Positions 1-64,000 of a stretch of 64,000 bases of DNA are shown piece after piece; within the stretch, counting starts at the first letter, position 1; the number at the start of each line of letters is the position of its first letter. The notes beneath the pieces were generated by a model. The model made no database searches. It was not told the origin of the DNA and saw only the letters and a list, made by a program, of their open reading frames with translations. The stretch spans positions 464 through 64,463 of the forward strand of contig JADFKM010000001.1 in NCBI GenBank assembly GCA_022564935.1, read 5' to 3'. The DNA is from Candidatus Dadabacteria bacterium (GTDB lineage: Bacteria > Desulfobacterota_D > UBA1144 > Nemesobacterales > JADFKM01). The translations under genes and the position numbers were made by a program.

Positions 1-1
1 G

Positions 2-1066
2 TCCCACGCCGACCGCATCCTGCAGCTACCACCGGGCTTCGTCACCATCGCCTCCTCCCTAAACTCCCCCATAGCCGCGATCAAGAGCGAGGAGATGCAA
101 ATATACTGCACACAGTTCCATCCCGAGGTCGTCCATACCATGCAGGGCATGGACATCCTCTCGAACTTCGTTCTCGGAATAGCGGGCTGCGAGGCCGACT
201 GGACTCCCCGCTCGTTCGTCGAGGTCGCCATAAGGGACATACGCGAGAGGGTGGGCGATGGGAGTGTAATCTGCGCCCTTTCGGGGGGCGTGGACTCTGC
301 TGTGACTGCGATGATAGTGGAGCGGGCGGTGTACGACAGGCTGCGCTGCATATTCGTGGACACGGGGCTTCTGAGGCAGGGGGAAGCAGTGCAGGTGGTG
401 GAGACCTTTACCGGGATGGGGTTTAACCTCATACACGTAGACGCGGTAGATAGGTTCCTTAAAAGGCTCAAGGGTGTGACAGAGCCTGAGCGGAAGCGAA
501 AGATAATCGGGGAGGAGTTCATCAGGGTGTTCGAGGAGGAGGCCGGGCGCATCGGGGGCGCTAAGTTCCTGGCGCAGGGGACCCTGTATCCCGACGTCAT
601 AGAGAGCGTGAGCGTCAGGGGGCCGTCTGCCACCATAAAATCCCACCACAACGTGGGCGGGCTTCCCGAGAGGATGGACCTCGAGCTGATAGAGCCGCTG
701 CGGGAGCTATTTAAAGACGAAGTGAGGGAGGTGGGCAGGGAGCTTGGCCTGCCGCCCGAAGCGCTCGACCGTCACCCGTTCCCGGGGCCGGGACTGGGAA
801 TAAGGATCATGGGCGAGGTGACCCCTGAGGCTCTCCACATGCTCAGGGCGGCCGACGCAATTTTCATCGAGGAGATACGCAGTGCGGGAATTTATGACGA
901 CATATGGCAGGCTTTTACCGTGTTCCTCCCCCTCAGGACTGTAGGTGTTATGGGGGACGAGAGGACGTATGAGAACATCGTTGCGCTCAGGGCGGTGACC
1001 AGCACCGACGGCATGACTGCCCAGTGGGCGCGCATACCCTACGAGGTGCTTGAAAGGGTCTCTTAG
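2..1066 (+). CDS. guaA: GMP synthase (glutamine-hydrolysing), 3' portion; 5' end lies outside the window; the ORF ends at an in-frame TAG
   Basis: The translation carries the tail of the GATase domain (QFHPEV) and the ATP-pyrophosphatase P-loop SGGVDS. The C-terminal dimerisation region ([13 protein letters not shown]) aligns with canonical GuaA. The ORF is open from the window edge. Confidence 0.9.
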
Positions 1067-1150
1067 AGGATTATAAACGAGGTGAAGGGCATAAACCGCG
1101 TAGTGTATGACGTCTCCACAAAGCCCCCGAGCACCATAGAATGGGAGTGA
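1067..1150 (+). other. guaA: Conserved GuaA C-terminal 27 codons lying in frame after the TAG at 1064-1066 ([27 protein letters not shown], then TGA)
   Basis: The same reading frame, immediately after the TAG, encodes the universally conserved GuaA terminus (...NRVVYD..KPP.TIEWE). Confidence 0.85.
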
Positions 1151-1198
1151 GCCGGGCGCCCGTGAGAGCGCGGCGTTATGGAGAACATGTGCCGAAAG

Positions 1199-1229
1199 TG
1201 TTATAATTCCTCGATAATTCTATTATAAT
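1199..1229 (+). promoter_or_regulatory. Candidate promoter for the pentapeptide-repeat gene: two TATAAT-like boxes, the first with an extended -10 (TGtTATAAT)
   Basis: gtgTTATAATtcctcgataattcTATTATAAT sits about 105-135 nt upstream of the ATG at 1334, in an AT-rich intergenic stretch. Confidence 0.3.
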
Positions 1230-1333
1230 TAGCAACTGATGCGAATTGACGCTTTAAGGCGGATGCGTGGATAAGAGGCGGAGCGGGAGGGTGTTCTAAA
1301 CGGAAGCGTTTCCCGCGGCCCGAACCGGGAAAA

Positions 1334-2392
1334 ATGATCGACAGGATAATAGACCTCTTGAGGGGCCTTAAGGATCATATAGACGCTGCAATTAAGTTGG
1401 CTAAACCCGCCCCGAATGACTTAAATCAGGGGCGTAAAGGGCTAAAAGGGAGCGGGGAGGAGCAGCGCGACCCGAAAAGAAAGCAGATCATCAAGGCGGT
1501 GCGGATGCTCGAGAGCGACCGGCTCGAAACGCGTCTCCTGGGTATAACGGAGCTCGAGGAACTGGCCAGGGATTCAAAAGACCGGCAACGCAGGATAATA
1601 GAGGCCCTTACGGCGTGTGTGAGGAGGAACTCTCCCTGGTATCTATGGAAGTCCTACGTGCAGTCCAAGGACAGCTTGCTCAAGCCCGGCGCCGACATTC
1701 AATCCATACTTGAGATAGTCGCTCACTACAAGCGCAAGTGGAACGGCGACGAGGATTACCCCATCGACCTGAGCAGAACCGACCTGCGCGGGGCCGACCT
1801 CCGCAGGGCGCGCCTTGAGTGGGCGAACCTTCAGGAATCCCATCTCGAGAACGCCGATATGGTGGAGGCCAACCTCCACGGCGCATTCATGGCGAAGACA
1901 AGCATAAAGAAGGTGAGGCTTCCGCTTGCCGAGCTTGCATACGCATTTCTCGAATACGCCAACATGGAGGGAGCCGACCTGAGGAACGCCAACCTCAAGA
2001 ACGCGAGGCTCATAAAGGCCAATCTCAAGTGGGCGAACCTCGGCGCCTTCATCGACCCTGAAGGTCGCATTCACGGGAGCGCCAACCTGGAGGGCGCCAA
2101 CCTGGAGGGCGCGAACCTCCAAAACGCCAACCTCAGCGGCGTCAACATGAGCGGTGCTAACCTGTGGGGGGCGAAGCTCCAGGGGGCCAATTTCGATGCG
2201 GCAATCCTCAAGGACGCCAACCTCTCGTACACGAAGCTCAAGGGGGCGAAGAACCTCACCGCAGAGCAGTTGAGCAAGGTAAAGACACTGTACCTGGCAA
2301 AGCTCGACCCGCAGCTCATGGTCGAGGTGTCTATGAAGGCGCCCCAGCTTCTAGTGCCCACAAACATCTTCGACATGCTCAAAGAGCAGTGA
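1334..2392 (+). CDS. Pentapeptide-repeat protein: N-terminal alpha domain, about 30 A(D/N)LxxA pentapeptide repeats, and a conserved C-terminal tail
   Basis: Repeats such as DLRGADLRRARLEWANLQESHLENADM ... ANLEGANLEGANLQNANLSGVNMSGANL. The C-terminal tail KNLTAEQLSKVKTLYLAKLDPQLMVEV is shared with the next gene. Confidence 0.85.
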   Translation: MIDRIIDLLRGLKDHIDAAIKLAKPAPNDLNQGRKGLKGSGEEQRDPKRKQIIKAVRMLESDRLETRLLGITELEELARDSKDRQRRIIEALTACVRRNSPWYLWKSYVQSKDSLLKPGADIQSILEIVAHYKRKWNGDEDYPIDLSRTDLRGADLRRARLEWANLQESHLENADMVEANLHGAFMAKTSIKKVRLPLAELAYAFLEYANMEGADLRNANLKNARLIKANLKWANLGAFIDPEGRIHGSANLEGANLEGANLQNANLSGVNMSGANLWGAKLQGANFDAAILKDANLSYTKLKGAKNLTAEQLSKVKTLYLAKLDPQLMVEVSMKAPQLLVPTNIFDMLKEQ

Positions 2393-2474
2393 TAAACCCC
2401 TAGTTATTGTTGCATCCCTTTGAAAGTGATACAGGGGAGCAGTATCCTGTTACTTTAAAAATCGCACATCGGAT

Positions 2475-3662
2475 ATGGATAAAGTCTTGTCGAAATTTAA
2501 AGAGAATTTAAGAAGACTTCAACGCTTTATAGGCAATTTATTGCAAAGAGTGTTAGCCGGAGTTGGCTGGGGTATGGACTCCATCAAGGTTTTGTCGGAA
2601 AAATTTTATAAGAAATTAATTTCCATATGGAAAGAAAGTATTGAAGGTCAACTCTTTCTTGTTCCATTACTTTGGAAATATAAGATTCCACTGCTAGAGA
2701 TACTGGCTTTACTTATAATTTCTTCAGTATTATTATGGGGATTTATACTTTTATTGCTGCCCCCCGCCTCCGATGTTTACAACCCGAGAAAGGAAGCCCT
2801 TGAACTTTCTATTAAAATTATCGCAGGTGCTTTATTACTCGTCGGTCTCTATTATGGTTGGCGGCGCATTACAATAGCAGAAGAAGGGCAAATAACGGAG
2901 CGGTTCACTAGGGCTATTGACCAGTTGGGGAAAATTGACAATAAAGGGAAATCAGTTATCGAAGTCCGCCTCGGCGGCATCTACGCACTTGAGCGCATAG
3001 CCCGTGACTCTGAAAAAGACCACTGGCAGATTATGGAAGTTTTGACGGCATATGTTCGTAAAAATGCTCATTGGACTGGCGAGAAGGAAAAAGAGAAAAT
3101 TGACGAAAAGTGGAAGTCTGGGGAATCTAAGGAAGTGGGTGAGCAAGGTGAAAAGAAAGAGCAAAAACCGCGTGAAGATATCCAAGCAATAATAACGGTG
3201 ATAGGTCGTAGAAGTGATGAACGCCGGAAATATGAAAAAGAAAAGGGGTATGTCATTGATTTAAGCAAAACAGACCTTCGGAGAGCCGACCTTAGGAAAG
3301 CAAAACTTGAGGGAGCCAACCTATTTGATGCAAATCTTAAGGGAGCCGACCTAAGAGGAGCAAATCTTGAGAGAGCCAGGCTAATAGGAGCAAATCTAGA
3401 GGGAGCCTGGCTATGGTCATCAAATCTTGAGGGAGCCATCCTAGTGGGAGCAAATCTTGAGGGAGCCGACCTAAAAGGAGCAAATCTAAAGGGGGCAAAT
3501 CTCAAGGGAGCTAAAAAATTAACCACAGAACAGCTTTCAAAGGTGGAAACGCTTTACGAAGCCAAATTAGATAAAGAGCTTATGGAAGAGATAAAGGAAA
3601 AATGTCCGCCTCTTCTGGAAAGACCGGAAGAGGAAATATTTGTGTTCAAGGGAGATCTTTAG
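2475..3662 (+). CDS. Membrane-anchored pentapeptide-repeat protein, a lower-GC paralog of the upstream gene
   Basis: Two predicted TM helices ([23 protein letters not shown] and [17 protein letters not shown]). Shared N-domain motif ([24 protein letters not shown] versus ELARDSKDRQ..ALTACVRRNSPW). A KE-rich linker, pentapeptide repeats ([43 protein letters not shown]) and the same tail [29 protein letters not shown] stop. Confidence 0.85.
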
Positions 3663-3667
3663 CAAGT

Positions 3668-4464
3668 TCACCCGCTCCTGAGCACGAACTTTACGGGCAC
3701 GGTGACCCAGCTTGCCACAGGCACTCCGGCTCTCCGGCCGGGATAAAAAACCCACTGCTTCACGGCATTAAGCGCCGAGTCGTCAAGCGCCTCGTGGCCC
3801 GAGGAGCGCTTAAGCTCCAACGCGCCGACGGTGCCGTCCTCAAGCACACGCACCCTCAACAAAACCGTCCCCTGCTCTCCCCTGCGCCTGGCCGAGGGCG
3901 GGTAGGGAGGCTTTGGGTTGAGTCTGTAGTCGGGGTGAGCCGTGACCTCCACGGCGGGCAGTGTGTGCGACTCCCCGGAGCTTGAAGAGGCAGACAGAAG
4001 GCTAAGCTGCTCCTCGTTATTGTGCGGGTTATTATGCGGGCTATTTTGCTGGCTATTTTCCCGGCTACTTTTCTTGCGGTCTTGAGTTGCGGAAGCGGCG
4101 CTTTCACGAGGCGGGCTCAGTGTGAGTGAATCGGCTTGTATAGGCGTTGACTTTACGTAGGGTTCGCTCGTTTGCCGCTGCGGGCTCGGGATAGGTGAAA
4201 CTGCATCTATTGGCGCCGGTTGTTCGCTTGTTTTCGTGTGTGCCCGAACGGTGGTTTTGCTCTTTTGTGTGCGCTCTTGTTTATCGGCACCCCTGCTCAC
4301 GACCTGTATGTTTATCAGGCCGCGTCCGGAGGTGTGTACCTCGATGCGGAAGAAGACCGACAGCGCAGATACCAGGGCGATGTGGAGCGTGATGGAGATT
4401 AAGAGGAACTTCCAGATGCGCCCGCGGGGGTTACGATTGCCCTCGGCTCCGTTTTTTCCCGCAT
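3668..4464 (-). CDS. tonB: TonB-family energy transducer. The annotated GTG at 4300 is too far downstream. The TM helix with the SxxxH signature lies upstream, and the probable ATG at 4462-4464 is in the +1 frame across a T6 run.
   Basis: C-terminal TonB domain (GTVLLRVRVLEDGTVGALELKRSSGHEALDDSALNAVKQWVFYPGRRAGVPVASWVTVPVKFVL) and a Pro-rich spacer (PKPPYPP). Upstream in the same frame is the TM helix IWKFLLISITLHIALVSALSVFF, with no ATG/GTG/TTG before an in-frame TGA. Confidence 0.7.
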
Positions 4465-4675
4465 CACGCGCTGCTATGTCTCTGCCCTCCGGTGCGTGTT
4501 TTCAAGACCGCGGATTGTACCGTTAGAGCTAAATATTATAGTCGAGTCGGGGAAAAATCCAGGCAAAAGCGGCGGGGTAGAAGGGTGGAGGGAGTAAAAA
4601 GTTTGGTTAGGGCGGCGCATGACTTCCATGTGGGTAGGGGATGATTGGTTGTGATAAGAGGGGGTAACCGGAGGG

Positions 4676-5698
4676 CTAATCGGCCGCCTTAACGAGGTTG
4701 CGCCCCGAGCGCTTGGCGTCGTAAAGGGCCTCGTCCGCGGCGGCGAAGAAGCACCGGAACTTCGAGTTCCTCTTGGGGGAATGGGAAGCTGCGCCTATGC
4801 TTACGGTCAGGTACTTGTACACCTTGGATTTATCGTGCGGTATTTGGAGCTTAATTACGCTCTCGCGCATCTTCTCGGCCACCGTCAGAGCGCCGTTTAT
4901 GTCGGTGTTGGGAAGGAGCGCCGCGAACTCTTCGCCGCCGTGGCGGGCTATGATGTCAGTGGAGCGGTTGAGGGTGTCCTGGAGTGAGTTAGCGACTTTT
5001 ATAAGGCATTCGTCTCCCATCAGGTGTCCGTGGGCGTCGTTGTAAGGCTTGAAGTGGTCAATGTCGACGATAAGCAGCGTAAGGGGCATGGATTCCCTTG
5101 TGGCGCGGCTCCACTCGATGTCGAGGAACTCGTCGAAGCCCCTGCGGTTCGAGATGCCCGTGAGCCCGTCCATGGTGGATATGCGCCGGAACTCCCTGTC
5201 TGCCTCTTCGATGCGCTGCTGGAGCTGCAGGATCTTGTAGTCCCGCTCCAGGAGAGCCTCTTTCGTTTCGATAAGCAGCCGCTCCTGCGCCCTTTTCTTG
5301 CGAGCCTCAACGGTGATCCTGAGCGTGTTGGCCACCCTGGCCAGGAGCACGGGCTTTTTGAGCGGAGCGGTCACAAAGTCCGTCAAGCCCGCATCGAAGA
5401 ACTTCTCCAGGAAGTCGTGATGGGTGTCTTCTGTGATCCCAAGGATGGGGATAGCGTTCGTGAGTTCGCCTGCGGCAAGCTCCCTGCATGACGAAAGCCC
5501 CTTGCCAGGGCGGATGTCGAGTATGATCAGATCCGGGGCGAATGCCTTTTCGATGCTGGGCCTAGTCTCATTGAGCTTCTCGAAGAGCTCCGCGGGCGAG
5601 GGAAACAGCAGCAGATCGGAGTAGCCGGCGGAGTGCAGGAGGGATTTGAGCTTCGAGGCGGTTTTTTCCGCTAAATCTATGGTTGCTATGGCGCTCAT
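4676..5698 (-). CDS. Response-regulator-like (degenerate REC) GGDEF diguanylate cyclase
   Basis: C-terminal GGDEF domain (DGLTGISNRRGFDE...RHGGEEFAALLPNT...ALYDAKRSGRN). The N-terminal CheY-like fold has phospho-acceptor D in LIILDIRP but lacks the usual N-terminal acidic pair. A coiled-coil linker joins them. Likely start is MSAIATIDL. TAG stop. Confidence 0.8.
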   Translation of the reverse strand: MSAIATIDLAEKTASKLKSLLHSAGYSDLLLFPSPAELFEKLNETRPSIEKAFAPDLIILDIRPGKGLSSCRELAAGELTNAIPILGITEDTHHDFLEKFFDAGLTDFVTAPLKKPVLLARVANTLRITVEARKKRAQERLLIETKEALLERDYKILQLQQRIEEADREFRRISTMDGLTGISNRRGFDEFLDIEWSRATRESMPLTLLIVDIDHFKPYNDAHGHLMGDECLIKVANSLQDTLNRSTDIIARHGGEEFAALLPNTDINGALTVAEKMRESVIKLQIPHDKSKVYKYLTVSIGAASHSPKRNSKFRCFFAAADEALYDAKRSGRNLVKAAD

Positions 5699-5865
5699 TT
5701 GATTTACATTAACGGCTTGGAGCCGGGTCTCAAACCCTTGCCCCCTCAATACGGGCTTTCGGTAATGATAGTATAATCCGGGGGGCGATTTCAAGCACAT
5801 GCCCCTCGGGGGGCAGCTGCGCTTCGGCGCGGGCGTGTGTCGCGGCGCCGGTGGAAGGGCAGCCC

Positions 5866-7104
5866 TCAGCCTCGGCTACTTTTTTTACCCACCACGACTT
5901 TAAGCTCCTCTATGGTCCTGGGAGAGGCCTTTGTGACAGTAAATTTTTTGTTCTCGTATTGTATTGTGTCCCCGACATTGGGTATGGAGCCGAATCTTGA
6001 CAGTACGAATCCGCTCAGGGTTTCGTAGTCCCCCTCGGGTATGTTGAGACGCAGCTCTTCGTTTAACATGTCGATCTCGATCCCGGGGTTCACCAGGAAC
6101 TGGTTTTCACTGATCTTTCTCCACAGCTTTACGCCCTTGTCGTACTCGTCCTCTATCTCTCCCACTACCTCTTCGAGTATGTCCTCGATGGTCACGGCCC
6201 CGACGGCACCCCCGTATTCGTCCACCACCACGGCCATGCCCGCCGTGCTCTTCTTCATGAAATCGAGCAGCTCGTCGACGCCCATGCTTTCGGGAACGTA
6301 CATGGGCTTTCGGGAGAAGTTTTTCACAGGCGCTTTGGGCTCAGCTCCCAGCAGGTAAAAGGCGTGGAGCATACCGGTGATGTTGTCCACCCTGTCGTGG
6401 TAGATGGGCATTCTGGTGTGGCCGGTTTGTTTGATAATGCCTATTGCATCGCGAGCCGAGGTGTCTTCGCTCACGGCTGTTACGTTTATAAGCGGGATCA
6501 TGATCTCATCCGCGCGGGTCTCCGAGAAGTCGAATATCCTCTTCATGATGAGCTCCTGCTTCCTGGGGTTGGGCTTGGTGGCTTCCTGCTGGATGGCGAG
6601 GCGCAGCTCCTCTCTGGTTATAAAGGGGTTTTCCGTGCTCCCTATAAGATTCAATGCCGCCGAGGTGAACTTCCTGACCAGGAAGAGGACGGGGAAGAAC
6701 AGCTTCGAGGCTACCCACAGGGGGTATATGGAGGCGAGCGCCATCGGGTTGCTGTGCTTATGGAACACGGCCTTGGGCACCACCTGGCCGAATACCACTA
6801 TCAGGGGCGAGAGGATCAGGATGGTGTAGAATTCGCTCCCCGCTCCGTAGCGGTCTTGGATGAAGAAGGTCAGCACGACCGTACTCACGATGAGCGAGAG
6901 GTTTATGCCCACCAGCGTGGTGCTGATGAAGTGCTCTATTTCGTGGAAGGAGCGCATCAGCAGTACTGCCCTCTTCGAGCCCTTCTCGGACAGGGCTTTG
7001 ATCTTGATCTTGTCGCACGACACGAGGGCAATCTCGGAGCCTGCGAAAAAGGCCTGGAGCACGAGACAGAGCGCTATCACCACCACAACGAACTCAAGCG
7101 ACAT
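5866..7104 (-). CDS. CNNM/CorC/HlyC-family membrane protein (DUF21 TM domain, CBS pair, CorC_HlyC C-domain)
   Basis: N-terminal 4-TM DUF21 ([11 protein letters not shown]), CBS-pair region ([11 protein letters not shown]...[28 protein letters not shown]) and a C-terminal transporter-associated domain. Confidence 0.8.
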
Positions 7105-8434
7105 TGGCCACCTCCCCCTCGTCCCTCCTCACGCGGAGCTGCGATATCCTCTTGCCCGAAATGCCCGTAACGGTGAACTGGATGCTCCCGAAATTTACCT
7201 GCTCCCCGCTCTGGGGAAGCCTTCCGAACAGCTCAAACACGAACCCCCCGATTGTTTCGGGCTCCATATTCCTGATTATCGAGCTCTCGATTTCAGTGCC
7301 CAGTCGCTCTATGCCCCCGTACCTCAGGACGTTAAAGAGAAGGGAGCCGTTGAACTGGTCTATTTTCATGCTCCCGGGGACTATGAACGACTCCTCGTCC
7401 CTCGTGAAAAGGGGCTCCTGGGCCAGCCGCCTCTCATCCTCGAACTCGCCGAACAGCTCTTCGAGTATGTCTTCCATGGTCACCACACCCTCGACCCTTC
7501 CGTACTCGTCCACGGGAATTGCCATGTGAATCCTCTTTTGCTGGAACTCGGTTAGGAGCTCAAGGCCGTTTTTGTTGGTGGGGATGAAGTAGGGCGGCCT
7601 GCATATCTGCTCGATGCTCGTATCGGGTTGTTTGTCGGCGGTGAGCAGGTCTTTTGCGAATAGGATTCCCACTATGTTGTCCCTTTCGCCCTTGTAGACC
7701 GGTATTCTTGAAAAGCCCTTGCCGGTAACCTCCCCGAGAGACCGCTCTAGGGTCAACTCGGCGGGCAGCATGAAGCATTTGATGGCGGGGGTCATTATTT
7801 TGTATGCCGAGACGTCTTCGAGCTTGAAAAGCCCCTCGACCAGCTTCCTCTCTATATTGGTCATTACGCCCTGCTCGCCGCCGATGCCAAGCAGCGCCCT
7901 GACCTCTTCGCTGGAGAAACCCCTGGAGGGCTCGCGGCGCATGTTCACCCCAAGCAGCCGCACAATCATGACCGAGACTGCCGTGAAGACCCACCTAATG
8001 GGGGTTATCGAGAGGTGAAAGTAGCTTATGGGGTATGCCACTGCGGTCGAGATAAACCTGGGGAACTTTACCGCAATTGTCTTGGGCCCGATTTCGCCGA
8101 GTAGCAGCAGGGTTGGGGCAGCGATGAGAAGCGAGAGAAGGGTGAGGAAGTTCTCGGAGGAGTGGGAGAGGAGCTTCCTCACGGTGAGGGCGACCATACT
8201 TGTGTATGCGACGTTGAACACCTCGTCTGCAAGCAGTATGGTCGTTATGAGCTTGTGGGGCTCTTTGAGGAGCGCCTCTATTTTCTTTGAGCTCCTGGGG
8301 CGCTCTTTTTTGAGCCTGTCGCGCTGGTGCCGGCCCAGGGAAAACAGGCTGGTTTCCGACATGGAGAAAAACCCCGAGAGTCCGAGGAGAATGATCATAA
8401 GTATTAAGCTGGAAAGCAGCGGCAGCTCCGTCAT
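7094..8434 (-). CDS. Second CNNM/CorC-family membrane protein, overlapping the downstream paralog by 11 nt
   Basis: DUF21 (FFSMSETSLFSL), CBS pair (VSAYKIMTPAIK...DEYGRVEGVVTMEDILEELFGEFEDE) and a CorC_HlyC-like C-terminus. Confidence 0.8.
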   Translation of the reverse strand: MTELPLLSSLILMIILLGLSGFFSMSETSLFSLGRHQRDRLKKERPRSSKKIEALLKEPHKLITTILLADEVFNVAYTSMVALTVRKLLSHSSENFLTLLSLLIAAPTLLLLGEIGPKTIAVKFPRFISTAVAYPISYFHLSITPIRWVFTAVSVMIVRLLGVNMRREPSRGFSSEEVRALLGIGGEQGVMTNIERKLVEGLFKLEDVSAYKIMTPAIKCFMLPAELTLERSLGEVTGKGFSRIPVYKGERDNIVGILFAKDLLTADKQPDTSIEQICRPPYFIPTNKNGLELLTEFQQKRIHMAIPVDEYGRVEGVVTMEDILEELFGEFEDERRLAQEPLFTRDEESFIVPGSMKIDQFNGSLLFNVLRYGGIERLGTEIESSIIRNMEPETIGGFVFELFGRLPQSGEQVNFGSIQFTVTGISGKRISQLRVRRDEGEVANVA

Positions 8435-9420
8435 CGTTTTTCGCCGAAGTGGACAAAACCCTTCTTTTCGTATTTTGCCTCTTCCCCTCCGCGCTCAAGA
8501 ACCCTTAGGCCGGGGGATGCTGTAGTTGAGCCTATCTTGGTAATTTGAACCCCGAGGGACTGTCCCAGGGCCGCGAGCTCTCCGGTGAGGCCCGCCCTTG
8601 CCGTAAAGAGCAGCTCGTAGTCCTCTCCGCCCGAAAGGGCCAGCTCGAAGAGGTCTTCGTGGAGCTTGTCCGATAGCTCACGGAGCGCCCCTGAAAGGGG
8701 AAGGTCGTTAAGACGAACCTCGGCTCCCAGGCCGGATGGCCCGACGATGCGCAGCAAGTCGAGCAGCAGGCCGTCGCTTACATCTATCATCGCCGCGGCA
8801 AGCCCACGCAAGGCAAGCTCCCTTCCGAGCGAGAGCCTGGGGGTGGGGTGTGTATACCTGCTAAGCAACTGCGCTGCGGCCTCGCCTCGGGCGACCATGC
8901 CTTCGGCCTTCAAGCCCAGAGCGGCGTCACCCAGGGTGCCGCTCACGTAGATGTCCTGCCCGGCGCTTGCTCCTGACCTTCTGACCAGGTGCTCGGGCTC
9001 CACTTCACCCAGGGCAGTGATGTCTATAAACAGCGTGTCCGAGGCGCATATGTTGCCCCCGATAAGCTCCACGCCGAATTCGTGACAGGACTCCGAGAAC
9101 CCCTCGATAAGCTCCTTGAAGAACGCCTCTTCGACCCACCCGGGGAGTCCCGCAGAGGCGAGGAAGAACTTGGGCACTCCGCCCATCGCCCCTATGTCGC
9201 TCAGGGCCACAGCGATGGCCTTGCGCGCAAGCTCCCTGGGGCCGATGCGGGACAGTGTAAAGTGGGTGCCCTCGACCTGTGAGTCGGTTGTGGCGAGCTG
9301 GAGCTTTTTTGAGCCGCTCCTCAAAGCGGCTGCGTCGTCTCCAATACCTAGCTCAACGCAGCGAGACACGGGTGAGAATCGCTCTTCCAAAAGCTTTAGG
9401 GCACTTAACTCATCAATCAT
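8431..9420 (-). CDS. thiL: Thiamine-monophosphate kinase
   Basis: AIR-synthase-related fold with ThiL motifs (GDDAAAL, ATTDSQVEGTHF, AIAVALSDIGAMGG, IDVSDGLLLDL, GGEDYELLFT). 4-nt overlap with the upstream gene. Confidence 0.85.
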   Translation of the reverse strand: MIDELSALKLLEERFSPVSRCVELGIGDDAAALRSGSKKLQLATTDSQVEGTHFTLSRIGPRELARKAIAVALSDIGAMGGVPKFFLASAGLPGWVEEAFFKELIEGFSESCHEFGVELIGGNICASDTLFIDITALGEVEPEHLVRRSGASAGQDIYVSGTLGDAALGLKAEGMVARGEAAAQLLSRYTHPTPRLSLGRELALRGLAAAMIDVSDGLLLDLLRIVGPSGLGAEVRLNDLPLSGALRELSDKLHEDLFELALSGGEDYELLFTARAGLTGELAALGQSLGVQITKIGSTTASPGLRVLERGGEEAKYEKKGFVHFGEKR

Positions 9421-9743
9421 TTTAGTCTATGATTGTAAATGGCGTGTTCAGCGCGGCTGGAGTTTTGCGTAAGGTTATAAACTGAAAGGAAAGAAAAACG
9501 GATTTATTAAGTGACTTGTCCATAGTTCTATCTTAAACTATGTGGATAGATTTAAACTCCCTCTACGAAATTCGTTATCCCCAACTATTGCTTATTCCCC
9601 AATACCCCCCCCTCTAAAATAATAGGGGGTACGGGGGGATATGTCAAACGTAAGCATTTGGTTTTGCAGTGCTTCTCTTTATCATCGACTGTGCCATTTT
9701 CTAATATTAGATTGTCTTAAGTTTCATTTTAACCCTGCAATTG

Positions 9744-9953
9744 TTAGGAGGAGGTTAATATATCCATCAGCTCATGGGCAAGAAACAGTTTTATTATGTC
9801 GTCCTCGCCGTTCCTTTCCGCCACGGCCAGGGCAGCTCTAAGCTCATTTGAGTTTGATAGGGGAGGGTTGCGGAGTAGCCCGCAGCGGGCATCAGAGCGG
9901 CCGCAAACAGTACTAATAGAGCTAAACGTATAGGCGCGGGAAGTAAATTCCAT
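9744..9953 (-). CDS. Small hypothetical protein (69 aa) in the long AT-rich thiL-polA intergenic region
   Basis: A GC-rich open frame inside an otherwise AT-rich 725-bp spacer, with a GGAGAG SD-like sequence upstream. No recognisable motif. Confidence 0.25.
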   Translation of the reverse strand: MEFTSRAYTFSSISTVCGRSDARCGLLRNPPLSNSNELRAALAVAERNGEDDIIKLFLAHELMDILTSS

Positions 9954-10107
9954 GATTCATTTATCCACTCTCCTCGGGGTCAAAAATCGCTAAAATTTGA
10001 AGGCAATCTTATCAATTATAAAAATATTTGGCAAAAAAGCCAATATATACACTAAAGTATAATTTATACCTAAATAATTACGTTAACTAAAGGGGGCTCA
10101 TCGGTCT

Positions 10108-10136
10108 TTGACACTCGGGGCGGGTAATCATAAAAT
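10108..10136 (+). promoter_or_regulatory. Candidate sigma70-type promoter for polA (TTGACA, 17 bp spacer, TAAAAT)
   Basis: ctTTGACActcggggcgggtaatcaTAAAATgtaaggtgtATG. Consensus -35, 17-bp spacer, -10-like hexamer, then an AAGGTG SD 5 nt before the ATG at 10146. Confidence 0.45.
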
Positions 10137-10145
10137 GTAAGGTGT

Positions 10146-12860
10146 ATGGAAGAGCGGGTTCTTTACCTCATAGATGGAAGCTCTTACGTGTTCAGGGCTT
10201 ATTATAATACGCCTCGCCAGATGAGAACACGTGAAAAATTTCCTACAAACGCTATATATGGGTTTACGCAAATGCTTTTGATGTTCTTAAGGCAATATGA
10301 ACCCAAGTACATCGGGGTGGTGTTCGACTCGAAGGGAAAGACATTCAGGAGCGACATTTACCCTGAATACAAGGCGAAGAGGCAGGAGACGCCCGAAGAC
10401 CTTGTTCGTCAGTTCCCCCGGATTGTAGAGTTGGTCGAGGGCTTCGGAATACCGAGCGTGCAGATGGAGGGATTCGAAGCCGATGATATAATGGGTACGA
10501 TTTCTAAGAGAGTCGAAGAAGAAGGCGCGAAGGTGGTGCTCGTTACCGGGGATAAGGATTTCTTACAGCTTGTCTCGGATAAGGTAACGCTGCTCGACAC
10601 TATGAAGTACATAGAAACTGATGTGGAGGGGGTCGAGGCAAAGGTAGGGGTCACCCCTGCTCAGGTTGTAGATTTTCTTGCTCTGATGGGGGATACGAGC
10701 GATAACGTGCCTGGAGTAAAAGGAATTGGGAAGAAGACTGCGGCTGAACTGGTAAAAAAGTGGGGTTCTCTTGAAAAGATAATAGAGAACCTTGAGAAAC
10801 TTGCCGATAAGCATAAGGAGCTTGTAGAGGCGGGTATTGAGGATGCCAATTTAAGTAAGGTGCTTGTCACAATAAAGACCGACGTGCCCGTGGAGCATAA
10901 ACTGGAGGATTTCAGCTATAGGGGATTTGACAAAGAGGTGCTGAGAGAGGCGTTCGAGAAGTACGAGATGCGGACGCTCCTCAAGGAGCTTGGTGGAGAT
11001 ACCGAAGCCGGAGAGGCTGCCCCGCCGGAGCAGGACAGCCCGGTGTCCTACGAGGGCTACAGGCTCGTGCTTACAGAGAAGGATTTACTCGCGGTAGTCG
11101 AGAGGATACGCGAGGAGGGTGTGGTTTCAATCGACCTGGAGACCACCTCGCCCCAGCCTATGCTCGCAGAGATTGTGGGCATAGCGCTTGCCCCTGCCCC
11201 CGGGGAGGCGTACTACGTACCGACGGGGCACACCTCGATGGAAGCGCACGCGCAAGGTCAGCTTCCTCTTGATACGGTGCTCGGCGTGCTGAAGCCCGTT
11301 ATCGAAGATGGGGGGATAAAGAAGATCGGGCAGAACCTCAAATACGAGATTATGGTGCTCAATCTTCAGGGCGCTTTTATGAGCGGCGTTTACTGCGACA
11401 TGATGGTCGCGGCACACCTCATTGACTCCGGCCGTCTGAGCTACAGCCTCGACTCCCTGTCCAAGGACTATCTGGGCCACAGCACCATCACTTACAAGGA
11501 CGTTACGGGCACGGGGAAGAACAAGATAGGGTTCGGGGAGGTGGAGCTTCAAGCGGCGCTCCAATACGCGGGCGAAGACGCAGACGTGGCTCTTCGGCTC
11601 GCAGAGCGACTGATGGGTCAGCTCGAGCAGGAGGGTCTGCTCGAGTCGTACACGGCCTACGAGCTAAAGTTTATAGAGGTGCTTGCGGGGATGGAGATGA
11701 GGGGCGTAAAGGTGGACGGGGACAAGCTCGGAGAGCTGTCGGTTGAGTTCAGCGCCGAGCTTGAGCGTGTCGTGGGCGAGGTTTACACAGAGGCGGGACG
11801 GGAGTTCAACATAAACTCCACGCTGCAGCTCAGGAAAGTTCTGTTCGAGGAGCTTGAGCTGCCCATAAAAAAGCGCACGCCGAAGGGCGAGCCTTCTACG
11901 GATGTGGAGGTACTGACCGACCTCTCAAGGCAGCACCCCGTGCCCGCGAAGGTGCTTGAGTACAGGGGGCTTGCGAAGCTCAAGTCCACCTACATCGACG
12001 CCCTGCCAAGGCTCATAAACCCCGAGACCGGCCGTATCCACACCTCCTTCAACCACGTGGGCACCTCGACGGGGAGGCTGAGCTCCTCGGACCCTAATCT
12101 CCAAAACATCCCCATCAAAACAGGGGAGGGCAGGAGGATACGCGAGGCCTTTGTGCCTGATGCCGGGCATGTACTGCTCTCTGCCGACTACTCGCAGATC
12201 GAGCTGAGGCTCCTAGCCCATTTCTCGGGGGACGAAGCCCTGATAGAGGCATTTCGTGCGGACCGCGACATACACTCGGCCACCGCCGCCGAGATATTCG
12301 GCGTGAGCGAGGCCGATGTGACCCCGGAGATGCGGAGGCTTGCGAAGAACATCAACTTCGGCATCATCTACGGCATAAGCCCCTTTGGCCTAGCCAAGCA
12401 GCTGGGCACTTCTATGGGGGTGGCCAAGGGCTACATGGACGAGTATTTCGCGCGGTACGGCCGGGTGAAGAGCTACATGGAGTCCTCGGTAGAAGAGGCC
12501 AGGAGCAGGGGCTACGCCGCCACCATGCTCGGGCGCAGGAGGCCCATCCCGGAGCTTCAGTCGAAGAACAGGACGCTACGCGGCGCGGGGGAGCGGGCGG
12601 CAATCAACACCCCCGTGCAGGGCACCGCGGCCGACATCATCAAGATAGCGATGATACGCATTCACGAGCGTCTGCGGGGCGATGGCTGGGGCTCGGACAT
12701 GATACTGCAGGTGCACGACGAGCTGCTGTTCGAGGTGCCGGAGGGGGAGCTTGAGGAGACGGGGCGGATGGTGCGCGGGGAGATGGAGAGCGCCATGGAG
12801 CTGAGCGTGCCGCTCAAGGTAGACATCGGCGTGGGAGGCAACTGGGCCGAGGCGCATTGA
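10146..12860 (+). CDS. polA: DNA polymerase I (5'-3' exonuclease, 3'-5' exonuclease and polymerase domains)
   Basis: 904 aa. N-terminal 5' nuclease (LYLIDGSSYVFRAYY...GFEADDIMGT), a 3'-5' exo region, and C-terminal Pol A motifs (RRLAKNINFGIIYG; QVHDELLFEV). Confidence 0.95.
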   Translation: MEERVLYLIDGSSYVFRAYYNTPRQMRTREKFPTNAIYGFTQMLLMFLRQYEPKYIGVVFDSKGKTFRSDIYPEYKAKRQETPEDLVRQFPRIVELVEGFGIPSVQMEGFEADDIMGTISKRVEEEGAKVVLVTGDKDFLQLVSDKVTLLDTMKYIETDVEGVEAKVGVTPAQVVDFLALMGDTSDNVPGVKGIGKKTAAELVKKWGSLEKIIENLEKLADKHKELVEAGIEDANLSKVLVTIKTDVPVEHKLEDFSYRGFDKEVLREAFEKYEMRTLLKELGGDTEAGEAAPPEQDSPVSYEGYRLVLTEKDLLAVVERIREEGVVSIDLETTSPQPMLAEIVGIALAPAPGEAYYVPTGHTSMEAHAQGQLPLDTVLGVLKPVIEDGGIKKIGQNLKYEIMVLNLQGAFMSGVYCDMMVAAHLIDSGRLSYSLDSLSKDYLGHSTITYKDVTGTGKNKIGFGEVELQAALQYAGEDADVALRLAERLMGQLEQEGLLESYTAYELKFIEVLAGMEMRGVKVDGDKLGELSVEFSAELERVVGEVYTEAGREFNINSTLQLRKVLFEELELPIKKRTPKGEPSTDVEVLTDLSRQHPVPAKVLEYRGLAKLKSTYIDALPRLINPETGRIHTSFNHVGTSTGRLSSSDPNLQNIPIKTGEGRRIREAFVPDAGHVLLSADYSQIELRLLAHFSGDEALIEAFRADRDIHSATAAEIFGVSEADVTPEMRRLAKNINFGIIYGISPFGLAKQLGTSMGVAKGYMDEYFARYGRVKSYMESSVEEARSRGYAATMLGRRRPIPELQSKNRTLRGAGERAAINTPVQGTAADIIKIAMIRIHERLRGDGWGSDMILQVHDELLFEVPEGELEETGRMVRGEMESAMELSVPLKVDIGVGGNWAEAH

Positions 12861-12865
12861 GGGGT
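12834..12865 (+). repeat. Left copy of a 32-bp imperfect direct repeat (polA 3' end, GGAGGCAACTGGGCCGAGGCGCATTGAGGGGT)
   Basis: The same 32-mer (29/32 identical) recurs at 13911..13942. Together they bracket a low-GC insert. Confidence 0.7.
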
Positions 12866-13910
12866 TTTCATGAATTGTATTATGTTGATAATGAGTAATA
12901 ATTATCTACATAATGGCAATCCGGATCATCGTTAACGGCATTGGAATTCCCAGCCAAATAATGGGGAGCTGCAATGAGCGAGTCGAATGAAGCCTTGATC
13001 GTTGCTCTCAACCCGGATCCCTCCACCCCTAATATTGTAAATGGAATTGAAGAGCTGGTCGATAAACTGGGAGACCTCGTTACGTTTTATAAGTTAGGGA
13101 TTGACTTGCTGGTGAATGAAAAATTTTGGGAAATACTGCCGCTGCTCACCGAGAAGGGGAAGAAGATATTTCTCGATATGAAATCTATTGAAATAGAAGA
13201 AGTCATACGCCGTACCGTGAGGAACGCGGGGCTGCTCAATATAAAATTTCTAACCCTTGATGGGAATAACAGCAATAAAAATATCAGCGCTGCGGTAAGA
13301 GGCAGGGAAGAGTCGGGGAACGGAGTTAAGTTATTGGCATTGACACTGCTGACCAGCATCGATGCACATGATTTCAGCGAGATCTATGGGAGGAAAGCAA
13401 AAGATATCGATGATTTTGTGTTGAGTCGCGCTAAAAGACTGCTTAATGCCGGATGTGACGGGATTATCGCTTCCGGTAGAGAAACGGAGATGTTAAGAGA
13501 GAAATTGAGAGATGAAGTAAAGAAGGATTTCTTAATCGTAACGCCCGGTATTCGCAGGGCGTCGGACAGCAAAGATGATCAAAAGAGGTTCGTCACCCCC
13601 GCGGAGGCCATAATGGCGGGCTCCAATTATCTCGTCGTCGGCAGGCCTATTACCGAATCTGAAGACCCTGAACTGTCTGCCCGGGAAATATTGGACGAGA
13701 TGGATGAGGCTTTTGATAAGAAGAGTAAAAAATTAGAGTCGTTGGAATTTTCACGAATCCAAATCCAGTCGTAATTACTAAGCCTTACAAACCCTGAATT
13801 ACGCGAAAAGCAATATTCAATTCATAAGCTTCAGATTTTAAGAGTCTGTTTCCTATGGACGGGTTATTATGCCAAAGCACCCCTTTCATACTCAAGGGAG
13901 CTTTAATTTA
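12866..13910 (+). mobile_element. About 1.05-kb low-GC insert carrying one gene (OMPDC-like), bracketed by direct repeats of the polA 3' end. Possible integrated cassette or remnant of an integrative element; no integrase present.
   Basis: GC drops from about 60% to about 42-45%. The flanking 32-bp direct repeats are derived from the last codons of polA, and the right copy still encodes GGDWAKAH*. Confidence 0.45.
12974..13774 (+). CDS. Orotidine-5'-phosphate decarboxylase-family protein (PyrF-like, divergent active-site motif)
   Basis: OMPDC-suprafamily landmarks: FYKLGIDLL, FLDMKSIEIEEV (canonical is DxKxxDIpxT; here DxKxxEI), LLALTLLTS, TPGIR and NYLVVGRPI. Low GC relative to neighbours. 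Confidence 0.6.
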   Translation: MSESNEALIVALNPDPSTPNIVNGIEELVDKLGDLVTFYKLGIDLLVNEKFWEILPLLTEKGKKIFLDMKSIEIEEVIRRTVRNAGLLNIKFLTLDGNNSNKNISAAVRGREESGNGVKLLALTLLTSIDAHDFSEIYGRKAKDIDDFVLSRAKRLLNAGCDGIIASGRETEMLREKLRDEVKKDFLIVTPGIRRASDSKDDQKRFVTPAEAIMAGSNYLVVGRPITESEDPELSAREILDEMDEAFDKKSKKLESLEFSRIQIQS

Positions 13911-13942
13911 GGAGGGGACTGGGCCAAGGCGCATTGAGGGGT
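13911..13942 (+). repeat. Right copy of the 32-bp direct repeat (GGAGGGGACTGGGCCAAGGCGCATTGAGGGGT)
   Basis: 29/32 identity to 12834..12865. Encodes a duplicated PolA C-terminal remnant (GGDWAKAH-stop). Confidence 0.7.
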
Positions 13943-14125
13943 AGTTGCTCCTCAAAAGGGTAATTTAACGCAGTTGATATGTATTGGAGTTGTGATAAAC
14001 AATGCTGTTGGTTCTGTCGCGTTTATTTCCGGGCATGAACAACTGTCGTGGGGTATTTTAGAATGCTTGTACAGGATGGTACTCAGGCTTGGTTTTTCTG
14101 TTTACAAGTGTTAAAGTAGCTTCTC

Positions 14126-15574
14126 ATGTTTATTGCGGCTAGAGCGCTGGTTTGTTTGCTGTCGATCGTTGTGCTGCTGGCTCCTGCGGCGAGCTTTGGG
14201 GAAGGGGTATCGAGCGCAAAGCTCAACCGCGAGCTCACGAAGCTCATTTCAAGCAGCCCCCGCTCTTCCTCCCACATCGGGGTGGCAGTAAAGTCCCTCA
14301 AGACGGGAAAGGTGATATTCAGCCACAACGCCGGGAAGATGTTCATTCCCGCCTCGAACGTAAAGGTGTTCCTTTCCGCAGCGGCGCTCCTGTTCCTAAA
14401 GCCGGACTACAGGTTCAAGACCGAGTTCTACATCACCGGGCCGATACTGCACCGCTCTATTTACGGGGACATGTACGTCAAGGGGTACGGAGACCCGACT
14501 ATGCGCACGTCGGACCTCCGCTTCATTGCGAGCGAGCTGAAGAAACTGGGTATCGACCGGATAATGGGCTCCATCATGGTGGACGAGACGTTCTTTGACT
14601 CCGTGCGATTTGGGCTCGGGTGGAAGAAGAAGTGGAAGGGGCTCGCCTACAGCCCTCCAATAAGCGCGCTTTCCCTCAACTACAACACCTTCGAAGTTAA
14701 CGTCTACCCCACCAGGGTCGGGTTGCCGCCCATGGTAGAGATAGATCCGAAGGGCGCGGGCATTAAGGTCGTCAACAGGGCGGTGACAAGCTTGCGGTGG
14801 GGGAGGCTGTATGGAGACGTGAGGGAGGGTGGAGGCGCTATGACGATTCGGGGACGGATATCGTCCAGGTCAGGCAAGCTGACCGTGACAAAGGCGGTGC
14901 CGGTGCCGCCGATATACACGGGCAGGGTTTTGCGCGCCAACCTGAAAGAGTCCGGCATTGAGGTCGAGGGCGATGTGGCGCTGGGCAAGGTGCCCCGGGA
15001 GGCGCACCTGCTTTACACCCATTACTCCGACACGCTTGACCGTGTTATAAACCTGTACAATAAGAGCAGCGTCAACTTGATAGGGGAGAACATTATAAAG
15101 GTGCTGGGCGCAAAATACATGGGAGCGCCGGGCACTTGGGAGAAAGGCGCTAACGTGGTGGGAAGGTTCCTTGGTGTGGTGGGGGTTAAGGAGGGGGCGA
15201 GGGTTGTTGACGGCTCGGGTCTCTCCCCGCTCAACCGCTCCTCTCCCGAAGCCCTGGTCGAAGTGCTCAGGTTCGCATACAGGAATAAGCTCATCTCCCA
15301 CGAGTTCGTCACATCACTTTCCATCGGGGGCGTCGACGGCACCCTTGAGGGCAGGTTCAAAAAGTCCGAACTGGAGGGCAGGGTGATGGCAAAGACGGGC
15401 TATCTCAAAGGCGTCAGAACCCTTTCGGGCTATCTATTTACCAAGTCGGGCGACGTTCTTGCATTCTCTATCCTCTCGAACGGTCTCGGCTCTGAAGTCA
15501 AAGAGATACAGCAAAACCTCTTGATGAAGCTGGTTGAGTGCTGCCGGGACACATACATCATAAAGCGCGATTGA
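14126..15574 (+). CDS. dacB: D-alanyl-D-alanine carboxypeptidase/endopeptidase, PBP4 family (peptidase S13)
   Basis: Signal peptide; SxxK active-site motif (PASNVKV); S13 family C-terminal block (DGSGLSPLNRSSPEALVEVLRFA...AKTGYLKGVRTLSGYL). Confidence 0.85.
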   Translation: MFIAARALVCLLSIVVLLAPAASFGEGVSSAKLNRELTKLISSSPRSSSHIGVAVKSLKTGKVIFSHNAGKMFIPASNVKVFLSAAALLFLKPDYRFKTEFYITGPILHRSIYGDMYVKGYGDPTMRTSDLRFIASELKKLGIDRIMGSIMVDETFFDSVRFGLGWKKKWKGLAYSPPISALSLNYNTFEVNVYPTRVGLPPMVEIDPKGAGIKVVNRAVTSLRWGRLYGDVREGGGAMTIRGRISSRSGKLTVTKAVPVPPIYTGRVLRANLKESGIEVEGDVALGKVPREAHLLYTHYSDTLDRVINLYNKSSVNLIGENIIKVLGAKYMGAPGTWEKGANVVGRFLGVVGVKEGARVVDGSGLSPLNRSSPEALVEVLRFAYRNKLISHEFVTSLSIGGVDGTLEGRFKKSELEGRVMAKTGYLKGVRTLSGYLFTKSGDVLAFSILSNGLGSEVKEIQQNLLMKLVECCRDTYIIKRD

Positions 15575-15581
15575 GCTCGTA

Positions 15582-16385
15582 CTATGGGGCGTGCTCGATC
15601 TGTGCCGCCGCCTCGGCAAGAATGCCGAACTCTTCTACCGACAGGGTCTCGGGCCGCCGCTTCGGGTCGATGGATGCGGCCTCAAGAACGCGTTGCGTCT
15701 CGTCCCTGGAGAGGATAGACCTCAAGCTGTTGGCTATCATTTTCCTCCTTTGGGAGTAGCACGCCTTTACGATCGAGGTGAACTGTTTCTGGAGAGACTC
15801 TGGTATCTTGGGGGTCTCGAGAGGCATGAGCTTTATCACTGTGGACTCGACTCCGGGCTCGGGCCAGAAAGCGCTGGGGGGGACGTTAAAGAGGGCCGAG
15901 CAGTCCATATATACCTGAATAAGCACCGATATCGCGCCGATGTCCCTACCTCCGGGCCGGGCGGTTATCCTCTGTGCAAGCTCGCGCTGAACCATCAGCA
16001 CGAGCAGTGAGAACAGGCCCCTGCGCTCGAGGAGACTCATTATGATCTGTGACGAGACGCTGTAGGGGAGGTTCGAGACCACCTTTAGCTTCTGCCCGCA
16101 GCTAAATTGCTTGAAATCCATGTCTAGGGCGTCGCCGTGAACTACGGTGACGTTTGGCAGGCCGGACACAGCGGTTTTGAGCCCGGGGATGAGCTTTGAG
16201 TCACGCTCTACCGCAACGACGCTGCTGGCACCCTCGCCGAGCAGGCGCGTGAGAGCGCCGAGCCCCGCACCTATCTCGAGCACGTCGTCGAGCGGCGAGA
16301 GCTGCGCGGCCGTTACTATTTTTTGCAGCGCAATCTCATCTAAGAGGAAGTTCTGGCCCAGGCTCTTTATGGGGCGAATTTTCAT
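15582..16385 (-). CDS. rsmA: 16S rRNA (adenine1518/1519-N6)-dimethyltransferase
   Basis: MKIRPIKSLGQNFLLDEIALQKIV...LEIGAGLGALTRLL (SAM motif I)...NLPYSVSSQII, the KsgA signature. The ORF in the track extends 14 codons further upstream. TAG stop. Confidence 0.9.
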   Translation of the reverse strand: MKIRPIKSLGQNFLLDEIALQKIVTAAQLSPLDDVLEIGAGLGALTRLLGEGASSVVAVERDSKLIPGLKTAVSGLPNVTVVHGDALDMDFKQFSCGQKLKVVSNLPYSVSSQIIMSLLERRGLFSLLVLMVQRELAQRITARPGGRDIGAISVLIQVYMDCSALFNVPPSAFWPEPGVESTVIKLMPLETPKIPESLQKQFTSIVKACYSQRRKMIANSLRSILSRDETQRVLEAASIDPKRRPETLSVEEFGILAEAAAQIEHAP

Positions 16386-16555
16386 GGAAGCGAAAAAGCG
16401 CTTTGGGGACTTGGGTTTTCCCGGCATTTCAGATGGGAATTATAGCCGCTCGCTCGTCATTTAGGAATCCGGGGGCTTCTACTCGCTCTGACGGGTAGGG
16501 GTGATTAAGGATTCAGGTATATGGGTGATGTTGGAGCTGGGTGCGGGTGGTTTCG

Positions 16556-16711
16556 TTACCAATCGCGCTTCTCAAGGGCTTCTATGAACTTTTTTCCTCT
16601 GGAGGATTTCGCGGCCACCGTTTCGCGACTGCCGCAGCTTAAGCAGCCATTGTAGGTGAAAAGCCATCTCCATACCGAGTAGATAATGGTGATGAGCAGG
16701 AACAGCACCAT
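16556..16711 (-). CDS. Possible small membrane protein (51 aa from the ATG; the frame is open further upstream without a canonical start) with a CxxC motif
   Basis: MVLFLLITIIYSVWRWLFTYNGCLSCGSRETVAAKSSRGKKFIEALEKRDW. The open frame continues upstream (LRFLLLLGSLFWIALHQLPEYLNPFLSYEGVERLVEIIPGKIL) back to an in-frame TGA. It sits in the 540-bp gap between rsmA and the GGDEF gene. Confidence 0.25.
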   Translation of the reverse strand: MVLFLLITIIYSVWRWLFTYNGCLSCGSRETVAAKSSRGKKFIEALEKRDW

Positions 16712-16965
16712 CAGGATTTTGCCGGGAATTATTTCAACGAGTCGCTCGACGCCTTCATAAGAGAGAAAGGGGTTTAGGTATTCAGGTAATTGATGCAGCG
16801 CGATCCAGAATAGTGAGCCTAGAAGCAGGAGGAATCGCAGGCATTTTATATTAACGTGTGCCCCGGGTCTTTTGTCTGCTTCGGGAGATGCGCTTTCACC
16901 GGGTGGGGGGGAATCGCCATGAATCGGCCGATGCGGCGCCGGCGGGAATTCTCTACAGCGTGGTA

Positions 16966-19122
16966 TCAGGTTGCAATAAGGGCGGAGTTTTCTCTGTGCT
17001 CGATGTCCCCATAGTGCACGTAGTTGTTTCTCCCCGAGTGCTTGGCTTCGTACAGTGCGCAGTCTGCGAGCTTGAACAGTTGCTCCTTCGTATAGGCGCT
17101 GTCGGGGTATGTGGCCACACCTATGCTTACCGATGGTTGGATGTCAAGGCCCTGCAGCTCCCAGTTTATGTTCTTGACCCTGGCTTTAATCTTTTCGGCC
17201 ACTGTCTTTGAGCTTTGTTCGTTTGTATTGGGCAGGAGTATAGCGAACTCGTCCCCTCCGTACCTAGCGGGAGTGTCTATTTTTCTCGTTGATGACTTAA
17301 GGGCCTCTGCGATGGATTTAAGGGCCATATTACCTACCGGGTGTCCGTAGGTGTCGTTTAGCTCTTTGAAATTGTCGATGTCGAGCAGTATAAGCGAGAC
17401 CTTTCCGGGGAACCTGTCGGTCCGGGCGATCTCTTTGTTGAGCTCCTCCTGGAAGTATCTGAAGTTGTACAGGCCGGTAAGGCTGTCTGTAATTGCAAGC
17501 TCTTTGACCTCTTCGTAGGAGATTGAGTTCCAAAGCGCCTTTGACGCTTCTTTGGCCATGATCTCGGCGAGCTTTCTCTGGTCCCTGCTGAACCCTTCGG
17601 CGCCGCTTATTTTGCCGATAACTATACAGCCCATTGTGCTTTCGGTATCGAATTCGCCACGGGTGAGGGGCTTGTGCATCGGAAGTATGAGCAGTGCGCT
17701 CAATTCGCCCATCTTGAGCGCAAAGTCCACTTCTCTGCCGAAGACTTCCTTGAACTTTTTCCTAGACGACAGGTCGGGTGTAAAGAACGGCGTGCCGGTC
17801 TCGGCTACCAGGCCTACAAGGGTGTTGCTGTGTAAAATCTCTTTGCCTTCTATGTCTTCCCGCCTGTTAAGTCCGGTGCGCATGAGTATGCTCCGCTCCC
17901 CATGGCCGTCGGCAAGGGTTATGCCGAGTACGTCGGCCTCCATCGAATCGGCAATACTCTTTGTCACGTGGTTCAGTATGGTGTTGGGCTCCAGAGAGGA
18001 GCTGAGCTTCGTGGACAGGTCGTAAAACGAGGCCAGACCCTGTGAGTTGAGCTCCATTTTTTTTGCCAGCTTGTATCTGTTAAGCGTCTCCACAATCCTT
18101 GTGGCCACAAGCGAGGCTAGCCTGCCTTCTCTCTCGCCGAATGCGTTCTCACTCAGGCTGTCGACGATAAGAACGCCGATGGGCTCAGCGCCCTCATCAC
18201 CCTCGGACTGTCTCCCCGGGCCGTCAGTGAGTATGGGCACGACGATGATGGACTTAACGGGCACTTTTGTGGAATGGTAATAGATCAGGTTGTCGCTTGA
18301 GTTTTTTATGTTTCCTACAACGACCGGGGTTTTGGTTTTGAGCACCCAGCCGGGGTAGCCGCCCCTCAGGTGCACTTTCTGGGTACGGTCTATGTGCAGG
18401 TTTTCTCCTGCGATAAAGTCCTCGATCTCAAAGAATCCGTCGTGTCTGCGCATATACAGAACGATGGAGTTTGTGGGAAGCGTTTCTTGGAGGATGCTCA
18501 TGCAGCAGTGTACAGAGTCCCGGTATTGAAGGGTCAGGTTCTTTTGTCCGGCTCCCCCGGGGTAGCCGTGCTCGAAGGCGCTGAGGAACGGAATGTCATT
18601 ATCGGGGTGCAGGGGGCTTTTGGTGCGCGTGGAGCGGGAGCCCAAATGGGTCTTCATAATGAATCCGAGAAAGAATGTGGCTATAGGTAGTGGAAACAGC
18701 CTGTAAAGCGTATCGGTTCCGCTCATGTGGAATGTGAGCTCAAGAGCGACGGTTAAGGAGGCAAAGGCAATGGCCCCGCGCCATCCGGTGTACAGAACTG
18801 CCAGCGGCGCCACGATGTAGGTGAGTGGGAAAAGACCCCTTCCCGCTACAGAGAAAACAGTTTCAAGGGCCACCGCGGCGAGCAGCCCCATGGCGGCTTT
18901 CTCCACGCTGGTTAGTCTATGGATGCTCGAGCTTATGCCCGTAAGCCTGTGGGCAAGCATTGTGCCCACGATGAGAGGAAAGGAAATGAGTAGGGATTTC
19001 GGCTCGAGCGCGGCGCTTAGCGGGCCTTCGGATGTGGCCCAGAGGGCGAACGTGAGGCAAGCGGCCCAAAACAGGGCGACGTGCGAGCGAGTGTTACTGA
19101 TCAAATCTGTATATCTTTTCAT
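16966..19122 (-). CDS. Membrane-bound sensor diguanylate cyclase (multi-TM N-terminus, GAF-like domains, GGDEF)
   Basis: About 7 N-terminal TM helices and a central GAF-like region. C-terminal GGDEF domain (DSLTGLYNFRYFQEEL...RYGGDEFAILLPNT...ALYEAKHSGRNNY). Confidence 0.85.
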   Translation of the reverse strand: MKRYTDLISNTRSHVALFWAACLTFALWATSEGPLSAALEPKSLLISFPLIVGTMLAHRLTGISSSIHRLTSVEKAAMGLLAAVALETVFSVAGRGLFPLTYIVAPLAVLYTGWRGAIAFASLTVALELTFHMSGTDTLYRLFPLPIATFFLGFIMKTHLGSRSTRTKSPLHPDNDIPFLSAFEHGYPGGAGQKNLTLQYRDSVHCCMSILQETLPTNSIVLYMRRHDGFFEIEDFIAGENLHIDRTQKVHLRGGYPGWVLKTKTPVVVGNIKNSSDNLIYYHSTKVPVKSIIVVPILTDGPGRQSEGDEGAEPIGVLIVDSLSENAFGEREGRLASLVATRIVETLNRYKLAKKMELNSQGLASFYDLSTKLSSSLEPNTILNHVTKSIADSMEADVLGITLADGHGERSILMRTGLNRREDIEGKEILHSNTLVGLVAETGTPFFTPDLSSRKKFKEVFGREVDFALKMGELSALLILPMHKPLTRGEFDTESTMGCIVIGKISGAEGFSRDQRKLAEIMAKEASKALWNSISYEEVKELAITDSLTGLYNFRYFQEELNKEIARTDRFPGKVSLILLDIDNFKELNDTYGHPVGNMALKSIAEALKSSTRKIDTPARYGGDEFAILLPNTNEQSSKTVAEKIKARVKNINWELQGLDIQPSVSIGVATYPDSAYTKEQLFKLADCALYEAKHSGRNNYVHYGDIEHRENSALIAT

Positions 19123-19369
19123 TGTGTTTTATCATTCCCAGTTCTTCTCTTGCTACTTTCTCAATATAACTCTCGTCTTCTTTTAAAAGTTTCAAATGGA
19201 TATTCAAGTTTTCATTCACCTTTTCGAGATTTTCCACCTTTCTCCCTATCCTCGAGTTCTCTTCGCTGAGTACGTAGACCTTTGAGGTTTGCCTTATGAA
19301 GATGTAGACGATCAGCAGTGTGAGGGTAAGGATGACGGTATTGCGGATTATGGCTGCTTTCATTACAGG
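19094..19369 (-). CDS. ftsB: Septum formation initiator FtsB/DivIC-like protein
   Basis: MKAAIIRNTVILTLTLLIVYIFI: a TM helix plus a coiled coil (VLSEENSRIGRKVENLEKVNENLNIHLKLLKEDESYIEKVAREELGM). The longer ORF in the track (19094..19822) is an out-of-frame read-through over the upstream MBL gene. Confidence 0.7.
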   Translation of the reverse strand, partial: PVMKAAIIRNTVILTLTLLIVYIFIRQTSKVYVLSEENSRIGRKVENLEKVNENLNIHLKLLKEDESYIEKVAREELGMIKHNEKIYRFDQ

Positions 19370-20010
19370 ATTATCAGACCTCCCGTGAGGAATGGGTTGG
19401 AGCGCTTCTCCACTCCGATTGTTGTGACGGGGCCGTGTCCCGAGTACACACTCCAGGAATCGGGCAGTGTCAGGAGCTTCGTTTTGATTGAGCGCACGAG
19501 CTCCTCCATGGAGCTTCCGCCGGTGAGGTCGACCCTTCCCACGCTCCCTGCGAACATGGTGTCGCCGTCGAATACGTGTCCGTCGAATATGAGGCAGATG
19601 TGGCCCCATGTGTGGCCGGGGGTGTGGACGACCCTTGCCGTATAGGGGCCTACCTTGACCTCGTCCCCTTCGGCCAGGAAGTGCTCCACCTCCGGCACTT
19701 CGGTGCCCTCGAACTCGGGGAACCTGCCGGCGGCGTTGGGGATGTCTTGGAGCACCGGCAGCTCCAGCTCGTGCAGGTAGAACTCGGCGCCGAGGGCGTC
19801 TTTTGCCTCCTGTACGCCGCATAAGTGGTCAATGTGGCAGTGGGTGTTTATGATTCTTTCGACCTTGAGGTCGAGTCTTTCGATCAGCTCGAGGACTTCG
19901 GCCACCTGAGCGCCGGGGTCGATGAGTATGCCTTCTCTGCTTTCCTCATCGGCCACTATGTAGCAGTTTGTAAAGAACGAGCCGCCGATAACGGTCTCTA
20001 TTATCATCAA
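19363..20010 (-). CDS. MBL-fold metallo-hydrolase (glyoxalase II-like)
   Basis: THCHIDH metal-binding motif, HTPGHTWGH, and the C-terminal YSGHG. Confidence 0.8.
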   Translation of the reverse strand: MMIIETVIGGSFFTNCYIVADEESREGILIDPGAQVAEVLELIERLDLKVERIINTHCHIDHLCGVQEAKDALGAEFYLHELELPVLQDIPNAAGRFPEFEGTEVPEVEHFLAEGDEVKVGPYTARVVHTPGHTWGHICLIFDGHVFDGDTMFAGSVGRVDLTGGSSMEELVRSIKTKLLTLPDSWSVYSGHGPVTTIGVEKRSNPFLTGGLIIL

Positions 20011-20034
20011 TTACTCCACAGGTTATTCATCGGC

Positions 20035-20313
20035 TCAGAACTCGGTCGTGAACCCGTCAAACTCGCTTAAGTATTCCCCCCACTCAAGCTCAATATCATC
20101 CACACGCGCGTCTTCGGGGCCTTGCCTGCACCAGTGCGCAAGCTCGTTCAGCTTGTCCCTTTCGCCCTCTGCTGTAATCTCCACCGATCCGTCTTCTCTG
20201 TTCCTCACCCGTCCTCCGAGGCCCAGCGAGGCAGCTATGCTAATGGTTGAAGCCCTGAAGAAAACCCCCTGCACCCTTCCGCTCACTACGATACGGACTC
20301 TGCATTTGCTCAC
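20035..20313 (-). CDS. acyP: Acylphosphatase
   Basis: 92 aa with the signature VSGRVQGVFFR and GLGGRVRNREDGSVE. Confidence 0.85.
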   Translation of the reverse strand: MSKCRVRIVVSGRVQGVFFRASTISIAASLGLGGRVRNREDGSVEITAEGERDKLNELAHWCRQGPEDARVDDIELEWGEYLSEFDGFTTEF

Positions 20314-20630
20314 CTTCAGTCCCCTCGTCGATCGATTATCGGCGTCCTGTGCCTCGATTCTTCCGGGCGCCTTCCTCGCGTCGCCCCCTAAGCTCTGAGG
20401 AATCCGTTCCTGCCCCTCCCCTTGTGTTCACCCCCCCTCGGCAATAATACCAAAATGGAGGGAGAGTGTCAATATATTTAGGTTTGTGGAGAAATTACAA
20501 TCAATTCTTCAAGTACATTAGTAGAAATTAGCGTGTCTGAAACACCCCTTCTCCGGCTAAATTTGTTTTTAGTTGCGAGAGATTGCGGCAGGCAGGAGTC
20601 AGCTTGCGCCTTTCTCACAGCCAACCGGGG

Positions 20631-21619
20631 TTATCTGTCCCCGGAGGGCCGCCCTTCCAAAACCGCGGGGTTAACGAGGTTGTCCGGAATCGCGCTGCGC
20701 AGGGCCGCTTCTATGCTCTCTATGGACATCTCGGCCATTATCTGCCGGGTCTCCCTCGATGCGCTGCCGATGTGAGGAAGCAGCACGGCGTTGGGGAGCT
20801 CGAGCAGCGCGCCTTCGATTTCCGGCTCTCGCTCGAACACGTCGAGGCCCGCCCCGCCTATCCTGCCGCTCCTGAGGGCACGGGCAAGCTCCCTTTCGCG
20901 TATTATCTGGCCCCTGCCGACGTTCACTATGACGGCGTCAGCTTTCATGGTGCTGAATTCAGGGGCGCCGAACCTGCCGCGCGTCCCTTCGTTTAGTGGG
21001 GCAGTGACCACCAGAAAGTCCGATTCTCTGAGCAGCGCTTCGAACTCCACGTAGCGCGCGCCCGTCTCGACCTCTCCATCGGGGTTCGGATTCCTGTTGT
21101 GGTAGATGACGCTCATGCCAAATCCCTTTGCCCTTTTGGCAACGGCGGTGCCGATACGGCCCATGCCGAAGATGCCCAGGGTCTTGCCGTAGACGTTCAC
21201 TCCGAGCAGCAGAGTCGGGCTCCACCCGGTGAACCTACCCTCGCGCGTGAACCTGTCGGCCTCCACGACCTTCTGGCCGCTGAAAGTATCAGGCTCCATG
21301 CGAGGTCTGCCGTGGCTTCGGTGAGCACGCCGGGGGTGTTCGTGACGAGCACTCCCCTGCGAGTGGCGGCCTCGACGTCTATGTTCTCGTATCCCACGCC
21401 GCAGTTGGAGATGATCCTGAGCGCGGGGCATGCGTCGATAATCTCTCCCGTTACACGGTCTGTGACCATGGTGATGAGGGCGTCGCAGTCACGGGCCCCA
21501 GCAATAAGCTCGTCGTCGGTGGGCTGGCGGTCTTACTCGAACACTGTGACGTCATGCTCGCTGCTCAGGCGCTCGACGGAGTCCCCGGGGAGCTTTGCGG
21601 TGACGAAGACCCTGCTCAT
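20631..21619 (-). pseudogene. D-2-hydroxyacid dehydrogenase (GhrB/glyoxylate-hydroxypyruvate reductase-like), disrupted by an in-frame TAA (about 21530-21532) and a 1-nt frameshift (about 21268)
   Basis: Three collinear ORF pieces give MSRVFVTAKLPGDSVERLSSEHDVTVFE then TAA, then ...NCGVGYENIDVEAATRRGVLVTNTPGVLTEATADLAWSLILSAARR, then a frame change to VVEADRFTREGRF...GIFGMGRIGTAVAKRA...LDVFEREP...PHIGSAS. The NAD-binding and catalytic motifs are intact apart from the breaks. Confidence 0.7.
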
Positions 21620-21621
21620 CG

Positions 21622-22932
21622 CTATTTGCCTTCGAACGGGTCGGGGATGTCGGGGTGCCACAGACCGAAGTGGTCTTTGTGGTTCTTGGTGTAGGCGCCT
21701 TCGGGGTAGAAGCTGTCGTAGAACTCCAGGTCGATGTGGTGCGCCTGCACCATGAAGCGCAGGAACATCGGGTCGCTGAAGGCCGGGAACCTGCCGTAGG
21801 TGTCGTAGACGTAGCTGCATATGTCCTTTACGACCTGGATCTCATCCTTGCTCGGCCGCTCCACCTCACCGAGTACCGATTCGGGGTTTTTGTAGGGAAG
21901 TTTATGAGTTTCCCAGTTCGTCCATTTGAGGTCGTTCAGGGCCTCGACTGCCTCGCCCATGTCCTTGTAGTAGGGCGGGCAGAACGCTTCGAACAGGCCG
22001 TCCCTTCCCACGGCCACGGGGTTCGGGTTGCCCGTCTCCCCTTTTGTCTGAGGGGTGATGAACCTGAAGCCGAGCCCCTTGTTGAATGGGGTTCCTCCGA
22101 GCATGAACATGCTGGCGAAGCCGCTGAACATCCAGCCGCCCAGGCCGAGGGTCTGGAGCGCTAGGGCCATGTTCTGGCCCATGAATGCCTGCTCCGCGAT
22201 GTAGCCGTTTGCGAACCTTAGCTCGGCCTCTATGAGAGGCATGCGCATCGACTCGTTGACGAACCCCTTCTTCACCCAGGCTTCCGTTCCGGGGTAGCGC
22301 ATGCCGTGAAGCTCGTCCACGAAGTTGAACCTGTGGTCGGGGCGCATGTAGAAGAAGTACAGGTTAATGATGCAGGCCGACAGGTCTGTTACGGGCATGA
22401 ACACGGTGGTGCCGGGCTTGTTCACGTTCCACAGGTTGTGCGAGGCGATGCCGGGGGGCTTCGTGGGCAGGTCGGCGCGGGTGTCTTCGAGCCTGACCTT
22501 CGAATCCCTGAAGAGCTCAAGAATTCGGTCTACCCTCTTCTCGCGGCTAAGCCCTTCGAGTCCCTTGAAGTCATCGGGCTTTTTGTCGTGCTGCTTTATT
22601 AGATAGGTTCCTTCGTCGTTCGTGTAGAACAGCTCCGTGCGGTGCACGTCGCCGAGCGCGGGGATTGTCTTGCTCGTGAACTGCATCTCCAGGTCGAGAC
22701 CCACGTGGGGTGGGAAGTCCGAGAGGTTGATGCTCTTTATTCCCAGGCCCGTCCACACCATCATGGCCTCTTCAAGCTCTGTAAGGGGTACGCTCTCGTG
22801 CCTGGATTTGTACTTGAGCGAGCCTTTGTCGATTTCCATGCCGAGGCCGAACCTCCTGGAGCGCCTCTGGAAAATGGCGTCGTGGAAGCTGTACTCTATA
22901 GCGGTGTTGAGTCCTCTCGGATGGCTGCTCAT
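21622..22932 (-). CDS. Hypothetical 436-aa Trp-rich protein with an N-terminal nitroreductase-like RRSxRxF motif
   Basis: N-terminus HDAIFQRRSRRFGLG is the nitroreductase-superfamily FMN-pocket motif; the rest has no motif I can assign. Its TAG stop is 2 nt from the start of the downstream ghrB-like gene, which implies an operon. Confidence 0.5.
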   Translation of the reverse strand: MSSHPRGLNTAIEYSFHDAIFQRRSRRFGLGMEIDKGSLKYKSRHESVPLTELEEAMMVWTGLGIKSINLSDFPPHVGLDLEMQFTSKTIPALGDVHRTELFYTNDEGTYLIKQHDKKPDDFKGLEGLSREKRVDRILELFRDSKVRLEDTRADLPTKPPGIASHNLWNVNKPGTTVFMPVTDLSACIINLYFFYMRPDHRFNFVDELHGMRYPGTEAWVKKGFVNESMRMPLIEAELRFANGYIAEQAFMGQNMALALQTLGLGGWMFSGFASMFMLGGTPFNKGLGFRFITPQTKGETGNPNPVAVGRDGLFEAFCPPYYKDMGEAVEALNDLKWTNWETHKLPYKNPESVLGEVERPSKDEIQVVKDICSYVYDTYGRFPAFSDPMFLRFMVQAHHIDLEFYDSFYPEGAYTKNHKDHFGLWHPDIPDPFEGK

Positions 22933-23087
22933 TGTGTGCCCCCTTGAATTTGGTTTTTGAGTTTCGCCCGACTGCTAGATTATATCAGGAGGCCGCTGGA
23001 TTGGCACCCCCCGATTGATAATTTCTCGCCCCCGATGGTAGAGTCAACGGACGTGAGCGAGAAACGAGACAGGCTCAAGGAGCGTAG

Positions 23088-23195
23088 GTGCGCAAGGTGA
23101 TTGTGGTCGTGGATAGGGAGGAGGGAGCAGAACAACGCATCCGCGACGAGGGAATAGAGTATTTCTCGATATTCAAAGTGAGCGAGCTGCTTTGA
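23088..23195 (+). pseudogene. pyrE: Orphan 3' fragment of an orotate phosphoribosyltransferase (pyrE) gene, about 35 codons
   Basis: VRKVIVVVDREEGAEQRIRDEGIEYFSIFKVSELL-stop matches the PyrE C-terminus (vlvlvDReeGg...G..l.Sl.tl.dL). An in-frame TAG lies immediately upstream, and the preceding DNA is not PyrE-like. Confidence 0.55.
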
Positions 23196-23289
23196 GTCTC
23201 TTTGCCTGCTAACTACACTCTATCTATAAATTAAATTATAAAATGTTAATATGGTATTAGTTGTTCCAAATTAATGAGGATCAATAAAA

Positions 23290-23655
23290 ATGGCTAATAA
23301 TAAGAAGAAATGCTTTGTAATTTGTCAAATAGGTGAGGACAACTCGGAAGAGAGACAGCATACAGATGATGTTATGGAATATATAATCAAACCCGCCACA
23401 GATGAATGCGGATATGATGCGAAACGTTCCATAGATCTCAAGTTACCGACTACTATTACAAATGAAATAATAATTGAATTGATGGAAGCACCTCTTGTCA
23501 TAGCTGACATATCTGGGAGAAACCCAAACGTTTTCTATGAACTAGCAATAAGGCACTTTGCAAACAAAGCCACAATACAAATTAAAAATAAGTCTGAAGA
23601 CATTCCATTTGATATTAACGACCAAAGCACTATTGATTTATGGATTGCACTCTAG
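23290..23655 (+). CDS. Nucleoside 2-deoxyribosyltransferase-like / SLOG-like Rossmannoid protein
   Basis: KKCFVICQIGEDNSEERQ...APLVIADISGRNPNVFYELAIRHFANKATIQIK fits the NDT-like pattern (ADl.g.dpgt.fElGyA.algKPvi). A GAGGA SD lies 12 nt upstream. Confidence 0.55.
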   Translation: MANNKKKCFVICQIGEDNSEERQHTDDVMEYIIKPATDECGYDAKRSIDLKLPTTITNEIIIELMEAPLVIADISGRNPNVFYELAIRHFANKATIQIKNKSEDIPFDINDQSTIDLWIAL

Positions 23656-24049
23656 GGATGCACAAACAGGTAAAAATAAAATTATAGAACAAATCAAGGA
23701 ATTGGAAAAAAATCCCTCATTGAATAATCCTATAATTGTTGCGCAAAATGTAAAAAAGATCAGGGATAGTGAAAACCCATTAGAAAAAAGTGTTGCAGAA
23801 CTGATGTTAATGCTAGAGAAATTTGGAGCCAGGATTGGCGGTGTAGAGTCAATGCTAAGTATCATGTCTATGGGTAATGTATCGACTAGTGCTGGGATAC
23901 TGGGAAACTTATTTCTACCAAACCCGTATTTAGCAAAAAGTTTTACTTCAGGCACTCTAAAAACCCCTACTAAACTACCTAAGATACTAAAAGTGTTGTC
24001 TGAAATAGAAACAGAAGAGGAACAAAAGAAAAAGAAGAAAGAAAAGTAG
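23558..24049 (+). CDS. Hypothetical 163-aa frame, Lys/Glu-rich at its C-terminus, overlapping the upstream gene by 98 nt in the +1 frame. Possibly the frameshifted C-terminal part of the same gene.
   Basis: A 164-codon open frame in about 32% GC DNA is unlikely by chance. Its only start is a TTG three codons after a stop. Composition (helical, KE-rich tail EEEQKKKKKEK) is protein-like. Confidence 0.4.
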   Translation: MQTKPQYKLKISLKTFHLILTTKALLIYGLHSRDAQTGKNKIIEQIKELEKNPSLNNPIIVAQNVKKIRDSENPLEKSVAELMLMLEKFGARIGGVESMLSIMSMGNVSTSAGILGNLFLPNPYLAKSFTSGTLKTPTKLPKILKVLSEIETEEEQKKKKKEK

Positions 24050-24351
24050 CTTATTAATCGTATGGAAACCTACGAATTAGAAGGGCTACTTATCACGGGT
24101 CGGAGCCGCTTTGATTTTTCTCCCCTTCTTTATGCGGCCGGAACCCTTGACCTTGGGCTTCGCTCCTTTTCCTGCCCTTTAACCATCTAATATGTAAGAA
24201 AGACTCGGCGCAAAAATAGATTGAGTTTTTTTGAGGTGATTCGATATGTCATATGGCAATTCAGATAATAAGGAAGAGAGCTGCCGGTGCGGCTACGTTT
24301 ACCTCTTCGGCCTTCTTGGGATTCAGATAAAGAAGCTCTGGTACAGGTTGT

Positions 24352-25137
24352 TCAGGAGGTAATATATCGGCTCTGCAGCTTCCCCTTCAAAAACTCAAGA
24401 GTCTCGCCGTCCTGGGGTATGAGAAGCTGCTCCGGCGTGATGCCCGCTTCGTCAGCGGCTTCGCGAAGCCCTGCGCGGGTGACGGTGGCGTGGTCAACGG
24501 CCTCCATGTGTACCGCGACGACCGTGGCTTCGGGCGCCTCGCGGCATACGGCTATGGTCTGGGCGGCGTCCATGATTATGGGGTCTGCGCCGGGGAACTG
24601 CGCGCCGCATGAGTGTGTGACTATGACGTCGGGTTTCATGTGCTCCAAGACCCGTTTTACCCCTTCATACCATATCGTGTCCCCTGCCCAGTAAACTGTC
24701 GGCTCCCCTTCGGCCTGGAAAGTAAACCCCGATACGCTGCCCATCTGCCGGGCCATCGCACCCGTGCCGTGCCGGCCGGGCGTGCGTGATATGGTTATGC
24801 CTTCCCATTTCTCCGGCATATCGACCGGGGAGGCAGATTGGAAACCCCCTTGGCGCAGGGTCATTTCGTCTCCGGGCTGGCAGAATAGCGGTATGTCGCC
24901 AGGGAGAAGGCGCTGCGCCAGGGGGTCGATGTGGTCGGGGTGCAGGTGGGATACGATGACAAGCTCCACTCCGTCCACCACTTCGGGCGGCGAGCACGGC
25001 AGCTCTACGGTCGGGTTGGGCGATACGCCGACGAACGGTTCGAAGCTGTATGCGGGCAGTAGGAACGGGTCGGTGAGTATGAGCTTTCCTGAATACGTGA
25101 TGCGCATGGTGGCGTTACGGATCAACTGCAATTGCAT
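24352..25137 (-). CDS. MBL-fold metallo-hydrolase (UlaG/YtnP-like)
   Basis: SHLHPDHID metal-binding motif, with a beta-lactamase-fold His/Asp pattern (TPGRHGTGAM...HSCGAQF...HME). Confidence 0.7.
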   Translation of the reverse strand: MQLQLIRNATMRITYSGKLILTDPFLLPAYSFEPFVGVSPNPTVELPCSPPEVVDGVELVIVSHLHPDHIDPLAQRLLPGDIPLFCQPGDEMTLRQGGFQSASPVDMPEKWEGITISRTPGRHGTGAMARQMGSVSGFTFQAEGEPTVYWAGDTIWYEGVKRVLEHMKPDVIVTHSCGAQFPGADPIIMDAAQTIAVCREAPEATVVAVHMEAVDHATVTRAGLREAADEAGITPEQLLIPQDGETLEFLKGKLQSRYITS

Positions 25138-25145
25138 TTCGGCCT

Positions 25146-25802
25146 CTAGTGCTCGTGGGTATGCCCGTTGTTGTTGCCGGTTTCTTCTCCTTCTTCCTCG
25201 CTTGTTTTCTCGGTTTTTTCTTGGGGGGCCTGGTCTGTGGGGATTTTCTCGGAAGGGGGCACAGCCCGCCAGGAAAAGGAGCTTCTGAACTCGGGGTGGT
25301 TGATCTTGCGGCCCGCATCCGCAATCCAGAAAAAGACCCCCAGGCTTCCCATGATGAGAATTAAGGTCAGGACGCCCACGTGAAACTTGAAGCGTCGCAC
25401 TGCAGCTACAGAAAGGATGCCCAGGAGCGCGAGACCCCCCGTTATGTAGATCACGGTGGTCGCCGGATCAGTAAAAAAATGATGCTCTCCCATCCACTTG
25501 TCCCCCTCGGCTCCTATGACCGCAGAAAGTGGGAGCTCCTCGAACCTGTCGTGGGCCTCTTCTCCCGTCTGCATGACGAAGTACATAGATCCTGCGAAAA
25601 TGGCGCACAAGATGAAGCCTAGAAAGAGGACTTCTGTGTCTTTGAGGATGAACGAGTAGATAAGGACGAGCGCGGCGGCGGCGAGCCCTATGATGGGGAT
25701 GTGGTTTATCATGAGGTGGATGTGCTCGGGGGTCGTGAGGAAGTCGAACATCGCATACATTATAAATAAGGCACTTGCGCAGTCAACGCAGGGGTGCTGC
25801 AA
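25146..25802 (-). CDS. Hypothetical membrane protein (4-5 TM) with a His-rich acidic C-terminal tail
   Basis: TM-rich sequence. The C-terminus EKTEKTSEEEGEETGNNNGHTHEH suggests metal binding. Confidence 0.5.
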   Translation of the reverse strand: MQHPCVDCASALFIMYAMFDFLTTPEHIHLMINHIPIIGLAAAALVLIYSFILKDTEVLFLGFILCAIFAGSMYFVMQTGEEAHDRFEELPLSAVIGAEGDKWMGEHHFFTDPATTVIYITGGLALLGILSVAAVRRFKFHVGVLTLILIMGSLGVFFWIADAGRKINHPEFRSSFSWRAVPPSEKIPTDQAPQEKTEKTSEEEGEETGNNNGHTHEH

Positions 25803-26032
25803 CTACGAGTACATACGGATTTGGGAAGTAAAGGCCTAGGGGGATAGCTCAGTTCTGAAGGCCCTATTTATGGCGCCAAGGATCCGGGGAGGAAAGGGAT
25901 CAGGCCGGTTAAACTGGGCAAATTAAACAGGGGGCTGTCATTTATCCCCGGCTTTGTGTTATATTTGAAGACAGAATTCAAGAGGAGTTTTTGTGTACAC
26001 AGTTAGCGGGACAGCCCCGCAATTCCTGTATG

Positions 26033-26482
26033 TCAGCTCTCTTTATCAGTCTTGGATTTAAAGCTCTTTAAATTTTCTTCGTTCTCGAAGTAATACACTT
26101 TGCCGTCAGGCACCGCACCTATGACAGCCAGCGCTTTATCGACAACATTCCCACTGACGGGGTCGACTGCGAATCGAGTATTCGAATCGTTCTGCAGTTT
26201 AGCCTTACACATTTCGCAGCAGCCGTAGTATGTTTTCCCTTCAACGCTGGTGGGGATTTGTTCCTTATCGTAACGTTGATTTGTGATCATACAAACATAT
26301 TTGTGGTCAACACGAGACAGATCCGAGTTTTTCGAAGCCGCAGAGGCATCGTCACTAGAACCTCTAGCGGTCGTCATGGGCGCTAAAAGGAACAGTGACG
26401 TAAGGACGAAAAGAAAAAAAGATGTTCTGGTAAAAACAGACAATGTATTCATAACTGGTGAGATCCTCCTTTTTGATTCCAA
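26033..26482 (-). CDS. Secreted YHS/TRASH-like metal-binding domain protein
   Basis: Signal peptide, then HKYVCMITNQRYDKEQIPTSVEGKTYYGCCEMCKAKL (YHS-like C.M...Y.GktYYfC..C) and a second degenerate copy (VDPVSGNVV...GKVYYFENEENLKSF). Confidence 0.5.
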   Translation of the reverse strand: MESKRRISPVMNTLSVFTRTSFFLFVLTSLFLLAPMTTARGSSDDASAASKNSDLSRVDHKYVCMITNQRYDKEQIPTSVEGKTYYGCCEMCKAKLQNDSNTRFAVDPVSGNVVDKALAVIGAVPDGKVYYFENEENLKSFKSKTDKES

Positions 26483-26635
26483 AGCGAACTATCTTATAAT
26501 TATATCATAATGGGCGGATGTATGTGAGTGGGAGAAGGGGGTGAGAGAGAAGATTCCATGAAGGGCGATGTTTCAATACTCCCAAAATAGCGTATAATCT
26601 AAAGAAGTTGCGCTAAAAACCTAAGAAGGATTGTT

Positions 26636-28207
26636 ATGAAGCTTGCGACCAGGGAAATCATACGCAATATTGACAGGCAGTCGATAGAGGAGTACGGCGT
26701 CTTGGGGCTTGTATTGATGGAGAACGCCGGGCGTGCGGCATCCTCCGTGATACTGGGGGAGTTCCCCCGTGCCCGCAGCGCGGCTGTGTTTGCAGGCGGG
26801 GGCAACAACGGCGGGGACGGTTTTGTGATTGCGCGCCATTTGCGCAGCGCGGGCCTTGAGGTGACCGCATACCTCGCCTCCGACCCGGAAAAGCTCGCCG
26901 GAGACGCCCTGACGAACTACAATGCGCTTAGGAGCGCAGGGGCCGAAATCGTTAAGCTCAACGGCAGGTGCACGAATTACGTCGAGGCAGACGTTGTGGT
27001 GGACGCCTTGTTAGGCACGGGACTCACGCGTGATGTGGAGGGCTTTTACGCCAAGGTGATAAGGTTCATTAACGGCCTCGCTGCCCCTAAAGTAGCCGTG
27101 GACCTCCCATCAGGGCTAGACGCCGACACGGGCTTCCCCCTGGGCGAGGCGGTGAAGGCCGACGTCACGGTGACGTTCGTTCTACCCAAGCTGGGGCTCG
27201 CCGTATATCCGGGTATCGACTACGCCGGAAGGGTCTACGTCGCCGACATCACCACCCCCAAATTCCTTGAAGAGGATATCCCATACGAATTGATCACATA
27301 TGACAGCATAAGGGGGTATGTTGCTCCGAGGGAGGGCGATACGCACAAGGGCACATACGGACACCTGCTTATACTGGCGGGCTCGCCCGGAAAGACCGGG
27401 GCCGCAATGCTGGTCGCTCGCGGTGCGGGCAGGGTGGGCACTGGCCTTGTGACCGTGGGCGTGCCGAGCGGGCTGAACCCCATATTCGAAGGTAGCCTCC
27501 TGGAGGCGATGACAGAGCCCCTTCCTGAAAGCGTGGACGGCTGCCTGGGAAAGGACGCCCTGGACTATGTACTCAACGTCCTCCTGAAAAACAAGACGGC
27601 GCTCGTAATAGGACCGGGGATATCCACAGAGGGGGAGATAAAGGAGTTCGTCAATGAAATCGTGCTGTGCTGCGAGGCGCCCGTGGTAATAGACGCAGAT
27701 GGAATAACCGTAATTGCGCAGGAGCCGGGAGTATTGAAGGAGATGAAGGCTCCGTGCGTCCTCACTCCCCATCCGGGGGAGATGTCGCGGCTCACGGGCG
27801 CGACTACTAAGGAGGTGCAGCGCAACAGAGTTGAGATTGCTAGGGATTTTGCAGCTATGTATAATGTTTATGTTGTGCTCAAAGGCGCCAGGACGGTCGT
27901 CGCCGAGCCCGGCGGCAGGGTGTTCGTCAACCCTACAGGCAACCCCGGCATGGCCACCGGAGGCACCGGAGACGTGCTTTCGGGGGTGATCGGCGGGCTC
28001 CTTGCGCAGCGCCTTGACCCCAGGGGGGCGTGCAGCCTCGGCGTGTTCGCCCACGGCCTGGCAGGCGACATGTGCAGGGAAGCAGTAGGGGAGGCGGGCA
28101 TGCTCGCCGGCGATATCGCCGAGATGGTTCCCGGAGCCTTGCGGGAGATTTCCCTGGGGGAAGAGGGAGAATTCGGGGGGAGGGAGTTTTTCATCACAGT
28201 ACGCTAG
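26636..28207 (+). CDS. nnr: Bifunctional NAD(P)H-hydrate repair enzyme (epimerase plus ADP-dependent dehydratase)
   Basis: YjeF-N motif VFAGGGNNGGDGFVIARHL. C-terminal carbohydrate-kinase-like dehydratase (GSPGKTGAAML, GDVLSGVIGGLLAQ). Confidence 0.9.
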   Translation: MKLATREIIRNIDRQSIEEYGVLGLVLMENAGRAASSVILGEFPRARSAAVFAGGGNNGGDGFVIARHLRSAGLEVTAYLASDPEKLAGDALTNYNALRSAGAEIVKLNGRCTNYVEADVVVDALLGTGLTRDVEGFYAKVIRFINGLAAPKVAVDLPSGLDADTGFPLGEAVKADVTVTFVLPKLGLAVYPGIDYAGRVYVADITTPKFLEEDIPYELITYDSIRGYVAPREGDTHKGTYGHLLILAGSPGKTGAAMLVARGAGRVGTGLVTVGVPSGLNPIFEGSLLEAMTEPLPESVDGCLGKDALDYVLNVLLKNKTALVIGPGISTEGEIKEFVNEIVLCCEAPVVIDADGITVIAQEPGVLKEMKAPCVLTPHPGEMSRLTGATTKEVQRNRVEIARDFAAMYNVYVVLKGARTVVAEPGGRVFVNPTGNPGMATGGTGDVLSGVIGGLLAQRLDPRGACSLGVFAHGLAGDMCREAVGEAGMLAGDIAEMVPGALREISLGEEGEFGGREFFITVR

Positions 28208-28208
28208 G

Positions 28209-28706
28209 ATGCGCGATGTTTTTGAGGTCTCAGTTTCTGAGGCGGGAGATACGGTCAAGGTAGGCGAGGCTCTGGGCATGGTGCTTCCGGCGGGAAGCGT
28301 CGTGGCTTTGAGCGGGGAGCTCGGCGCGGGAAAGACCGTACTTACAAAGGGCATCGCAAAGGGCCTGGGCATAGAGGAAGAGCCGGTAAGTCCCACGTAT
28401 GTGATTATGAACGCATATCCGGGGAAAACCCCGCTTTACCATTTCGACCTCTACAGGGTTTCGAGTGCGCAGGAGCTTGAGGGCATCGGTTACGAAGAGT
28501 TTGTGTACGGTGACGGGGTTTGTGTGGTGGAATGGGCCGAGCGGATGAGGGACGCATTCCCCGAGGACGCCGTGGAGGTGGAGATAGAGATGACCTGGGG
28601 CAACGGCGGCCCGAGCGGGCGAAATATTAGGATTAGAGGGAAAAAAGATTGGCTCTCATTGTTCAAAAGTACGGTGGAACGAGTCTTTCCAGCGTCGAAA
28701 AAATAA
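28209..28706 (+). CDS. tsaE: tRNA threonylcarbamoyladenosine biosynthesis protein TsaE
   Basis: P-loop LSGELGAGKTVLTKGIAKGLG and SPTYVIMNAY. The conserved nnr-tsaE adjacency is present. Confidence 0.85.
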   Translation: MRDVFEVSVSEAGDTVKVGEALGMVLPAGSVVALSGELGAGKTVLTKGIAKGLGIEEEPVSPTYVIMNAYPGKTPLYHFDLYRVSSAQELEGIGYEEFVYGDGVCVVEWAERMRDAFPEDAVEVEIEMTWGNGGPSGRNIRIRGKKDWLSLFKSTVERVFPASKK

Positions 28707-29884
28707 GATGGGCCGCCGCTCACCTGGTCCGCACGAAAGAGGCGGGAAACGACGTGGTGGCGGTGGTCTCTGCGATGGCCGGGGAGACTGACAGGCTGTA
28801 CGAGATGTGTCTTGAGGTGATGGACCCGCCGGACTCTAGGGAGCTGGACGTCATAACCTCGAGCGGCGAGCAGGTCTCCAGCGGGCTGATTTCCATGGCC
28901 GTTCGGGCGCTCGGTCACGACGCCGTATCTTTTCAGGGCCACCAGGTGAGGATACTCACCGACGACTCGTATTCGAACGCGAGAATTATGGATATAGACG
29001 CGGTCAGGATACGCGAGGCTATGGGGTGTGGTAAGATAGTAGTTGTGGCCGGTTTCCAGGGGGTAGACAGCGGCGGGAATATCACCACCTTGGGCAGAGG
29101 GGGCTCTGACTTGACGGCGGTGGCTCTTGCGGCGGTGCTCGGTGCCGATGCGTGCGAGCTTTACAAGGACGATGTGGACGGCGTGTATACGGCAGACCCT
29201 GAGGTTGTCGCAGGCGCCAGGAAGCTCAGAAGGGTCTCTTACGAGGAGATGCTCGAGCTCTCTAGCCTCGGCTCCAGGGTACTTCAGGGAAGGGCCGTTG
29301 AGTTTGCCAAGAAGTTCGGCGTGCCGGTGCAAATCCGCTCCACTATTGAGCCGGAGCGGGAAGGGACCTGGGTGATAGAAGAGCGGAGCGCTATGGGGGA
29401 GTTGGAGCAAATGCTTATCTCGGGTGTCACCTTCGATAATAACCAGTCGAAGATAACGGCGATTAAAGTTCCCGACAGGCCGGGCATTGCGAGCAGACTG
29501 TTCACCCTCATAAGCGATGAGGATATCGTGGTCGATATGATAGTGCAGAACGTGAGCACCGAAGGGTACACGGACATAACGTTCACCGTGTCCCGCACAG
29601 ATTTTAAGAAGGCCCTGGGCATTACCGAAAGAGTGGCGGGCGAGCTTGGCGCTTCGGGGGTGGTGTCCGACAAAAAAATCGCAAAGCTGTCCATAGTGGG
29701 TGTGGGAATGAAGACCCATTCGGGAGTGGCATCCGAGATGTTCAGGGTGCTGGCCGCCGAGGGGATAAACATTTTAATGATCAGCACTTCGGAGATCAAG
29801 ATCTCCTGCGTTGTAGGGGAGAAATACTCCGAGCTTGCCGTAAGGGCGCTGCACAAGGCGTTCGGTTTGGGGGAGGCGAAATGA
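28649..29884 (+). CDS. lysC: Aspartate kinase
   Basis: [13 protein letters not shown]...[13 protein letters not shown], and ACT domains at the C-terminus. Confidence 0.9.
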
Positions 29885-31473
29885 GTACCGAAAGAGCGGT
29901 AAAGATATACGACGTGACCCTGAGGGACGGCACACAGGGCGAGGACATATCGTTCTCCGTCCAGGACAAGCTGCGTATCGTCGGGAAGCTGGACGAGCTG
30001 GGGGTGCACTATATAGAGGGCGGCTGGCCCGGCTCGAACGACAGGGACGAGGAGTTCTTCGAAGAGGTGAAGAAGATTAAGCTCCGGGCCTCAAGGATGG
30101 CCGCTTTCGGAAGCACACGCAGGGTATCCATAAGCTGCGATGAGGACGACAACATACAGGCGCTGTTGCGCGCCGAAACGCCCGTTGTTACCATCGTGGG
30201 CAAGAGCTGGGACTTCCATGTTACCGAGGTGCTGCGCATCGAGCTTGAGCAGAACCTCGAGATAATAAGGGACTCGCTGTCATACCTCAAGGAGCGCACC
30301 GACGAGGTGTTCTTCGACGCCGAGCACTTCTTCGACGGCTATAAGCGCAACCCCGAGTACGCCCTTGCTACTCTTAAGGCGGCCCTTGAGGCTGGGGCCG
30401 ATGTGGTTGTGCTTTGCGACACGAACGGGGGCACGATGCCCTGGGAAGTGGAGTCCATCGTCACTGAAGTGGGTACGAAGCTTGACTCGCCCCCTCTGGG
30501 CATACACACACACAACGACGGCGAGATGGGCGTCTCGAACACGCTGTACGCCGTTAGGGCCGGGGCCTCTCAGGTACAGGGCACGATTAACGGCTACGGC
30601 GAGAGGTGCGGCAACGCCAACCTGTGCTCCATCATACCCAACCTGAGGCTCAAGCTGGGCGTCGAGTGCATAAGCGACGACCGGGTTAAGAAGCTCTACG
30701 ACGTTTCCCACTTCGTGCACGAGCTGACGAACCTGCCTCCCGTCAAGCACCGCCCGTATGTCGGCCAAAGCGCGTTCGCCCACAAGGGGGGTCTGCACGT
30801 GAGCGCCGTGATGAAAGAGCCGCAGACCTATGAGCACATAGACCCTGATTTGGTGGGCAACAGGCGGAGGGTGCTTGTGTCGGACCTGTCGGGAAGGGGC
30901 AACATCGTCTACAAGGCAAAGGAGCTCGGCGTGGAGCTCGACCCCAAAGACCCGGTGGTCAAGAAGATCCTGGATGAGCTCAAGAAGCTTGAGAACGAGG
31001 GCTACGAGTTCGAAGGGGCGGACGCATCGCTCGAAGTGCTCATCAGGAAACTGCTGGGACAGTACAAAAAGCCCTTTGAGCTCAAAGGCGCGCGCATAAT
31101 CGTCGAGAAGCGAAGGCACGACGACGAGCCCATCTCCGAGGCCACGGTGCAGGTCGAGGTTGACGGGGTGATCGAGCACACCGCGGCCATCGGCAACGGC
31201 CCGGTAAATGCCCTTGACGGCGCGCTCCACAAGGCACTCGAGAAGTTCTACCCGCAGCTAAAGGACATAAAGCTTCGCGACTACAGGGTGCGCGTTGTTT
31301 CGACCGGGCATGGCACGGACGCAGTGGTGAGGGTGCTCATTGAGTCCACGGACGGCGTGAGGAGCTGGAGCACCGTGGGGGTGAGCGAGAACATCGTCGA
31401 GGCTAGCTGGAAGGCCATGGTGGACAGCATCGACTACAAGCTCATGAGCGACGCCCGCAACTCTGAGGGATGA
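29881..31473 (+). CDS. cimA: (R)-citramalate synthase / LeuA-related 2-isopropylmalate synthase family
   Basis: [18 protein letters not shown]...[12 protein letters not shown]. About 530 aa with a C-terminal LeuA-dimer regulatory domain. 4-nt overlap with lysC. Confidence 0.8.
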
Positions 31474-31545
31474 GTGTGCGGGGGGGCCAAGGGGGGTAGA
31501 AAAGGGGGGGGGTAAGAAAAGGGGGGTAAGAAGAGGGTCAAACCG
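31474..31545 (+). repeat. Purine-rich G-tract tandem repeats (GGGGGGTAGAAAA GGGGGGGGTAAGAAAA GGGGGGTAAGAAGAGGG)
   Basis: Three to four G6-8 runs separated by TA(A/G)GAAAA, directly after the cimA stop. G-quadruplex capable and prone to homopolymer-length variation. Confidence 0.6.
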
Positions 31546-31629
31546 GCTCGGAAGCCCCTGGCATGCCCTAGCGATTAACCCCGTTCCACACCTTTCTAGA
31601 ATCTGAGTAACAAATTAATAACCCCCGTT

Positions 31630-31652
31630 TACAACTACCGCCGGTAGTTGTA
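31630..31652 (+). promoter_or_regulatory. Perfect 10-bp inverted repeat with a 3-nt spacer (TACAACTACC gcc GGTAGTTGTA) 22 nt upstream of the argC ATG. Candidate operator or leader hairpin.
   Basis: Visible perfect palindrome; the GGAG SD follows at 31664. Confidence 0.4.
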
Positions 31653-31674
31653 GAATCGTGAGCTGGAGTTTCGA

Positions 31675-32712
31675 ATGACGATTACTGTAAGCATTCTCGG
31701 AGCCACCGGGTATACGGGCGCGGAGCTTCTGCGGCTCCTCGTCAGTCACCCGGAGGTGGAGATATCGTGGCTTACCTCGGAGAAGTTCGCCGGGCAGCGC
31801 ATCGACGAGGTATTCCCGAATCTAGTGGGGTTCTGCGACCTCCGGTGCGAGAGCATCTCGAAGCTCGGTGAGCTGCCCTCTATAGACCTTGCGTTCTCAT
31901 GCCTCCCTCACGGGACTTCGATGCACTTCGTGGGGATCCTTGTGGACAACGACATCAGGGTGGTGGATTTCAGCGCCGATTTCAGGTTCCGCAGAGCGGA
32001 TAACTACACCCGCTGGTACGGCAGGGAGCACGAAAGGCCCGATCTGGTATCCGAGGCGGCCTACGGCCTGACGGAGCTCTACAGGAAAAATATCACGAAG
32101 GCGCGCCTCGTGGCCAACCCCGGCTGTTTTGCCACCGGGGCCGTTCTGGGGGTCGCCCCCCTGAGCACCGAGGGGCTGCTGTCCGGTACGACCGTAGTGG
32201 TGGACGCCAAGGGAGGGATGTCGGGGGTGGGCAGGGCGCCTGTGCTCGGGGCCCATTTCGTCGAGGTGAATGAAGCCATATCGGCAGGGCCGCTCGAGGG
32301 TCACGGGCAGAAGGGGGAGATCGAGCAGGAGCTTAGGAACATAGCCGTGGAGCCGTCAAAAGCCGTTTTTATCCCCCACACCGTGCCCGTCTCGAGGGGC
32401 ATTTTCACCACCATTTATGCGGATTTTCCCAGGAGATTATACATACCTGAGGTGCTGGAGTACTACAGGGAGTTTTACAGGGGCGAGCGGTTCATAAGGT
32501 TGTGCCCTGAGGGTACGGTACCGGACGTCAAAAACACCCGGTACTCCAATTTCATCGATATAGGAATAGGGATTCAGGATGGGAAGGTGATAATCTGCAT
32601 CGCGCTCGACAACCTGGGAAAGGGCGCTTCGGGACAGGCCGTCCAAAATATGAACGTCATGTTCGGCTTCGACGAGGGTGAGGGACTCAAACACGGGGGT
32701 ATGTTCCCGTAG
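31675..32712 (+). CDS. argC: N-acetyl-gamma-glutamyl-phosphate reductase
   Basis: ILGATGYTGAELLRLL, active-site ANPGCFATG, VVDAKGGMSGVGR, and the C-terminal DNLGKGASGQAVQNMN. Confidence 0.9.
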   Translation: MTITVSILGATGYTGAELLRLLVSHPEVEISWLTSEKFAGQRIDEVFPNLVGFCDLRCESISKLGELPSIDLAFSCLPHGTSMHFVGILVDNDIRVVDFSADFRFRRADNYTRWYGREHERPDLVSEAAYGLTELYRKNITKARLVANPGCFATGAVLGVAPLSTEGLLSGTTVVVDAKGGMSGVGRAPVLGAHFVEVNEAISAGPLEGHGQKGEIEQELRNIAVEPSKAVFIPHTVPVSRGIFTTIYADFPRRLYIPEVLEYYREFYRGERFIRLCPEGTVPDVKNTRYSNFIDIGIGIQDGKVIICIALDNLGKGASGQAVQNMNVMFGFDEGEGLKHGGMFP

Positions 32713-32721
32713 GAGGTCGGG

Positions 32722-34215
32722 ATGAGCGAGACGGGCGGAGTATGGAGCTTGCTCCTGCGCTCGGCCGGGAGGTTCCCGGAGAGGACGGCGGCGGTCGAGG
32801 GGGGCAGGCATATGACTTACGCCGGGCTGCTGCGGAGGGTTAGGAGCCTCGGAGCGCATCTCAGAATAAAAGGCTTCGGGAAGCGCGACAAGATCGGGCT
32901 GCTCCTTCCAAACTCAACTGAGTTCGTCGTCTCTTTTTTCGCCGCCTCAGGCATCGGGGCCGTATCCGTTCCGATTAATCCCGCCTACACCGAAGACGAG
33001 ATCCGGTTCTATGTCGAGCACGGCTCCCTGCGGCTGCTGGTTACGTCTACAGACTTAGCGGGCGTCGCGGTGAAGGTAACCGAGGGCACGGGCGCTAAGG
33101 TCATGACCGTCAAGGGGGACTCGGCGGACTGGGTCTTCGACACCGAAGCCCTTGCTCCTGAGGTCGAAGAGGACATTGCTCCTGATGACGAAGCGGTATA
33201 CCTCTACTCAACCGGCTCCACGGGTAGCCCAAAGCGCGTCGGCAGGACGCACGCAAACCTGACGGCGCTTGCCTTTAACCACACGGAGACCATCGGATGG
33301 AGCGAGGAGGACAGGGTGCTTTTCACCGTCCCTCTCAGCCACACCTACGGGTTCGGCAATTTCCTCGGCGCAGTGAAGGTGGGTGCTTCTATGTATATGA
33401 TGGGGCATATGGCAGGCGGCTTCAAGAGGGGTGAGGTAATCGAGGTCATCGAGCGCGAATCTATAACCGTTTTTCCTGCTGTGCCCTTCATGCTCGGTAT
33501 CCTGGCCGACACCCACCTGCAGCGCAGAGTGGATTTTTCATCGCTGCGCATGGCGCTTTCGGCAGGCGCCCCGCTGACAGGAGACGTGTATACGAAGTTT
33601 AGGGACAAGTTCGGCGTCCAGCCGCGCCAGCTCTACGGCTCCACGGAAACGGGGGTGATCGCCATAAACATGAGCGAGGACGTCGACACCAGGTTCGATT
33701 CTGTGGGCAGGCCGGTTGCTAATGTGGATGTAAGGGTCGTGGGGCCGGACGGCTCGGAGCGCGGCGTTGATGAGAGGGGCGAGATAACGGTGAGAAGCCC
33801 GTCGATGACCACGTCATACTACGACCTCCCCGAGGAGACTGCGAGGGTCTTTAAGGGCGGGTACTACCACACCGGAGATATAGGCAGGGTGGACTCCGAT
33901 GGGTACATATACATCGAGGGGAGGGAGAAGCTGGTGATAAACGTGGCCGGGAACAAGGTAGACCCGGCGGAGGTGGAAGCAGTATTGTGCGCTCATCCCG
34001 CGGTGAAAGAGGCCGCCGTCGTGGGCATTGCGGACGAGGGGGGCGCCGAGGTTGTGAAGGCGGTGATCGTGTTGGAGGGTGAGCTTGAGCGGGCGGAGGT
34101 CGTGCAGTATTTAAAGGGCAGGCTGTCGGGCTTCAAGATACCGCGTGTTCTTGAATTCCGGGACGAGATTCCAAGAAGCCCAACCGGAAAGGTGCTCCGG
34201 GAGAGGCTGAGGTAG
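32722..34215 (+). CDS. Class-I adenylate-forming enzyme (acyl-CoA synthetase / fatty-acyl-AMP ligase-like)
   Basis: AMP-binding motifs YSTGSTGSPKRV, YGSTETG, GDIGRVDSDGYIYIEGR and PRSPTGKVLR. Starts 10 nt after the argC stop. Confidence 0.8.
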   Translation: MSETGGVWSLLLRSAGRFPERTAAVEGGRHMTYAGLLRRVRSLGAHLRIKGFGKRDKIGLLLPNSTEFVVSFFAASGIGAVSVPINPAYTEDEIRFYVEHGSLRLLVTSTDLAGVAVKVTEGTGAKVMTVKGDSADWVFDTEALAPEVEEDIAPDDEAVYLYSTGSTGSPKRVGRTHANLTALAFNHTETIGWSEEDRVLFTVPLSHTYGFGNFLGAVKVGASMYMMGHMAGGFKRGEVIEVIERESITVFPAVPFMLGILADTHLQRRVDFSSLRMALSAGAPLTGDVYTKFRDKFGVQPRQLYGSTETGVIAINMSEDVDTRFDSVGRPVANVDVRVVGPDGSERGVDERGEITVRSPSMTTSYYDLPEETARVFKGGYYHTGDIGRVDSDGYIYIEGREKLVINVAGNKVDPAEVEAVLCAHPAVKEAAVVGIADEGGAEVVKAVIVLEGELERAEVVQYLKGRLSGFKIPRVLEFRDEIPRSPTGKVLRERLR

Positions 34216-34233
34216 GGTAAAATTTGACGGGGA

Positions 34234-34524
34234 GTGAGAACAACTCAGGGTATAATTGACTCAATGCAGGACGATATAAAGGCGCGCATAAGGAAGGTGC
34301 TCGGCCGTAAGCTCAGGGACATCGATGTCGGGGCGATTGCCGACGAAGCGCTGCTCATAGAGTACGGCGTTGGGGCCGATTCTGTGGCGACGCTCGAGCT
34401 GCTCGTGGCCCTGGAGGGCGAGTTCGGCGTGAGCATTGACGAGAGCGCCGTCACGCTTGCCGAGCTTGAGAGCGTGAGCGCCATGGCGGGGTTTATTGCC
34501 AAGCTGCTTGAACGCGGCGGCTGA
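34234..34524 (+). CDS. Acyl-carrier-protein-like phosphopantetheine-binding protein
   Basis: 96 aa; GADSVATLELL is the DSL-type 4'-PP attachment motif in the usual ACP helix-2 position. Confidence 0.65.
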   Translation: MRTTQGIIDSMQDDIKARIRKVLGRKLRDIDVGAIADEALLIEYGVGADSVATLELLVALEGEFGVSIDESAVTLAELESVSAMAGFIAKLLERGG

Positions 34525-34634
34525 GGCGCTTGGCCGCAATAAGGGCACAGTCCACTGCGACCTCCCGGTGCTTTTAACCTAGGGCGGCTCAGGTTTCATC
34601 CCTGGAGGGAATCCCCATCGTTAGTCCCTGAGAC

Positions 34635-35354
34635 TCAATCCTCTGGGGGTTTTTCTTTGAAATGGGCGTCGAATGTGCTGATGACTTCCCTGTGCACCTG
34701 CTCGCTCGCCTTGGCTATGGGCTCTAGTACTACCTTTTCATATACTCCGGAGGCTACATTCTCCAGGTTTTCGTCTCCCGTTGTGCGGGCAAGTCTGAGC
34801 ACTGCGATTGAGTTGTAGAAGATCGCCTTCGACAGGGCGCGCCTGGCGTCGTCGTACTCGAAACTCTCAAGCGCCGTCTGAGCTTCCAGCATCGCGTAAA
34901 ATCCGACTCCGCAAAATAGGGTCAGCAGCTTCTTGGCCTCCTTGGGGGACATGCCCTCGATCAAGTATATGAGCGGCGCCTGGACAATGGCCTCAATTTC
35001 TTCGATGCTCCTGCTTAGCATTGTGGCAAGCTGCCTCATCTTTTCCTCGTCCACCCTGCCGAGCAGGTCGAGAAGCGCCTTTTGGACGTATTCCAGTGCG
35101 AAGCTCTCCCGGATGTCATCGAGGGAGAGGCCATCGGTTTTCAGGGCCTTGATCTGGGCCAGCTTTTCTATTGTGGAGGCCGGGTAATACAGAGTGGTGG
35201 CTTTGTCGCCCTTACCCTTTGCCTTCTTGCGTTTGGGTTTGGAGATGAAACCGAGCTTCGTGTAGAAGCTAATGGTCTTTTTGGAGTCCTCGCCGAGATT
35301 TATGTTGCGCTTTTCGGCCTCGGCTATCAACTCATCTATGTTCAGCTCCCTCAT
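34635..35354 (-). CDS. Hypothetical protein, possibly with a MerR-like N-terminal HTH
   Basis: N-terminus NIDELIAEAEKRNINLGEDSKKTISFYTKLGFISKP, then a basic stretch, then an alpha-helical body. No firm motif. Confidence 0.4.
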   Translation of the reverse strand: MRELNIDELIAEAEKRNINLGEDSKKTISFYTKLGFISKPKRKKAKGKGDKATTLYYPASTIEKLAQIKALKTDGLSLDDIRESFALEYVQKALLDLLGRVDEEKMRQLATMLSRSIEEIEAIVQAPLIYLIEGMSPKEAKKLLTLFCGVGFYAMLEAQTALESFEYDDARRALSKAIFYNSIAVLRLARTTGDENLENVASGVYEKVVLEPIAKASEQVHREVISTFDAHFKEKPPED

Positions 35355-35464
35355 ACTAATGATATTAAGCCCGATGGGGGTTGTTTGTCAATCGGTATTT
35401 TAAGCCCCCTTAGAGATGCTCGCAGCTCGTTACCAAGGGGAGAAAGAGGCGCTGTGTGGTGCGC

Positions 35465-36217
35465 TCAGTTAAGCTCGATGCGCTCTTTTATCTTGCCCAA
35501 TATATGTGGGAGCACCTGAGAGGGCTTGCCGTATATGACGGCGTGGGCGTAGTCGTCGGCCAGGCTCTCCCGCTCGCTTATTATCACGATCTTCGCGCCC
35601 TGCTCGTGGGCGACGGCCGGAAGCGATGCGCCAGGCTGCACGTCTAGGGACGCCCCCGCTATGAGGAACAGCTCGCATCCGTGGAGCTGCATCCACGCCT
35701 CCCGTATCTCCCAGTGAGGCGGGGGCTGGCCGGGGAAAGAGATTCCGGGCTTGAGCAGGTCTTTGCCGCACGCCTCACATGCGGGAACCTCGGCTCCCTT
35801 CTCAAGCACAGACATTATATCATCGGTGCGTGCGTCCTTGCCGCAGCTCGTACAGATGATCCACTGTATGGAGCTGTGAAGCTCTATTACATCGAGGGTT
35901 CCCGCGCGCTGGTGGAGGCCGTCGGTGGCCTGTGTGAAGAGCGAGTGGACGTAACCCATCATCCCGAGCTCTGCCAGGGCCTCGTGTGCCGGGTTGGGTG
36001 CGGCATTTGCCAGCAGGTGATACGCCGACCTGAGGCTCTTCCAGTATTTAGCCCTGACCTCTCTACTCGAGCGAAAATTGCTTATCGGGGGGTTGAACTC
36101 CGGGTCTGAGAAGTCCGGCAGCCCCGATTCCGCGGATATCTCGGGGCCCGTGAGCACCAGAGTTTTTTTCGAGCTGAGAATCCATTCTATAGAGGATTCT
36201 AATGCGTCCCTTTCCAT
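35465..36217 (-). CDS. cobB: NAD-dependent protein deacylase (Sir2 family)
   Basis: LTGPEISAESGLPDF, FTQATDGLH (QNIDxLH-like), and a Zn ribbon CTSCG...CEACG. Confidence 0.8.
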   Translation of the reverse strand: MERDALESSIEWILSSKKTLVLTGPEISAESGLPDFSDPEFNPPISNFRSSREVRAKYWKSLRSAYHLLANAAPNPAHEALAELGMMGYVHSLFTQATDGLHQRAGTLDVIELHSSIQWIICTSCGKDARTDDIMSVLEKGAEVPACEACGKDLLKPGISFPGQPPPHWEIREAWMQLHGCELFLIAGASLDVQPGASLPAVAHEQGAKIVIISERESLADDYAHAVIYGKPSQVLPHILGKIKERIELN

Positions 36218-36385
36218 GCTATAATCTATTATACTATGATACCCCTTGGGGCACTACACTCCATTTCCATACCAGTTCTGAAGAGCCTGCCCACAGAATG
36301 CGTCGACAAGAAGCGATTTACAAACGGATAAAAGGCGTTTTGAGTTAATTCCGGGGCGATTAGACCACAGTTTACGGATAAAGGC

Positions 36386-36721
36386 ATGAAGCCCAAGGAG
36401 ATTACGGAGTTTAGCCAGAGCGCGCTCCTCATTACGTGGGAAGACGGCCACGAGAGCGTATACGCCTACGAGGAGTTGAGGGAAGTGTGCCCGTGCGCAG
36501 CCTGCAACACCGATGGAAAGCGGGAGGAGAAGCCCAAATCGGGATTCAGGCGCATTCCGCTCAGGGTTTCAAGGGCGAATGTGACCTCAAAGAGAATTGA
36601 GGATGTTGGGAGCTACGCCATCAGGTTTTATTGGAGCGACGGGCACGACACGGGCATCTACACATTCGATTTTCTGCGCAGCATGTGCTCCTGCAACGAT
36701 TGTATGCCCGAGGCCGGGTGA
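36386..36721 (+). CDS. DUF971 (gamma-butyrobetaine-hydroxylase-N-terminal-like) domain protein
   Basis: LLITWEDGHESVYAYEELREVCPCAAC...IRFYWSDGHDTGIYTFDFLRSMC matches the DUF971 pattern. Confidence 0.6.
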   Translation: MKPKEITEFSQSALLITWEDGHESVYAYEELREVCPCAACNTDGKREEKPKSGFRRIPLRVSRANVTSKRIEDVGSYAIRFYWSDGHDTGIYTFDFLRSMCSCNDCMPEAG

Positions 36722-36812
36722 GGCGCTTTGACCGCCGAAGCGCACCGTACAACCATAAATCAGGCGTTTCAGCCGTGAGTGATGTTGCAGGCAACCCGCT
36801 TGAAAGTGATTT

Positions 36813-37799
36813 TTGCAGCCACACATAGAGGAGGTGAGCCTTATGGACGCGCTGCATGAAGCCGCCCTCATCGCCGTAAGGGATTGTATGGGGGTAAAGC
36901 CGGGCGAGAAGGCGCTTGTGATTACCGACGGGCCCACGAGGAAGATCGGGTACGCGCTGTTTGAGGTGGCTAAGAAGCTGGGGGCTGAGGCGTTTTTCAT
37001 CGAGATTATAACCCGCTCCTCCAACGGGCAGGAGCCCCCGGCGCCGGTGGCCGAGCTGATGAAGCTCGTGGACGTAATATTGATACCGACGCTTATGTCG
37101 ATGAGCCACACAGACTCGAGGCGCGAGGCATCGAAAAATGGCGTGAGGATAGCCACCCTTCCGGGCATCACCGAGGATCTCATGGTGCGGACCCTGGGGG
37201 CGGACTACTTCGAGATCGGAAAGTTGAGCGACGCCGTGGCGAAGCTACTCACCGAAGGCTTCGAGGTCAGGGTCACCTCCGCTAACGGAACTGACGTGAC
37301 CATGGATATAACCGGAAGGGACGGCGCGGCGGATACGGGGCTTAACCACACCCCGGGGAGCTTCAGCAACCTCCCCGCGGGTGAGGCATATCTCGCCCCG
37401 ATGGAAGGACGCTCGGAGGGCGTTGTGGTGATCGACGGCTCAATGGCTGGGATCGGGCTGCTTGGGGAAGAGCGGATCCGCATCGAAATTACCGGCGGCT
37501 ACGCTACCGCCATAACGGGGGGCGAGGCGGCGGAGAAGCTTCTGTCTCTTATGGAGCCGCACGGCGCTCCGGCCTTTAACGTCGCAGAGCTCGGCATAGG
37601 CACTAACGACAGGGCGCGCATAATGGGGAACGTGCTCGAGGACGAAAAGGCCATCGGCACCGCTCATATTGCTTTCGGGGACAACAAGAGCATGGGTGGT
37701 ACGGTGCGCGTCGCCAGCCACCTTGACGGCGTGATACTCAGCCCCTCGGTACTTATCGACGGCAAGCCGGTGCTTGAGGACGGGGAGCTTGTGCTTTAG
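36813..37799 (+). CDS. Aminopeptidase, M29 (AmpS/PepS)-like
   Basis: LIAVRDCMGVKPGEKALVITD, EGFEVRVTSANGTDVT and GIGLLGEERIRIEITGGYAT resemble thermophilic aminopeptidase T/S. The likely start is the internal M at 36843. Confidence 0.5.
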   Translation: MQPHIEEVSLMDALHEAALIAVRDCMGVKPGEKALVITDGPTRKIGYALFEVAKKLGAEAFFIEIITRSSNGQEPPAPVAELMKLVDVILIPTLMSMSHTDSRREASKNGVRIATLPGITEDLMVRTLGADYFEIGKLSDAVAKLLTEGFEVRVTSANGTDVTMDITGRDGAADTGLNHTPGSFSNLPAGEAYLAPMEGRSEGVVVIDGSMAGIGLLGEERIRIEITGGYATAITGGEAAEKLLSLMEPHGAPAFNVAELGIGTNDRARIMGNVLEDEKAIGTAHIAFGDNKSMGGTVRVASHLDGVILSPSVLIDGKPVLEDGELVL

Positions 37800-37894
37800 C
37801 CGCTGCTAATCCCGCTTACGACACCCCCTCACCCCTCTATCCCGCGGGTAACTCCTTTTTTTTGGGGGGCATTCTGTGGTAAATTTAAGATACT

Positions 37895-40144
37895 ATGCAT
37901 CATGAAACCACGAAAATCGTGTTCCTCGGCTCCCCGGGGATTGTCGAGGTAGTGGTGCTTGTACTTTTGTTCGCCGTAGTTCTACTGAGCTCGGTCTACA
38001 CGGCTAGGCGCCTCGGCTCGCTGAAGCAGAAAGCGACGCTGAGCATACTACGCGCCCTCAGTTTTATCCTCATGGCCCTCATACTGTTAAACCCCGCGAA
38101 GAGTGTGGAGCAATACAGGGAGGATAAGCCGCGGCTTGCCGTATTGATAGACTCCTCATACAGCATGAACCTGCCCTCAGGGGATAGCGTGGGCACGCCC
38201 AGGATAGAGGCGTTAAGGGATTTTATAGAACGCAGCGCCCCTTTTTGGAGTGGGATCGAGAGGGATTTCATCACCAGCTACTACACCTTCGACTCCGGAC
38301 TCCGGGACGCCTCAAGCGGTTCGGTAGGTGACCTGCTGCCTGTGGGCAAGCACTCGGCCATCCTAGGCGCCCTGAAAGAGGTCGCCGGTGCGGAGCGGTC
38401 CCTGGGGATTGATAGAGTCCTGCTTATCTCTGACGGGGCGCAGCGCGGTGTCACGCCCGAGGCGCTTGATGATGCCGTCATAGACCTGCCTTTTCCCGTT
38501 TACACCCTCGCTGTCGCCAAAGGCGACATAAAGGACATACGCATAGAAAAGGTGCGGGCGAGCGGCATATCGTTCCTGAAGCGCCCGTTCAAAGTGGAGG
38601 TGGAGATAGGGGCAGACGGAATAACGGATGTCGAGGTACCGGTTACGATCAAAGAGGGCTCGAGGGTGGTTCTTACAAAACAGGCTCTAAAAATACCCGG
38701 ATCCGGAAGGGCGGGGGTCGAGTTCCAGATTAAGCCCACCGCTGCGGGTAGGAAGGTCTACACCGTGTCTATTCCTGCGGTCTCGGGCGACCAAGTGCCT
38801 GAGAACAACGAGAGGTCGTTTGTGGTGGATGTGATAATCGACCGGATCAGGGTGCTTCATATCTCGGGCAGCCCGTCCTGGGACTCGAAGTTTTTGAGGA
38901 AGTCCCTGAAGAGAAACCCCAATGTCGACCTTGTGGCCTTTTTTATCTTACGTGACCCTTCCGACCTGGTGTTCGCTTCACAGAACGAGCTCAGCCTCAT
39001 TCCATTTCCCGTGAACGACCTCTTCGGCCCTAACCTGGAGAATTTTGACGTCTTGATATTTCAAAATTTCAAGACCACCGCATACGGGGTGTCGTTCTAC
39101 CATCTGAACAACATAAGAAAATATGTCCTTAACAAGGGGGGCGCGTTCTTGATGATTGGAGGGGTGAAGAGCTTCGACGGCGGTCTTTTCGGCTCGACCC
39201 CGCTCAGAGATGTCCTGCCCGTCCGGCTCAGGTCGTCTCGAACGGAGGCGCCCGGGGCGGTTAACAAGCAGTTGACAAAAGCCAAACTCACGCGGCTCGG
39301 CGAAAAGCACGCCGTAATGAGTATCGTGCCCAAACGGAAAAACAATAAGCAAAACTGGAACTCCCTTCCAGCCCTGGACGGTTATAATATTGTAGGTGGG
39401 GTAAAACCGGGCGCCCAGCTGCTCCTAAGGGCGCCGGGGGACGCGCCGCTTTTTGTGCTGGACGAGGCGGGCTCCGGCAAGGTGGCCTCGTTCCTATCGG
39501 ACTCCTCCTGGAGGTGGGCCTTTTTGTCCGCCCAGGGAGGGGAGAAGATCTCTTACTACGACAGGTTTTGGGGCAGGCTCCTTCGCTGGCTGGTGGACGA
39601 CCCGGAGCTCAAAGATGTGAGAGTGTCGTCTGATAAAGCGGTTTACAACCCGGGGGACACGGCGAATATAGACGTGTGGACGCTGGGTGAGGAGAAAGAG
39701 ACGGGGGAGCTAAGTACGACCGTCACGCTGCCCGGAGGCGAAGAGGTGGAGCTCTCGCTTAAGCGAAGCGGGGAGGGTATGAAAGGGGTGCTCTTAATGA
39801 ATCGAAGGGGTGTGTACAGAGCTTCGGTGAAGGGGGAGACGGGCGCAGGACATGGCGTCGTTGGAACGGTCGATGAGACCTATTTTGTTATGGAGGCTCC
39901 ACTGGGCGAGGTATTTCGCAAGACCGCTGACACCGAGCTTCTGAAACAGATTGCAAAGAAAACCGGCGGTAGTTTCAGCACCGTTTGGGACAAGGCGGGC
40001 GGTCTTGGTCTGTCTTATTCTCCAAAGCTGACCATTACGGGTTATAAGACGCAGAGCGTCTGGGACACCCCGCTAGTGTTCGCCCTGCTGGTGGGCGTTT
40101 TCGCCGGGGAGCTCATTTTGAGGAGGAGGTGGGGGCTGAGGTAG
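37895..40144 (+). CDS. Large membrane protein with BatA-type N-terminal TM domain, VWA domain and DUF1355/GATase1-like domain
   Basis: Two N-terminal TM helices; VWA MIDAS motif (LAVLIDSSYSM); central GGAFLMIGGVKSF block; C-terminal TM. Preceded by T9/G6 homopolymers. Confidence 0.6.
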   Translation: MHHETTKIVFLGSPGIVEVVVLVLLFAVVLLSSVYTARRLGSLKQKATLSILRALSFILMALILLNPAKSVEQYREDKPRLAVLIDSSYSMNLPSGDSVGTPRIEALRDFIERSAPFWSGIERDFITSYYTFDSGLRDASSGSVGDLLPVGKHSAILGALKEVAGAERSLGIDRVLLISDGAQRGVTPEALDDAVIDLPFPVYTLAVAKGDIKDIRIEKVRASGISFLKRPFKVEVEIGADGITDVEVPVTIKEGSRVVLTKQALKIPGSGRAGVEFQIKPTAAGRKVYTVSIPAVSGDQVPENNERSFVVDVIIDRIRVLHISGSPSWDSKFLRKSLKRNPNVDLVAFFILRDPSDLVFASQNELSLIPFPVNDLFGPNLENFDVLIFQNFKTTAYGVSFYHLNNIRKYVLNKGGAFLMIGGVKSFDGGLFGSTPLRDVLPVRLRSSRTEAPGAVNKQLTKAKLTRLGEKHAVMSIVPKRKNNKQNWNSLPALDGYNIVGGVKPGAQLLLRAPGDAPLFVLDEAGSGKVASFLSDSSWRWAFLSAQGGEKISYYDRFWGRLLRWLVDDPELKDVRVSSDKAVYNPGDTANIDVWTLGEEKETGELSTTVTLPGGEEVELSLKRSGEGMKGVLLMNRRGVYRASVKGETGAGHGVVGTVDETYFVMEAPLGEVFRKTADTELLKQIAKKTGGSFSTVWDKAGGLGLSYSPKLTITGYKTQSVWDTPLVFALLVGVFAGELILRRRWGLR

Positions 40145-40198
40145 ACCGCCGCTCCCGGCTGCGGAGGTATATTTAGCACGATTTGTGGAGGTTAACGC

Positions 40199-40966
40199 TT
40201 GATTCTTGCCCTTGATATAGGGAACACCAACATAGCTTTCGGGCTGTGCAGGGACGGCGAGATACTGAGCCAATGGCGTATAGGCACGGACAAGACCCGT
40301 ACCTCCGACGAGTACGGCATACTTTTGCGGAGCCTTATCGAGACAAGGGACATAGGCGCCGACACCGTTACCGGAGCCATCATCTCCTGTGTCGTACCAC
40401 CGCTCCTTGGGCCTCTCACCGACACCGTCAGGGACCATTTCAATGTCAGTCCCATAATCGTAGGCCCCGGCGTGAAGACGGGGATGCCCATTCTGTACAG
40501 CAACCCCAAAGAGGTTGGGGCCGACAGGATCGTGAACGGCGTTGCTGCATACAACAAGTACAAAAAGGCCGTCGTCGTGGTGGATTTTGGCACCGCCACA
40601 ACCTTCGACTGCATATCTCAGAGCGGAGAGTACATCGGCGGGGTAATCGCCCCGGGGCTCCAGATTTCCTCGGAGGCCCTGTTTAACGCCGCTTCGAAGC
40701 TGCCAAAGGTGGAAATCGTAAGGCCGAGGACTGTTGTAGGGAAAACGACTGTGGAGAGCATGCAGTCGGGGCTTGTGTACGGTTACGCTGGTCTGGTGGA
40801 CGGCATCGTCGAACGGATACGCAGGGAGATGGACGTAAAGGTAAGGGTGGTGGCCACAGGCGGCCTTTCTGCGCTCATCGCAAAGGAGAGCAAGACCATC
40901 GAAGAGGTGGACGACTTACTTACGCTTAAGGGGTTGATGCTGATCTATGAGTGGAACCGGCCCTGA
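40199..40966 (+). CDS. coaX: Type III pantothenate kinase
   Basis: ILALDIGNTNIAFGL, VVVDFGTATTFD, GGVIAPG. TTG start. Confidence 0.85.
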   Translation: MILALDIGNTNIAFGLCRDGEILSQWRIGTDKTRTSDEYGILLRSLIETRDIGADTVTGAIISCVVPPLLGPLTDTVRDHFNVSPIIVGPGVKTGMPILYSNPKEVGADRIVNGVAAYNKYKKAVVVVDFGTATTFDCISQSGEYIGGVIAPGLQISSEALFNAASKLPKVEIVRPRTVVGKTTVESMQSGLVYGYAGLVDGIVERIRREMDVKVRVVATGGLSALIAKESKTIEEVDDLLTLKGLMLIYEWNRP

Positions 40967-41354
40967 GCTCCTTTTGTTGAAGCACGAGACCGATAACCCC
41001 CACTACGACCTGCTGCTGAGCGCCGGGGGGGTATCGGGCCGCTGGATCCTTAGGGGCTTGCCCAATGAGGACGGGGGTGCCGGAAGGGGTAGCAGAGGGG
41101 GCAAGGAGAGGCTCGCCCTCGAGGACGATTCGGGGGCGGCGGCCGCACCGAGCGGAGAAGTGGAGGATTTGTGGGGAAAAGGGCCAGTTGAAATAGTCGA
41201 AAGCTGTATGATGGAGATAGTTCACAGGGGGAAAAGGAAGATCGTTTTTCGTGTCGAGGGACGGGCGCTTAAGGGGGAGTACTGCCTTCTCCTTCGCAAA
41301 TGGGGCCTCCACACGAAGCGCAGGCTGTGGGTGTTCTTCAAGCTCGGGGATTAG
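40947..41354 (+). CDS. LigD 3'-phosphoesterase (PE)-domain-like small protein
   Basis: LLLKHETDNPHYDLLLSAGGVSGRWILRGLP resembles fvvqkHdAsrlHYDlRLE..gvl.SWAvPkgP. ...WGKG...GRALKGEYCLLL resembles ...G.l.f.L.G.kLkG.w.L. Some PE catalytic His positions appear substituted. Confidence 0.45.
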   Translation: MSGTGPELLLLKHETDNPHYDLLLSAGGVSGRWILRGLPNEDGGAGRGSRGGKERLALEDDSGAAAAPSGEVEDLWGKGPVEIVESCMMEIVHRGKRKIVFRVEGRALKGEYCLLLRKWGLHTKRRLWVFFKLGD

Positions 41355-41529
41355 GCTGGGGAGTGAGGGGGGCGCGCTAGTTTATATAGCTGGGTGTTTG
41401 ATCAATAAGATTTGCGCCTATACCCTACCCGCTCGTTCTTTCACGCTTCCAATCTCAGAGTAACATGTGCAGGAATCCCTGGTTGCGCAAAAACCTCACA
41501 TTCAGTACAATGGGAGCCGGAGGTGTGGC

Positions 41530-42117
41530 ATGAGAAAGTTCATGGGGATGTTGCTTTTGTGCGGCTTCATTGCGTTCGGCGCCATTGGCGGATGTCTGGA
41601 CAGCATCGATGAATTTGACCTGTTCGTGTCGTGTCAGAGTCCGCCGCTCAACTCCGATTTCAGCGACAGGGTCGTGATATTTATCGACCCCTTCACCTTG
41701 AGGACGGCAGGGGTTACCTCCTTCGGAGATGTCGTTCAGATCTTTTTCGCCGACGACCCCAATTCGCAGTTCGACGTGAGCCTGGGGGCCGAGCCGTTAT
41801 CGGGCACACTGTGCGAGATTGCCGCGGGGGCCTTCGATACGGACATGGACGGCGATTTCCTCGACGAGGTGATACTCGACGCCACGGGAGATTGCGGACT
41901 TACGGGGGGGCGCACATCTTTCTTTATTGAAAACCTGGAGCTTGCGGGGTTTCCTGAAAGCAGTTTCGACGGCGACTGCTCCGATATAATTTTTCTGGCA
42001 TCGGCCGCGGGCTCCGGCGAGAATATGTCCGCATTTGCACGACTTGAGCTAATCAGAAGTGTTACGCTGGATGCGCAGAGGAAATTCAGGGGTAGCGTAG
42101 TAGCCGGGGTTGATTAA
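41530..42117 (+). CDS. Hypothetical acidic lipoprotein
   Basis: MRKFMGMLLLCGFIAFGAIGGC signal peptide with lipobox, followed by a D/E-rich body. Confidence 0.5.
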   Translation: MRKFMGMLLLCGFIAFGAIGGCLDSIDEFDLFVSCQSPPLNSDFSDRVVIFIDPFTLRTAGVTSFGDVVQIFFADDPNSQFDVSLGAEPLSGTLCEIAAGAFDTDMDGDFLDEVILDATGDCGLTGGRTSFFIENLELAGFPESSFDGDCSDIIFLASAAGSGENMSAFARLELIRSVTLDAQRKFRGSVVAGVD

Positions 42118-42238
42118 ACATTTCCCGCAAGGTCACGAGCAGTCGTGTGAGGCGCTCGGACACTTTAAGGAGGCGGTGAGCTTTCTCCTAAGAACAAAGC
42201 CCTTACATTCCAGATCGGTTGTTGTAGGATTTTAAAGG

Positions 42239-42694
42239 ATGGGGGGCAATGAACCCGTTGGGGAGGTATGGGAAATGGGGATATTTACGGGTTTTTGGGA
42301 GAAGCAGAAAAACCCGTGGAGCTGGCTTCACAGGTCTTTATGGGCGGTGGTGTTTTACGTGGCAGTCTGGCAGCACGACCCTGTTTTTATAGTCGTGTCG
42401 CTGATAGGCACCACCATTACGGTGCTGTTCTTCCCTGAGCACAAGAGCCCACCGGCTTATGCGGTGAGGCTTGTCTCCGCGGCCCAAAGGTTGATGAGCG
42501 CGCCCTGGGAAACCGCCAAATATGCGTACATGGGTTTCATGTCTGCGCTGTTCATCGCTGTTTTGTGGGCGCTTTGGACGCATAGGCCGTGGCTCTCGGT
42601 AGGGCTTATAGCGCTTGGTGTTGTGGTAAAGCTCTCGGTGCTCTACGCGCTTTCACGAGGGGAGTCTGAGACGCAGATTTCCGGGCAGCCTTAG
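42239..42694 (+). CDS. Hypothetical Trp-rich membrane protein (3-4 TM)
   Basis: Hydrophobic helices; no known motif. Confidence 0.45.
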   Translation: MGGNEPVGEVWEMGIFTGFWEKQKNPWSWLHRSLWAVVFYVAVWQHDPVFIVVSLIGTTITVLFFPEHKSPPAYAVRLVSAAQRLMSAPWETAKYAYMGFMSALFIAVLWALWTHRPWLSVGLIALGVVVKLSVLYALSRGESETQISGQP

Positions 42695-42916
42695 GGCTCT
42701 AAGCAAAGTGTCTCACTCACCTACCCCCCGATTGCCGACATAGAGCGGGAAGGCCTCCTAAAACCCGGGCTGTTTATCATGTGACCCGCCCACTTAGCGC
42801 CCGCCGCGCGTGTTGCACCTGTCGGTGATAGAGACCCTGAGCTTCTTTACCGTCCTGCCGAACCTGTCTATGAGCCTGCAGATGATAAAGAGTCGCTATT
42901 CCTTAAGATACCCAAG

Positions 42917-43894
42917 TTGATGCGGCGCGCAAATACGCTTTACAACCCAATCAAGAGTATCTACCATAATAGAGTGATGACTAGCACTTCCCGAAAGCCG
43001 CGCTGGATTAAGGGGCGCGTGCCCGCCGGGCCGACGTACAACAGGCTCAGGCGCCTCATGCGCGAGGGGGGGCTTCACACCGTGTGCGAGGAGGCTCAAT
43101 GCCCCAACCTGGGGGAGTGCTGGGCCGCGGGAACGCTCACCATAATGATACTTGGGGATACCTGCACGCGGAGCTGCGGCTTCTGCGCCGTGAAGACCGG
43201 AAGCGGAGGGGAGATAGATTGGGACGAGCCGCGCAGGGTTGCCGATGCCGTAGCGGAGCTAAAAGCCCAAGACCCGCGTCTCTGCTATGTGGTAATTACC
43301 TCGGTCAACCGTGACGACAGGAATATGGAGAGCGCGCAGGTGTTCGCCGAGACCATAGCGAGAGTGAGGGATGGCGTGTCCGGCGTTAAGGTCGAGGTGC
43401 TCATACCCGATTTTAAAGGGGAAGAAGAGGCGCTCGGCGTTGTACTCCGCGCAAGGCCGGACGTGCTAAACCACAACATCGAGACGGTGCCCAGGCTGTA
43501 CGGGCTGAAGCAGATGACGGAAGCGGGCAGGATTCGTGCCGTGAGACCGCAGGCAAACTACGGGTGGTCGCTCACGGCGCTGAGGCGCTCGAAGGAGTAC
43601 GGCCTGCCGGGGATGCTCACCAAGTCGGGCCTCATGGTCGGCCTTGGCGAGGAGCTCGATGAGGTGCTCGAAACGCTCACGCACCTTCATGCCGCGGGGT
43701 GCGACATAGTCACCGTCGGTCAGTACCTGCGCCCGACTGTAGCGCACCTCCCCGTTACTAGGTACTACCACCCCCTTGAGTTCGACGCAATCAAGAGCTA
43801 CGGTGAGGGCGTAATCGGTATCCCGCACGTGGAAGCCGGCCCGATGGTGCGGAGCTCCTACCACGCCGAGCGGCAGGTCGAAAGGCTGGGATAG
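42917..43894 (+). CDS. lipA: Lipoyl synthase
   Basis: LHTVCEEAQCPNLGECW (auxiliary cluster) and CTRSCGFC (radical-SAM CxxxCxxC). The start may be the internal M at 42977. Confidence 0.9.
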   Translation: MMRRANTLYNPIKSIYHNRVMTSTSRKPRWIKGRVPAGPTYNRLRRLMREGGLHTVCEEAQCPNLGECWAAGTLTIMILGDTCTRSCGFCAVKTGSGGEIDWDEPRRVADAVAELKAQDPRLCYVVITSVNRDDRNMESAQVFAETIARVRDGVSGVKVEVLIPDFKGEEEALGVVLRARPDVLNHNIETVPRLYGLKQMTEAGRIRAVRPQANYGWSLTALRRSKEYGLPGMLTKSGLMVGLGEELDEVLETLTHLHAAGCDIVTVGQYLRPTVAHLPVTRYYHPLEFDAIKSYGEGVIGIPHVEAGPMVRSSYHAERQVERLG

Positions 43895-43929
43895 CGGTAA
43901 ATCGTCGTAAAAACGAGGGGGGCGGTGCA

Positions 43930-44406
43930 ATGGTGAAATCCTTCATGCGCGTTGTTTACGACATAGCCTCATCCCGGCCGGTGACCTGGCTCTATCTCAA
44001 CGTTTTTCCCCATATAGACCGCCCGCTTCTGCGCGCCACCGGGGGGCGTCTCAGCGTCTCGGTAGGCTATCCCATACTGCTGCTTGAGACGCGGGGTGCG
44101 AAGACGAGCCGCGTGCGCACCACCCCCCTTTTCTATGTGGCCGACGGGGACGATGTAGTGATCATTGCCTCAAACGGAGGCGGCCCAAGTCACCCGGCGT
44201 GGTACCGCAACCTGCTCGCGCACCCCCGGGCGACGCTCACTCTTCGGGGCGGGACGGCGAAGTACACGGCGCGGGAGGCCGAGGGGGAGGAGCGCGGGGC
44301 GTTGTGGAGAAAGGCCGTGAGCGCTTATCCGGGGTATGCGAAGTACAGGGTGCGCGCCGGAAGCCGCGCCATACCCGTTATGGTACTGAGTCCTGTGGAT
44401 TCGTAG
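43930..44406 (+). CDS. Deazaflavin-dependent nitroreductase-family (DDN/PNPOx-like) oxidoreductase
   Basis: LLETRGAKTSRVRTTPLFYVADGDDVVIIASNGGGPSHPAWYRNLLAHPRATL matches the F420H2-dependent reductase family pattern. Confidence 0.65.
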   Translation: MVKSFMRVVYDIASSRPVTWLYLNVFPHIDRPLLRATGGRLSVSVGYPILLLETRGAKTSRVRTTPLFYVADGDDVVIIASNGGGPSHPAWYRNLLAHPRATLTLRGGTAKYTAREAEGEERGALWRKAVSAYPGYAKYRVRAGSRAIPVMVLSPVDS

Positions 44407-44495
44407 CGGATATGCATAGCCAAATGCACCCATAGGTTTTTGGGTAGTCCTGGGTAGTCCATGGGGTTTGAGCCACTCCCGGATTAACACGAGGG

Positions 44496-44714
44496 TTACC
44501 TCGGCCTCGCTGCAAACACAAGAAACGCCCCGGCAAGCGTTATGGTGAGGAGCCACATGAACCAGAGCACGAGGTCTGTGGGGTAGAACTTGCCGCCTAT
44601 GCTTACCGCCTCTCCCACCGCTCCCACAACTGGTATGTTGCGGTGGAAATACACGCCGAGGGAGATCATCGCCACGGCGGCCAGCGCGCTTAACGCTCTT
44701 TGTATCCAGATCAT
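44496..44714 (-). CDS. Small hypothetical membrane protein (2 TM)
   Basis: 72 aa with two hydrophobic helices. Confidence 0.35.
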   Translation of the reverse strand: MIWIQRALSALAAVAMISLGVYFHRNIPVVGAVGEAVSIGGKFYPTDLVLWFMWLLTITLAGAFLVFAARPR

Positions 44715-44804
44715 AATTTACGTACAGGGGCAAAAAGGGCGGCATCATTAAGGCCGCCCCTTTGCATTTACTTTGAGTCGCTATACGTACCCCGGGGTCG
44801 TGAA

Positions 44805-45491
44805 TCAGGCTCCGCCGCCGGAAAGCTCGAAAGAGCCTATCTCGCCGCTTCCAATGTTTACTTCGTCAAGCTTCATGTCTTTGCCGTGGTCGCTGAACGT
44901 GCCCACTGCGGTGCCGAGCGAAAGCATCTTTACAGGGAACGGGTAGACGGGATTGGCAAGCGTAATGGGCGTGTTCGGGTCGTTCCCTATTGCGGGCTGG
45001 ACGTCAAACTTTCCGAGCTTTCCCATATCGAGGGTGTGCTTACCGACGGGGCTATCGGGCACATTTATATTCACTTTCCCAATGGATATGCCGAGCTGCT
45101 CGCCGAGCATGGAGAAAGGAGGCCCAGAGAGTATTGCCCTCAGGGCATTGCGCTGTGCCTTGCTGCTGCTCTTATCTATGTAGTAAGCGGTGTAGATCCA
45201 CTTCTGGTTTTCCCTCGAGCCTGTGAATTCGCCCAGCATGCCCCAGGTAACCTCGTCAAGAGAGACGTCTCCATACTTACCTTCGGTAATGTGAAAGCCG
45301 CCCACGAACCTGCAATGGTCGTGGTGCGGGTCGAGTCCGAACAGACACGGGCAGTTGACCCCGCACGTATCGGTTATGACCATCTGCAGCTTCATGCTCC
45401 AGGCGGGCATTGCGGGAGCCTCCTGCGCAAAGGCCGTGGAGACCGGCAGCATGACGGCTACCGTTAAACAAAACGCCAATAACTTCTTCAT
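44805..45491 (-). CDS. Secreted DUF1326-like protein with a Cys/His cluster
   Basis: Signal peptide, then CGVNCPCLFGLDPHHDHC, characteristic of DUF1326 proteins. Confidence 0.5.
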   Translation of the reverse strand: MKKLLAFCLTVAVMLPVSTAFAQEAPAMPAWSMKLQMVITDTCGVNCPCLFGLDPHHDHCRFVGGFHITEGKYGDVSLDEVTWGMLGEFTGSRENQKWIYTAYYIDKSSSKAQRNALRAILSGPPFSMLGEQLGISIGKVNINVPDSPVGKHTLDMGKLGKFDVQPAIGNDPNTPITLANPVYPFPVKMLSLGTAVGTFSDHGKDMKLDEVNIGSGEIGSFELSGGGA

Positions 45492-45778
45492 GTTATAACC
45501 CCTCCTTTTTTATAGGTTTTAAATTTGTTGATCCCAAGCTTAACTGAGATTCATTTCAGTAGCCTAAATATCATATTATTCACACTATGGGGTATTAATC
45601 AATGGAAAAATTAATTTGTTATGTGATTATTCGGTTATTTATATGAACTTTATGAGAGCGAACAGGCTTTAACGCGGTTCAGTTTCACCATAAGGCCCGG
45701 TTTTTGCAAGGTATATTCTATGAAATTGTCAAGGAACCGTAAACACGGTAGAATTAATATGCTCGGAGGAGTGCATAT

Positions 45779-46006
45779 ATGAAGAAGAGCCACAAATTTG
45801 ACCTTGTTTACGACGTTAGAGTGCTTGAGAAGTGCGTTCGCGAGGGTGTCATCAGCAAAAAGGATTACGGCAAATTCTTAAAATCCCTTGAGGACGTGGA
45901 AGACAAAGGGGAGCCTCTTGTGTTAGAAGACGAAACGGAGGGAGAAGAGGATCTCGAAGCCGCCGCCGAGGGTGAGAGCGCCGAAGAAGAGGAAAAAGAG
46001 GAATGA
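45779..46006 (+). CDS. Small acidic hypothetical protein (75 aa)
   Basis: ATGA start/stop overlap with the downstream DUF4177 gene; AT-rich promoter region upstream. Confidence 0.45.
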   Translation: MKKSHKFDLVYDVRVLEKCVREGVISKKDYGKFLKSLEDVEDKGEPLVLEDETEGEEDLEAAAEGESAEEEEKEE

Positions 46007-46221
46007 AGTGGATATACAAAGTTGTTCCGGTTGATGACCTATTGTCCGAAGACGACCATGACATTGCCGTTTCGAAAAAAGCCGCTGCCTCCAGGCGTGA
46101 GCGTATCGGCAAGGGTGTGGAAGAAAACCTAAATAATCTCGGCTCGGAGGGGTGGGAATTTGTGCACGTTATAGGAGACCTGGGTGTGTTCAAGAGGCAA
46201 AACGGAAAAGAGGCCTCCTAA
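46003..46221 (+). CDS. DUF4177-like small protein
   Basis: MKWIYKVVPV...LNNLGSEGWEFVHVIGDLGVFKR matches the DUF4177 pattern. Confidence 0.5.
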   Translation: MKWIYKVVPVDDLLSEDDHDIAVSKKAAASRRERIGKGVEENLNNLGSEGWEFVHVIGDLGVFKRQNGKEAS

Positions 46222-46296
46222 GGAATCCTCTGAGGTCTAGAGTTAGAACCGTTCCACCTCCCACTCGTCGAGCCTGAGTTTGCAGTTAGGGTTTGA

Positions 46297-47367
46297 TTGA
46301 CGGGTATGAATTCAGCTCCGCTCGGCTCAAAGCTTTTATTCCTGCTGTGTTTTTTCTGCATTGCACTGCCGCCCGTTTACGCCTTTTCGCTGACGATGGA
46401 AGGACATGGGGTGTCGTCTCTACAAGATAGCAATGCGCTACGGGCAAGGGAGGATGCCCTGGGCTTTGCGTTGAGCTCGGTCGTCACACAAGCGGCCGAG
46501 ATGCTTTCCCCCGGCATCGACCCCATCTTTGCTAAAAGACTTGGCAGCGGGGACGTTAGATCTTACATCAAGAGCTACAGGATTCAGCACGAATATAATT
46601 CCGGCACCGAGTACAAGGTCTGGGTCGAGGCCGATGTAGACACCCTCAAGCTGGGGAGCCGTATACGCGGGGTTTTGACCAGACCATCATATAAGACGGG
46701 CAAGCCCACCGTTTCAATAACTGTTTTCAACGATGCGGCGGTTTCCAAGAGTTTTTCCAGGGCTCAGATAAAAAGGGAGATAGCCGTTACGTTAATCGGC
46801 AACGGTTATACGGTCCTGCGCGGCGGCGGCCAGATCCAGCTTATAGCGCATGTCGGCGTCAAAAAGCAAATGAGCAGGGTCGGAGGGAGTGAAGAGCTCC
46901 ACCATACCCTGAGCACCGTGCTGATAAAGGCCGTCGGCGCTAACGGGCAAGATTTAACGCAGGTGAGTGAAAGCGCCTATCTGGTTGGAAAGGATGCGCG
47001 TGACATCACATCCGCCTCCCTCAGGAAAGCCGCCAAGGGAGCTGCCGGGAAGCTCCTCAAAGAGCTTGAGGTCTTGGTGCTGCGCGCCGGTAGCGGGAAG
47101 GGGGGTTTCGAGCTCGCCTTTTGGGGGGTCATGAGCTACAGGCACTACCGGCAGCTCGATTCGATTCTTTCTAAATCGCTCCTGGGAGTAGACGCCGTTG
47201 AGAAGAGGGTATTCAAAAACAGCAGGGTGTCTTTCATCGTAGCGCTGAGCGTAGAGCCGGAGGAGTTCGCAAGGGTACTTACGGGCCTCAATATGATTGA
47301 TTTTTCCCTCATACTGGAAGGCATTCACAAGAACAGGATCGATTTCACCCTTATTCCCAAAAGGTAG
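46297..47367 (+). CDS. Hypothetical secreted protein (356 aa)
   Basis: N-terminal signal peptide; no assignable motif. Confidence 0.5.
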   Translation: MTGMNSAPLGSKLLFLLCFFCIALPPVYAFSLTMEGHGVSSLQDSNALRAREDALGFALSSVVTQAAEMLSPGIDPIFAKRLGSGDVRSYIKSYRIQHEYNSGTEYKVWVEADVDTLKLGSRIRGVLTRPSYKTGKPTVSITVFNDAAVSKSFSRAQIKREIAVTLIGNGYTVLRGGGQIQLIAHVGVKKQMSRVGGSEELHHTLSTVLIKAVGANGQDLTQVSESAYLVGKDARDITSASLRKAAKGAAGKLLKELEVLVLRAGSGKGGFELAFWGVMSYRHYRQLDSILSKSLLGVDAVEKRVFKNSRVSFIVALSVEPEEFARVLTGLNMIDFSLILEGIHKNRIDFTLIPKR

Positions 47368-48509
47368 CGGTGGTTGTGTTGAGGGGGCGTGCCCTTTGCC
47401 CTGATTTTGATGCTTGTGGGGTGATTAATCTACTTCGCCGCGTCCATGCTGCTCATTGAATAGGCCGTCCTTTCCCCTTAGGAAATGCCGCAGCGCTCTT
47501 CGGTGTGGAACAGATTTTCGAGTTCGTCCTCGAATCCCTCACGGGTTTAGTCCGGGAAGTTGTTCTCTCGCCTAAAGAGCATAAGCTTCATTTTAGAGTC
47601 TGTCTTGGGAATAAATCCGGTCATGAGCTATTTGACCTCAGAGGACGGGCAAGCCTTTTTCCCATGCCAGCTCAGGATGTAGTCGAGGGTGTTTCCGAAG
47701 GGCCTTTTTGTCCCTGAAGCCGCTTCCAGCTCGGCGGTCAACTCCTTAAGCCTTTCGGCCGAAGCGATTAACAAGCTCAAATCGCACCTTAAGCATCCGC
47801 CCAGAGTAGAGTGGCGAGAATCTGCGTCAATATGTAGTCGGCCTCTTTTGATTTCTCCATTGCCTTGCCGCAGGCCTTCATTTCAGTATGTGAGCAGTTC
47901 TGCAGATAGTATTCCGCCGTGTTTAAGCGTGTATTGAAAAGCACCCGATACAGATGTATTGCACACAGTAAGTGGCGAAGTATTGTAGGAGCCCGGTTTC
48001 AGGGGCTGCTTCGTTATGGAGCCGCTCTTTGCTCAAATATATCAAATCACACTCGCAGCTTATTGTAAAGGAGGAAAAAAAGTAGGGGGAAGAGCCCTCG
48101 GGAAAGCCCTCCCCACTGGGGGGTCATCGACAAACGACTTGTTGAGTCAATCGGAGGGATTCTCTCCTCTCATAGTTCTATTCCTATTCTCCGCACTCGA
48201 TTTCAACCTGTGCGTTTCCTTGTATCTCAAAGTCTTCTATTGAGCAGGAGGCTCCAGAGACTTCCACTTCGGCGTTGCCCATGACTCTTATGTCCCGTTC
48301 TTCACCATCGATGCTGACACTGTCGCTTTCTGCCTGTGGAGTCGGTGAAAGTGCTGCTTTGAACCCCTATGAGTTTCGGCTCGATGTCGAGGCTCAGGGG
48401 GAAGCCCAGTATGAACACCCTCTTTATTAAATATAAGGGTAGCCGGCCGTTGTTATCAACCGTTAAATACCGGTCTTCTTATACTGAAGGGTTTATTCTT
48501 CACGGCCCC

Positions 48510-49052
48510 TCACTCTTCGATAAAAAGTGAAACGACACAGGCCGTAAGTGCGAGGGCGGCCATAATGGAAAAAATGGCGTTAAAGCCGAATTTCATCGCC
48601 AGCAGTCCGCCCAGCGCTGCCGCAATGCCTTCGAATATAGACCTGTAGCCGAAGAAGTCTGAATATATCTTCCTTTCCATCCCCTTCTTGAGCGAGGTGG
48701 CGATTACCGCGCTCCAGGACGGGGTGATTATGACCTCTCCGAAGGCAAGCAGGGCTTGGATGCCGAATACGTGAAACGGGCTCGAGGCCATTAGGTAGAG
48801 CAGGTAGCAAATGAAGAAGACAAAATACCCCGATGATATCATAAACCTCTTTGAGAGGATGCGCTCCCTTAAGTTGCTGAGCAGAAAATACAGTACCCCC
48901 CTGAGGACTGCGTAGATGCCTATGGCGGTGCCAGCGTCTAATAGCGAGCCTCCTATGTCTTTTATAAAGATCGCATAAATTGGGGCAAACAGGTTTACGC
49001 CCGAGTGTAAGAGGATCGAGGAGCCCAGTAGTATCTTGATGTTCCTGCTCAT
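48510..49052 (-). pseudogene. Truncated MFS-type transporter (N-terminal 6 TM only)
   Basis: 180 aa carrying about 6 TM helices in MFS-like arrangement. No C-terminal half in any frame downstream; the adjacent 1.1 kb lacks intact ORFs. Confidence 0.45.
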
Positions 49053-49216
49053 CTAAATGAGCCTTGAAGTGTAACATAAATCAAGCTCGCAGCCGGTGGA
49101 TGTGAGAATGGCATGGCGGGGCTCTCCTTACGGGTATGATGTCATCCGCCGTTTAGGGGCATTGCCCTGAGGGGTACTTGCGCATAGCGCCCGCGGTAAA
49201 TATAATTGTTTATTGT

Positions 49217-49690
49217 ATGAAGAACATATTACTCGCCGTGGCAGTAGTCCTGATCTTGAGCTTCCTTCCAGGATGCGGCGACGAATTTGAAGATCCGGAG
49301 AGGAACTACATTATAAATCTCAAGGTCCTGGTCAGGGCCATTGAAGGAACCTTTAACGAGCTCGATAAATCAATAGACAACATTTCATCGATGCCGAAAG
49401 CTGAGTGCAAGTCGGAGTTCGGGGCCTTTGAAAGGGATTTTAAAAGGCTTACCGGCGTGTCCAGCCGCATTGTATCGAAAGCCGAGGAATCGAAGACGAT
49501 ACGAACCCACATCGACGGCGCGCTCAGGTACTCGCTCGCAGCAAGCACTAGGGCAAGGGCTGCCTGCGACGGGTTGGCTTCTATCGGATTCGGGAGTTCT
49601 CGCCCGCTCGACGAGGCCGGGGAGAATATCGAGAAGGCGCGCGCCGAGCTTGAGTCGGTGGTAACCACCGTTGAAAAACTGAAGCTGTGA
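49217..49690 (+). CDS. Hypothetical lipoprotein
   Basis: MKNILLAVAVVLILSFLPGCG lipobox, then an alpha-helical body. Followed by the hairpin CCCCTCATcATGAGGGG. Confidence 0.5.
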   Translation: MKNILLAVAVVLILSFLPGCGDEFEDPERNYIINLKVLVRAIEGTFNELDKSIDNISSMPKAECKSEFGAFERDFKRLTGVSSRIVSKAEESKTIRTHIDGALRYSLAASTRARAACDGLASIGFGSSRPLDEAGENIEKARAELESVVTTVEKLKL

Positions 49691-50173
49691 GTTCCCCTCA
49701 TCATGAGGGGTCATTAACGCTCACCAATACTGCGAATTACCCCTCCGGTTTTCTTTCAGCTCACTTGTTTGCTGCTTGCGCGTCCCCCGCTCGCCTTATG
49801 ATTGGGGGAGGTCGGGTTGGATTTTTTTTTGCCGAATTAAACTTCAATTTTCCGGTTTCCATAGTAGACTTCTACGTAACGAAACGGGGTGTTGAATGGG
49901 CGAATCTGCGTTTATGAAAAAATACCTCCTGATTGCGCTTTCACTCGCCCTGTATATGTGCCCATCGGGGTTTTGCCTTGCGGCGCAGAGCAAAGGTGAC
50001 CCGGTCCGGAGCGGCGGCTGCAAGTAGAGGCCCCCCGAGAAGCTCATCCCGGCTCTGGGGTTTCAGCTCGGCATGTGCCGGGGGGAAGTCAACAAACACC
50101 TAAAAAAGCTTGATGACGAGCACCCCTTTGATTTGTCTTTGTAACGGCGACAAAACCCGATATAATCAACCCT

Positions 50174-50404
50174 ATGGAGCCTGAAGACATCAAGCGTATG
50201 ATCGAGGACGCCTTCCCGCAGGATACCGTCGAGGTCGAGGGTGACGGGCAGCACTTCCAGGCCCTTGTAGTTTCCTCACAGTTCGAAGGCAAGGGGCTGC
50301 TTGAGCGCCACAAGATGGTGTATGCTGCGCTTGGTGAGAACATGGCCGAGCGCATCCACGCACTCTCACTCAAGACCCTTACTCCCGAGCAGTGGGAAGG
50401 ATGA
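50174..50404 (+). CDS. bolA: BolA-family protein
   Basis: 76 aa with a BolA-like core. The usual bolA-grx pairing is present. Confidence 0.7.
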   Translation: MEPEDIKRMIEDAFPQDTVEVEGDGQHFQALVVSSQFEGKGLLERHKMVYAALGENMAERIHALSLKTLTPEQWEG

Positions 50405-50455
50405 AGCAGGCTGTGCCGTCTAAGCGGGCCTGCTCCATGCTCGAAACATTCCCTT

Positions 50456-50487
50456 AGCGGCGGCCGCCTCCGCAGCAGCCGCTTTTT
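50456..50487 (+). terminator. Candidate rho-independent terminator after bolA (GC hairpin plus T5)
   Basis: agcggcggccgcctccgcagcagccgcTTTTT. Confidence 0.3.
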
Positions 50488-50593
50488 ATACACCCGCCTA
50501 AATGTTCGTCATTAAAAAGCAGATTGCGATTTGGGTCTAAGCGTTGTAATATACTTAGGTAAGCGAAATATATTAGTCTAAGGGGGAACCGTC

Positions 50594-50917
50594 ATGTCTG
50601 AAGATATAGTGAGCAAGATTCAGTCACAAATAAACGAAAACGACATCATCATCTACATGAAAGGCACCCCGGAGATGCCACAGTGCGGCTTCTCCGCCCA
50701 GACGGTCGGCCTGTTCAAGTCGTACGGCGTGCCCTTCACCTCGGTCGATGTCCTCGAAGACCCCGAAATAAGGCAGTCCATAAAGGAGTTCTCCAACTGG
50801 CCCACCATCCCGCAGGTCTACATAAAGGGGCAGTTCGTAGGCGGCTGCGACATTTGCAACGAGATGCACGCAAGCGGCGAGCTTGAAAAGATGGCGAAGA
50901 GCGCAGTAGCGGGCTGA
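50594..50917 (+). CDS. grxD: Monothiol glutaredoxin (Grx4 family)
   Basis: CGFS active site (MPQCGFSAQTV), WPTIPQVYIKGQFVGGCD. Confidence 0.9.
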   Translation: MSEDIVSKIQSQINENDIIIYMKGTPEMPQCGFSAQTVGLFKSYGVPFTSVDVLEDPEIRQSIKEFSNWPTIPQVYIKGQFVGGCDICNEMHASGELEKMAKSAVAG

Positions 50918-50983
50918 AGCAGCGCTGCGTAGAAGCTCATAGCCCGCTTCGAAGTGGGACGGTCTGATGATGGAGCGTGGGCT

Positions 50984-51301
50984 TTAGAGGTCGGTTTCTG
51001 TTATTTCGAACTTTGTCCTTAGAAACATTATCAGCTCGGTAAGAGCTTCTCTCATAGACAACGTTAGTGCGGTCTTTCCGTACCTTCCCTCTACCACGTA
51101 ATCGAAATCCGCCGTCACGTGGTACTCGGATAGATCCTCTCCCGCGATGGTAGTCGAATCGCTGAGGATCTGATGGTATTGCGTTACAAGCTTATCGGAA
51201 ACGGGAGCGGAATCCTCTGAGGGGAGTGAGTACCGCATCGCCTTAAGCTCCGCGTACCGCACCTTCAATTCGTTCCTCTGTTCTTCAGTCAGCTCCGCCA
51301 T
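50984..51301 (-). CDS. Hypothetical 105-aa protein; paralog of the N-terminal domain of the next gene
   Basis: MAELTEEQRNELKVRYAELKA...LP...VS..V..Y..L aligns collinearly with residues 1-105 of the 240-aa neighbour. The same promoter-like repeat (AATCTATAATAGCATA) lies 55-75 nt upstream. Confidence 0.6.
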   Translation of the reverse strand: MAELTEEQRNELKVRYAELKAMRYSLPSEDSAPVSDKLVTQYHQILSDSTTIAGEDLSEYHVTADFDYVVEGRYGKTALTLSMREALTELIMFLRTKFEITETDL

Positions 51302-51355
51302 GGTTAGCCCCCTGCATAATGCTTTACATCGGTTATCTATATTGAGTTCCCGCTT

Positions 51356-51377
51356 CGAATCTATAATAGCATAGAAG
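51356..51377 (-). promoter_or_regulatory. Promoter-like repeat copy 1 (CGAATCTATAATAGCATAGAAG)
   Basis: Same 17/21-nt element and same spacing (about 55 nt) upstream of both paralogous ATGs; contains a TATAAT-like hexamer. Confidence 0.45.
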
Positions 51378-51417
51378 ATGTGAAAACAGAGTAAAAGTGT
51401 GTCAGAATTTTATCGTC

Positions 51418-52140
51418 TTATTTACTTTCCCTCACCTTAGTTTCATTCAAAATATCCAGTAGTATGTCAATAAAAGCCAGTATTTTCATTGCATCCTCTC
51501 TGGAAAACTGGTCTGAGAGCTTGTGATGGGTTTCGCCTCTAAAACTTAACATCGTACCCCTATAAAGCTGGTAAAAACCTTCTTGTTCGGATGGGGTACC
51601 ATCTATAACTAGTAAGCCCCTTGTATTATGAAGAACTGTGTTAACTAATTTTACTCCCACCTCTGTTAAGTCAGGGTCTGCTAAATTTCTAATTCTGTGT
51701 TCTAATATGGTGGTTGCTTCTCGTATTACTCTGTCAAAATTTTCTTGGGCTGATAAAAGGTCGATGCATCTTTCCTTTAACTCATTATCCTTGATTATCT
51801 TAATGATATTTCCTATTCCAACAATTGGTTTACTTTCTACTGATTCGAATTCTATGTTAATCAGTGCAATTAGTTGTCTAAGAATCGATTTAAATGATAG
51901 ATTAAAATAACGTCTAACAAGTTTTCTTCCAGTGGTGTATTCAGCATCTGGTTTAATTTTGAATTGTGAGAAATCTTTCTCAGATACACTTTCCAAATCT
52001 TTAAGAAGTCTAAAATAGCTATTAACGATTTGGTTAGATACCATTTCGGTTTCTTTTTGGGGCAGTGTGTCATCTATTGCTCTTAGCTGAGCAAATATAA
52101 TTTTTAATTTTTTGTGCTGCTCTTCAGACAACTCTGCCAT
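51418..52140 (-). CDS. Low-GC gene: N-terminal domain shared with the upstream paralog plus a C-terminal HEPN/Ymh (TIGR02391-like) domain. Abi- or toxin-like.
   Basis: MAELSEEQHKKLKIIFAQLRA... N-domain. The C-terminus (VIREATTILEHRIRNLA...GVKLVNTVLH...EQEGFYQLYRGTMLSFRGETHHK...DAMKILAFIDILLDIL) has the HEPN Rx4-6H motif (RGETHH) in Ymh-like context. A GCGCATATGCGC palindrome lies upstream. Confidence 0.6.
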   Translation of the reverse strand: MAELSEEQHKKLKIIFAQLRAIDDTLPQKETEMVSNQIVNSYFRLLKDLESVSEKDFSQFKIKPDAEYTTGRKLVRRYFNLSFKSILRQLIALINIEFESVESKPIVGIGNIIKIIKDNELKERCIDLLSAQENFDRVIREATTILEHRIRNLADPDLTEVGVKLVNTVLHNTRGLLVIDGTPSEQEGFYQLYRGTMLSFRGETHHKLSDQFSREDAMKILAFIDILLDILNETKVRESK

Positions 52141-52172
52141 TGCAAAACCCCTTCTTACAAATTAAGTCAGTT

Positions 52173-52184
52173 GCGCATATGCGC
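52173..52184 (-). promoter_or_regulatory. 12-bp perfect palindrome GCGCATATGCGC between the promoter repeat and the SD of the HEPN-like gene. Candidate operator.
   Basis: Visible perfect palindrome; absent from the paralog's upstream region. Confidence 0.4.
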
Positions 52185-52192
52185 TCCTACTA

Positions 52193-52213
52193 CAAATCTA
52201 TAATAGCATAAAG
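52193..52213 (-). promoter_or_regulatory. Promoter-like repeat copy 2 (CAAATCTATAATAGCATAAAG)
   Basis: See copy 1. Confidence 0.45.
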
Positions 52214-52286
52214 TGCTACCATGTTTGAATAGTCCGTGGAAAGAAAGAGTGAGTAAGCGGGGTGAGAGAATTCGTCCCGGATTGAC

Positions 52287-53141
52287 TCACCGCTGCGGGC
52301 AAGGTCTGGTCTCGCCGCATATCTTGGCGCCCTTCATAGTCCGCAGGTAGGCCAGTATTGCGTTAAGCTCCATCTCGGAAAGGTCGCCGAAGGCGGGCAT
52401 ACCGCTCCGCGCCCTGAAGCCGGGGGCGTTGCGGATGAACTGGCGCAGCATCCCCTCCTTCCAGTACTCCGTCACATTATGGGGCACATTTAGCTCCGGC
52501 CCCACCGTGCCGCCCACTAGATTAACAGTGTGGCACATCAGGCAGCGGGTCTTGAACAGCGTCATTCCCCTGTAGACCACCGACGTCTTGGGCACTCTCG
52601 GCACGGCGGCGGTGTAGTATTCCATATAGGGCATAACGCTTATGGACTGGAGCTCGTAGGGCCAGTGGTAGCGTTTGTCCTTATGAGAAACCCCCTCCCA
52701 CACGAGGTAGAACGGGGCGGGTGAGACGGTTTTGCCGCCCTGCATGACTGGCATCCAGTCCTTGCCCTTCGGCGCGTTGAGGTCGCGCACGGCTATAACG
52801 CCGCGCTTTTTGAGGGCGTCGTCGAGGGACATCACGGGGGTGTATCCGTCGGCGCAGTGGAACACAAGCTCGCCGCCGGCTTTGCGAATCTTCTCTATAT
52901 CCGGCACAGTCCTCAGCAGCGCCTCAAGCGGGTAGCCCATGTAGCGCTTCTTCTTGCCGTACGCCGGGTCGTCTGCGATGACAACTTCCACGAGGGGTTT
53001 AAGCCTGCCCTGGTTCTTCAGCATCTGTATGTCTATTACCGCATACGGGTCTGCGTGTGCGGCCATGCCCGCACCGAAGCACAGCGCGAACACTACGGCG
53101 AGCAACGCAAGGCCTTCTATACTCCAAAACTTATAAATCAT
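52287..53141 (-). CDS. Periplasmic c-type cytochrome domain protein
   Basis: Signal peptide plus a CLMCH heme-binding motif (CxxCH) in the C-terminal third. The N-terminal domain is unassigned. Confidence 0.6.
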   Translation of the reverse strand: MIYKFWSIEGLALLAVVFALCFGAGMAAHADPYAVIDIQMLKNQGRLKPLVEVVIADDPAYGKKKRYMGYPLEALLRTVPDIEKIRKAGGELVFHCADGYTPVMSLDDALKKRGVIAVRDLNAPKGKDWMPVMQGGKTVSPAPFYLVWEGVSHKDKRYHWPYELQSISVMPYMEYYTAAVPRVPKTSVVYRGMTLFKTRCLMCHTVNLVGGTVGPELNVPHNVTEYWKEGMLRQFIRNAPGFRARSGMPAFGDLSEMELNAILAYLRTMKGAKICGETRPCPQR

Positions 53142-53153
53142 ATTTAACTCCTC

Positions 53154-53348
53154 TCAATTTCTCGGCTTCCATATCCACTTGTCCGTTTTGTCGATGAAGC
53201 CCCATTTGTCCTTTATAAGCACGGCAGCAAGATCTTCGGAAAATCTCGGAAGAGAGTGAATGATAGATTTGTATGCGCATGCCGGGTAGCTGAAATATAG
53301 AACGCTAACGGCAAGAGTAACGAGGAATAAAGAGGTTGTTTTTCTCAT
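53154..53348 (-). CDS. Small secreted hypothetical protein (64 aa), 12 nt upstream of the cytochrome gene
   Basis: Signal peptide MRKTTSLFLVTLAVSVLYFSYPACA. Confidence 0.4.
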   Translation of the reverse strand: MRKTTSLFLVTLAVSVLYFSYPACAYKSIIHSLPRFSEDLAAVLIKDKWGFIDKTDKWIWKPRN

Positions 53349-53487
53349 GGTACGCCCCTTACTGCCCGGTTCTTTAAAGTATAGCGCAATATACGGCTCA
53401 AAATCTGCGGGATGTTAGCGGAGGGAGGTAGTTGTAGGGAGAAGAGATTGACTTCGCCGGAATTGTGACTAAGCTATTAGTGTAGCT

Positions 53488-53898
53488 ATGAAGTACCTCA
53501 GCTTTCTCATAGTGTTGAGCGTGTTTGCGTGCTACGGCGACCTTTGCCCGAAGGTGTACGCCTCGGCGCCGTCCCACCATTCCACAGAAATGGGAGACGC
53601 ATTGCACACCTCCCAACATCCCGCGCACATGGACATGGGGCTTGCCGCTTCGCATGACGTGAGCATGGATACACGTTCCCACTCAGAGCAGTGCGATAGC
53701 TGTCAAGATGCCCTCCTCGGCTCTACGGATAAAACGGACTGGAGCCTGTTTCCGGCTCAGGCCATACTTCATACCGCAGTTGCCGGAATAGACGCCACGG
53801 GGTTAAACGCAGCTCACGGGTACCTGATGAAAACCCCACTTATAAGGAAACACGCCCCTCCTGAGTTATTCCTGAATAACTCCACCTTCCTGCTTTAA
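53488..53898 (+). CDS. Secreted His/Met-rich putative metal-binding protein
   Basis: Signal peptide, then SAPSHHSTEMGDALHTSQHPAHMDMGLAASHDVSMDTRSHSEQCDSC. Sits immediately upstream of the RND metal-efflux operon. Confidence 0.5.
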   Translation: MKYLSFLIVLSVFACYGDLCPKVYASAPSHHSTEMGDALHTSQHPAHMDMGLAASHDVSMDTRSHSEQCDSCQDALLGSTDKTDWSLFPAQAILHTAVAGIDATGLNAAHGYLMKTPLIRKHAPPELFLNNSTFLL

Positions 53899-54005
53899 TC
53901 CTTTTCCCACCCACGTGTTTTGTGCGGCGCACCGCTGTTTGAGTATCTGTGCGTCCGCTGTGTTTTGTCTTGGAAAAAAATATTTTGGGAAAAGAGAGAA
54001 AAGCC

Positions 54006-55328
54006 ATGAATGTTCTGAAGAATTTTGGATATAAGACACTGAAGCTTCTGCCGGCGGCGGCGCTGCTGGTTGCGTTTACGGCCCGCGCCCCGCTCTCGGC
54101 AGAGGTGGAGACCCCCGAGTCACAAGAATCAATAGAGTCACTGGAGTCCCTCGTAGAGGAGGCCCTTCGCAACAACCCGGAGATAAAAGCGGAAAGAGCC
54201 AGATGGGAGGCCTCTACAAAGCGTCCGTCACAGGAGGGCGCGCTGCCAAATCCTACCATAGGCGTAAGATTCAAGAATGTAGGACTTACGGACATAACCC
54301 AGGGAGAAGACCCTAGAACGGATATACAGGCCTTTATGAGTCAGGAGATACCATTTCCCGGCAAACTGTCTCTCAAAGCAGAAGTCGCCCGGGAGCAATC
54401 AGAAGCCCAAAGGTGGATATACGATGTGGTCGCCAGGAGAGTCAAGGCCGATCTTAAAGTGGCTTATCACGACTGGTTCCTGGCTAGTAAATCTATAGAG
54501 ATCACTCTTAAGAATAAAGACCTTATCGGAAAATTCTTAAAAATCGCCGAAGTAAAATACTCCGTTGGAGAAGGAATACAGCAAGATGTGCTTAAAGCTC
54601 AGGTTGAACTATCGAGATTTATAGAGCAGCTAGAGCTTCTCGGAGAGAAAAAGGGCATCGAAGAGGCCAAGCTGAGAAGCATTTTGAATCGTCCGCCCGA
54701 CTCTCCCCTTGGGGAGCCGGAAGAAGTAGAAAAATCTCTTTTTATTCTGACTGAAGACGAGATATACGCGCTTACTCAAGAGAAGGCGCCCCTTCTCAAA
54801 TCAAAGGAAAGACTGATCGAGAGTAAGAAAAGGGGCTTGGATCTGGCCAAGAAGCAATATTTCCCCGACTTTATCGTACAAGCCACCTACTTTAACCGTG
54901 ACGGTGGCGACGGTAATCTCTCGGACTTGTGGCAGGTGGGACTGGAGATGAAGGTTCCTCTGTACTTCTGGAGGAAGGAGAAATTCGGAGTTGATGAGGC
55001 GGTTTCTCGGTTGCAGGCTGCGCGGGAGGATTATTCAAGCGCGAACCAATCGCTGTTTTTCGTAGTAAAAGATCATTTCCTGGTCTTAAAGACCTCTGAG
55101 AATCTTCTCGAGCTTTTTGAGCAAGGCTTGATTCCACAAGCCTCCTTGTCCCTTGAGTCGGCAATAGCAGGTTATCGGGTTGGGAATATAGATTTTCTTA
55201 CACTCCTGGATAACCTCATAACACTTTTTAACTTTGAACTCACATACTACACCTACCTTACAAACTATCAGAATGCATTGGCAAGGATTGAAGAGGTTAT
55301 CGGCATAGATATTACTGGGGATAAGTGA
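54006..55328 (+). CDS. Outer-membrane efflux protein (TolC family; CusC/CzcC-like)
   Basis: Signal peptide. Two OEP repeats with coiled coils (LEEALRNNPEIKA...; IESKKRGLDLAKKQYFPDF). Confidence 0.8.
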   Translation: MNVLKNFGYKTLKLLPAAALLVAFTARAPLSAEVETPESQESIESLESLVEEALRNNPEIKAERARWEASTKRPSQEGALPNPTIGVRFKNVGLTDITQGEDPRTDIQAFMSQEIPFPGKLSLKAEVAREQSEAQRWIYDVVARRVKADLKVAYHDWFLASKSIEITLKNKDLIGKFLKIAEVKYSVGEGIQQDVLKAQVELSRFIEQLELLGEKKGIEEAKLRSILNRPPDSPLGEPEEVEKSLFILTEDEIYALTQEKAPLLKSKERLIESKKRGLDLAKKQYFPDFIVQATYFNRDGGDGNLSDLWQVGLEMKVPLYFWRKEKFGVDEAVSRLQAAREDYSSANQSLFFVVKDHFLVLKTSENLLELFEQGLIPQASLSLESAIAGYRVGNIDFLTLLDNLITLFNFELTYYTYLTNYQNALARIEEVIGIDITGDK

Positions 55329-55335
55329 GAGGGAT

Positions 55336-57027
55336 ATGAAAGGAAATAAATGGATAATGAAAGGAGGAGTCGTGATCAAAAAAGCGAAGATTAACAAGGC
55401 AATAAAATTCACCGCACTGGGTGTTTTGATCTTTCTCGTCTCCGTTATTGCCCTTTCGTATGTGAAAAGTAATGGAGGGGCGAGGCAGGGAAAAAGCGTC
55501 GAGAGTGTTATCTCCGAAGAGATGCATGAAGACCGCCAAGCAATGGAAGAAGGGGCCCTCCATGAGGGGGCGTATAAAGACCAGCACAAAATGGAGGTAA
55601 AGACCTCTCATGGGGGAATGGGCATGGAAGAGGATAGGGAAAGGGAGCCATCCCGGGGCACTCAAGGGCTGGCAAGGGTGCATATAGATCCACGCAAACA
55701 GCAGCTCATAGGGGTAAAAACTGGCGAAGTGGCGAAAAGGAAGCTCTTAAAGAATATAAGAACGGTAGGAGTAATTGAGGCCGATGAGAGAAAAATCGCA
55801 AGGGTCAGCATAAAATTTCGCGGATGGGTAAAGGATGTGTTTGTGGATTACGTTGGGAAATATGTAGGGCGTGGAGAACCCCTATTTAACGTTTACAGTC
55901 CTGAGGTCGTAGCAACGGTAGAGGAGTATCTTCTTGCCCTGGGGGCGGAGGACTCGTTTGGGAAAAGCTCTTTTCCGGAGATTTCTTCCAGTGCAAAATC
56001 TCTCATTGCGGCTACTCGCAGAAGACTTCTTCTGTGGGATATTTCTGAGAGGGAAATAGAGAGGATCGAAAAAACGGGCAAGCCGATTAAGTATCTAACC
56101 CTCTACTCACCCATAAGCGGGTATGTTACAAAGCGTGAAGCCTTTCCGGAGAAGATGGTCATGCCAAATGATGTTGTATTTGAGATCGTCGACCTATCTA
56201 CTGTGTGGCTTTTTGCTGATATTTATGAGTATGAACTCCCCCTTGTGAAGGTCGGGCAGGAGGCCATAATTACCCTTTCTTACTACCCTAAGGAGGTTTT
56301 TCATGGAAAGGTCACATACGTTTACCCCACCGTAGAGACTAGAACAAGGACCGTAAAAGTGAGGTTTGAGTTTGAGAATGAGGGAATGAAACTAAAGCCC
56401 GGCATGTATACCAATGTGGAAATAAAGATCCCTCTTGAAGAAGCGCTTACCGTAACGGAGGATTCGGTTATTGACACCGGGGAGAGGAAAATCGTGTTTG
56501 TTGCAATGGGAGACGGCTACTTTGAGCCAAGAAACGTTAGAGTCGGGCAAAGGGCTGAAGGTTATTATGAAGTTTTAGACGGGCTGAGGGAAGGTGAGAT
56601 AGTTGTAAGGAGCGCCGTTTTCCTCATAGACTCCGAAAGCCGTCTCAAGGGGGCGATAGAAGCCTATGTTGCGGGGACGGAGCCTGTTTCGCAAGCCCCG
56701 ATAGCGGCCCCTAAAGAGATCGATATCTCGTTTTCAACCGACGGGGGGATTTCGCGTGTCGGGAACAACGCCTTTAAGATCGGCTTGAGGGATATGGAGG
56801 GGAATCCGATTACCGACGCCGAGGTTAAAGTCGTGTTTCACATGCCCCCTATGCAATCTATGGGAATGCCCGCCATGACTATATCCTCGGCGGGAAAGCA
56901 CAAAAAGGACGGTCTCTACATTGTGAAAATAAAACTCTCTATGAGCGGCTCATGGCAGGTGAAGGTCATTGCCTCAAGGCCCGGAAAGCCTTCTGCGTCC
57001 AGCTTTTTTGAGATTAATGTAAGGTGA
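55336..57027 (+). CDS. RND efflux periplasmic adaptor (CusB/CzcB-like) with a His/Met-rich N-terminal segment and a C-terminal Met-rich Ig-like extension
   Basis: TM anchor. N-terminal EEMHEDRQAMEEGALHEG...HKMEVKTSHGGMGMEED. HlyD-type barrel and hairpin core. C-terminal about 110 aa with MPPMQSMGMPAM, resembling YtkA/FixH-type metal-binding domains. Confidence 0.8.
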   Translation: MKGNKWIMKGGVVIKKAKINKAIKFTALGVLIFLVSVIALSYVKSNGGARQGKSVESVISEEMHEDRQAMEEGALHEGAYKDQHKMEVKTSHGGMGMEEDREREPSRGTQGLARVHIDPRKQQLIGVKTGEVAKRKLLKNIRTVGVIEADERKIARVSIKFRGWVKDVFVDYVGKYVGRGEPLFNVYSPEVVATVEEYLLALGAEDSFGKSSFPEISSSAKSLIAATRRRLLLWDISEREIERIEKTGKPIKYLTLYSPISGYVTKREAFPEKMVMPNDVVFEIVDLSTVWLFADIYEYELPLVKVGQEAIITLSYYPKEVFHGKVTYVYPTVETRTRTVKVRFEFENEGMKLKPGMYTNVEIKIPLEEALTVTEDSVIDTGERKIVFVAMGDGYFEPRNVRVGQRAEGYYEVLDGLREGEIVVRSAVFLIDSESRLKGAIEAYVAGTEPVSQAPIAAPKEIDISFSTDGGISRVGNNAFKIGLRDMEGNPITDAEVKVVFHMPPMQSMGMPAMTISSAGKHKKDGLYIVKIKLSMSGSWQVKVIASRPGKPSASSFFEINVR

Positions 57028-57048
57028 CGAAGTGAGGGGGAAAAGGAT

Positions 57049-60000
57049 ATGATAGAAAAGATAATCGGATACTCTTCTCGAAACCGCTTCATGGTGTTTT
57101 TAATGATATTTTTTCTAACGGTCTGGGGCGGCTGGGCCCTTAGGAATACACCGCTTGACGCCATACCCGACCTCTCCGACACACAGGTAATTGTGTTTAC
57201 CGAATGGCCCGGAAGGAGTCCTGACCTCGTCGAGGATCAAATCACATACCCTATTACCACTATGCTCCTTGCAGCCCCCGAAGTAACTGTGGTAAGGGGA
57301 ATATCTATGTTCGGCTTTTCATTCGTCTATGTACTGTTCGAAGACGGCACGGACATTTACTGGGCGAGAAGCCGCGTGCTTGAGTACCTTATCGGTCTGG
57401 GGGGAAAACTGCCCGAAGGGGTGAGCCCGACGCTTGGGCCTGACGCCACCGGTGTTGGCTGGGTATATGAATATGCCCTGGTTGATGAAACAGGCACCTA
57501 CGATCTCTCGGAGCTGCGCTCTTTTCAGGACTGGTACTTGAGGTACTGGCTCCAGAGCGTTCCGGGGGTGGCCGAGGTCGCAAGCGTGGGCGGGTTCGTG
57601 AAGCAGTATCAGATAAACATAGACCCAAATAAACTCCTTGCCTATGACATTGATTTAAAAACCGTCATTGATGCGGTTAGAAGGAGCAATAACGACGTGG
57701 GGGGAAGGGTGGTGGAATGGACGGGCAGAGAGTACGTCGTGAGGGGCAGGGGGTATATAAAAACCCTCGACGATATAAGGAGCGTGGTCGTATCTGTGGA
57801 TGGAAGGGGAACAGGAACCCCCGTGCTTCTCAGGGAGTTGGCGCAGGTGCGCTTCGGCCCCGATATGCGGCGCGGTCTTGCGGAGCTCGACGGCAAAGGG
57901 GAGGTGGTCGGAGGAATTGTCATTGCGCGCTACGGGGAAAATGCCCTGGGCGTAATAAATAGGGTGAAAGAGAAGATCGAGGAGGTCAAAGGGGCTTTTC
58001 CTCCCGGAATTAAGCTTGTTACTACATACGACCGCTCCGAACTCATTAAGAAATCAGTAAAGACCCTAGTGAGTACACTTATCGAGGAAAGCGTTATTGT
58101 GAGCATTGTCTGTATCGTATTTCTGTATCACTTTAGATCGGCCCTCGTGGTCATTCTGATCCTCCCCTTTGCCGTTCTTTTTTCTTTCATACCTATGTAC
58201 TACCTGAACCTTACATCAAACATAATGTCCCTGGGAGGAATTGCCATCGCATTAGGGGCTATGATCGATGCGGCAATAGTAATTGTCGAAAATGTCCATA
58301 AGAGGCTTGAGCGCTGGGAAGAGGAGGGGGAAAAGCAGGATAGAGTCGGTGTGATGATAGATGCCGCAAAGGAGGTGGGAAAGCCTATATTCTTTGCCTT
58401 GCTCGTAATAACCGTTTCTTTTATTCCCGTCTTTACGCTCGAATACCAGGAAGGAAGGCTTTTTAAGCCCCTTGCTTTCACAAAGACCTTCTGTATGGCA
58501 TTTGCCGCCCTTCTTTCCATAACCCTTACCTCCGCTTTAATACCCATCTTTGTCCGCGGCAGGATCACACCTGAGAAGAAAAACCCCCTAAACCGCTTTT
58601 TAATCAGGTTCTACCATCCGGTGGTTAGGATGGCGTTAAGATTCAAAAAGACCTCGGTACTTGCAGCCGTTGTGCTTCTTGTGGTTACGATTCCGGCGTT
58701 GTCCAGGATAGGCTCTGAGTTTATGCCCCCTCTCAACGAAGGGGTTATAATGGATATGCCGGTAACTCCGCCCGGAATCTCCATTACGGATGCGGGGGCA
58801 TTGCTTCAGCTTAGGAATAAGATTATTAAAGAGTTTCCTGAGGTCGAAACGGTTTTTGGAAAGGCGGGAAGGGCAGAAACGTCAACAGATCCCGCCGGTC
58901 TTTCTATGATTGAAACGAATATAGTTTTAAAACCCGAGAGCGAGTGGCGAAAGATTCTCCTCGGGCGCTGGTATTCGAGCTGGGCTCCCGAGCCAATAAA
59001 AAAAGCCCTACGTCTTATTTGGCCTGAAGAAAAAACAATAACCCATGAAGAGCTCGTAAGTGAGCTGGACAGCGCTCTCCGTATACCAGGTTCTACGAAC
59101 GCATGGACTATGCCTATAAAGGCAAGGGTGGATATGCTTACAACCGGAATTCGAACCCCTGTGGGAATAAAGGTTTTTGGGCCTGAGCTTTCTAAGATCG
59201 AGGAGATAGGAATGGAAATAGAAAGAGCGCTGCAGGGCGTTCCCGGCACGAGGAGTGTCTACGCCGAGAGAGTAACAGGCGGGTATTTCATAGATTTTTG
59301 GGTGCGCAGAGAAGAAGCCGCTCGCTACGGGCTTAGGGTTGGAGAAGTGGAGGATATAATCGAAGCGGCGATAGGAGGAAAGAATATAACAACGACAATA
59401 GAAGGCCCCGAGAGGTACCCCGTAAACGTTAGATATTCCAGAGAGCTTCGCGATAGTATTCCAGAGCTTGAGAGAGTGCTTGTTTCGACCCCTGTTGGAG
59501 CCCATGTCCCATTACGGCAGCTTGTTGATATCCGTCTAACGATGGGGCCACCTGAAATAAAAACAGAAGAAGCGACCAAGGTGGGCTATGTCTATGTCGA
59601 TATAGCTGGTGTGGATATAGGAAAATATGTGGAGGAAGCAAAAGTGGTTATTGCGGATCAAGTACAACTACCGACGGGATATTTTCTCACCTGGAGCGGG
59701 CAGTATGAATACATGCTGAGAGTAAAGGAGCGGCTCAAGCTCGTAGTCCCGCTCACGCTGCTCATCATATTCGTGCTGCTTTACCTGAACTTCAGAAATG
59801 TCATAGAGAGCCTGATAATAATGCTCTCGGTGCCGTTCGCCGCGATCGGCGGTGTGTGGCTTATGTACCTGCTCGGCTACAACATGAGCGTGGCCACATG
59901 GGTGGGGTTCATTGCGCTCTCGGGGCTTGCCGCTCAAACGGGAGTTGTGATGATCATATACCTCGATCAATACTACGATAAGATGCTTCGGGAAGGAAAA

Positions 60001-60252
60001 ACGGGTCTCGATGACCTGTACAAAGCCATTCATGACGGAGCCGTGCAGAGGGTGAGGCCCAAGATGATGACCGTCATGGCGATGACCCTGGGGCTGCTGC
60101 CGCTTATGTGGAGCCACGGGGCCGGAGCGGACATGATGAAGCGCATAGCGGCGCCCATGATAGGCGGTCTCGTGACCTCGACGATTCTGACGCTCGTTAT
60201 CATCCCCGCGGTGTATGCGATTTGGAGGGAAAGGGGTTTGAGAACGAAATAA
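57049..60252 (+). CDS. cusA: Heavy-metal efflux RND transporter (CusA/CzcA family)
   Basis: 1067 aa, 12 TM, two large periplasmic loops. HME-RND hallmarks (ALGAMIDAAIVIVENV; SGLAAQTGVVMIIY). Confidence 0.9.
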   Translation: MIEKIIGYSSRNRFMVFLMIFFLTVWGGWALRNTPLDAIPDLSDTQVIVFTEWPGRSPDLVEDQITYPITTMLLAAPEVTVVRGISMFGFSFVYVLFEDGTDIYWARSRVLEYLIGLGGKLPEGVSPTLGPDATGVGWVYEYALVDETGTYDLSELRSFQDWYLRYWLQSVPGVAEVASVGGFVKQYQINIDPNKLLAYDIDLKTVIDAVRRSNNDVGGRVVEWTGREYVVRGRGYIKTLDDIRSVVVSVDGRGTGTPVLLRELAQVRFGPDMRRGLAELDGKGEVVGGIVIARYGENALGVINRVKEKIEEVKGAFPPGIKLVTTYDRSELIKKSVKTLVSTLIEESVIVSIVCIVFLYHFRSALVVILILPFAVLFSFIPMYYLNLTSNIMSLGGIAIALGAMIDAAIVIVENVHKRLERWEEEGEKQDRVGVMIDAAKEVGKPIFFALLVITVSFIPVFTLEYQEGRLFKPLAFTKTFCMAFAALLSITLTSALIPIFVRGRITPEKKNPLNRFLIRFYHPVVRMALRFKKTSVLAAVVLLVVTIPALSRIGSEFMPPLNEGVIMDMPVTPPGISITDAGALLQLRNKIIKEFPEVETVFGKAGRAETSTDPAGLSMIETNIVLKPESEWRKILLGRWYSSWAPEPIKKALRLIWPEEKTITHEELVSELDSALRIPGSTNAWTMPIKARVDMLTTGIRTPVGIKVFGPELSKIEEIGMEIERALQGVPGTRSVYAERVTGGYFIDFWVRREEAARYGLRVGEVEDIIEAAIGGKNITTTIEGPERYPVNVRYSRELRDSIPELERVLVSTPVGAHVPLRQLVDIRLTMGPPEIKTEEATKVGYVYVDIAGVDIGKYVEEAKVVIADQVQLPTGYFLTWSGQYEYMLRVKERLKLVVPLTLLIIFVLLYLNFRNVIESLIIMLSVPFAAIGGVWLMYLLGYNMSVATWVGFIALSGLAAQTGVVMIIYLDQYYDKMLREGKTGLDDLYKAIHDGAVQRVRPKMMTVMAMTLGLLPLMWSHGAGADMMKRIAAPMIGGLVTSTILTLVIIPAVYAIWRERGLRTK

Positions 60253-60699
60253 ATTGTAAGGGCAAGAATAGACTATGATTAAAATAATTTTTTATAATAT
60301 AAAAAATCAGATGTTGGTTACCCAGGCAGAATAGCGTCCACCAATTGCCTCAAAAACAAAATCATACAAATATTCATCTGCAATGAAACAGGTACGCAGT
60401 GTACCCTCAAGAAAGGTAAATATAGTTTTAAACATATTATTTTACCAATTAAGGTAAAAAGAAGGAACTCGGGGACGCATCTGCACCCGGTATTCGGCCC
60501 AGGTAGCCAACGAGCAAAAGATATGTAATTGCTCTTTAATCATTCCGATACCGCCCGGGGCGCTTGGAAAGAGTGTTATTAAGCCAGGCGCCCTCTACTA
60601 TTACAATAACCACTGTGCCGGGGTGCGCCAGTAGTACGGGGTGGTAGAAGGGTTCTGAAAGTTCACCCATGCCGGTGTATATTTATTGCAGTCGCAGCA

Positions 60700-61410
60700 A
60701 TGAGAACCCAGCAGTCCCGCTCAATTTTTTTCATCTTACTGATTTCTGCTCTCCTCATGCTTCAGGCCTGCGCCGCTCATGCGCCGCGCGGATGGGTTGG
60801 GACGGGAGTGGGCCGCTACTCCGGGGCCGAGATAGGATACTTTTTCGAGGTTGCGTGCGGCTCCGAGTTCGGGAGCTCGACGCCTAGGATAAGGAAGTGG
60901 ATGGGCCGGGTGAGGGTGGCCGCCGAAGGCTCGCCCACCCCCGAAGATTTGAGTGTCCTTGAGGCGGTCGCGGGCGAAGTCAACCGTATTACAGGCCTTG
61001 AGCTGGTGGTGTTCGACCCCGTTTCCCCTAACGTGGTCGTGTACTTCGTGCCTGAGTCACGGTTCAAATACTACGAGCCGAACTACGTCCCCAAAAACTA
61101 CGGCTTTATGTGGGCGTGGTGGAGGGGCTCCGGTGAGATTTACAAAGCCAGGGTGATGATTTCGACCACTGGGATTACTCAGTCTGCGCGCTCACACCTG
61201 ATCAGGGAGGAGCTGACTCAGGCTTTGGGGCTGATGAACGACTCGTGGAGATACATGGACAGCGTATTCTATCAGGGGTGGATGGAGGTGACCGAGTACT
61301 CCCAGCATGACAGAGCCGTGATAGAGATCCTTTACAACAAACTGATAACGCCGGGAATGACTCGCGAGAGGGTTATTGAGATTTTGCGGCAAACAGGGGG
61401 AAGCTCATAA
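60700..61410 (+). CDS. DUF2927-like lipoprotein
   Basis: Lipobox LMLQAC. Motif block SHLIREELTQALGLMND typical of DUF2927. Preceded by a 450-bp AT-rich spacer. Confidence 0.45.
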   Translation: MRTQQSRSIFFILLISALLMLQACAAHAPRGWVGTGVGRYSGAEIGYFFEVACGSEFGSSTPRIRKWMGRVRVAAEGSPTPEDLSVLEAVAGEVNRITGLELVVFDPVSPNVVVYFVPESRFKYYEPNYVPKNYGFMWAWWRGSGEIYKARVMISTTGITQSARSHLIREELTQALGLMNDSWRYMDSVFYQGWMEVTEYSQHDRAVIEILYNKLITPGMTRERVIEILRQTGGSS

Positions 61411-61863
61411 GAGGTTCCGGCCGCTTGGGGAAACGGCGGCAGGGGAGAGAAGCTCGGTCCGGTACCTGCCGCTGCGGCTTATGATTTGCACGGCCTTTGC
61501 CTTGAGCACGTTTTTGAATTTGAAAAGGAAGTACCTCTTTTCTTTCTTGAACCTGCCGTAGACCTTAAGGAAGTCGCCCTTTTTGATGGAGAGGTGTCCC
61601 TTGGCGTATACCCTGACGCGGTTTTTGCCGGGGTCCGTCAATCTGAACAGCGTGTACGGCTTTCCCTTGCGCGACTCGGTGAAGCGAACCTTGTCCACCT
61701 TGCCTTCCAGGGCTATCTTCCGGCCGTCGAACGCTTTGGGAGACTTCACAACGCCCTTAATTGAAAGAACAGGGTCGGGGATTTCTCCCGTTTGCGCGTT
61801 GGCGGCGCCCCATGAAAGCGCAACGACCGATACTATAACGAAGAGCGACCTGAGAATCATCAC
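61405..61863 (-). CDS. Hypothetical secreted Lys-rich protein
   Basis: Signal peptide; convergent 6-nt overlap with the upstream gene. Confidence 0.45.
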   Translation of the reverse strand: MMILRSLFVIVSVVALSWGAANAQTGEIPDPVLSIKGVVKSPKAFDGRKIALEGKVDKVRFTESRKGKPYTLFRLTDPGKNRVRVYAKGHLSIKKGDFLKVYGRFKKEKRYFLFKFKNVLKAKAVQIISRSGRYRTELLSPAAVSPSGRNLL

Positions 61864-62098
61864 TTCCTTACTCCTTTGGCTTCCTTACCTTACCATATTA
61901 GATGGCTGTTGCATGCAAGAAGATTCACACTCTATCATACAAAATTGGTATAAATAAATACCGGAGCAATAGGTTTCAACAAATTTTTACGGATTAGCTT
62001 CTTGGATCACTCCCTTCCTTCCCATATCCACTGCATTTGTTATTATTCACCAGTCGTATAAAAATCCGCTGTTTTAAAATATAGCACCTAAAAAACTA

Positions 62099-62878
62099 AT
62101 GAAGATAAACAATATTTCCAGAGAGCTTCTGCTCAGCGTGTATATTCGGCTCCCACTGCTGGTTTCATTGCCCTTGAACCTGCCAATGTATTTTAGGCTG
62201 TCGGGGTCTGAATTGCGTCTCCTTTTGAGAGAGTGGTACCACAATTTTAGGGTGCTTGGTTTCCCTACTCCTCAGAACCCTGGGATGCCCGGACTGAACC
62301 AGGGGTCTAAGCAGTGGATATTGTTCAAGCTCATAGACAGGGCCATAGCTCTTTGCAGGGAACAGGGAGAGTCAATAAAGGGGGTGGAGCTTTTCTGCGC
62401 CGACGGGTTCTACGCTAACTATGCCGTCCAAAGGGGGGCGGAAAGCGTTATGGGCATCGATAATGACACCTACCAGCAGGATAAGGCCAGGTTGATAACC
62501 AAGCTGCTTCATAACGAGGGGAAAATTTCGTTTGCTGAGCGCGATGTGTTTGATCTACCAGACTCCTATGATTTCTGTATCTGCGCTGGGGGGCTGTACC
62601 ATTTGTCGAATCCAAGCGACCTCTTGAAGCTGTTGAGAGAAAGTATCCATACAGCCCTTGTGATACAGACTGTTTACTCCCTAGCGATCGAGGCTGAGGA
62701 TTATTTTGAGACCCCCGCCCCCCATTGGACGTGGGGGTGTAGGTTCAGCCATTTGTACCTGTTGCAAATGGTCACCGATTGCGGATGGGAGATATTGGAA
62801 TCGCATACGAACGAGCTTAAGGGGAACAAACGCCCTGAGGATAGAGGCTCGGCTTACCTCCTTTGCGTTCCAGAGTAG
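62099..62878 (+). CDS. Class I SAM-dependent methyltransferase
   Basis: Motif I variant VELFCADGFYA; post-I acidic GIDND; motif II FCICAGGLYHL. The start is probably internal. Confidence 0.6.
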   Translation: MKINNISRELLLSVYIRLPLLVSLPLNLPMYFRLSGSELRLLLREWYHNFRVLGFPTPQNPGMPGLNQGSKQWILFKLIDRAIALCREQGESIKGVELFCADGFYANYAVQRGAESVMGIDNDTYQQDKARLITKLLHNEGKISFAERDVFDLPDSYDFCICAGGLYHLSNPSDLLKLLRESIHTALVIQTVYSLAIEAEDYFETPAPHWTWGCRFSHLYLLQMVTDCGWEILESHTNELKGNKRPEDRGSAYLLCVPE

Positions 62879-62971
62879 CTTGCCTACGCGTTCCTAATCA
62901 TCTTCGTCCTTTAAAGAGTAGACAGGGTGTTGAGAGCGATGGGATTCCCTAATACCTGACATCTGTTATTA

Positions 62972-63364
62972 TTGAGAGTTATGGGAAAGTTCGCAGTGCG
63001 TCCCGAAAAAGAGAGGGCGCTACTTGAGCGAATGAAGAAGCTGCGCATTAGCGAAGGGGACCTTGCGGAGTCCTTCGTCAGCTCGGGCGGGCCAGGGGGC
63101 CAAAACGTCAACAGGACTGCCACATGCGTAGTGTTGAAGCACCTGCCGACCGGTGTAGTGGTAAAAGCACAGAGAGAGCGCACGCAATCACTCAACCGTT
63201 TCCTTGCGCGCCGGATGCTCGTGGAAAGGATCGAGAGGCTCGAGCTCGGAGAGGACTCACCCGAGGAGAAGAGGCGGGAGAAGTTGAGGAAGCGGAAAAA
63301 CAGGCGGCGCAGGCGGGCGAAGGCAAAGCACTCAGGCGCTGCCCGGGGCGCTGAAGAGCCGTGA
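62972..63364 (+). CDS. arfB: Alternative ribosome-rescue factor / peptidyl-tRNA hydrolase ArfB
   Basis: GGQ motif (SSGGPGGQNVNRTAT) with the characteristic Arg/Lys-rich C-terminal tail (KRREKLRKRKNRRRRRAKAK). Confidence 0.85.
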   Translation: MRVMGKFAVRPEKERALLERMKKLRISEGDLAESFVSSGGPGGQNVNRTATCVVLKHLPTGVVVKAQRERTQSLNRFLARRMLVERIERLELGEDSPEEKRREKLRKRKNRRRRRAKAKHSGAARGAEEP

Positions 63365-63403
63365 GCTTGAGTGGCCCGGAGTCGCATTTGCGCTCTCAAA
63401 ATG

Positions 63404-63613
63404 CTATCCCCAGACGTAAATCTTCCTCCCGGACACGTCGAACCTGACGCTCCTGCCGCAGCATTCGGGGTACAGCTCGTAAATCCTGGCTGTGAGCTCC
63501 TTTTCGCGCTCTTTGACGAGGTCAGTGTCGTTGTCCAGCCTGGCGACCTGGACGGATTTTTGCATCTCGAACAATACTGCGTAATCCTCGTCGCGCACTG
63601 TAATGGGGTCCAT
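63404..63613 (-). CDS. Small hypothetical protein (69 aa)
   Basis: Open frame convergent to arfB; no motif. Confidence 0.3.
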   Translation of the reverse strand: MDPITVRDEDYAVLFEMQKSVQVARLDNDTDLVKEREKELTARIYELYPECCGRSVRFDVSGRKIYVWG

Positions 63614-63800
63614 GCTGTCCCCTCCCTCTCGACCTCACTTTTTTGAATTCAAGACGCTCTTAGCCATTGTAGTTTTCAATTTTACAGGGTAAAACTATGA
63701 AAGCCAGAAAATCGGGGCAATTTACCTGACAAAAATACCGGCGTGATATAATATATATTAAACGGTTCGGTTGAGCGCACGTTCACAGAGAGGATAAAAG

Positions 63801-64000
63801 ATGCCTACAGACACTGAAGTGGTGCTTGAAGCAAACGACAAATTTTACCAGGCGCTCGGCACTAGAGACCTGGATTTGATGGAGACGGTGTGGGTGTGTG
63901 ATTCGCGCTCAAAGTGCGTTCATCCGGGCTGGACGATGCTAAATGGCTGGGACGCCATCAAGCAGAGCTGGGAAAATACTTTTGACCCTGTGGACCTGCT
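63801..64000 (+). CDS. SnoaL-like / NTF2-like (DUF4440-type) protein, 3'-truncated by the window edge
   Basis: MPTDTEVVLEANDKFYQALGTRDLDLMETVWVCDSRSKCVHPGWTMLNGWDAIKQSWENTF fits the NTF2-like pattern. AGGATAAAAG SD sits upstream. Confidence 0.55.
   Translation, partial: MPTDTEVVLEANDKFYQALGTRDLDLMETVWVCDSRSKCVHPGWTMLNGWDAIKQSWENTFDPVDL

Follow-up and report, generated by a model that had tools for sequence, protein, structure and literature searches.

A low-GC single-gene insertion between copies of the polA terminus in a Dadabacteria species cluster, possibly a relic of site-specific integration

How did a single gene come to lie between two copies of the end of polA, and is it still mobile? 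The question is raised by a 64 kb stretch of DNA from a Candidatus Dadabacteria bacterium (64,000 nucleotides in all, referred to here as the window), in which an earlier note had described a low-GC, recombinase-free cassette inserted at the polA 3' end with duplication of its target. The polA gene (10146..12860, + strand) encodes a DNA polymerase I of 904 aa with the Pfam domains 5_3_exonuc_N, 5_3_exonuc, DNA_pol_A_exo1 and DNA_pol_A, and is intact up to its conserved C-terminus (...GGNWAEAH-stop). The ending G-x-N/S-W-x-x-A-H-stop is common in the fetched loci: it closes the majority of the polA homologues there, and nearly every one that is Dadabacteria-like.

The last 32 nt of polA, GGAGGCAACTGGGCCGAGGCGCATTGAGGGGT (the attL-like proximal copy; 12834..12865, + strand), consist of the last eight codons (GGNWAEAH), the TGA stop and GGGGT. 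As the earlier note had claimed, they recur 1,045 bp downstream at 29/32 identity: the attR-like distal copy, GGAGGGGACTGGGCCAAGGCGCATTGAGGGGT (13911..13942, + strand), is a non-coding copy of the polA terminus that reads GGDWAKAH-stop followed by GGGGT, and the start-to-start spacing of the two is 1,077 nt. These were the only two matches when the whole window was searched allowing up to three mismatches, against 0 in 100 shuffles (0 expected). The sequence is therefore not a dispersed repeat, and one of its two copies is the polA end itself, which removes the concern that it might be a common repeat unrelated to polA. The similarity ends sharply on both sides (best local alignment score beyond the 32 nt 16, compared with 14.6 +/- 1.9 for shuffles). 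Since the two copies share 5 nt past the stop codon and are both GC-rich, resembling the host polA and not the insert, they represent copied DNA and not convergent coding sequence. All three mismatches lie within the first 16 nt of the distal copy, and the last 16 nt are identical. Among strains, the proximal copy varies in the manner of a coding sequence (GGN in the window, GSN in strains L084 and L085), and the distal copy is identical in all three. By direct reading, which is a weak test, the repeat has none of the clear dyad symmetry of well-studied recombinase core sites; a weak gapped dyad, CAACTGGGCC..GGCGCATTG, can be read within the 32-mer, and a 9-bp hairpin, TTGAGGGGT-AGTT-GCTCCTCAA (13934-13955), pairs the 3' half of the distal copy with its right flank.

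The order of genes in relatives identifies the interval as an insertion. The gene that follows, dacB (14126..15574, + strand; Peptidase_S13, 5e-95; TIGR00666), encodes a PBP4-type D-Ala-D-Ala carboxypeptidase. In about ten distant relatives with polA 53-61% identical (loci L012, L014, L017-L020, L025, L027, L043 and L045), dacB starts 16-270 bp past polA in a gene neighbourhood that they share, and none of them has an OMP-decarboxylase-family (ODCase) gene between the two; the full neighbourhood in L012 runs thiL-polA-dacB-ksgA-GGDEF. Because dacB stands directly behind polA in these genomes, the ODCase-bearing interval is an insertion. Outside the species cluster, even the nearest genomes reach only ~60-66% identity in polA. 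The evidence for an empty site is therefore one of gene order only: it is seen in the distant relatives, and a search for an empty site among close relatives found none.

Within the species cluster, every sampled strain is occupied. Five further assemblies or contigs cover the region partly or fully and agree with the window (L080-L082, which are near-identical, L084 and L085); both repeats are present in L082, L084 and L085, and L083 shows the proximal repeat and the gene only. The insert alleles are diverged and mosaic, with a dS of 0.26 within the cassette compared with ~0.05 in the flanks. When the window is compared with L085, the divergent tract begins ~250 nt inside polA and runs on into the cassette, with the identity falling from 94% to 85% and then to 70%. 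The start of this tract inside polA, together with the higher dS of the cassette, indicates homologous exchange and not re-integration. The insertion and the discrete duplication described in the earlier note thus hold. Present-day mobility is not supported, as the collections scanned contained neither an empty site nor a circle junction, and the insertion looks fixed and immobile in this species cluster.

The compositional step at the insert is real (43.3% GC against 54% for the window; a GC3 of 0.52 for the insert ORF against 0.75 for dacB and 0.79 for the 3' part of polA). It is not unique, as ~15 low-GC patches occur in the window, the 5' third of polA among them, and other low-GC genes stand in tandem with high-GC homologues. 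Other patches of low GC look like imports through homologous recombination, and low GC by itself is therefore no pointer to an integrative element. The anatomy of the insert is tidy: a promoter-bearing stretch of 108 nt, one gene and a further 136 nt lie between the two repeats, with no pseudogene debris. When ORFs of at least 60 aa were considered and nested ones excluded, the content was a single long ORF, which matches PF00215, and 108 nt and 136 nt of non-coding DNA, which leaves no room for a recombinase; both the single OMP-decarboxylase-family gene and the absence of a recombinase had been correctly described.

The left non-coding part (12866..12973, + strand; 36% GC) contains a predicted sigma-70-like promoter, TTGATA-18-CATAAT (12885-12914, + strand; 10/12 match), a putative ribosome-binding site, GGGGAG (12963-12968, + strand), and the sole inverted repeat found in the insert, of 14 nt (12879-12892 / 12901-12914). 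The divergent L085 allele has the consensus TTGACA-18-TATAAT in the same place and has lost the inverted repeat; as the promoter is kept and the inverted repeat is lost in an allele that is only ~70% identical, the promoter is the conserved feature. The right non-coding tail (13775..13910, + strand; 37% GC) has no significant secondary structure, no polA remnant and no recombinase remnant. The attC-like imperfect palindrome that had been suggested as a feature to look for was not found in the tail, nor was any inverted repeat, and single-strand DNA folds of 13775-13960 gave z = -0.66 and -0.46.

The cargo gene (12974..13774, + strand; PF00215 OMPdecase, 2e-34) encodes a divergent member of the OMP-decarboxylase family with 266 aa in the window and 252-254 aa in the other alleles. 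The label of paralog given to it in the earlier note is a putative one. The protein scores above the cutoffs for PF00215 (119.7 bits; cutoff 27) and TIGR01740 (126.6 bits; cutoff 92.3) and falls just under the NCBIfam cutoff for the equivalog NF001273 (184.2 bits; cutoff 193). The closest solved structures are ODCases (E = 2.6e-32). Values of dN/dS among the alleles are 0.23-0.29, which shows that the gene is under purifying selection. Like canonical PyrF (PF00215), the protein has the family signature, the Lys/Asp network and the phosphate and pyrimidine ligands (K40, D68, K70, S128, R194, Q203 and R224 are kept); unlike it, the protein has a five-residue insertion after the first strand and lacks the canonical set of ribosyl-hydroxyl ligands. 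Four positions that are invariant or near-invariant among the 117 nearest homologues are replaced in all four alleles, with N13, E73, V77 and D96 in place of D, D, T and H. In ScOMPDC, contact with the ribosyl hydroxyls is made by three side chains, those of D37, D96' and T100' (PMC12874384). Their equivalents in the cargo are N, E and V, so that all three ribose-hydroxyl ligands are replaced, and the near-invariant His of PyrF is Asp at position 96.

Taking these observations together, we favour, with a probability of roughly 0.55, the reading that a single old event of site-specific integration at the polA 3' end left this interval behind as a relic, flanked by attL/attR-like repeats, devoid of an integrase and now fixed, much in the manner of a cis-mobilizable element (CIME). 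An integrative element whose attachment site was similar to the final ~32 bp of polA would have crossed over with the chromosome within the 16 nt at which the two copies still agree completely, AGGCGCATTGAGGGGT. The product would be an attL-like copy that preserves polA and an attR-like copy at the far end of the insert. Both the crossover position and the involvement of a site-specific recombinase in making the duplication are inferred; the confinement of the mismatches to the left half would fit an exchange within a core common to both sites, with core-type arms that match imperfectly. What remains would be a self-contained expression unit made up of the promoter, the ribosome-binding site and the one OMP-decarboxylase-family gene, with the rest of the element having been deleted or the unit never having encoded a recombinase. 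Purifying selection on the cargo would then keep the insertion in place, and ordinary homologous recombination, as opposed to excision and re-integration, would account for its exchange from strain to strain. Several results weigh against this reading: no recombinase turned up among the ~36 ORFs scanned in the window, close relatives offered no empty site, the collections scanned gave no circle junction and no second context, the repeat is without clear dyad symmetry on a weak test, and the other low-GC patches take weight from the compositional difference.

Homology-facilitated illegitimate recombination is an unlikely origin of the arrangement. In such a scenario, a related donor with an ODCase unit directly behind polA, and with no repeat, would have crossed over with the recipient inside polA, and illegitimate joining would have attached the other end to the recipient polA 32 nt short of its terminus; the proximal copy would then be the donor polA end and the distal copy the original end of the recipient. 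Exchange with diverged lineages is clear at this locus from the tract shared between polA and the cassette in the comparison with L085, the lower-GC 5' third of polA is 3-4 times more diverged between strains, and the tandem pairs of low-GC and high-GC homologues elsewhere in the window point in the same direction. However, two events are required, how the gene first came to stand behind polA is left unexplained, and the donor polA end, together with five post-stop bases, must nearly match that of the recipient. Moreover, no genome was seen with the polA-ODCase order and no distal repeat.

A RecA-dependent single crossover of the Campbell type, by which a small circle carrying the ODCase gene and a captured polA 3' fragment of ~32 bp or longer was integrated, appears quite unlikely. 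It would give the same end product, with a direct repeat of the shared segment around the whole circle, and would need no site-specific recombinase, which matches the absence of one. In E. coli, the shortest homology on which recombination works is close to 32 bp; the length of the repeat is compatible with this route, but the process is very inefficient when the shared segment is so short. An earlier event would also be needed to place the polA fragment on the circle, and the collections scanned yielded no plasmid or virus that bears the cargo gene or the core.

Two further readings would place the recombinase elsewhere in the genome. The first, a still-active minimal cargo cassette moved in trans (integron-, tycheposon-satellite- or IMEX-like), is very unlikely. 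The tidy, debris-free anatomy speaks for it; against it stand the occupation of all sampled strains, the dS of the cassette relative to the flanks with a divergent tract that begins in polA, and the lack of both an attC-like structure and a dif-like 11-6-11 dyad. The window holds no further copy of the core, the core sequence has no match in JGI metagenomes or IMG/VR, and scans of JGI metagenomes, IMG/VR and plasmids turned up no circle junction and placed neither the core nor the cassette tail in any other context. The second reading, which we regard as highly improbable, is that the cargo is a neofunctionalised OMP-decarboxylase homologue in an undescribed class of self-promoted, recombinase-less single-gene cassettes, inserted in trans into the polA 3' end by a chromosomal recombinase, and that its remodelled ribose-hydroxyl pocket, with the changes D->N, D->E, T->V and H->D, is adapted to an orotidylate analogue whose sugar differs, such as a 2'-deoxy or otherwise modified nucleotide. 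Finally, the idea that there was no insertion, the repeat being due to chance or to faulty assembly, has nothing in its favour except the general conservation of polA C-termini and is refuted by the shuffles, by the identity that extends into post-stop non-coding bases and by the recovery of the arrangement in independent assemblies from different samples.

If the relic reading is right, the insert is a small, clean case in which a housekeeping locus of a little-known, uncultured phylum gained a foreign gene at a 3' end and kept both att-like scars while the mobility functions were lost, and polA would join the protein-coding genes that serve as attachment sites. To our knowledge, no related integrase-bearing element is known for the polA site or for this phylum, and a limited literature search did not find polA as an attachment site. 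Ten ORFs sampled just downstream of polA in nine relatives included no recombinase, so that polA as a recurrent attachment site is unsupported. As a mobile-element finding, the insert is ordinary. The more interesting by-product is the cargo, an ODCase homologue under purifying selection that lacks precisely those three side chains by which the textbook enzyme holds the ribose hydroxyls. It could reveal either that an alternative active-site solution is tolerated or that this very well-studied family includes a new substrate specificity.

The insert can be set against several known systems. An insertion sequence or transposon was rejected, as no inverted-repeat pair spans the insert ends, no transposase is present and a duplication of 32 nt is too long; the usual target-site duplications are far shorter. 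An IMEX/dif module was likewise rejected, the 32-mer having neither a dif-like consensus nor an 11-6-11 dyad by direct reading. Integron gene cassettes are, like the insert, single-gene units without a recombinase of their own, but they are bounded by GTTRRRY cores and not by a 32-nt copy of a host gene end, and as a rule they are promoterless, whereas the insert has its own promoter-like site. The integron-like interpretation in the earlier note is not supported, given this promoter, the absence of attC and the absence of an intI/attI platform, neither intI nor attI having been found among the ORFs scanned in the window. Nor is the tycheposon-like interpretation. Prochlorococcus tycheposons, said to have been defined by Hackl et al. 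in 2023 through a tyrosine recombinase and hallmark genes, also carry cargo at the 3' end of a conserved gene and partly duplicate that end; the insert shares this duplication, yet neither it nor the scanned window ORFs include a tyrosine recombinase or the hallmark replication and packaging genes, and the interpretation fails on the missing recombinase gene.

Two further parallels are elements that use the 3' end of a protein-coding gene. The e14 element and phage 21 integrate into the 3' end of icd in E. coli and supply a substitute end; as in the insert, the gene end is duplicated with few mismatches and the coding sequence stays functional, but those elements carry an integrase and many genes, whereas the insert is cargo only. 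CIMEs are decayed ICEs or IMEs that keep attL and attR and have lost the integrase and transfer genes (PMC5704250). The insert resembles them in using the 3' end of an intact housekeeping gene as its site, in being bounded by imperfect direct repeats of the attL/attR type and in enclosing a small cargo with no integration, recombination or transfer genes. Examples of CIMEs lie at the 3' end of fda in Streptococcus thermophilus. The insert differs in comprising just 1 kb and a single gene, with no mobilisation or excision seen. Of the possibilities raised in the earlier note, the decayed island is the one that fits best.

The proximal 32-mer GGAGGCAACTGGGCCGAGGCGCATTGAGGGGT (12834-12865) comprises the eight terminal codons of polA (10146-12860, the 904-residue DNA polymerase I gene), its TGA stop and five noncoding bases. 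It recurs downstream at 13911-13942 as GGAGGGGACTGGGCCAAGGCGCATTGAGGGGT, with three mismatches that all fall within the first 16 nt; the last 16 nt, AGGCGCATTGAGGGGT, are identical. These are the only two copies in the 64 kb window at up to three mismatches (0 in 100 dinucleotide-preserving shuffles), which rules out a dispersed repeat. No similarity extends beyond the repeat: the 274 nt leading up to the proximal copy and the 136 nt leading up to the distal one reach a best local alignment score of 16, versus 14.6 ± 1.9 for shuffles, and the right flanks of the two copies do not align. This lack of flank similarity rules out that the distal copy ends a longer, degraded stretch of polA or a tandem duplication. 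Taken with the restriction to two copies, it shows that the duplication is discrete, and the earlier description of a copy of the polA end with 29 of 32 positions identical therefore stands. The distal copy is identical in every contig of the species cluster that contains it; the proximal copy varies among strains as coding sequence (GGN to GSN). The 3'-terminal half of the distal copy folds with the adjoining flank into a 9 bp hairpin, TTGAGGGGT-AGTT-GCTCCTCAA at 13934-13955; this hairpin has no T-run and no equivalent at the proximal copy, and may represent the structure that originally lay behind polA.

The 1045 nt between the copies contain a single real open reading frame, the 266-residue OMP decarboxylase (ODCase) family gene at 12974-13774 on the plus strand. 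The 108 nt noncoding stretch to its left (36% GC) contains a sigma-70-like promoter (10/12; TTGATA-18-CATAAT at 12885-12914) followed by a predicted GGGGAG ribosome-binding site. A 14 nt inverted repeat (12879-12914) overlaps the promoter-like site; it was rejected as a recombination site, as the allele in L085 (GCA_036477325.1, an assembly of the same species cluster) keeps the promoter hexamers and not the inverted repeat. The 136 nt tail to the right of the gene (13775-13910; 37% GC) has no open reading frame, palindrome or significant fold. A search for attC-like palindromes, as proposed in the earlier note, or for other structure at the tail and left end of the insert gave nothing significant, and an Rfam scan gave only sub-threshold noise. 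The ends of the insert carry no terminal inverted repeats, and a transposon was rejected. The note's description of a lower-GC insert with exactly one gene was borne out: the third-position GC content (GC3) of the cargo gene is 0.52, compared with 0.79 for the 3' part of polA, 0.75 for dacB, 0.74 for ksgA and 0.70 for thiL. The compositional step is real, but the window (mean 54% GC) has about 15 low-GC patches, and composition alone is therefore weak evidence.

Gene order in distant relatives was examined in a scan of polA covering one genome per GTDB species, in which the Dadabacteria and Thermodesulfobacteriota loci returned were at most 64-66% identical. In ten of these loci (L012, L014, L017-L020, L025, L027, L043 and L045) dacB, which lies at 14126-15574 on the plus strand in the window, starts 16-270 bp past the polA stop; ksgA and a GGDEF gene often come next, as in the window, and in L012 thiL is also upstream. 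None of the ten has an ODCase gene near polA. By parsimony, polA-dacB is therefore the original arrangement and the ODCase unit an insertion gained in the lineage that led to this species, as judged from gene order only. A true empty site, the comparison suggested earlier, was not found: the nearest genomes outside the species cluster in the collections queried have approximately 60-66% protein identity (identity drops from 96 to 59% for dacB and from 92 to 47% for ODCase), and the sampled cluster is occupied throughout. A second copy of the locus's own polA 3' end within 4 kb was absent from all of the more than 70 polA loci. Two further relatives have approximately 1 kb of apparently noncoding DNA between polA and dacB (L010, 8713-9638; L011, 8713-9752), with two blocks conserved between them at 78-80% identity and no ODCase remnant, Rfam family, polA-end copy or similarity to the window insert; in this clade, insertions may have entered the region between polA and dacB repeatedly. 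In a second clade the gene after polA is convergent, and its CarboxypepD_reg-like match is weak and below threshold.

Within the species cluster, five other assemblies or contigs cover the region partly or fully. L080-L082 scarcely differ from the window, L084 (approximately 95% identical) spans both repeats, L085 covers polA and dacB with the ODCase gene between them, and L083 contains the proximal repeat and the gene only. In the comparison of the window with L085, the flanks match at 98-100%. Identity drops to 94% approximately 250 nt ahead of the polA stop, and to approximately 70% between the end of the proximal repeat and about nucleotide 70 of the open reading frame; it then recovers to 99% and afterwards is 85-90% up to the gene end. 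Synonymous divergence of the cargo gene is 0.26, approximately five times that of the 3' part of polA or of dacB (about 0.05). As the start of the divergent tract lies within polA, the best reading is that homologous recombination imported the tract from a more remote lineage sharing the arrangement; it does not look like independent re-integration, and the insertion is therefore old and fixed. The difference between the repeat copies (9%), if all of it is drift in the distal copy, would suggest an age well beyond the strain split. The independent assemblies L081 and L082 both end exactly at window position 14175, and L080 ends at 14350; these ends, just inside the start of dacB, hint at a break in coverage or at heterogeneity among strains.

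Nothing indicates that the unit is mobile at present. The integrase that the earlier note had proposed to look for was not found: no recombinase or transposase was detected among approximately 36 open reading frames scanned in the window, and no recombinase among ten open reading frames downstream of polA from nine relatives. JGI metagenome contigs contain neither the att-like core nor the cassette tail, IMG/VR neither the core nor the cargo protein, and plasmids no insert DNA; in phage records the cargo protein matches only ordinary pyrF (approximately 32-35% identity). Neither an empty site (which would read polA ...GGCGCATTGAGGGGT followed by AGTTGCTCCTCAAAAGGG), a circle (which would read ...GCTTTAATTTA, one 32-mer and then TTTCATGAATTGTATT) nor a second context was found across these four sources. 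A literature search on polA as an attachment site was not productive.

The cargo protein matches Pfam OMPdecase (2e-34), passes the TIGR01740 pyrF domain model and scores 184.2 against the NCBIfam equivalog, just under the cutoff of 193; among solved structures, bacterial OMP decarboxylases come closest (E = 2.6e-32). The dN/dS ratio among four alleles is 0.23-0.29, and the gene is therefore maintained. K40, D68, K70, S128, R194, Q203 and R224 are kept, and all four alleles have the replacements D13N (followed by a five-residue insertion), D73E, T77V and H96D at positions that are invariant or nearly so in the 117 nearest homologues. Mapped by motif spacing (D68-x-K70-x-x-E73-x-x-x-V77 against D91-x-K93-x-x-D96-x-x-x-T100), positions 13, 73 and 77 correspond to D37, D96' and T100' of the yeast enzyme, exactly the three side chains that touch the ribosyl hydroxyls, contacts credited with a large share of transition-state stabilization (2025 review, PMC12874384). 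In this mildly intriguing enzyme the changes could reflect an altered sugar specificity, or else a xenologous pyrF whose evolution was relaxed or compensated. At 13727-13732 the window allele and L080-L082 have six A's and L085 has five; L084 is likewise one base short. The extra A may be genuine or a homopolymer error; by changing the frame at the very 3' end of the ODCase gene, it lengthens the protein from 252-254 to 266 residues. A Candidatus Dadabacteria MAG contains the identical frame (MCH8028315.1), and the nearest homologues outside the species cluster have 47% identity or less. The best matches lie on two contigs (L087 and L088) that appear unrelated to Dadabacteria, the latter with 58% GC and an AIR-synthase-family protein just 23% identical to the L012 thiL region; no donor lineage could be named from them.

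Other compositional mosaics occur in the window. The 5'-3' exonuclease third of polA (10146-10955) has 47.7% GC and a GC3 of 0.56, compared with 61.1% and 0.79 for 10956-12860, and its divergence from L085 is three to four times higher (pS of 0.19 versus 0.054); import of this third from a sampled relative is unsupported, the per-domain identities being ordinary and naming no donor. Between thiL and polA, 725 nt of low GC content (9421-10145; 41%) hold no convincing gene and no Rfam match; one assembly calls a 69-residue minus-strand frame (9744-9953) with no Pfam match. A Hypoth_Ymh-family gene of very low GC content (51418-52140, minus strand; GC3 of 0.29) is flanked by a promoter-like 31 nt direct repeat of 81% identity (51343-51373 and 52180-52210). 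Immediately downstream is a high-GC, 105-residue frame (50984-51301, minus strand) with a paralogous N-terminus (MAELTEEQRNELK... against MAELSEEQHKKLK...), and in the region 50984-52210 a low-GC xenologue seems to stand in tandem with a native copy that may be truncated. Tandem pentapeptide-repeat genes (1334-2392 and 2475-3662; GC3 of 0.77 and 0.38) are a second case of a low-GC homologue beside a high-GC one.

The unit is probably a relic of site-specific integration at the polA 3' end (a probability of roughly 0.55), given the discrete imperfect repeat of a gene end, the intact gene and the foreign-looking DNA between the copies, together with the confinement of mismatches to one repeat half beside a 16 nt identical core. 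An unlikely alternative is two-step homology-facilitated illegitimate recombination, with the distal copy being the recipient's original polA end; the evident recombination in the region and the other low-GC genes adjoining high-GC homologues speak for it. RecA-mediated Campbell insertion of a circle with a captured polA fragment is less likely still. A still-active cassette mobilized in trans is the least plausible of these three, as the insertion is fixed, the recombination pattern is contrary and attC- or dif-like features are lacking. The core of the earlier proposal, insertion at the polA 3' end with target duplication and no recombinase, is upheld. Among the forms that it offered, a decayed island is the probable one; an integron-like cassette is disfavoured by the lack of attC-like features and a tycheposon-like one by the insert having no recombinase, which is a defining component of tycheposons. 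The type of relic is itself already known, and the unit adds another member.

Follow-up and report, generated by a model that had tools for sequence, protein, structure and literature searches.

A low-GC islet in a Candidatus Dadabacteria genome appears to hold a frameshifted, decaying copy of a widespread NDT/TIR-class gene family

The window analysed here, a stretch of 64,000 nucleotides from a Candidatus Dadabacteria genome, has a GC content of 54% that falls to 34.2% in a small islet flanked by DNA of about 58% (Table 1). The GC profile runs at 0.54 to 0.61 over positions 22000-23100 and at 0.31 to 0.39 between approximately 23150 and 24100, in line with the abrupt drop over about 0.9 kb described in the original prediction. 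The islet lies between a remnant of pyrE and the 3' end of a gene for a metallo-beta-lactamase (MBL)-fold protein, and the immediate neighbours in the window are this remnant, a 436-aa protein without a Pfam domain and the MBL-fold protein. The interval first proposed for the islet (23088-24060) needs one correction, as its initial 110 nt or so (23088-23195), including the 35-codon ORF at 23088-23195 that opens the interval, belong to the 3' remnant of the deleted pyrE. In tblastn searches with the intact genes of relatives, residues 143/144-183 align to 23070/23076-23192 (E ~1e-10), and 23053-23079 corresponds to residues 1-9, so that codons 1-9 now abut codons ~143-183 in a different frame and about 130 middle codons are deleted. 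The name PyrE is our reading of the sequence, made without a database match.

Table 1. Coordinates of features at the islet (positions in the window).
Feature	Position	Strand	Basis or remark
pyrE remnant (orotate phosphoribosyltransferase-like)	23053-23195	+	tblastn with intact 183-aa genes of relatives L068 and L022
Low-GC islet, foreign DNA	23190-24100	.	composition profile; absence from 69 syntenic relatives
ORF A (121 aa, ATG start)	23290-23655	+	ORF listing; GenBank hypothetical protein MCH8028324.1
Reconstructed gene (pseudogene), ~252 codons after removal of one base	23290-24049	+	homolog alignment; AF2 model
NPNVFYEL motif	23521-23544	+	GAA at 23539-23541 encodes E84, the predicted catalytic Glu
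ORF B (163 aa + stop, +1 frame)	23558-24049	+	ORF listing, alignment; GenBank 146-aa hypothetical protein MCH8028325.1
Frameshift interval (+1 nt)	23631-23655	+	single-base deletion scan
SENPLEKS motif	23768-23791	+	alignment columns about 240-260; conserved across the family, readable in the +1 frame only

Either an unoccupied site or an undamaged copy was sought in 69 syntenic relatives, and none of them carries the gene. The same site in relatives holds a SIR2_2 protein. By eye, ORFs resembling toxin-antitoxin and MazF-like genes are also seen there. The foreign origin of the islet is supported by its GC content of 34% against about 58%, its absence from the 69 syntenic relatives and the variable cargo at the same site, and we read the islet as one horizontally acquired gene. 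In these relatives, gene order beyond the islet (at the MBL gene) is not conserved either, which leaves its exact insertion boundaries undefined. The 64-kb window contains no tRNA and no Rfam match, the only flanking repeats or att-like sites are matches of 10 to 15 nt that are consistent with chance, and no integrase is found among the called genes neighbouring the islet; the original prediction had likewise seen no integrase, tRNA or flanking repeat. Its suggestion that the islet might be the remnant of a larger island is not supported, as related copies elsewhere are typically single-gene insertions without a partner. Neither a plus-strand promoter-like site directly upstream of ORF A nor a terminator was found with consensus patterns that may not fit Dadabacteria.

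Two overlapping open reading frames lie in the islet. ORF A carries ADISGRNPNVFYELAIRHF, and ORF B overlaps it by 98 nt in the +1 frame, beginning at a TTG that is the third codon after a stop; all these features had been described correctly before. The earlier view that so long a second frame is improbable by chance also holds, with an open run of at least 164 codons appearing in 0 of 5,000 shuffles of the islet and an analytic probability of about 1e-6 per frame. ORF A comprises strands b1 to b5 of a catalytic domain, then five out-of-frame codons, then TAG. From position ~23640 onward, ORF B is the rest of the protein of ORF A (the last domain helix, a helical hairpin and the tail), and its codons before 23640 are a chance-open overlap. 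The clearest proof that ORF B continues the gene of ORF A is the SENPLEKS motif, a family-wide feature that can be read in the +1 frame only. The reconstructed protein opens with an N-glycosidase-like domain of the NDT/TIR fold (aa 1-140), continues as a conserved helical hairpin up to about aa 175 and ends in a variable helical tail. Within the interval found by single-base deletion, the most parsimonious cause, placed by inference, is one T too many in the run of three at 23637-23639 (GATT[T]ATGG, giving ...STIDYGLHSRDA...), and the junction then reads TIDYG-LHSRD in the repaired product and TIQYD-LDLES in the aligned homolog P0001.

The homologs point the same way. All 359 are single proteins of about 235 to 300 aa that cover up to 98% of the fused product, and their alignment runs unbroken through the junction of the two frames. 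Judged from this comparison, ORF A and ORF B are the halves of one gene of about 252 aa, as the original prediction had suspected when it proposed a gene of about 250 aa split by a frameshift and asked whether relatives are fused or separate. It had also considered a tightly overlapped gene pair. In such a pair, a truncated catalytic domain (ORF A) would work with a separate coiled-coil protein (ORF B, started from an internal TTG or ATG). Two proteins are indeed annotated by GenBank and by other gene callers, both frames remain open, and ORF A retains all five strands and every invariant residue. Yet the 226 relatives all continue past residue 140, with the shortest stopping at residue 152, and the stop of ORF A removes helix 121-140 (AF2 secondary structure) from a confidently modelled domain. 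ORF B moreover has only TTG starts, with neither an ATG nor an evident ribosome-binding site, the strain SNPs within it are all non-synonymous, and the split architecture does not recur among genomic or viral homologs. We therefore regard a functional split pair as quite unlikely.

The sequencing-error option of the original prediction, under which the organism would carry an undamaged gene and the added T would be a consensus error, seems even less probable. A single-base error in an A/T-rich stretch is admittedly a common assembly fault, and dropping one base restores a full-length protein with every invariant residue. ORF A is, however, identical in four other assembly records of this Candidatus Dadabacteria lineage, and the frameshift is present in all four, which come from different assemblers (megahit-style k141 contigs, a scaffold assembly, Logan and an NCBI MAG). 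Three of these records match our islet letter for letter, and the fourth, GCA_965367475.1, differs by three SNPs yet retains the frameshift, making it a separate consensus and a distinct haplotype. These are consensus records, some of which may derive from the same sequencing run, and the independence of the comparison therefore rests mainly on the one SNP-distinct record. In addition, the T run is merely three long, and there are independent signs of decay in this copy as well as a deletion in the neighbouring pyrE. As read from the assembled records, the frameshift is genuine and fixed in this lineage.

A genuine shift could in principle be a programmed +1 ribosomal frameshift, as the original prediction had allowed, or another form of recoding or a phase switch, any of which would limit a toxic full-length effector. 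The required shift is indeed +1, tight regulation is frequent for toxic effectors, and the invariant catalytic residues are all preserved upstream of the shift. Against this, the reading frame is unbroken in 78 of 80 genomic homologs and in every viral homolog with a called ORF, and nonsense codons (TAA and TGA) interrupt the two other broken copies at positions unrelated to this frameshift. No conserved frameshift site was found in close relatives, and positions 23631-23657 hold no known +1 slippery context: a P-site CUC before the UAG cannot re-pair in the +1 frame, and a prfB-like CUU-UGA-C preceded by a Shine-Dalgarno sequence is likewise missing on inspection. In addition, the shift breaks the folded domain between b5 and the last helix. 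We consider recoding extremely improbable.

The AF2 model of the fused product (pLDDT 80 overall and above 90 for residues 1-140) has strands at residues 6-11, 42-46, 69-73, 95-100 and 114-117 with intervening helices, forming a three-layer alpha/beta Rossmannoid fold with five parallel strands. Its best Foldseek matches are NDT (9emx/8pqr, E 5e-6), MilB (4ohb), DNPH1 (8rpt) and BcmB (4jen), and matches to TIR domains are weaker (SPARTA 8spo/8i87, TIR-STING 7un8/9lmq and SARM1 6o0u; E 3e-4 to 1e-3). TIR and NDT belong to one fold class (PMC9503650), and the fold alone therefore cannot separate them. Nothing usable came from scanning ORF A, ORF B and the fused product against Pfam and NCBIfam. 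For the NDT model PF05014 (gathering threshold 28.8 bits), the fused window protein has no match at E<=1, and the best family members reach 21.2 and 18 bits. The TIR models PF01582, PF13676, PF08937, PF10137 and PF13271 match neither the window protein (E<=1) nor 25 members (E<=0.05). A full-length profile against PDB sequences gave only coiled-coil noise from the tail, which trimming to the catalytic domain resolved; the domain-only profile matches DNPH1/Rcl at E 0.0014. On the strength of the model and these matches, the N-terminal domain is predicted to belong to the NDT/DNPH1-TIR N-glycosidase fold. The NDT-like Rossmannoid assignment of the original prediction is thereby upheld, and its SLOG option is not: no SLOG or LOG match appears in the Pfam results or among the top 50 PDB or viral fold matches.

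Residues N78, N80, V81, Y83 and E84 are invariant in the family. E84 opens the helix that follows strand 3 and aligns with a Glu in the YELG motif of DNPH1/Rcl (GVGYELGRA), a residue that we take to be the catalytic nucleophile. A role of E84 as the catalytic Glu is also consistent with the C. thermalis NDT entries among the fold matches, which include the active-site mutants E88Q and E88A. The second acidic residue of Rcl, the Asp of HEQD that positions the deoxyribose, aligns with a hydrophobic column (I60 here) in a short, low-scoring and hence tentative alignment. Since this position is hydrophobic, the chemistry or substrate may differ from those of known NDT enzymes. The HEQD Asp of Rcl is mutated in several PDB entries.

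Beyond the frameshift, this copy departs from the consensus at 10 of the 49 conserved positions, against a family median of one. Among these departures are G54T (at a residue 100% conserved in the others), P13Q (98%), R113S (97%) and D48I (96%). They could instead mark a divergent, once-functional subfamily, since 7 of 120 intact members deviate to the same degree. The strain SNPs are all non-synonymous in the frame of ORF B (3/3), which is not statistically significant. The strictly invariant catalytic residues are all intact in ORF A, and therefore the frameshift may be recent or the truncated product may retain some role. Taken together, the frameshift in the catalytic domain, the consensus departures, the deleted pyrE and the variable cargo of the site are best read as marks of a decaying pseudogene in a variable hotspot, a copy that is almost certainly dead. 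The hotspot beside pyrE shows turnover of defence-type cargo, with a SIR2-like gene or other cargo in relatives and a decaying gene here. We thus think it likely, with good though not complete confidence, that the islet is a single horizontally acquired NDT/TIR-type gene that was inactivated and is now decaying. A one-base insertion, most likely the extra T at 23637-23639, shifts the reading frame inside the catalytic domain, so that ORF A stops just past strand b5 and what follows can be read in the +1 frame only, as ORF B. The two hypothetical proteins of GenBank should accordingly be annotated as one pseudogene.

The locus itself is minor, and of more interest is the family, a very large and widespread group of the NDT/TIR class without a curated domain model. 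It comprises 18,525 representative clusters (50% identity) at E<=1e-10, has no Pfam or NCBIfam model and is distributed patchily across phyla. The gene is poorer in GC than the DNA around it in 73 of 77 genomes, the median difference being -8 points. Viral-contig matches (n=189) lie beside CI-like repressors, regulators and integrases, and the family is often met in the lysogeny modules of prophages (S. aureus SA13 gp16 and SpyM3_0974 of S. pyogenes 315.2) and on plasmids. In prophage 315.2, the gene sits between the repressor/integrase and cro on the strand of the repressor, and in phage SA13 it is a lone gene on the opposite strand; a plasmid form carries a fused TPR-S sensor and has TIR and SLATT genes on its flanks. 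In well-studied temperate phages of S. aureus, S. pyogenes, S. pneumoniae and E. faecalis, the lysogeny-module gene is annotated merely as "hypothetical protein". Clustering of the three neighbours on either side at 78 loci revealed no conserved partner gene, with no neighbour family present at more than three loci. The sole recurrent neighbours are ThsB-like genes (3 of 78 loci by clustering, two of them confirmed as ThsB by Pfam and PADLOC), and no CD-NTase or SMODS gene was seen beside the window gene or among the 25 most frequent neighbour families shown. The original prediction placed such domains in phage-defence and conflict systems. Carriage on prophages and plasmids agrees with this, but of the 133 immediate neighbours examined in cellular genomes no more than a minority matched defence models, and the link is circumstantial.

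These data also bear on the idea that the gene is a housekeeping nucleotide-salvage enzyme, a true NDT or DNPH1 orthologue whose low GC is incidental. NDT and DNPH1 are its best structural and sequence matches, and JGI labels one homolog "nucleoside 2-deoxyribosyltransferase". But the family stays below the PF05014 threshold (21 bits at best against 28.8), carries an extra helical tail absent from NDT and DNPH1, and has the sugar-binding Asp position of DNPH1 occupied by a hydrophobic residue (in the tentative alignment above). Its absence from all 69 syntenic relatives, patchy spread across phyla, GC usually below that of the host and enrichment on prophages and plasmids likewise speak against salvage, which we find scarcely credible.

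Mobile carriage, low GC and the lack of a partner suggest, short of proof, a stand-alone abortive-infection effector. Our analysis slightly favours the view that intact members act as stand-alone, single-protein abortive-infection or superinfection-exclusion effectors by the following mechanism. The variable tail would sense a component of the invader, sensing would drive oligomerisation through the helical region, and this would switch on the N-glycosidase head. The head, with the equivalent of E84 as its catalytic Glu, would go on to break the N-glycosidic bond in NAD+ or some other nucleotide, and nucleotide depletion would stop phage growth. More tentatively, and with somewhat less than even confidence, the family may constitute an undescribed stand-alone defence system with an NDT-clan head, not a canonical TIR, and a helical oligomerisation/sensor tail. 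The depleted nucleotide need not be NAD+, lysogens and plasmid hosts would abort infection, and the Dadabacteria copy would have been disabled recently, which is consistent with the cost of carrying such a toxin.

Compared to known systems, the family shares the Rossmannoid fold of NDT, MilB, BcmB and DNPH1, and the motif of strand 3, loop and helix aligns by sequence. Unlike NDT and DNPH1, it has the distinctive loop NPNVFYEL together with conserved arginines (R22, R46 and R88), adds a helical hairpin and variable tail that both enzymes lack, does not conserve the second catalytic/sugar-binding Asp of DNPH1 (by the same tentative alignment) and behaves in genomes as a mobile rather than a housekeeping gene. 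The sole curated profile that recognises the family is PADLOC PDLC00733 ("Effector", described as TIR), whose C-terminal 140 positions are matched by all 25 tested members, down to E 6e-17. In the fused window protein, this match spans residues 6-145 and thus runs across the break. PDLC00733 describes a protein of about 388 aa, however, whose N-terminal 240 aa or so are missing from the family of the window, which has a C-terminal helical tail instead; proteins of 383 to 409 aa with the length and layout of PDLC00733 exist in genomes. Going by PADLOC naming, PDLC00733 is presumably a CBASS model, yet unlike in CBASS no cyclase or other conserved partner lies beside this family. The TIR-like Thoeris protein ThsB (PF08937) is likewise a small Rossmannoid protein of the N-glycosidase class, but our family has no conserved ThsA-type partner, no match to the ThsB model and a helical tail.

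Two further candidates for kinship were set aside. Pdp_Sau, considered as a possible identity of the staphylococcal prophage homolog, is described as membrane-anchored (PMC10127798), whereas our AF2 model is a soluble domain with helices, and the two are provisionally kept apart. A "distinct TIR of Firmicute phages with SLATT neighbours" has been noted (PMC9503650), and identity with it is not established, SLATT genes lying beside only one genomic and one plasmid member of our family.

Precedents for the proposed function are SpbK of ICEBs1, a single-protein TIR-type NADase defence on a mobile element (PMC11984713), and Swarozyc/DUF4062, a single-protein N-glycosidase defence (bioRxiv 10.64898/2026.05.01.722283). 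In both, a non-catalytic region binds a phage portal protein, which leads to NAD+ depletion and abortive infection (PMC11984713; bioRxiv 10.64898/2026.05.01.722283). Like them, the family is a single gene on mobile elements that couples a predicted N-glycosidase domain, bearing a conserved and putatively catalytic Glu, to a non-catalytic region and spreads patchily by horizontal transfer. It differs in lacking detectable matches to the TIR or DUF4062 Pfam models, and its domain order is opposite to that of SpbK, whose sensor is N-terminal. If intact members are indeed abortive-infection effectors, the family would be an NDT-clan counterpart to single-protein TIR NADase defences such as SpbK and Swarozyc.

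Guanine-cytosine content along the window falls from 0.54-0.61 to 0.31-0.39 at about 23150-24100, and the islet marked by this drop holds two overlapping reading frames, ORF A and ORF B, that GenBank lists as the hypothetical proteins MCH8028324.1 and MCH8028325.1 of a Candidatus Dadabacteria MAG. The GC profile and ORF coordinates confirm the abrupt drop and the frame layout described in the original prediction, except that its interval began too early, at 23088, because GC is still normal over its first ~110 nt (23088-23195), which are part of a neighboring gene's remnant outside the islet. The claim that an open frame as long as ORF B is unlikely by chance also held, as 0 of 5,000 shuffles of the islet contained an equally long open run.

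Features of the window and what they encode (strand where assigned)
Feature	Position	Strand	Remarks
Two adjacent pentapeptide-repeat proteins	1334-3662		352 and 395 aa; related helical N-terminal regions; reduced GC, 47-50%
pyrF (OMP decarboxylase gene)	12974-13774		PF00215, E 2e-34; 44% GC vs. ~60% in neighbors
Conserved 436-aa protein	21622-22932	-	without Pfam match
pyrE-like remnant	23053-23195		directly upstream of the islet; codons 1-9 and ~143-183, in different frames
Islet	23190-24100		34.2% GC vs. 54% for the window
ORF A	23290-23655	+	ATG start, 121 aa, contains ADISGRNPNVFYELAIRHF
ORF B	23558-24049	+ (+1 frame)	TTG start three codons past a stop; 98-nt overlap with ORF A
218-aa membrane-protein gene	25146-25802	-	encloses the block 25460-25479
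Second low-GC patch	50984-52140		~40% GC; 240-aa protein with C-terminal Hypoth_Ymh domain (PF09509, E 2e-16)

When both frames were fused via a one-base deletion and searched against a collection of 5.8 billion proteins, all 359 matches were single proteins of about 235-300 aa with 35-50% identity to the fused product and coverage of the query up to 98%. The fused product also runs uninterrupted through a 25-sequence alignment, the conserved SENPLEKS motif (23768-23791) lies 3' of the break and in the +1 frame only, and the sole curated profile recognizing the protein, PADLOC PDLC00733, matches residues 6-145 across the break. These single-protein homologs and the continuity of the alignment through the junction show that one gene split by a frameshift, the first of the two options originally put forward, is correct. 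A tightly overlapped pair is contradicted by the relatives: all 226 extend at least as far as the equivalent of residue 140, so that a natural stop at residue 121 would be unprecedented. A single-base deletion scan confines the shift to 23631-23655; removing one T from TTT at 23637-23639 yields ...STIDYGLHSRDA..., which resembles ...RTIQYDLDLES... of the homologous protein P0001, and we infer from this likeness that the shift probably lies there.

A sequencing indel had been considered as the cause, yet an identical 121-aa ORF A is present in 4 other assemblies (ENA ERZ27267525, ENA ERZ23498787, Logan SRR12886460, and NCBI GCA_965367475.1) with 99.7-99.9% identity to the window. The islet DNA of 3 of these is identical to the window, while the NCBI MAG GCA_965367475.1 has three SNPs in the islet (23903, 23952, and 24000) and the same frameshift, which therefore is not a single-assembly error. 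The same assemblies differ completely from the window in a 20-bp, length-preserving in-frame block at 25460-25479 (TCGCCGGATCAGTAAAAAAA in the window vs. AGCCTGACTCTGCCCGGTCG in all four), changing ...HHDRAESGSTV... to ...HHFFTDPATTV...; the block is not an inversion, and a strain mosaic or an artefact may be the cause.

A programmed frameshift is unlikely as well: the gene is uninterrupted in 78 of 80 genomic homologs and in all viral homologs with a called ORF, of the two other broken copies, one is interrupted by TAA and the other by TGA, each a nonsense codon at an unrelated position, no slippery context is seen at the shift region, and in the structural model the break separates strand b5 from the last helix of the folded domain. 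The TAA lies in the first of two tandem paralogs in a Methanobacteriaceae MAG (locus L104:10001-12980) and the TGA at a different position in a Desulfobacterales locus (L114); disabling mutations are sporadically recurrent in the family. We conclude that the lesion is a true mutation, neither sequencing error nor recoding, noting that some of the assembly records may come from common raw data. The window copy also appears degraded by its sequence, departing from consensus at 10 of 49 positions conserved in at least 85% of other members (including G54T, P13Q, R113S, and D48I), compared to a family median of 1; no more than 7 of 120 members show 10 or more departures. In the ORF B frame, each of the three strain SNPs is non-synonymous, which is not significant but would fit degradation. 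The strictly invariant core (R22, R46, D73, N78, N80, E84, R88, F107, and D108) is retained, and the copy is most likely inert.

The window locus is no defense island, with called neighbors of housekeeping type (KsgA, a GGDEF protein, DivIC, MBL-fold hydrolases, an acylphosphatase, a 2-hydroxyacid dehydrogenase, and the 436-aa protein). As originally noted, there is no integrase at the locus, no tRNA in the 64-kb window, and no meaningful repeat at the islet flanks; the window also has no Rfam match. The further suggestion of a remnant of a larger island was not borne out; neither such an island nor an integrase or att site is evident at the locus. The 436-aa protein recurs with 57-86% identity in 69 metagenomic loci, usually with the 2-hydroxyacid dehydrogenase gene next in line, and none of these contains the NDT-like gene. 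Relatives carry an intact, 183-aa pyrE-like gene (L068:4985-5536, where it lies divergently next to the 436-aa gene and was identified by reading of the sequence, and L022:979-1530), of which the window keeps codons 1-9 (23053-23079) and, abutting them, ~143-183 (23070-23192; E about 1e-10), with ~130 middle codons deleted and no second pyrE-like match in the 64-kb window. Between pyrE and the 436-aa gene, at sites syntenic to 22933-23290, relatives hold variable cargo such as a 598-aa SIR2_2-domain protein (L015:3482-5278), which suggests a lineage-wide hotspot of defense or toxin-antitoxin genes; given the deleted pyrE and this cargo, the islet sits in a variable, decaying spot. Small ORFs at L013:4267-4599 and L021:4165-4720 look MazF/PemK-like and toxin-antitoxin-like by eye. 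For a core pyrimidine gene, and with pyrE deleted in the same genome, the low GC of pyrF is unexpected. In the second low-GC patch, whose Hypoth_Ymh domain we take to be HEPN-like, a 105-aa ORF adjoins the 240-aa protein with a paralogous N-terminus (MAELTEEQ.../MAELSEEQ...), and the patch is possibly a second foreign islet of conflict type in which one copy was duplicated or truncated.

An alignment-based AlphaFold2 model of the fused product has high confidence over residues 1-140 (most block means >90), with long helices downstream of a five-stranded Rossmannoid domain. The top-ranked Foldseek match in the PDB is a Chroococcidiopsis NDT (E 5e-6), followed by MilB, T. brucei NDT, DNPH1, BcmB, and after these by TIR domains (SPARTA, TIR-STING, and SARM1; E 3e-4 to 1e-3). 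By sequence, a catalytic-domain-only profile of 35 diverse members matches DNPH1/Rcl (E 0.0014-0.03), aligning ADLtgrNpNVFYELairh to AEVTQPSLGVGYELGRAV and placing the invariant E84 on the YELG Glu, presumably the catalytic nucleophile of Rcl/DNPH1. In this short, low-scoring alignment, the position of the Rcl HEQD Asp falls on a hydrophobic column of the family, so the active site is probably no simple copy. The predicted NDT-like fold therefore stands, while SLOG, proposed alongside, left no sign in searches of the family. No Pfam or NCBIfam model covers the family; the best PF05014 score was 21 bits vs. a cut-off of 28.8.

The family is large, mobile, and patchily distributed: exhaustive HMMER search of 1.84 billion representatives found 18,525 proteins at E<=1e-10 (4,973 at E<=1e-30), and a one-genome-per-species scan gave at least 585 confirmed matches in many bacterial and archaeal phyla. 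The low-GC islet is a family trait, since gene GC is below that of the flanks in 73 of 77 loci (median difference -8 points; 19 loci below -15). Clustering of the +/-3 neighbors at 78 loci revealed no conserved partner gene; the sole recurrent neighbor is a ThsB-like TIR protein (3 loci), and the others are mostly unrelated housekeeping genes with a few defense or mobile ones (type II REase, type I S subunit, LmuB, SLATT, a pPIWI-associated nuclease, and resolvases). In example loci, the gene is a lone insertion, either with metabolic genes on both sides (L001) or next to toxin-antitoxin genes (L003 and L005). At L005:6154-11717 (a Methanotrichaceae MAG), a ParE-toxin gene and small ORFs accompany the family gene, and the adenine-deaminase-like ORFs on either side, two of them upstream and one downstream, suggest insertion into, or duplication around, such a gene. 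Architectures are modular: in proteins of 383-409 aa with the layout of PDLC00733, the catalytic domain follows a ~230-aa N-terminal module that resembles a winged helix by eye; on a Vibrio plasmid, where two TIR genes and a SLATT gene flank the gene, the domain has a TPR-S sensor at its C-terminal side; and elsewhere it is joined to either a PF00589 integrase-family domain or a region with weak winged-helix likeness.

Family genes are also placed in phage lysogeny modules. IMG/VR holds 189 matching stretches, and among 80 retrieved loci (28 protein clusters) CI-like repressors and other transcriptional regulators dominate the neighbors, with integrases and invertases. In deposited phages, the gene is annotated "hypothetical" in every case, including S. 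aureus phages SA13 (gp16), P630, and SAP-26, Streptococcus prophages 315.2, SM1 (gp11), the Javan series, and IPP, and Enterococcus phiEf11. In 315.2 it shares the repressor's strand and has repressor/integrase on one side and cro on the other; in SA13 it stands alone on the opposite strand in the early region. Such positions are typical of prophage-expressed genes that benefit the lysogen.

The link to defense drawn originally is circumstantial. What the data show directly is the fold, the conserved Glu, the modular architectures, the mobile and patchy distribution, and the placement in lysogeny modules; the function is a proposal. We lean slightly toward intact members being stand-alone effectors of abortive infection or superinfection exclusion, in which detection of the invader would fall to the variable tail or a fused sensor, the helical region would mediate oligomerization, and the head would cleave the N-glycosidic bond of NAD+ or another nucleotide. 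The window locus is most likely a further, dead copy of an already known kind of protein, and further interest rests with the family, which is large, unnamed, and experimentally tractable. Precedents for the proposed logic are the experimentally supported SpbK (PMC11984713) and Swarozyc/DUF4062 (bioRxiv 10.64898/2026.05.01.722283), both of which have TIR-type heads and are triggered by a phage portal.

Follow-up and report, generated by a model that had tools for sequence, protein, structure and literature searches.

Two adjacent genes in the 64-kb stretch of DNA analysed here (the window) encode proteins that begin with homologous domains, one of which continues into a second domain whilst the other stops. 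The question raised by this locus is whether the two genes form a toxin and decoy or antitoxin module, as a sequence-only reading had proposed, or whether the long gene encodes a self-sufficient effector lying beside an older relative; we lean slightly towards the latter. The window comes from a Thermodesulfobacteriota MAG, the host being uncultured. Coordinates of the features under discussion are collected in Table 1.

Table 1. Features of the two-gene locus, in window coordinates.
Feature	Position	Strand	Basis or remarks
Long gene, 240 aa	51418..52140	-	ORF, Pfam PF09509, AF2 model, composition
N-domain of long protein, aa 1 to ~101	51838..52140	-	Two long helices, beta-hairpin, third helix
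Ymh/HEPN domain, aa 119-230	51451..51786	-	
Predicted catalytic motif R201-G-E-T-H-H206 (Rx4H)	51523..51540	-	Sequence, family alignments
Short gene, 105 aa, N-domain only, stops at domain boundary	50984..51301	-	ORF, N-domain alignment, AlphaFold, strain comparison
16-nt core copy 1, TATGCTATTATAGATT (gene strand)	52195..52210	-	54 nt before long ATG; left junction of 837-bp indel
16-nt core copy 2, TATGCTATTATAGATT	51358..51373	-	56 nt before short ATG; right junction of 837-bp indel
Promoter-like site of long gene: TTCAAA, 18-nt spacer, TATTAT, upstream TG	52200..52229	-	Consensus match only
Perfect 12-nt palindrome GCGCATATGCGC, long gene 5'UTR	52173..52184	no strand	Unique in window
837-bp unit: core copy 1, 5'UTR, long gene and 44-nt 3' spacer	51374..52210	-	Alignment, BLAST, gene maps

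The long protein is laid out as a helical N-domain followed by a flexible linker and a C-terminal HEPN domain of the Ymh family. That its C-terminal half resembles Ymh had been suggested from the letters of the sequence, and the Pfam check bears this out: residues 119-230 match PF09509 (Hypoth_Ymh) with E=2.4e-16 and 60.1 bits against a cut-off of 25, covering profile positions 5-118 of 119. The corresponding NCBIfam model, TIGR02391, gives the long protein 38.2 bits, 1.3 bits short of its cut-off of 39.45, and a relative (P0017) clears this cut-off with 40.6 bits. The HEPN Rx4-6H signature that had been claimed, RGETHH, is present at R201-H206; R201, H205 and H206 are invariant or nearly so across two family alignments, and R-x3-H-H occurs in every one of 72 distinct full-length relatives that combine the N-domain with Ymh. 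The AlphaFold (AF2) model of the long protein (pLDDT 83.5) contains two domains and a disordered linker at residues 102-110, and its HEPN part has the all-alpha HEPN fold expected of the family. In the analysis of the long gene, a sequence search of the PDB returned nothing significant, the best PHROGs match reached only E=0.01 and belonged to a family without assigned function, and a Foldseek search of the PDB with the whole model was uninformative for a two-domain helical protein. Assignment of the C-terminal domain as a Ymh-family HEPN with a conserved Rx4H site is supported by the profile matches and alignments, and the full conservation of Rx4H suggests a retained catalytic site, i.e. a putative RNase; for the Ymh family itself, metal-independent RNase activity is only predicted (PMC3710099).

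In composition the long gene stands apart, as had been noted of it: its GC content is 0.34 and its GC3 0.29, versus 0.50 and 0.61 for the short gene, with neighbouring genes at GC3 0.52-0.78. The difference in GC3 shows that the long and the short gene have separate histories of arrival or evolution. Four homologs of the long gene elsewhere each lie below their own flanks in GC (0.35-0.39 versus 0.44-0.49). On these compositional grounds the long gene is probably foreign, and its foreign look accords with the earlier view that it is no housekeeping gene. It is flanked by its short paralog and a cytochrome c gene, and the position downstream of bolA-grx that had been assigned to the pair does not hold, both genes being instead convergent with grx.

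A good Shine-Dalgarno sequence (AGGGGG) precedes the ATG of the short gene, which is intact. The claim that the two genes begin with collinear, homologous domains of about 105 residues is confirmed by a gapless 103-aa alignment (31% identity, 61% positives, E=1e-19), both proteins starting with MAEL[ST]EEQ. The proposed check of a shared fold by AlphaFold likewise returned one topology for both (helices at 6-24 and 36-53, a beta-hairpin at ~66-79 and a helix at 80-97), the model of the short protein having a pLDDT of 88.1. Each N-domain is the best non-self match of the other, at 70 versus 56 bits from the side of the long protein and only 62.8 versus 62.4 bits from that of the short, which leaves room for a specific relationship between the genes. 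The short protein matched no Pfam family and no PADLOC model, and its sole NCBIfam match, to the addiction-module family TIGR02574, was non-significant (E=0.14, 12 bits against a cut-off of 31.9). All of its closest relatives are N-domain+Ymh proteins. Derivation from an N-domain+Ymh ancestor is its most likely origin, and we regard it, with slightly better than even confidence, as an older resident of the same N-domain clade that is without the HEPN domain.

To place both genes within their family, 82 N-domain loci were fetched; once same-species loci and duplicates are set aside, 67 independent ones reach 450 nt or more on one side, and 45 do so on both. A Pfam scan of 52 family members matched the N-domain to no Pfam family, and the domain is absent from Pfam and NCBIfam. 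Elsewhere it is followed by Ymh-HEPN, by a single C-terminal TM helix, by seven TM helices or by amphipathic C-terminal helices, which is the modular head-plus-effector pattern of conflict proteins. Stand-alone N-only proteins of ~106-122 aa also occur in the family; several short profile matches considered as such (P0015, P0024, P0034, P0073 and others) are contig-end or frameshift fragments and were not counted. The nearest relatives of the long gene, at 44-54% identity, are low in GC and occur singly in unrelated housekeeping surroundings, and P0003, P0004, P0005 and P0007 stand alone. Neighbours at 28 loci are mostly housekeeping genes, with no family common to the set and only sporadic defence genes; most family loci lie outside recognisable defence islands, although at one locus (L024) the gene follows a type I R-M operon, within an island of R-M and Schlafen/AlbA genes. 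The family is patchily distributed across phyla; no phage homologs were found, and plasmids gave only one weak partial match, in Haloarcula. In one AT-rich subclade the N-domain+Ymh gene has a conserved upstream partner, a pentapeptide-repeat/ion-channel protein, indicating that the N-domain+Ymh family is not always autonomous.

Upstream of both genes lies the same short sequence. The sequence-only reading described it as an element of about 20 nt, containing TATAAT and placed at identical spacing before each gene; the repeat itself stands, with 16 nt exact, whilst the spacings differ (54 versus 56 nt) and TATAAT falls on the opposite strand, the gene-strand reading being TGCTATTAT, an extended -10 inside the core. 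Only two copies of TATGCTATTATAGATT occur in the 64 kb, even when up to 3 mismatches are allowed. The repeat extends to 19-20 nt with one indel, or to 31 nt at 81% identity. Shuffling rejects any longer homology upstream of the two genes: outside the core, neither the 5'UTRs nor the left flanks are more similar than shuffled controls (p=0.86 and 0.38). Promoter-like sites in the region are likewise no more numerous than in shuffled controls, and an 11-mer flanking the short gene, TTCGAAGCGGG, is at chance level. The palindrome GCGCATATGCGC was rightly described as perfect and as present before the long copy only; it is also found in a second strain with the long gene and in no other fetched locus, and neither it nor the core 16-mer was found upstream of any homolog. 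It may serve as an operator or form a weak RNA hairpin, although the RNA fold predicted there falls short of significance (z -1.85). Nor did folding of the UTRs give anything significant, no attenuator or terminator was found, and an Rfam scan of 50800-52400 gave no credible RNA family.

Comparison of strains shows that the long gene belongs to a variable unit bounded by the core. A sister strain, ~98-99% identical, keeps the short gene and lacks exactly 837 bp, retaining one core copy; the junction falls within the 16-nt repeat, where the BLAST segments overlap by 19 nt. Contigs L008 and L106 carry the unit, which those of the sister strain, L006 and L007, lack, and a second strain has both genes at 99.8% identity. 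The ancestral state could not be read from the cytochrome c neighbour, whose next homolog is only 51-52% identical, with synteny lost. Random insertion does not explain how a gene of a rare family comes to lie at the promoter of a fellow member.

On balance we favour, with modest confidence, a reading in which the long gene would be an acquisition, either inserted or kept next to an older relative made up of the N-domain only, and would encode an RNase of abortive-infection type with sensor and HEPN in a single protein. As in other HEPN proteins, the HEPN domain would dimerise and cut RNA via R201 and H206, the N-domain would gate or sense, and activation would stop the growth of the cell or of the invader. 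As no terminator lies between the two genes, transcription from the upstream core probably covers both, with the short gene presumably keeping the use of its own core copy as well, and the present polymorphism could reflect either an insertion at the core or a deletion from one core to the other. Alternatively, both genes may go back to a single long gene at this site, whose promoter, UTR and N-domain underwent a partial tandem duplication; the repeat would be what is left of that event, with the sister strain having lost the long copy through recombination of one repeat with the other. The gapless collinear N-domains with their common start, their standing as mutual best matches and the occurrence of the core as a direct repeat at equivalent positions agree with this, and a direct repeat of 16-19 nt is a plausible substrate for slippage deletion. 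We nevertheless consider such a duplication unlikely: third-codon positions are saturated, at an identity of 0.29, against an exact 16-mer, the similarity of the UTRs is not significant, the disparity in GC3 is irreconcilable with long co-residence in one genome, and no other family member has the core upstream of it, which marks the core as local and not as a family heirloom. Less probable again is a view of the 837-bp unit as a small mobile cassette, akin to integron cassettes or Xer/dif modules, that integrates site-specifically at the 16-19-nt core via a recombinase in trans. A sharp-edged exact repeat does bound a single-gene segment of foreign composition that comes and goes between strains, and in the empty-site strain three SNPs are clustered within 10 nt beside the junction; yet the 3' spacer that separates the long gene from the short one forms no attC-like hairpin (dG -1 kcal/mol), the repeat search found no inverted repeat at the ends of the unit, inspection of the junction sequences by eye showed neither terminal inverted repeats nor a dif-like dyad, the 64-kb window has no tRNA gene, neither unit nor core occurs at any other fetched locus, the four homolog genes examined elsewhere have no flanking direct repeats, and phage or plasmid copies were not found. 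Equally hard to credit is a housekeeping or regulatory HEPN-fold protein with no conflict role, e.g. an MtlR-like regulator or an RNA-processing factor. Most family loci do sit among housekeeping genes, but the strain-variable presence and foreign composition of the long gene, the patchy distribution across phyla, the fully conserved Rx4H motif and an N-domain common to TM-tail proteins all speak against it.

It remains to weigh the proposal with which this locus was first described. It casts the long protein as a HEPN toxin and gives the short N-only paralog the part of antitoxin, decoy or dominant-negative partner, both acting via N-domain heteromerisation in a two-gene module under related promoters. 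The genes adjoin on the same strand with no terminator between them and have the promoter core in common; their N-domains are homologous, mutually best matched and alike in predicted fold, the short gene has an unbroken reading frame, a good Shine-Dalgarno site and a confidently predicted fold, N-only proteins of similar length exist elsewhere in the family, and at least one subclade works with a partner gene. The proposal had, however, named beforehand as refuting it a pairing that does not recur, and in the neighbourhood survey a second N-domain ORF was seen only in this species among the 82 N-domain loci, whilst other genomes carry long-gene homologs that are viable by themselves. In the strain without the long gene the short one is intact, which argues against its being kept only as an antidote; by profile matches it is neither an MNT nucleotidyltransferase nor a DNA-binding antitoxin, its addiction-module match is non-significant and PADLOC and Pfam offer nothing better, and the GC3 values point to separate arrival or evolution. 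A conserved toxin-antitoxin pair is not supported, and we judge a two-gene toxin/decoy module to be improbable, although the two proteins may interact in this lineage. A more speculative form of such an interaction, to which we give little credence, would make the resident N-only protein an immunity factor or gatekeeper that heteromerises with an incoming N-domain-HEPN protein, keeps it inactive or retunes its trigger, and so pre-adapts the strain, the core serving both as a co-regulation element and as a recombination handle for swapping family members. Were this true, the toxin would be controlled in a new way, by a decoy built from its own domain and at a dedicated landing site.

If the reading of the long gene as an acquired single-protein effector is right, the N-domain would constitute a new domain family outside Pfam and NCBIfam, a helical head of ~100 aa joined to HEPN-RNase, single-TM, multi-TM or amphipathic tails, and the catalogue of modular single-protein conflict effectors would be extended. 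The locus would also provide a clean natural 837-bp present/absent polymorphism for a Ymh-HEPN gene. The position of a rare-family gene at a same-family promoter would matter only if targeted exchange or functional interplay lies behind it. A note of caution follows for similar loci, in that adjacency and paralogy here suggested a toxin/decoy pair, yet the pairing is not conserved.

Amongst the closest known systems is the Ymh family, a HEPN family found solo or fused to Abi-type N-terminal domains and in R-M contexts (Anantharaman et al. 2013, PMC3710099). The long protein resembles it in its 112 matching C-terminal residues, its conserved Rx4H, its all-helical structure, its solo or variably fused N-terminal architecture and, at L024, its position after a type I R-M operon, but by Pfam scan its N-domain is none of the listed partners paraMORC, AbiJ-NTD1/2 and AbiTii. 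PD-lambda-3, which behaves as, and is used as a control for, an abortive-infection system (PMC13190303), offers a weak likeness: residues 132-235 weakly match the C-terminal part of PD-Lambda-3_B (PADLOC PDLC03987; E=2.8e-5, 21.5 bits), but this is the only match, the N-terminus differs and no second component was found among the flanking genes. HEPN-MNT toxin-antitoxin systems of type II/VII (Shewanella SO_3166/SO_3165, PDB 5yep) differ in that the neighbour here is a copy of the toxin's own N-domain and not an MNT, and in that the pairing is not conserved. For the N-domain, that of the long protein and those of two other members match positions 84-175 of the 180 in SLATT_5 (NCBIfam NF033631) with E ~1e-4, although at ~22 bits against a cut-off of 60, in only 3 of ~53 members and with the domain order reversed. 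SLATT proteins are predicted to be membrane effectors in conflict systems, and TM tails also occur in several members of the N-domain family; the possible SLATT_5 link is a lead only. With single-protein HEPN abortive-infection proteins of the AbiJ, AbiD/AbiF and AbiU2 type the likeness is one of architecture. The HEPN subfamily here is Ymh, unlike that of AbiJ or AbiD/AbiF, and in sequence the N-domain matches none of the AbiJ-NTD families, a Pfam scan of the long protein at E <=1 having returned only Hypoth_Ymh and neither AbiJ nor AbiJ_NTD. Like them, nevertheless, the long protein places a variable N-terminal domain of ~100 aa before a HEPN with Rx4-6H in one polypeptide, and its genes are solitary, patchy and low in GC, with an N-domain that is reused with other effector tails.

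The C-terminal part of the long protein (residues 119-230) matches Pfam PF09509 Hypoth_Ymh (E=2.4e-16; 60.1 bits, cut-off 25) and scores 38.2 bits against TIGR02391 (cut-off 39.45). The predicted catalytic motif, R201-GETH-H206, is invariant or nearly so in alignments, and each of the 72 distinct full-length relatives gathered carries R-x3-H-H. The HEPN/Ymh assignment proposed in the sequence-only reading is correct. Also confirmed is its description of a paralogous pair with a shared N-domain, an upstream repeat and a low-GC long copy: the first 103 residues of the long and short proteins align without gaps (31% identity, 61% positives, E=1e-19), and confident AlphaFold models (pLDDT 83.5 and 88.1, respectively) have in common an N-domain topology in which two long helices are followed by a beta-hairpin and one more helix. 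GC and GC3 are 0.34 and 0.29 for the long gene and 0.50 and 0.61 for the short gene, with a GC3 of 0.52-0.78 in neighbouring genes. The repeat, with gene-strand sequence TATGCTATTATAGATT, is exact over 16 nt and present as two copies only in 64 kb with three mismatches tolerated; the TATAAT ascribed to it lies on the opposite strand, its gene-strand reading being TGCTATTAT, an extended -10, and the spacing, taken to be identical, is 54 nt 5' of the long-gene ATG and 56 nt 5' of the short-gene ATG. Outside this core the similarity of UTRs and left flanks is not above that of shuffled sequence (p=0.86 and 0.38), and third codon positions of the two genes are only 29% identical, so that the repeat forms a sharp, recent-looking block between anciently diverged genes. 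A near-palindrome is also present in the 66 nt that separate the short gene from grx, with which it is convergent; an 11-mer of it recurs just past the short gene's promoter core, at chance level for the region.

Coordinates of the features discussed (window positions unless a fetched locus, L-number, is named)
Feature	Position	Strand	Remark
Long gene	51418..52140	(-)	ORF, 240 aa
Short gene	50984..51301	(-)	ORF, 105 aa; adjoins long gene
Core upstream of long gene	52195-52210		
Core upstream of short gene	51358-51373		
Strain-variable unit	51374..52210		837 bp
Palindrome GCGCATATGCGC	52173-52184		single copy in window
Near-palindrome CCCGCTTCGAAGTGGG	50943-50958		16 nt
11-mer TTCGAAGCGGG	51349-51359		recurrence
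Second strain-variable indel	48312-48325 vs L006:8990-10582		about 1.6 kb extra in sister strain
ORF at second indel	L006:9422-10717		431 aa
Second low-GC island	23150-24100		GC 0.34
Island ORF	23290..23655	(+)	121 aa
Island ORF	23558..24049	(+)	163 aa
P0005 gene	L010:4064-4774		N-domain+Ymh
P0018 region	L024:96-6907		N-domain+Ymh
AT-rich subclade example, upstream protein	L057:1987-3483		
AT-rich subclade example, N-domain+Ymh gene	L057: about 3501-4172		

A profile built from eight N-domains and searched against 1.84 billion representative proteins gave 68 matches at E <= 0.001, in which the N-domain is joined to Ymh-HEPN (about 230-247 aa), to one C-terminal TM helix (eight representatives, 137-302 aa), in one protein to 7 TM helices, or, in numerous proteins of about 180-200 aa, to an amphipathic C-terminal helix that is conserved; a further class, of about 106-122 aa, consists of the N-domain alone and ends in IGF[KR], and several further seemingly N-only matches are contig-end or frameshift fragments. 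This pattern, a single head with several effector-like tails, would be typical of single-protein conflict effectors. The 180-200 aa class is the largest carrying the N-domain (P0026-P0032, P0035, P0040, P0042, P0058, P0064, P0066 and others) and matched no Pfam or NCBIfam family; its helices, such as ..NFSKELFIKIIPILLEK and ..ILPELLKRWG, may be membrane-active.

In about 11 loci that form an AT-rich subclade (L034-L036, L039, L040, L047, L049, L051, L054, L057, L059; GC about 0.28-0.31), the N-domain+Ymh genes are 71-94% identical between loci, always with a much more variable gene directly ahead on the same strand. The product of this upstream gene (400-570 aa, 34-58% identical) combines a Zn-ribbon-like cysteine motif at its N-terminus with Pentapeptide_3 repeats and, C-terminally, an Ion_trans_2 channel domain, and flanks farther upstream are mostly dissimilar. 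The two genes may constitute a conserved module or mere local synteny; the constancy of the upstream gene indicates that some family members may have partners, though not an N-only paralog.

Within the window's species the long gene is polymorphic. Two loci about 98-99% identical to the window (L006 and L007; GCA_036477325.1, GCA_044345325.1) have the order cytochrome c, 148 bp, short gene, and on alignment lack exactly 837 bp, with the junction within the repeat (19-nt overlap in BLAST), one core copy being kept with one mismatch and three SNPs falling inside 10 nt just 3' of it. Both genes are present in L008 (GCA_965367475.1; 99.8% identity), and L106 is identical to the window over 6.3 kb. 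The polymorphism represents either an insertion into the core or the loss of DNA between two core copies; among farther relatives synteny no longer holds, the next-best cytochrome c homolog having 51-52% identity. The long gene's composition argues for horizontal acquisition at some point. The core was seen ahead of none of the other family members, which marks it as a local promoter feature not carried along by the family. Elsewhere, the extra DNA at a second indel, about 3 kb from the locus and beside a 180-aa MFS fragment, covers most of an ORF without a Pfam match, and a second island equals the long gene's GC extreme; its two ORFs overlap in different frames, perhaps as one frameshifted gene, and have no Pfam match.

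In 5.8 billion sequences the short protein has no homolog apart from a 99% variant of itself in a Thermodesulfobacteriota MAG, and the long protein has 13. Four of the long-gene homologs (P0003, P0004, P0005, P0007) are single genes in unrelated contexts, e.g. nuoL/DUF1634 and fumarase/GAF-kinase, each with GC below its own flanks. The P0005 gene is likely a pseudogene, with a recognisable start (MPVLSEEQ...) that runs into an in-frame stop after about 16 codons, and with a divergent C-terminus overlapping the next gene. Scanning of metagenomes yielded 186 relatives, and 80 loci from these were retained. Neighbours of the 28 loci with longer flanks included no family common to the whole set, were mostly housekeeping genes and only sporadically defence genes (type I R-M with Schlafen/AlbA, ThsB-like TIR, SIR2-pAgo), and no site preference was seen at other loci. 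In the window, by contrast, one family member lies precisely at the promoter of a second from its own clade. The family's clearest defence-island context is that of P0018, directly 3' of a type I R-M operon (HsdS, HsdR, YgjP-like) and followed by a 240-aa gene and a Schlafen/AlbA_2 protein. The suggestion that a HEPN toxin is paired with a truncated decoy or antitoxin is accordingly unlikely: the genes are adjacent, encode homologous N-domains and are probably co-transcribed, as no terminator was found 3' of the long gene (the short gene also keeping its own core copy), yet each exists independently of the other, the long/short pairing is not conserved, and when the N-domain HMM was run against all six-frame ORFs of 104 loci, L008, from the window's own species, was the only one of 82 matched loci with two matches. 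With duplicates and loci from the window's species set aside, 67 of these matched loci are independent and have 450 nt or more on one side, 45 of them on either side.

Origin of the pair by in-place partial duplication appears comparably doubtful, given that divergence is saturated and GC3 differs, yet the 16-mer is exact. More improbable still is that the 837-bp unit is a site-specific cassette; the sharp repeat and single-gene foreign unit would suit one, but the unit and window showed neither an attC-like hairpin nor terminal inverted repeats, a dif-like dyad or a tRNA gene, and no second copy was seen at any other fetched locus. That the long protein is a housekeeping HEPN-fold regulator is also very unlikely, since its gene varies between strains and its catalytic motif is conserved. 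It is a two-domain, strain-variable protein of foreign composition, with a conserved HEPN catalytic motif and without a conserved antitoxin.

Every one of the closest relatives of the short protein has the N-domain+Ymh architecture, and the long and short N-domains are mutual best non-self matches (by 70 vs 56 bits for the long gene and 62.8 vs 62.4 bits for the short). Since the short protein also ends at the domain boundary, its gene is most simply an N-domain+Ymh descendant that has lost HEPN, and its host-like codon composition and presence in both haplotypes suggest the older resident. Transcription would start from the extended -10 core, placing the palindrome, a candidate operator, roughly between +10 and +21 in the predicted transcript. 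The HEPN domain would dimerise and cleave RNA via R201 and H206, with the N-domain either sensing a trigger or keeping the enzyme inactive, and activation might lead to growth arrest, by analogy with abortive-infection or toxin systems. The locus thus holds a Ymh-HEPN protein with a library-uncovered N-terminal domain, in a strain-variable unit and alongside a truncated relative. Ymh is classed among the HEPN families, conserves the Rx4-6H motif and occurs solo or joined to paraMORC, AbiJ-NTD1/2 or AbiTii, often close to R-M systems (PMC3710099); the long protein also gives a weak PADLOC match to PD-Lambda-3_B (E=2.8e-5), of PD-lambda-3, which serves as an abortive-infection control (PMC13190303).
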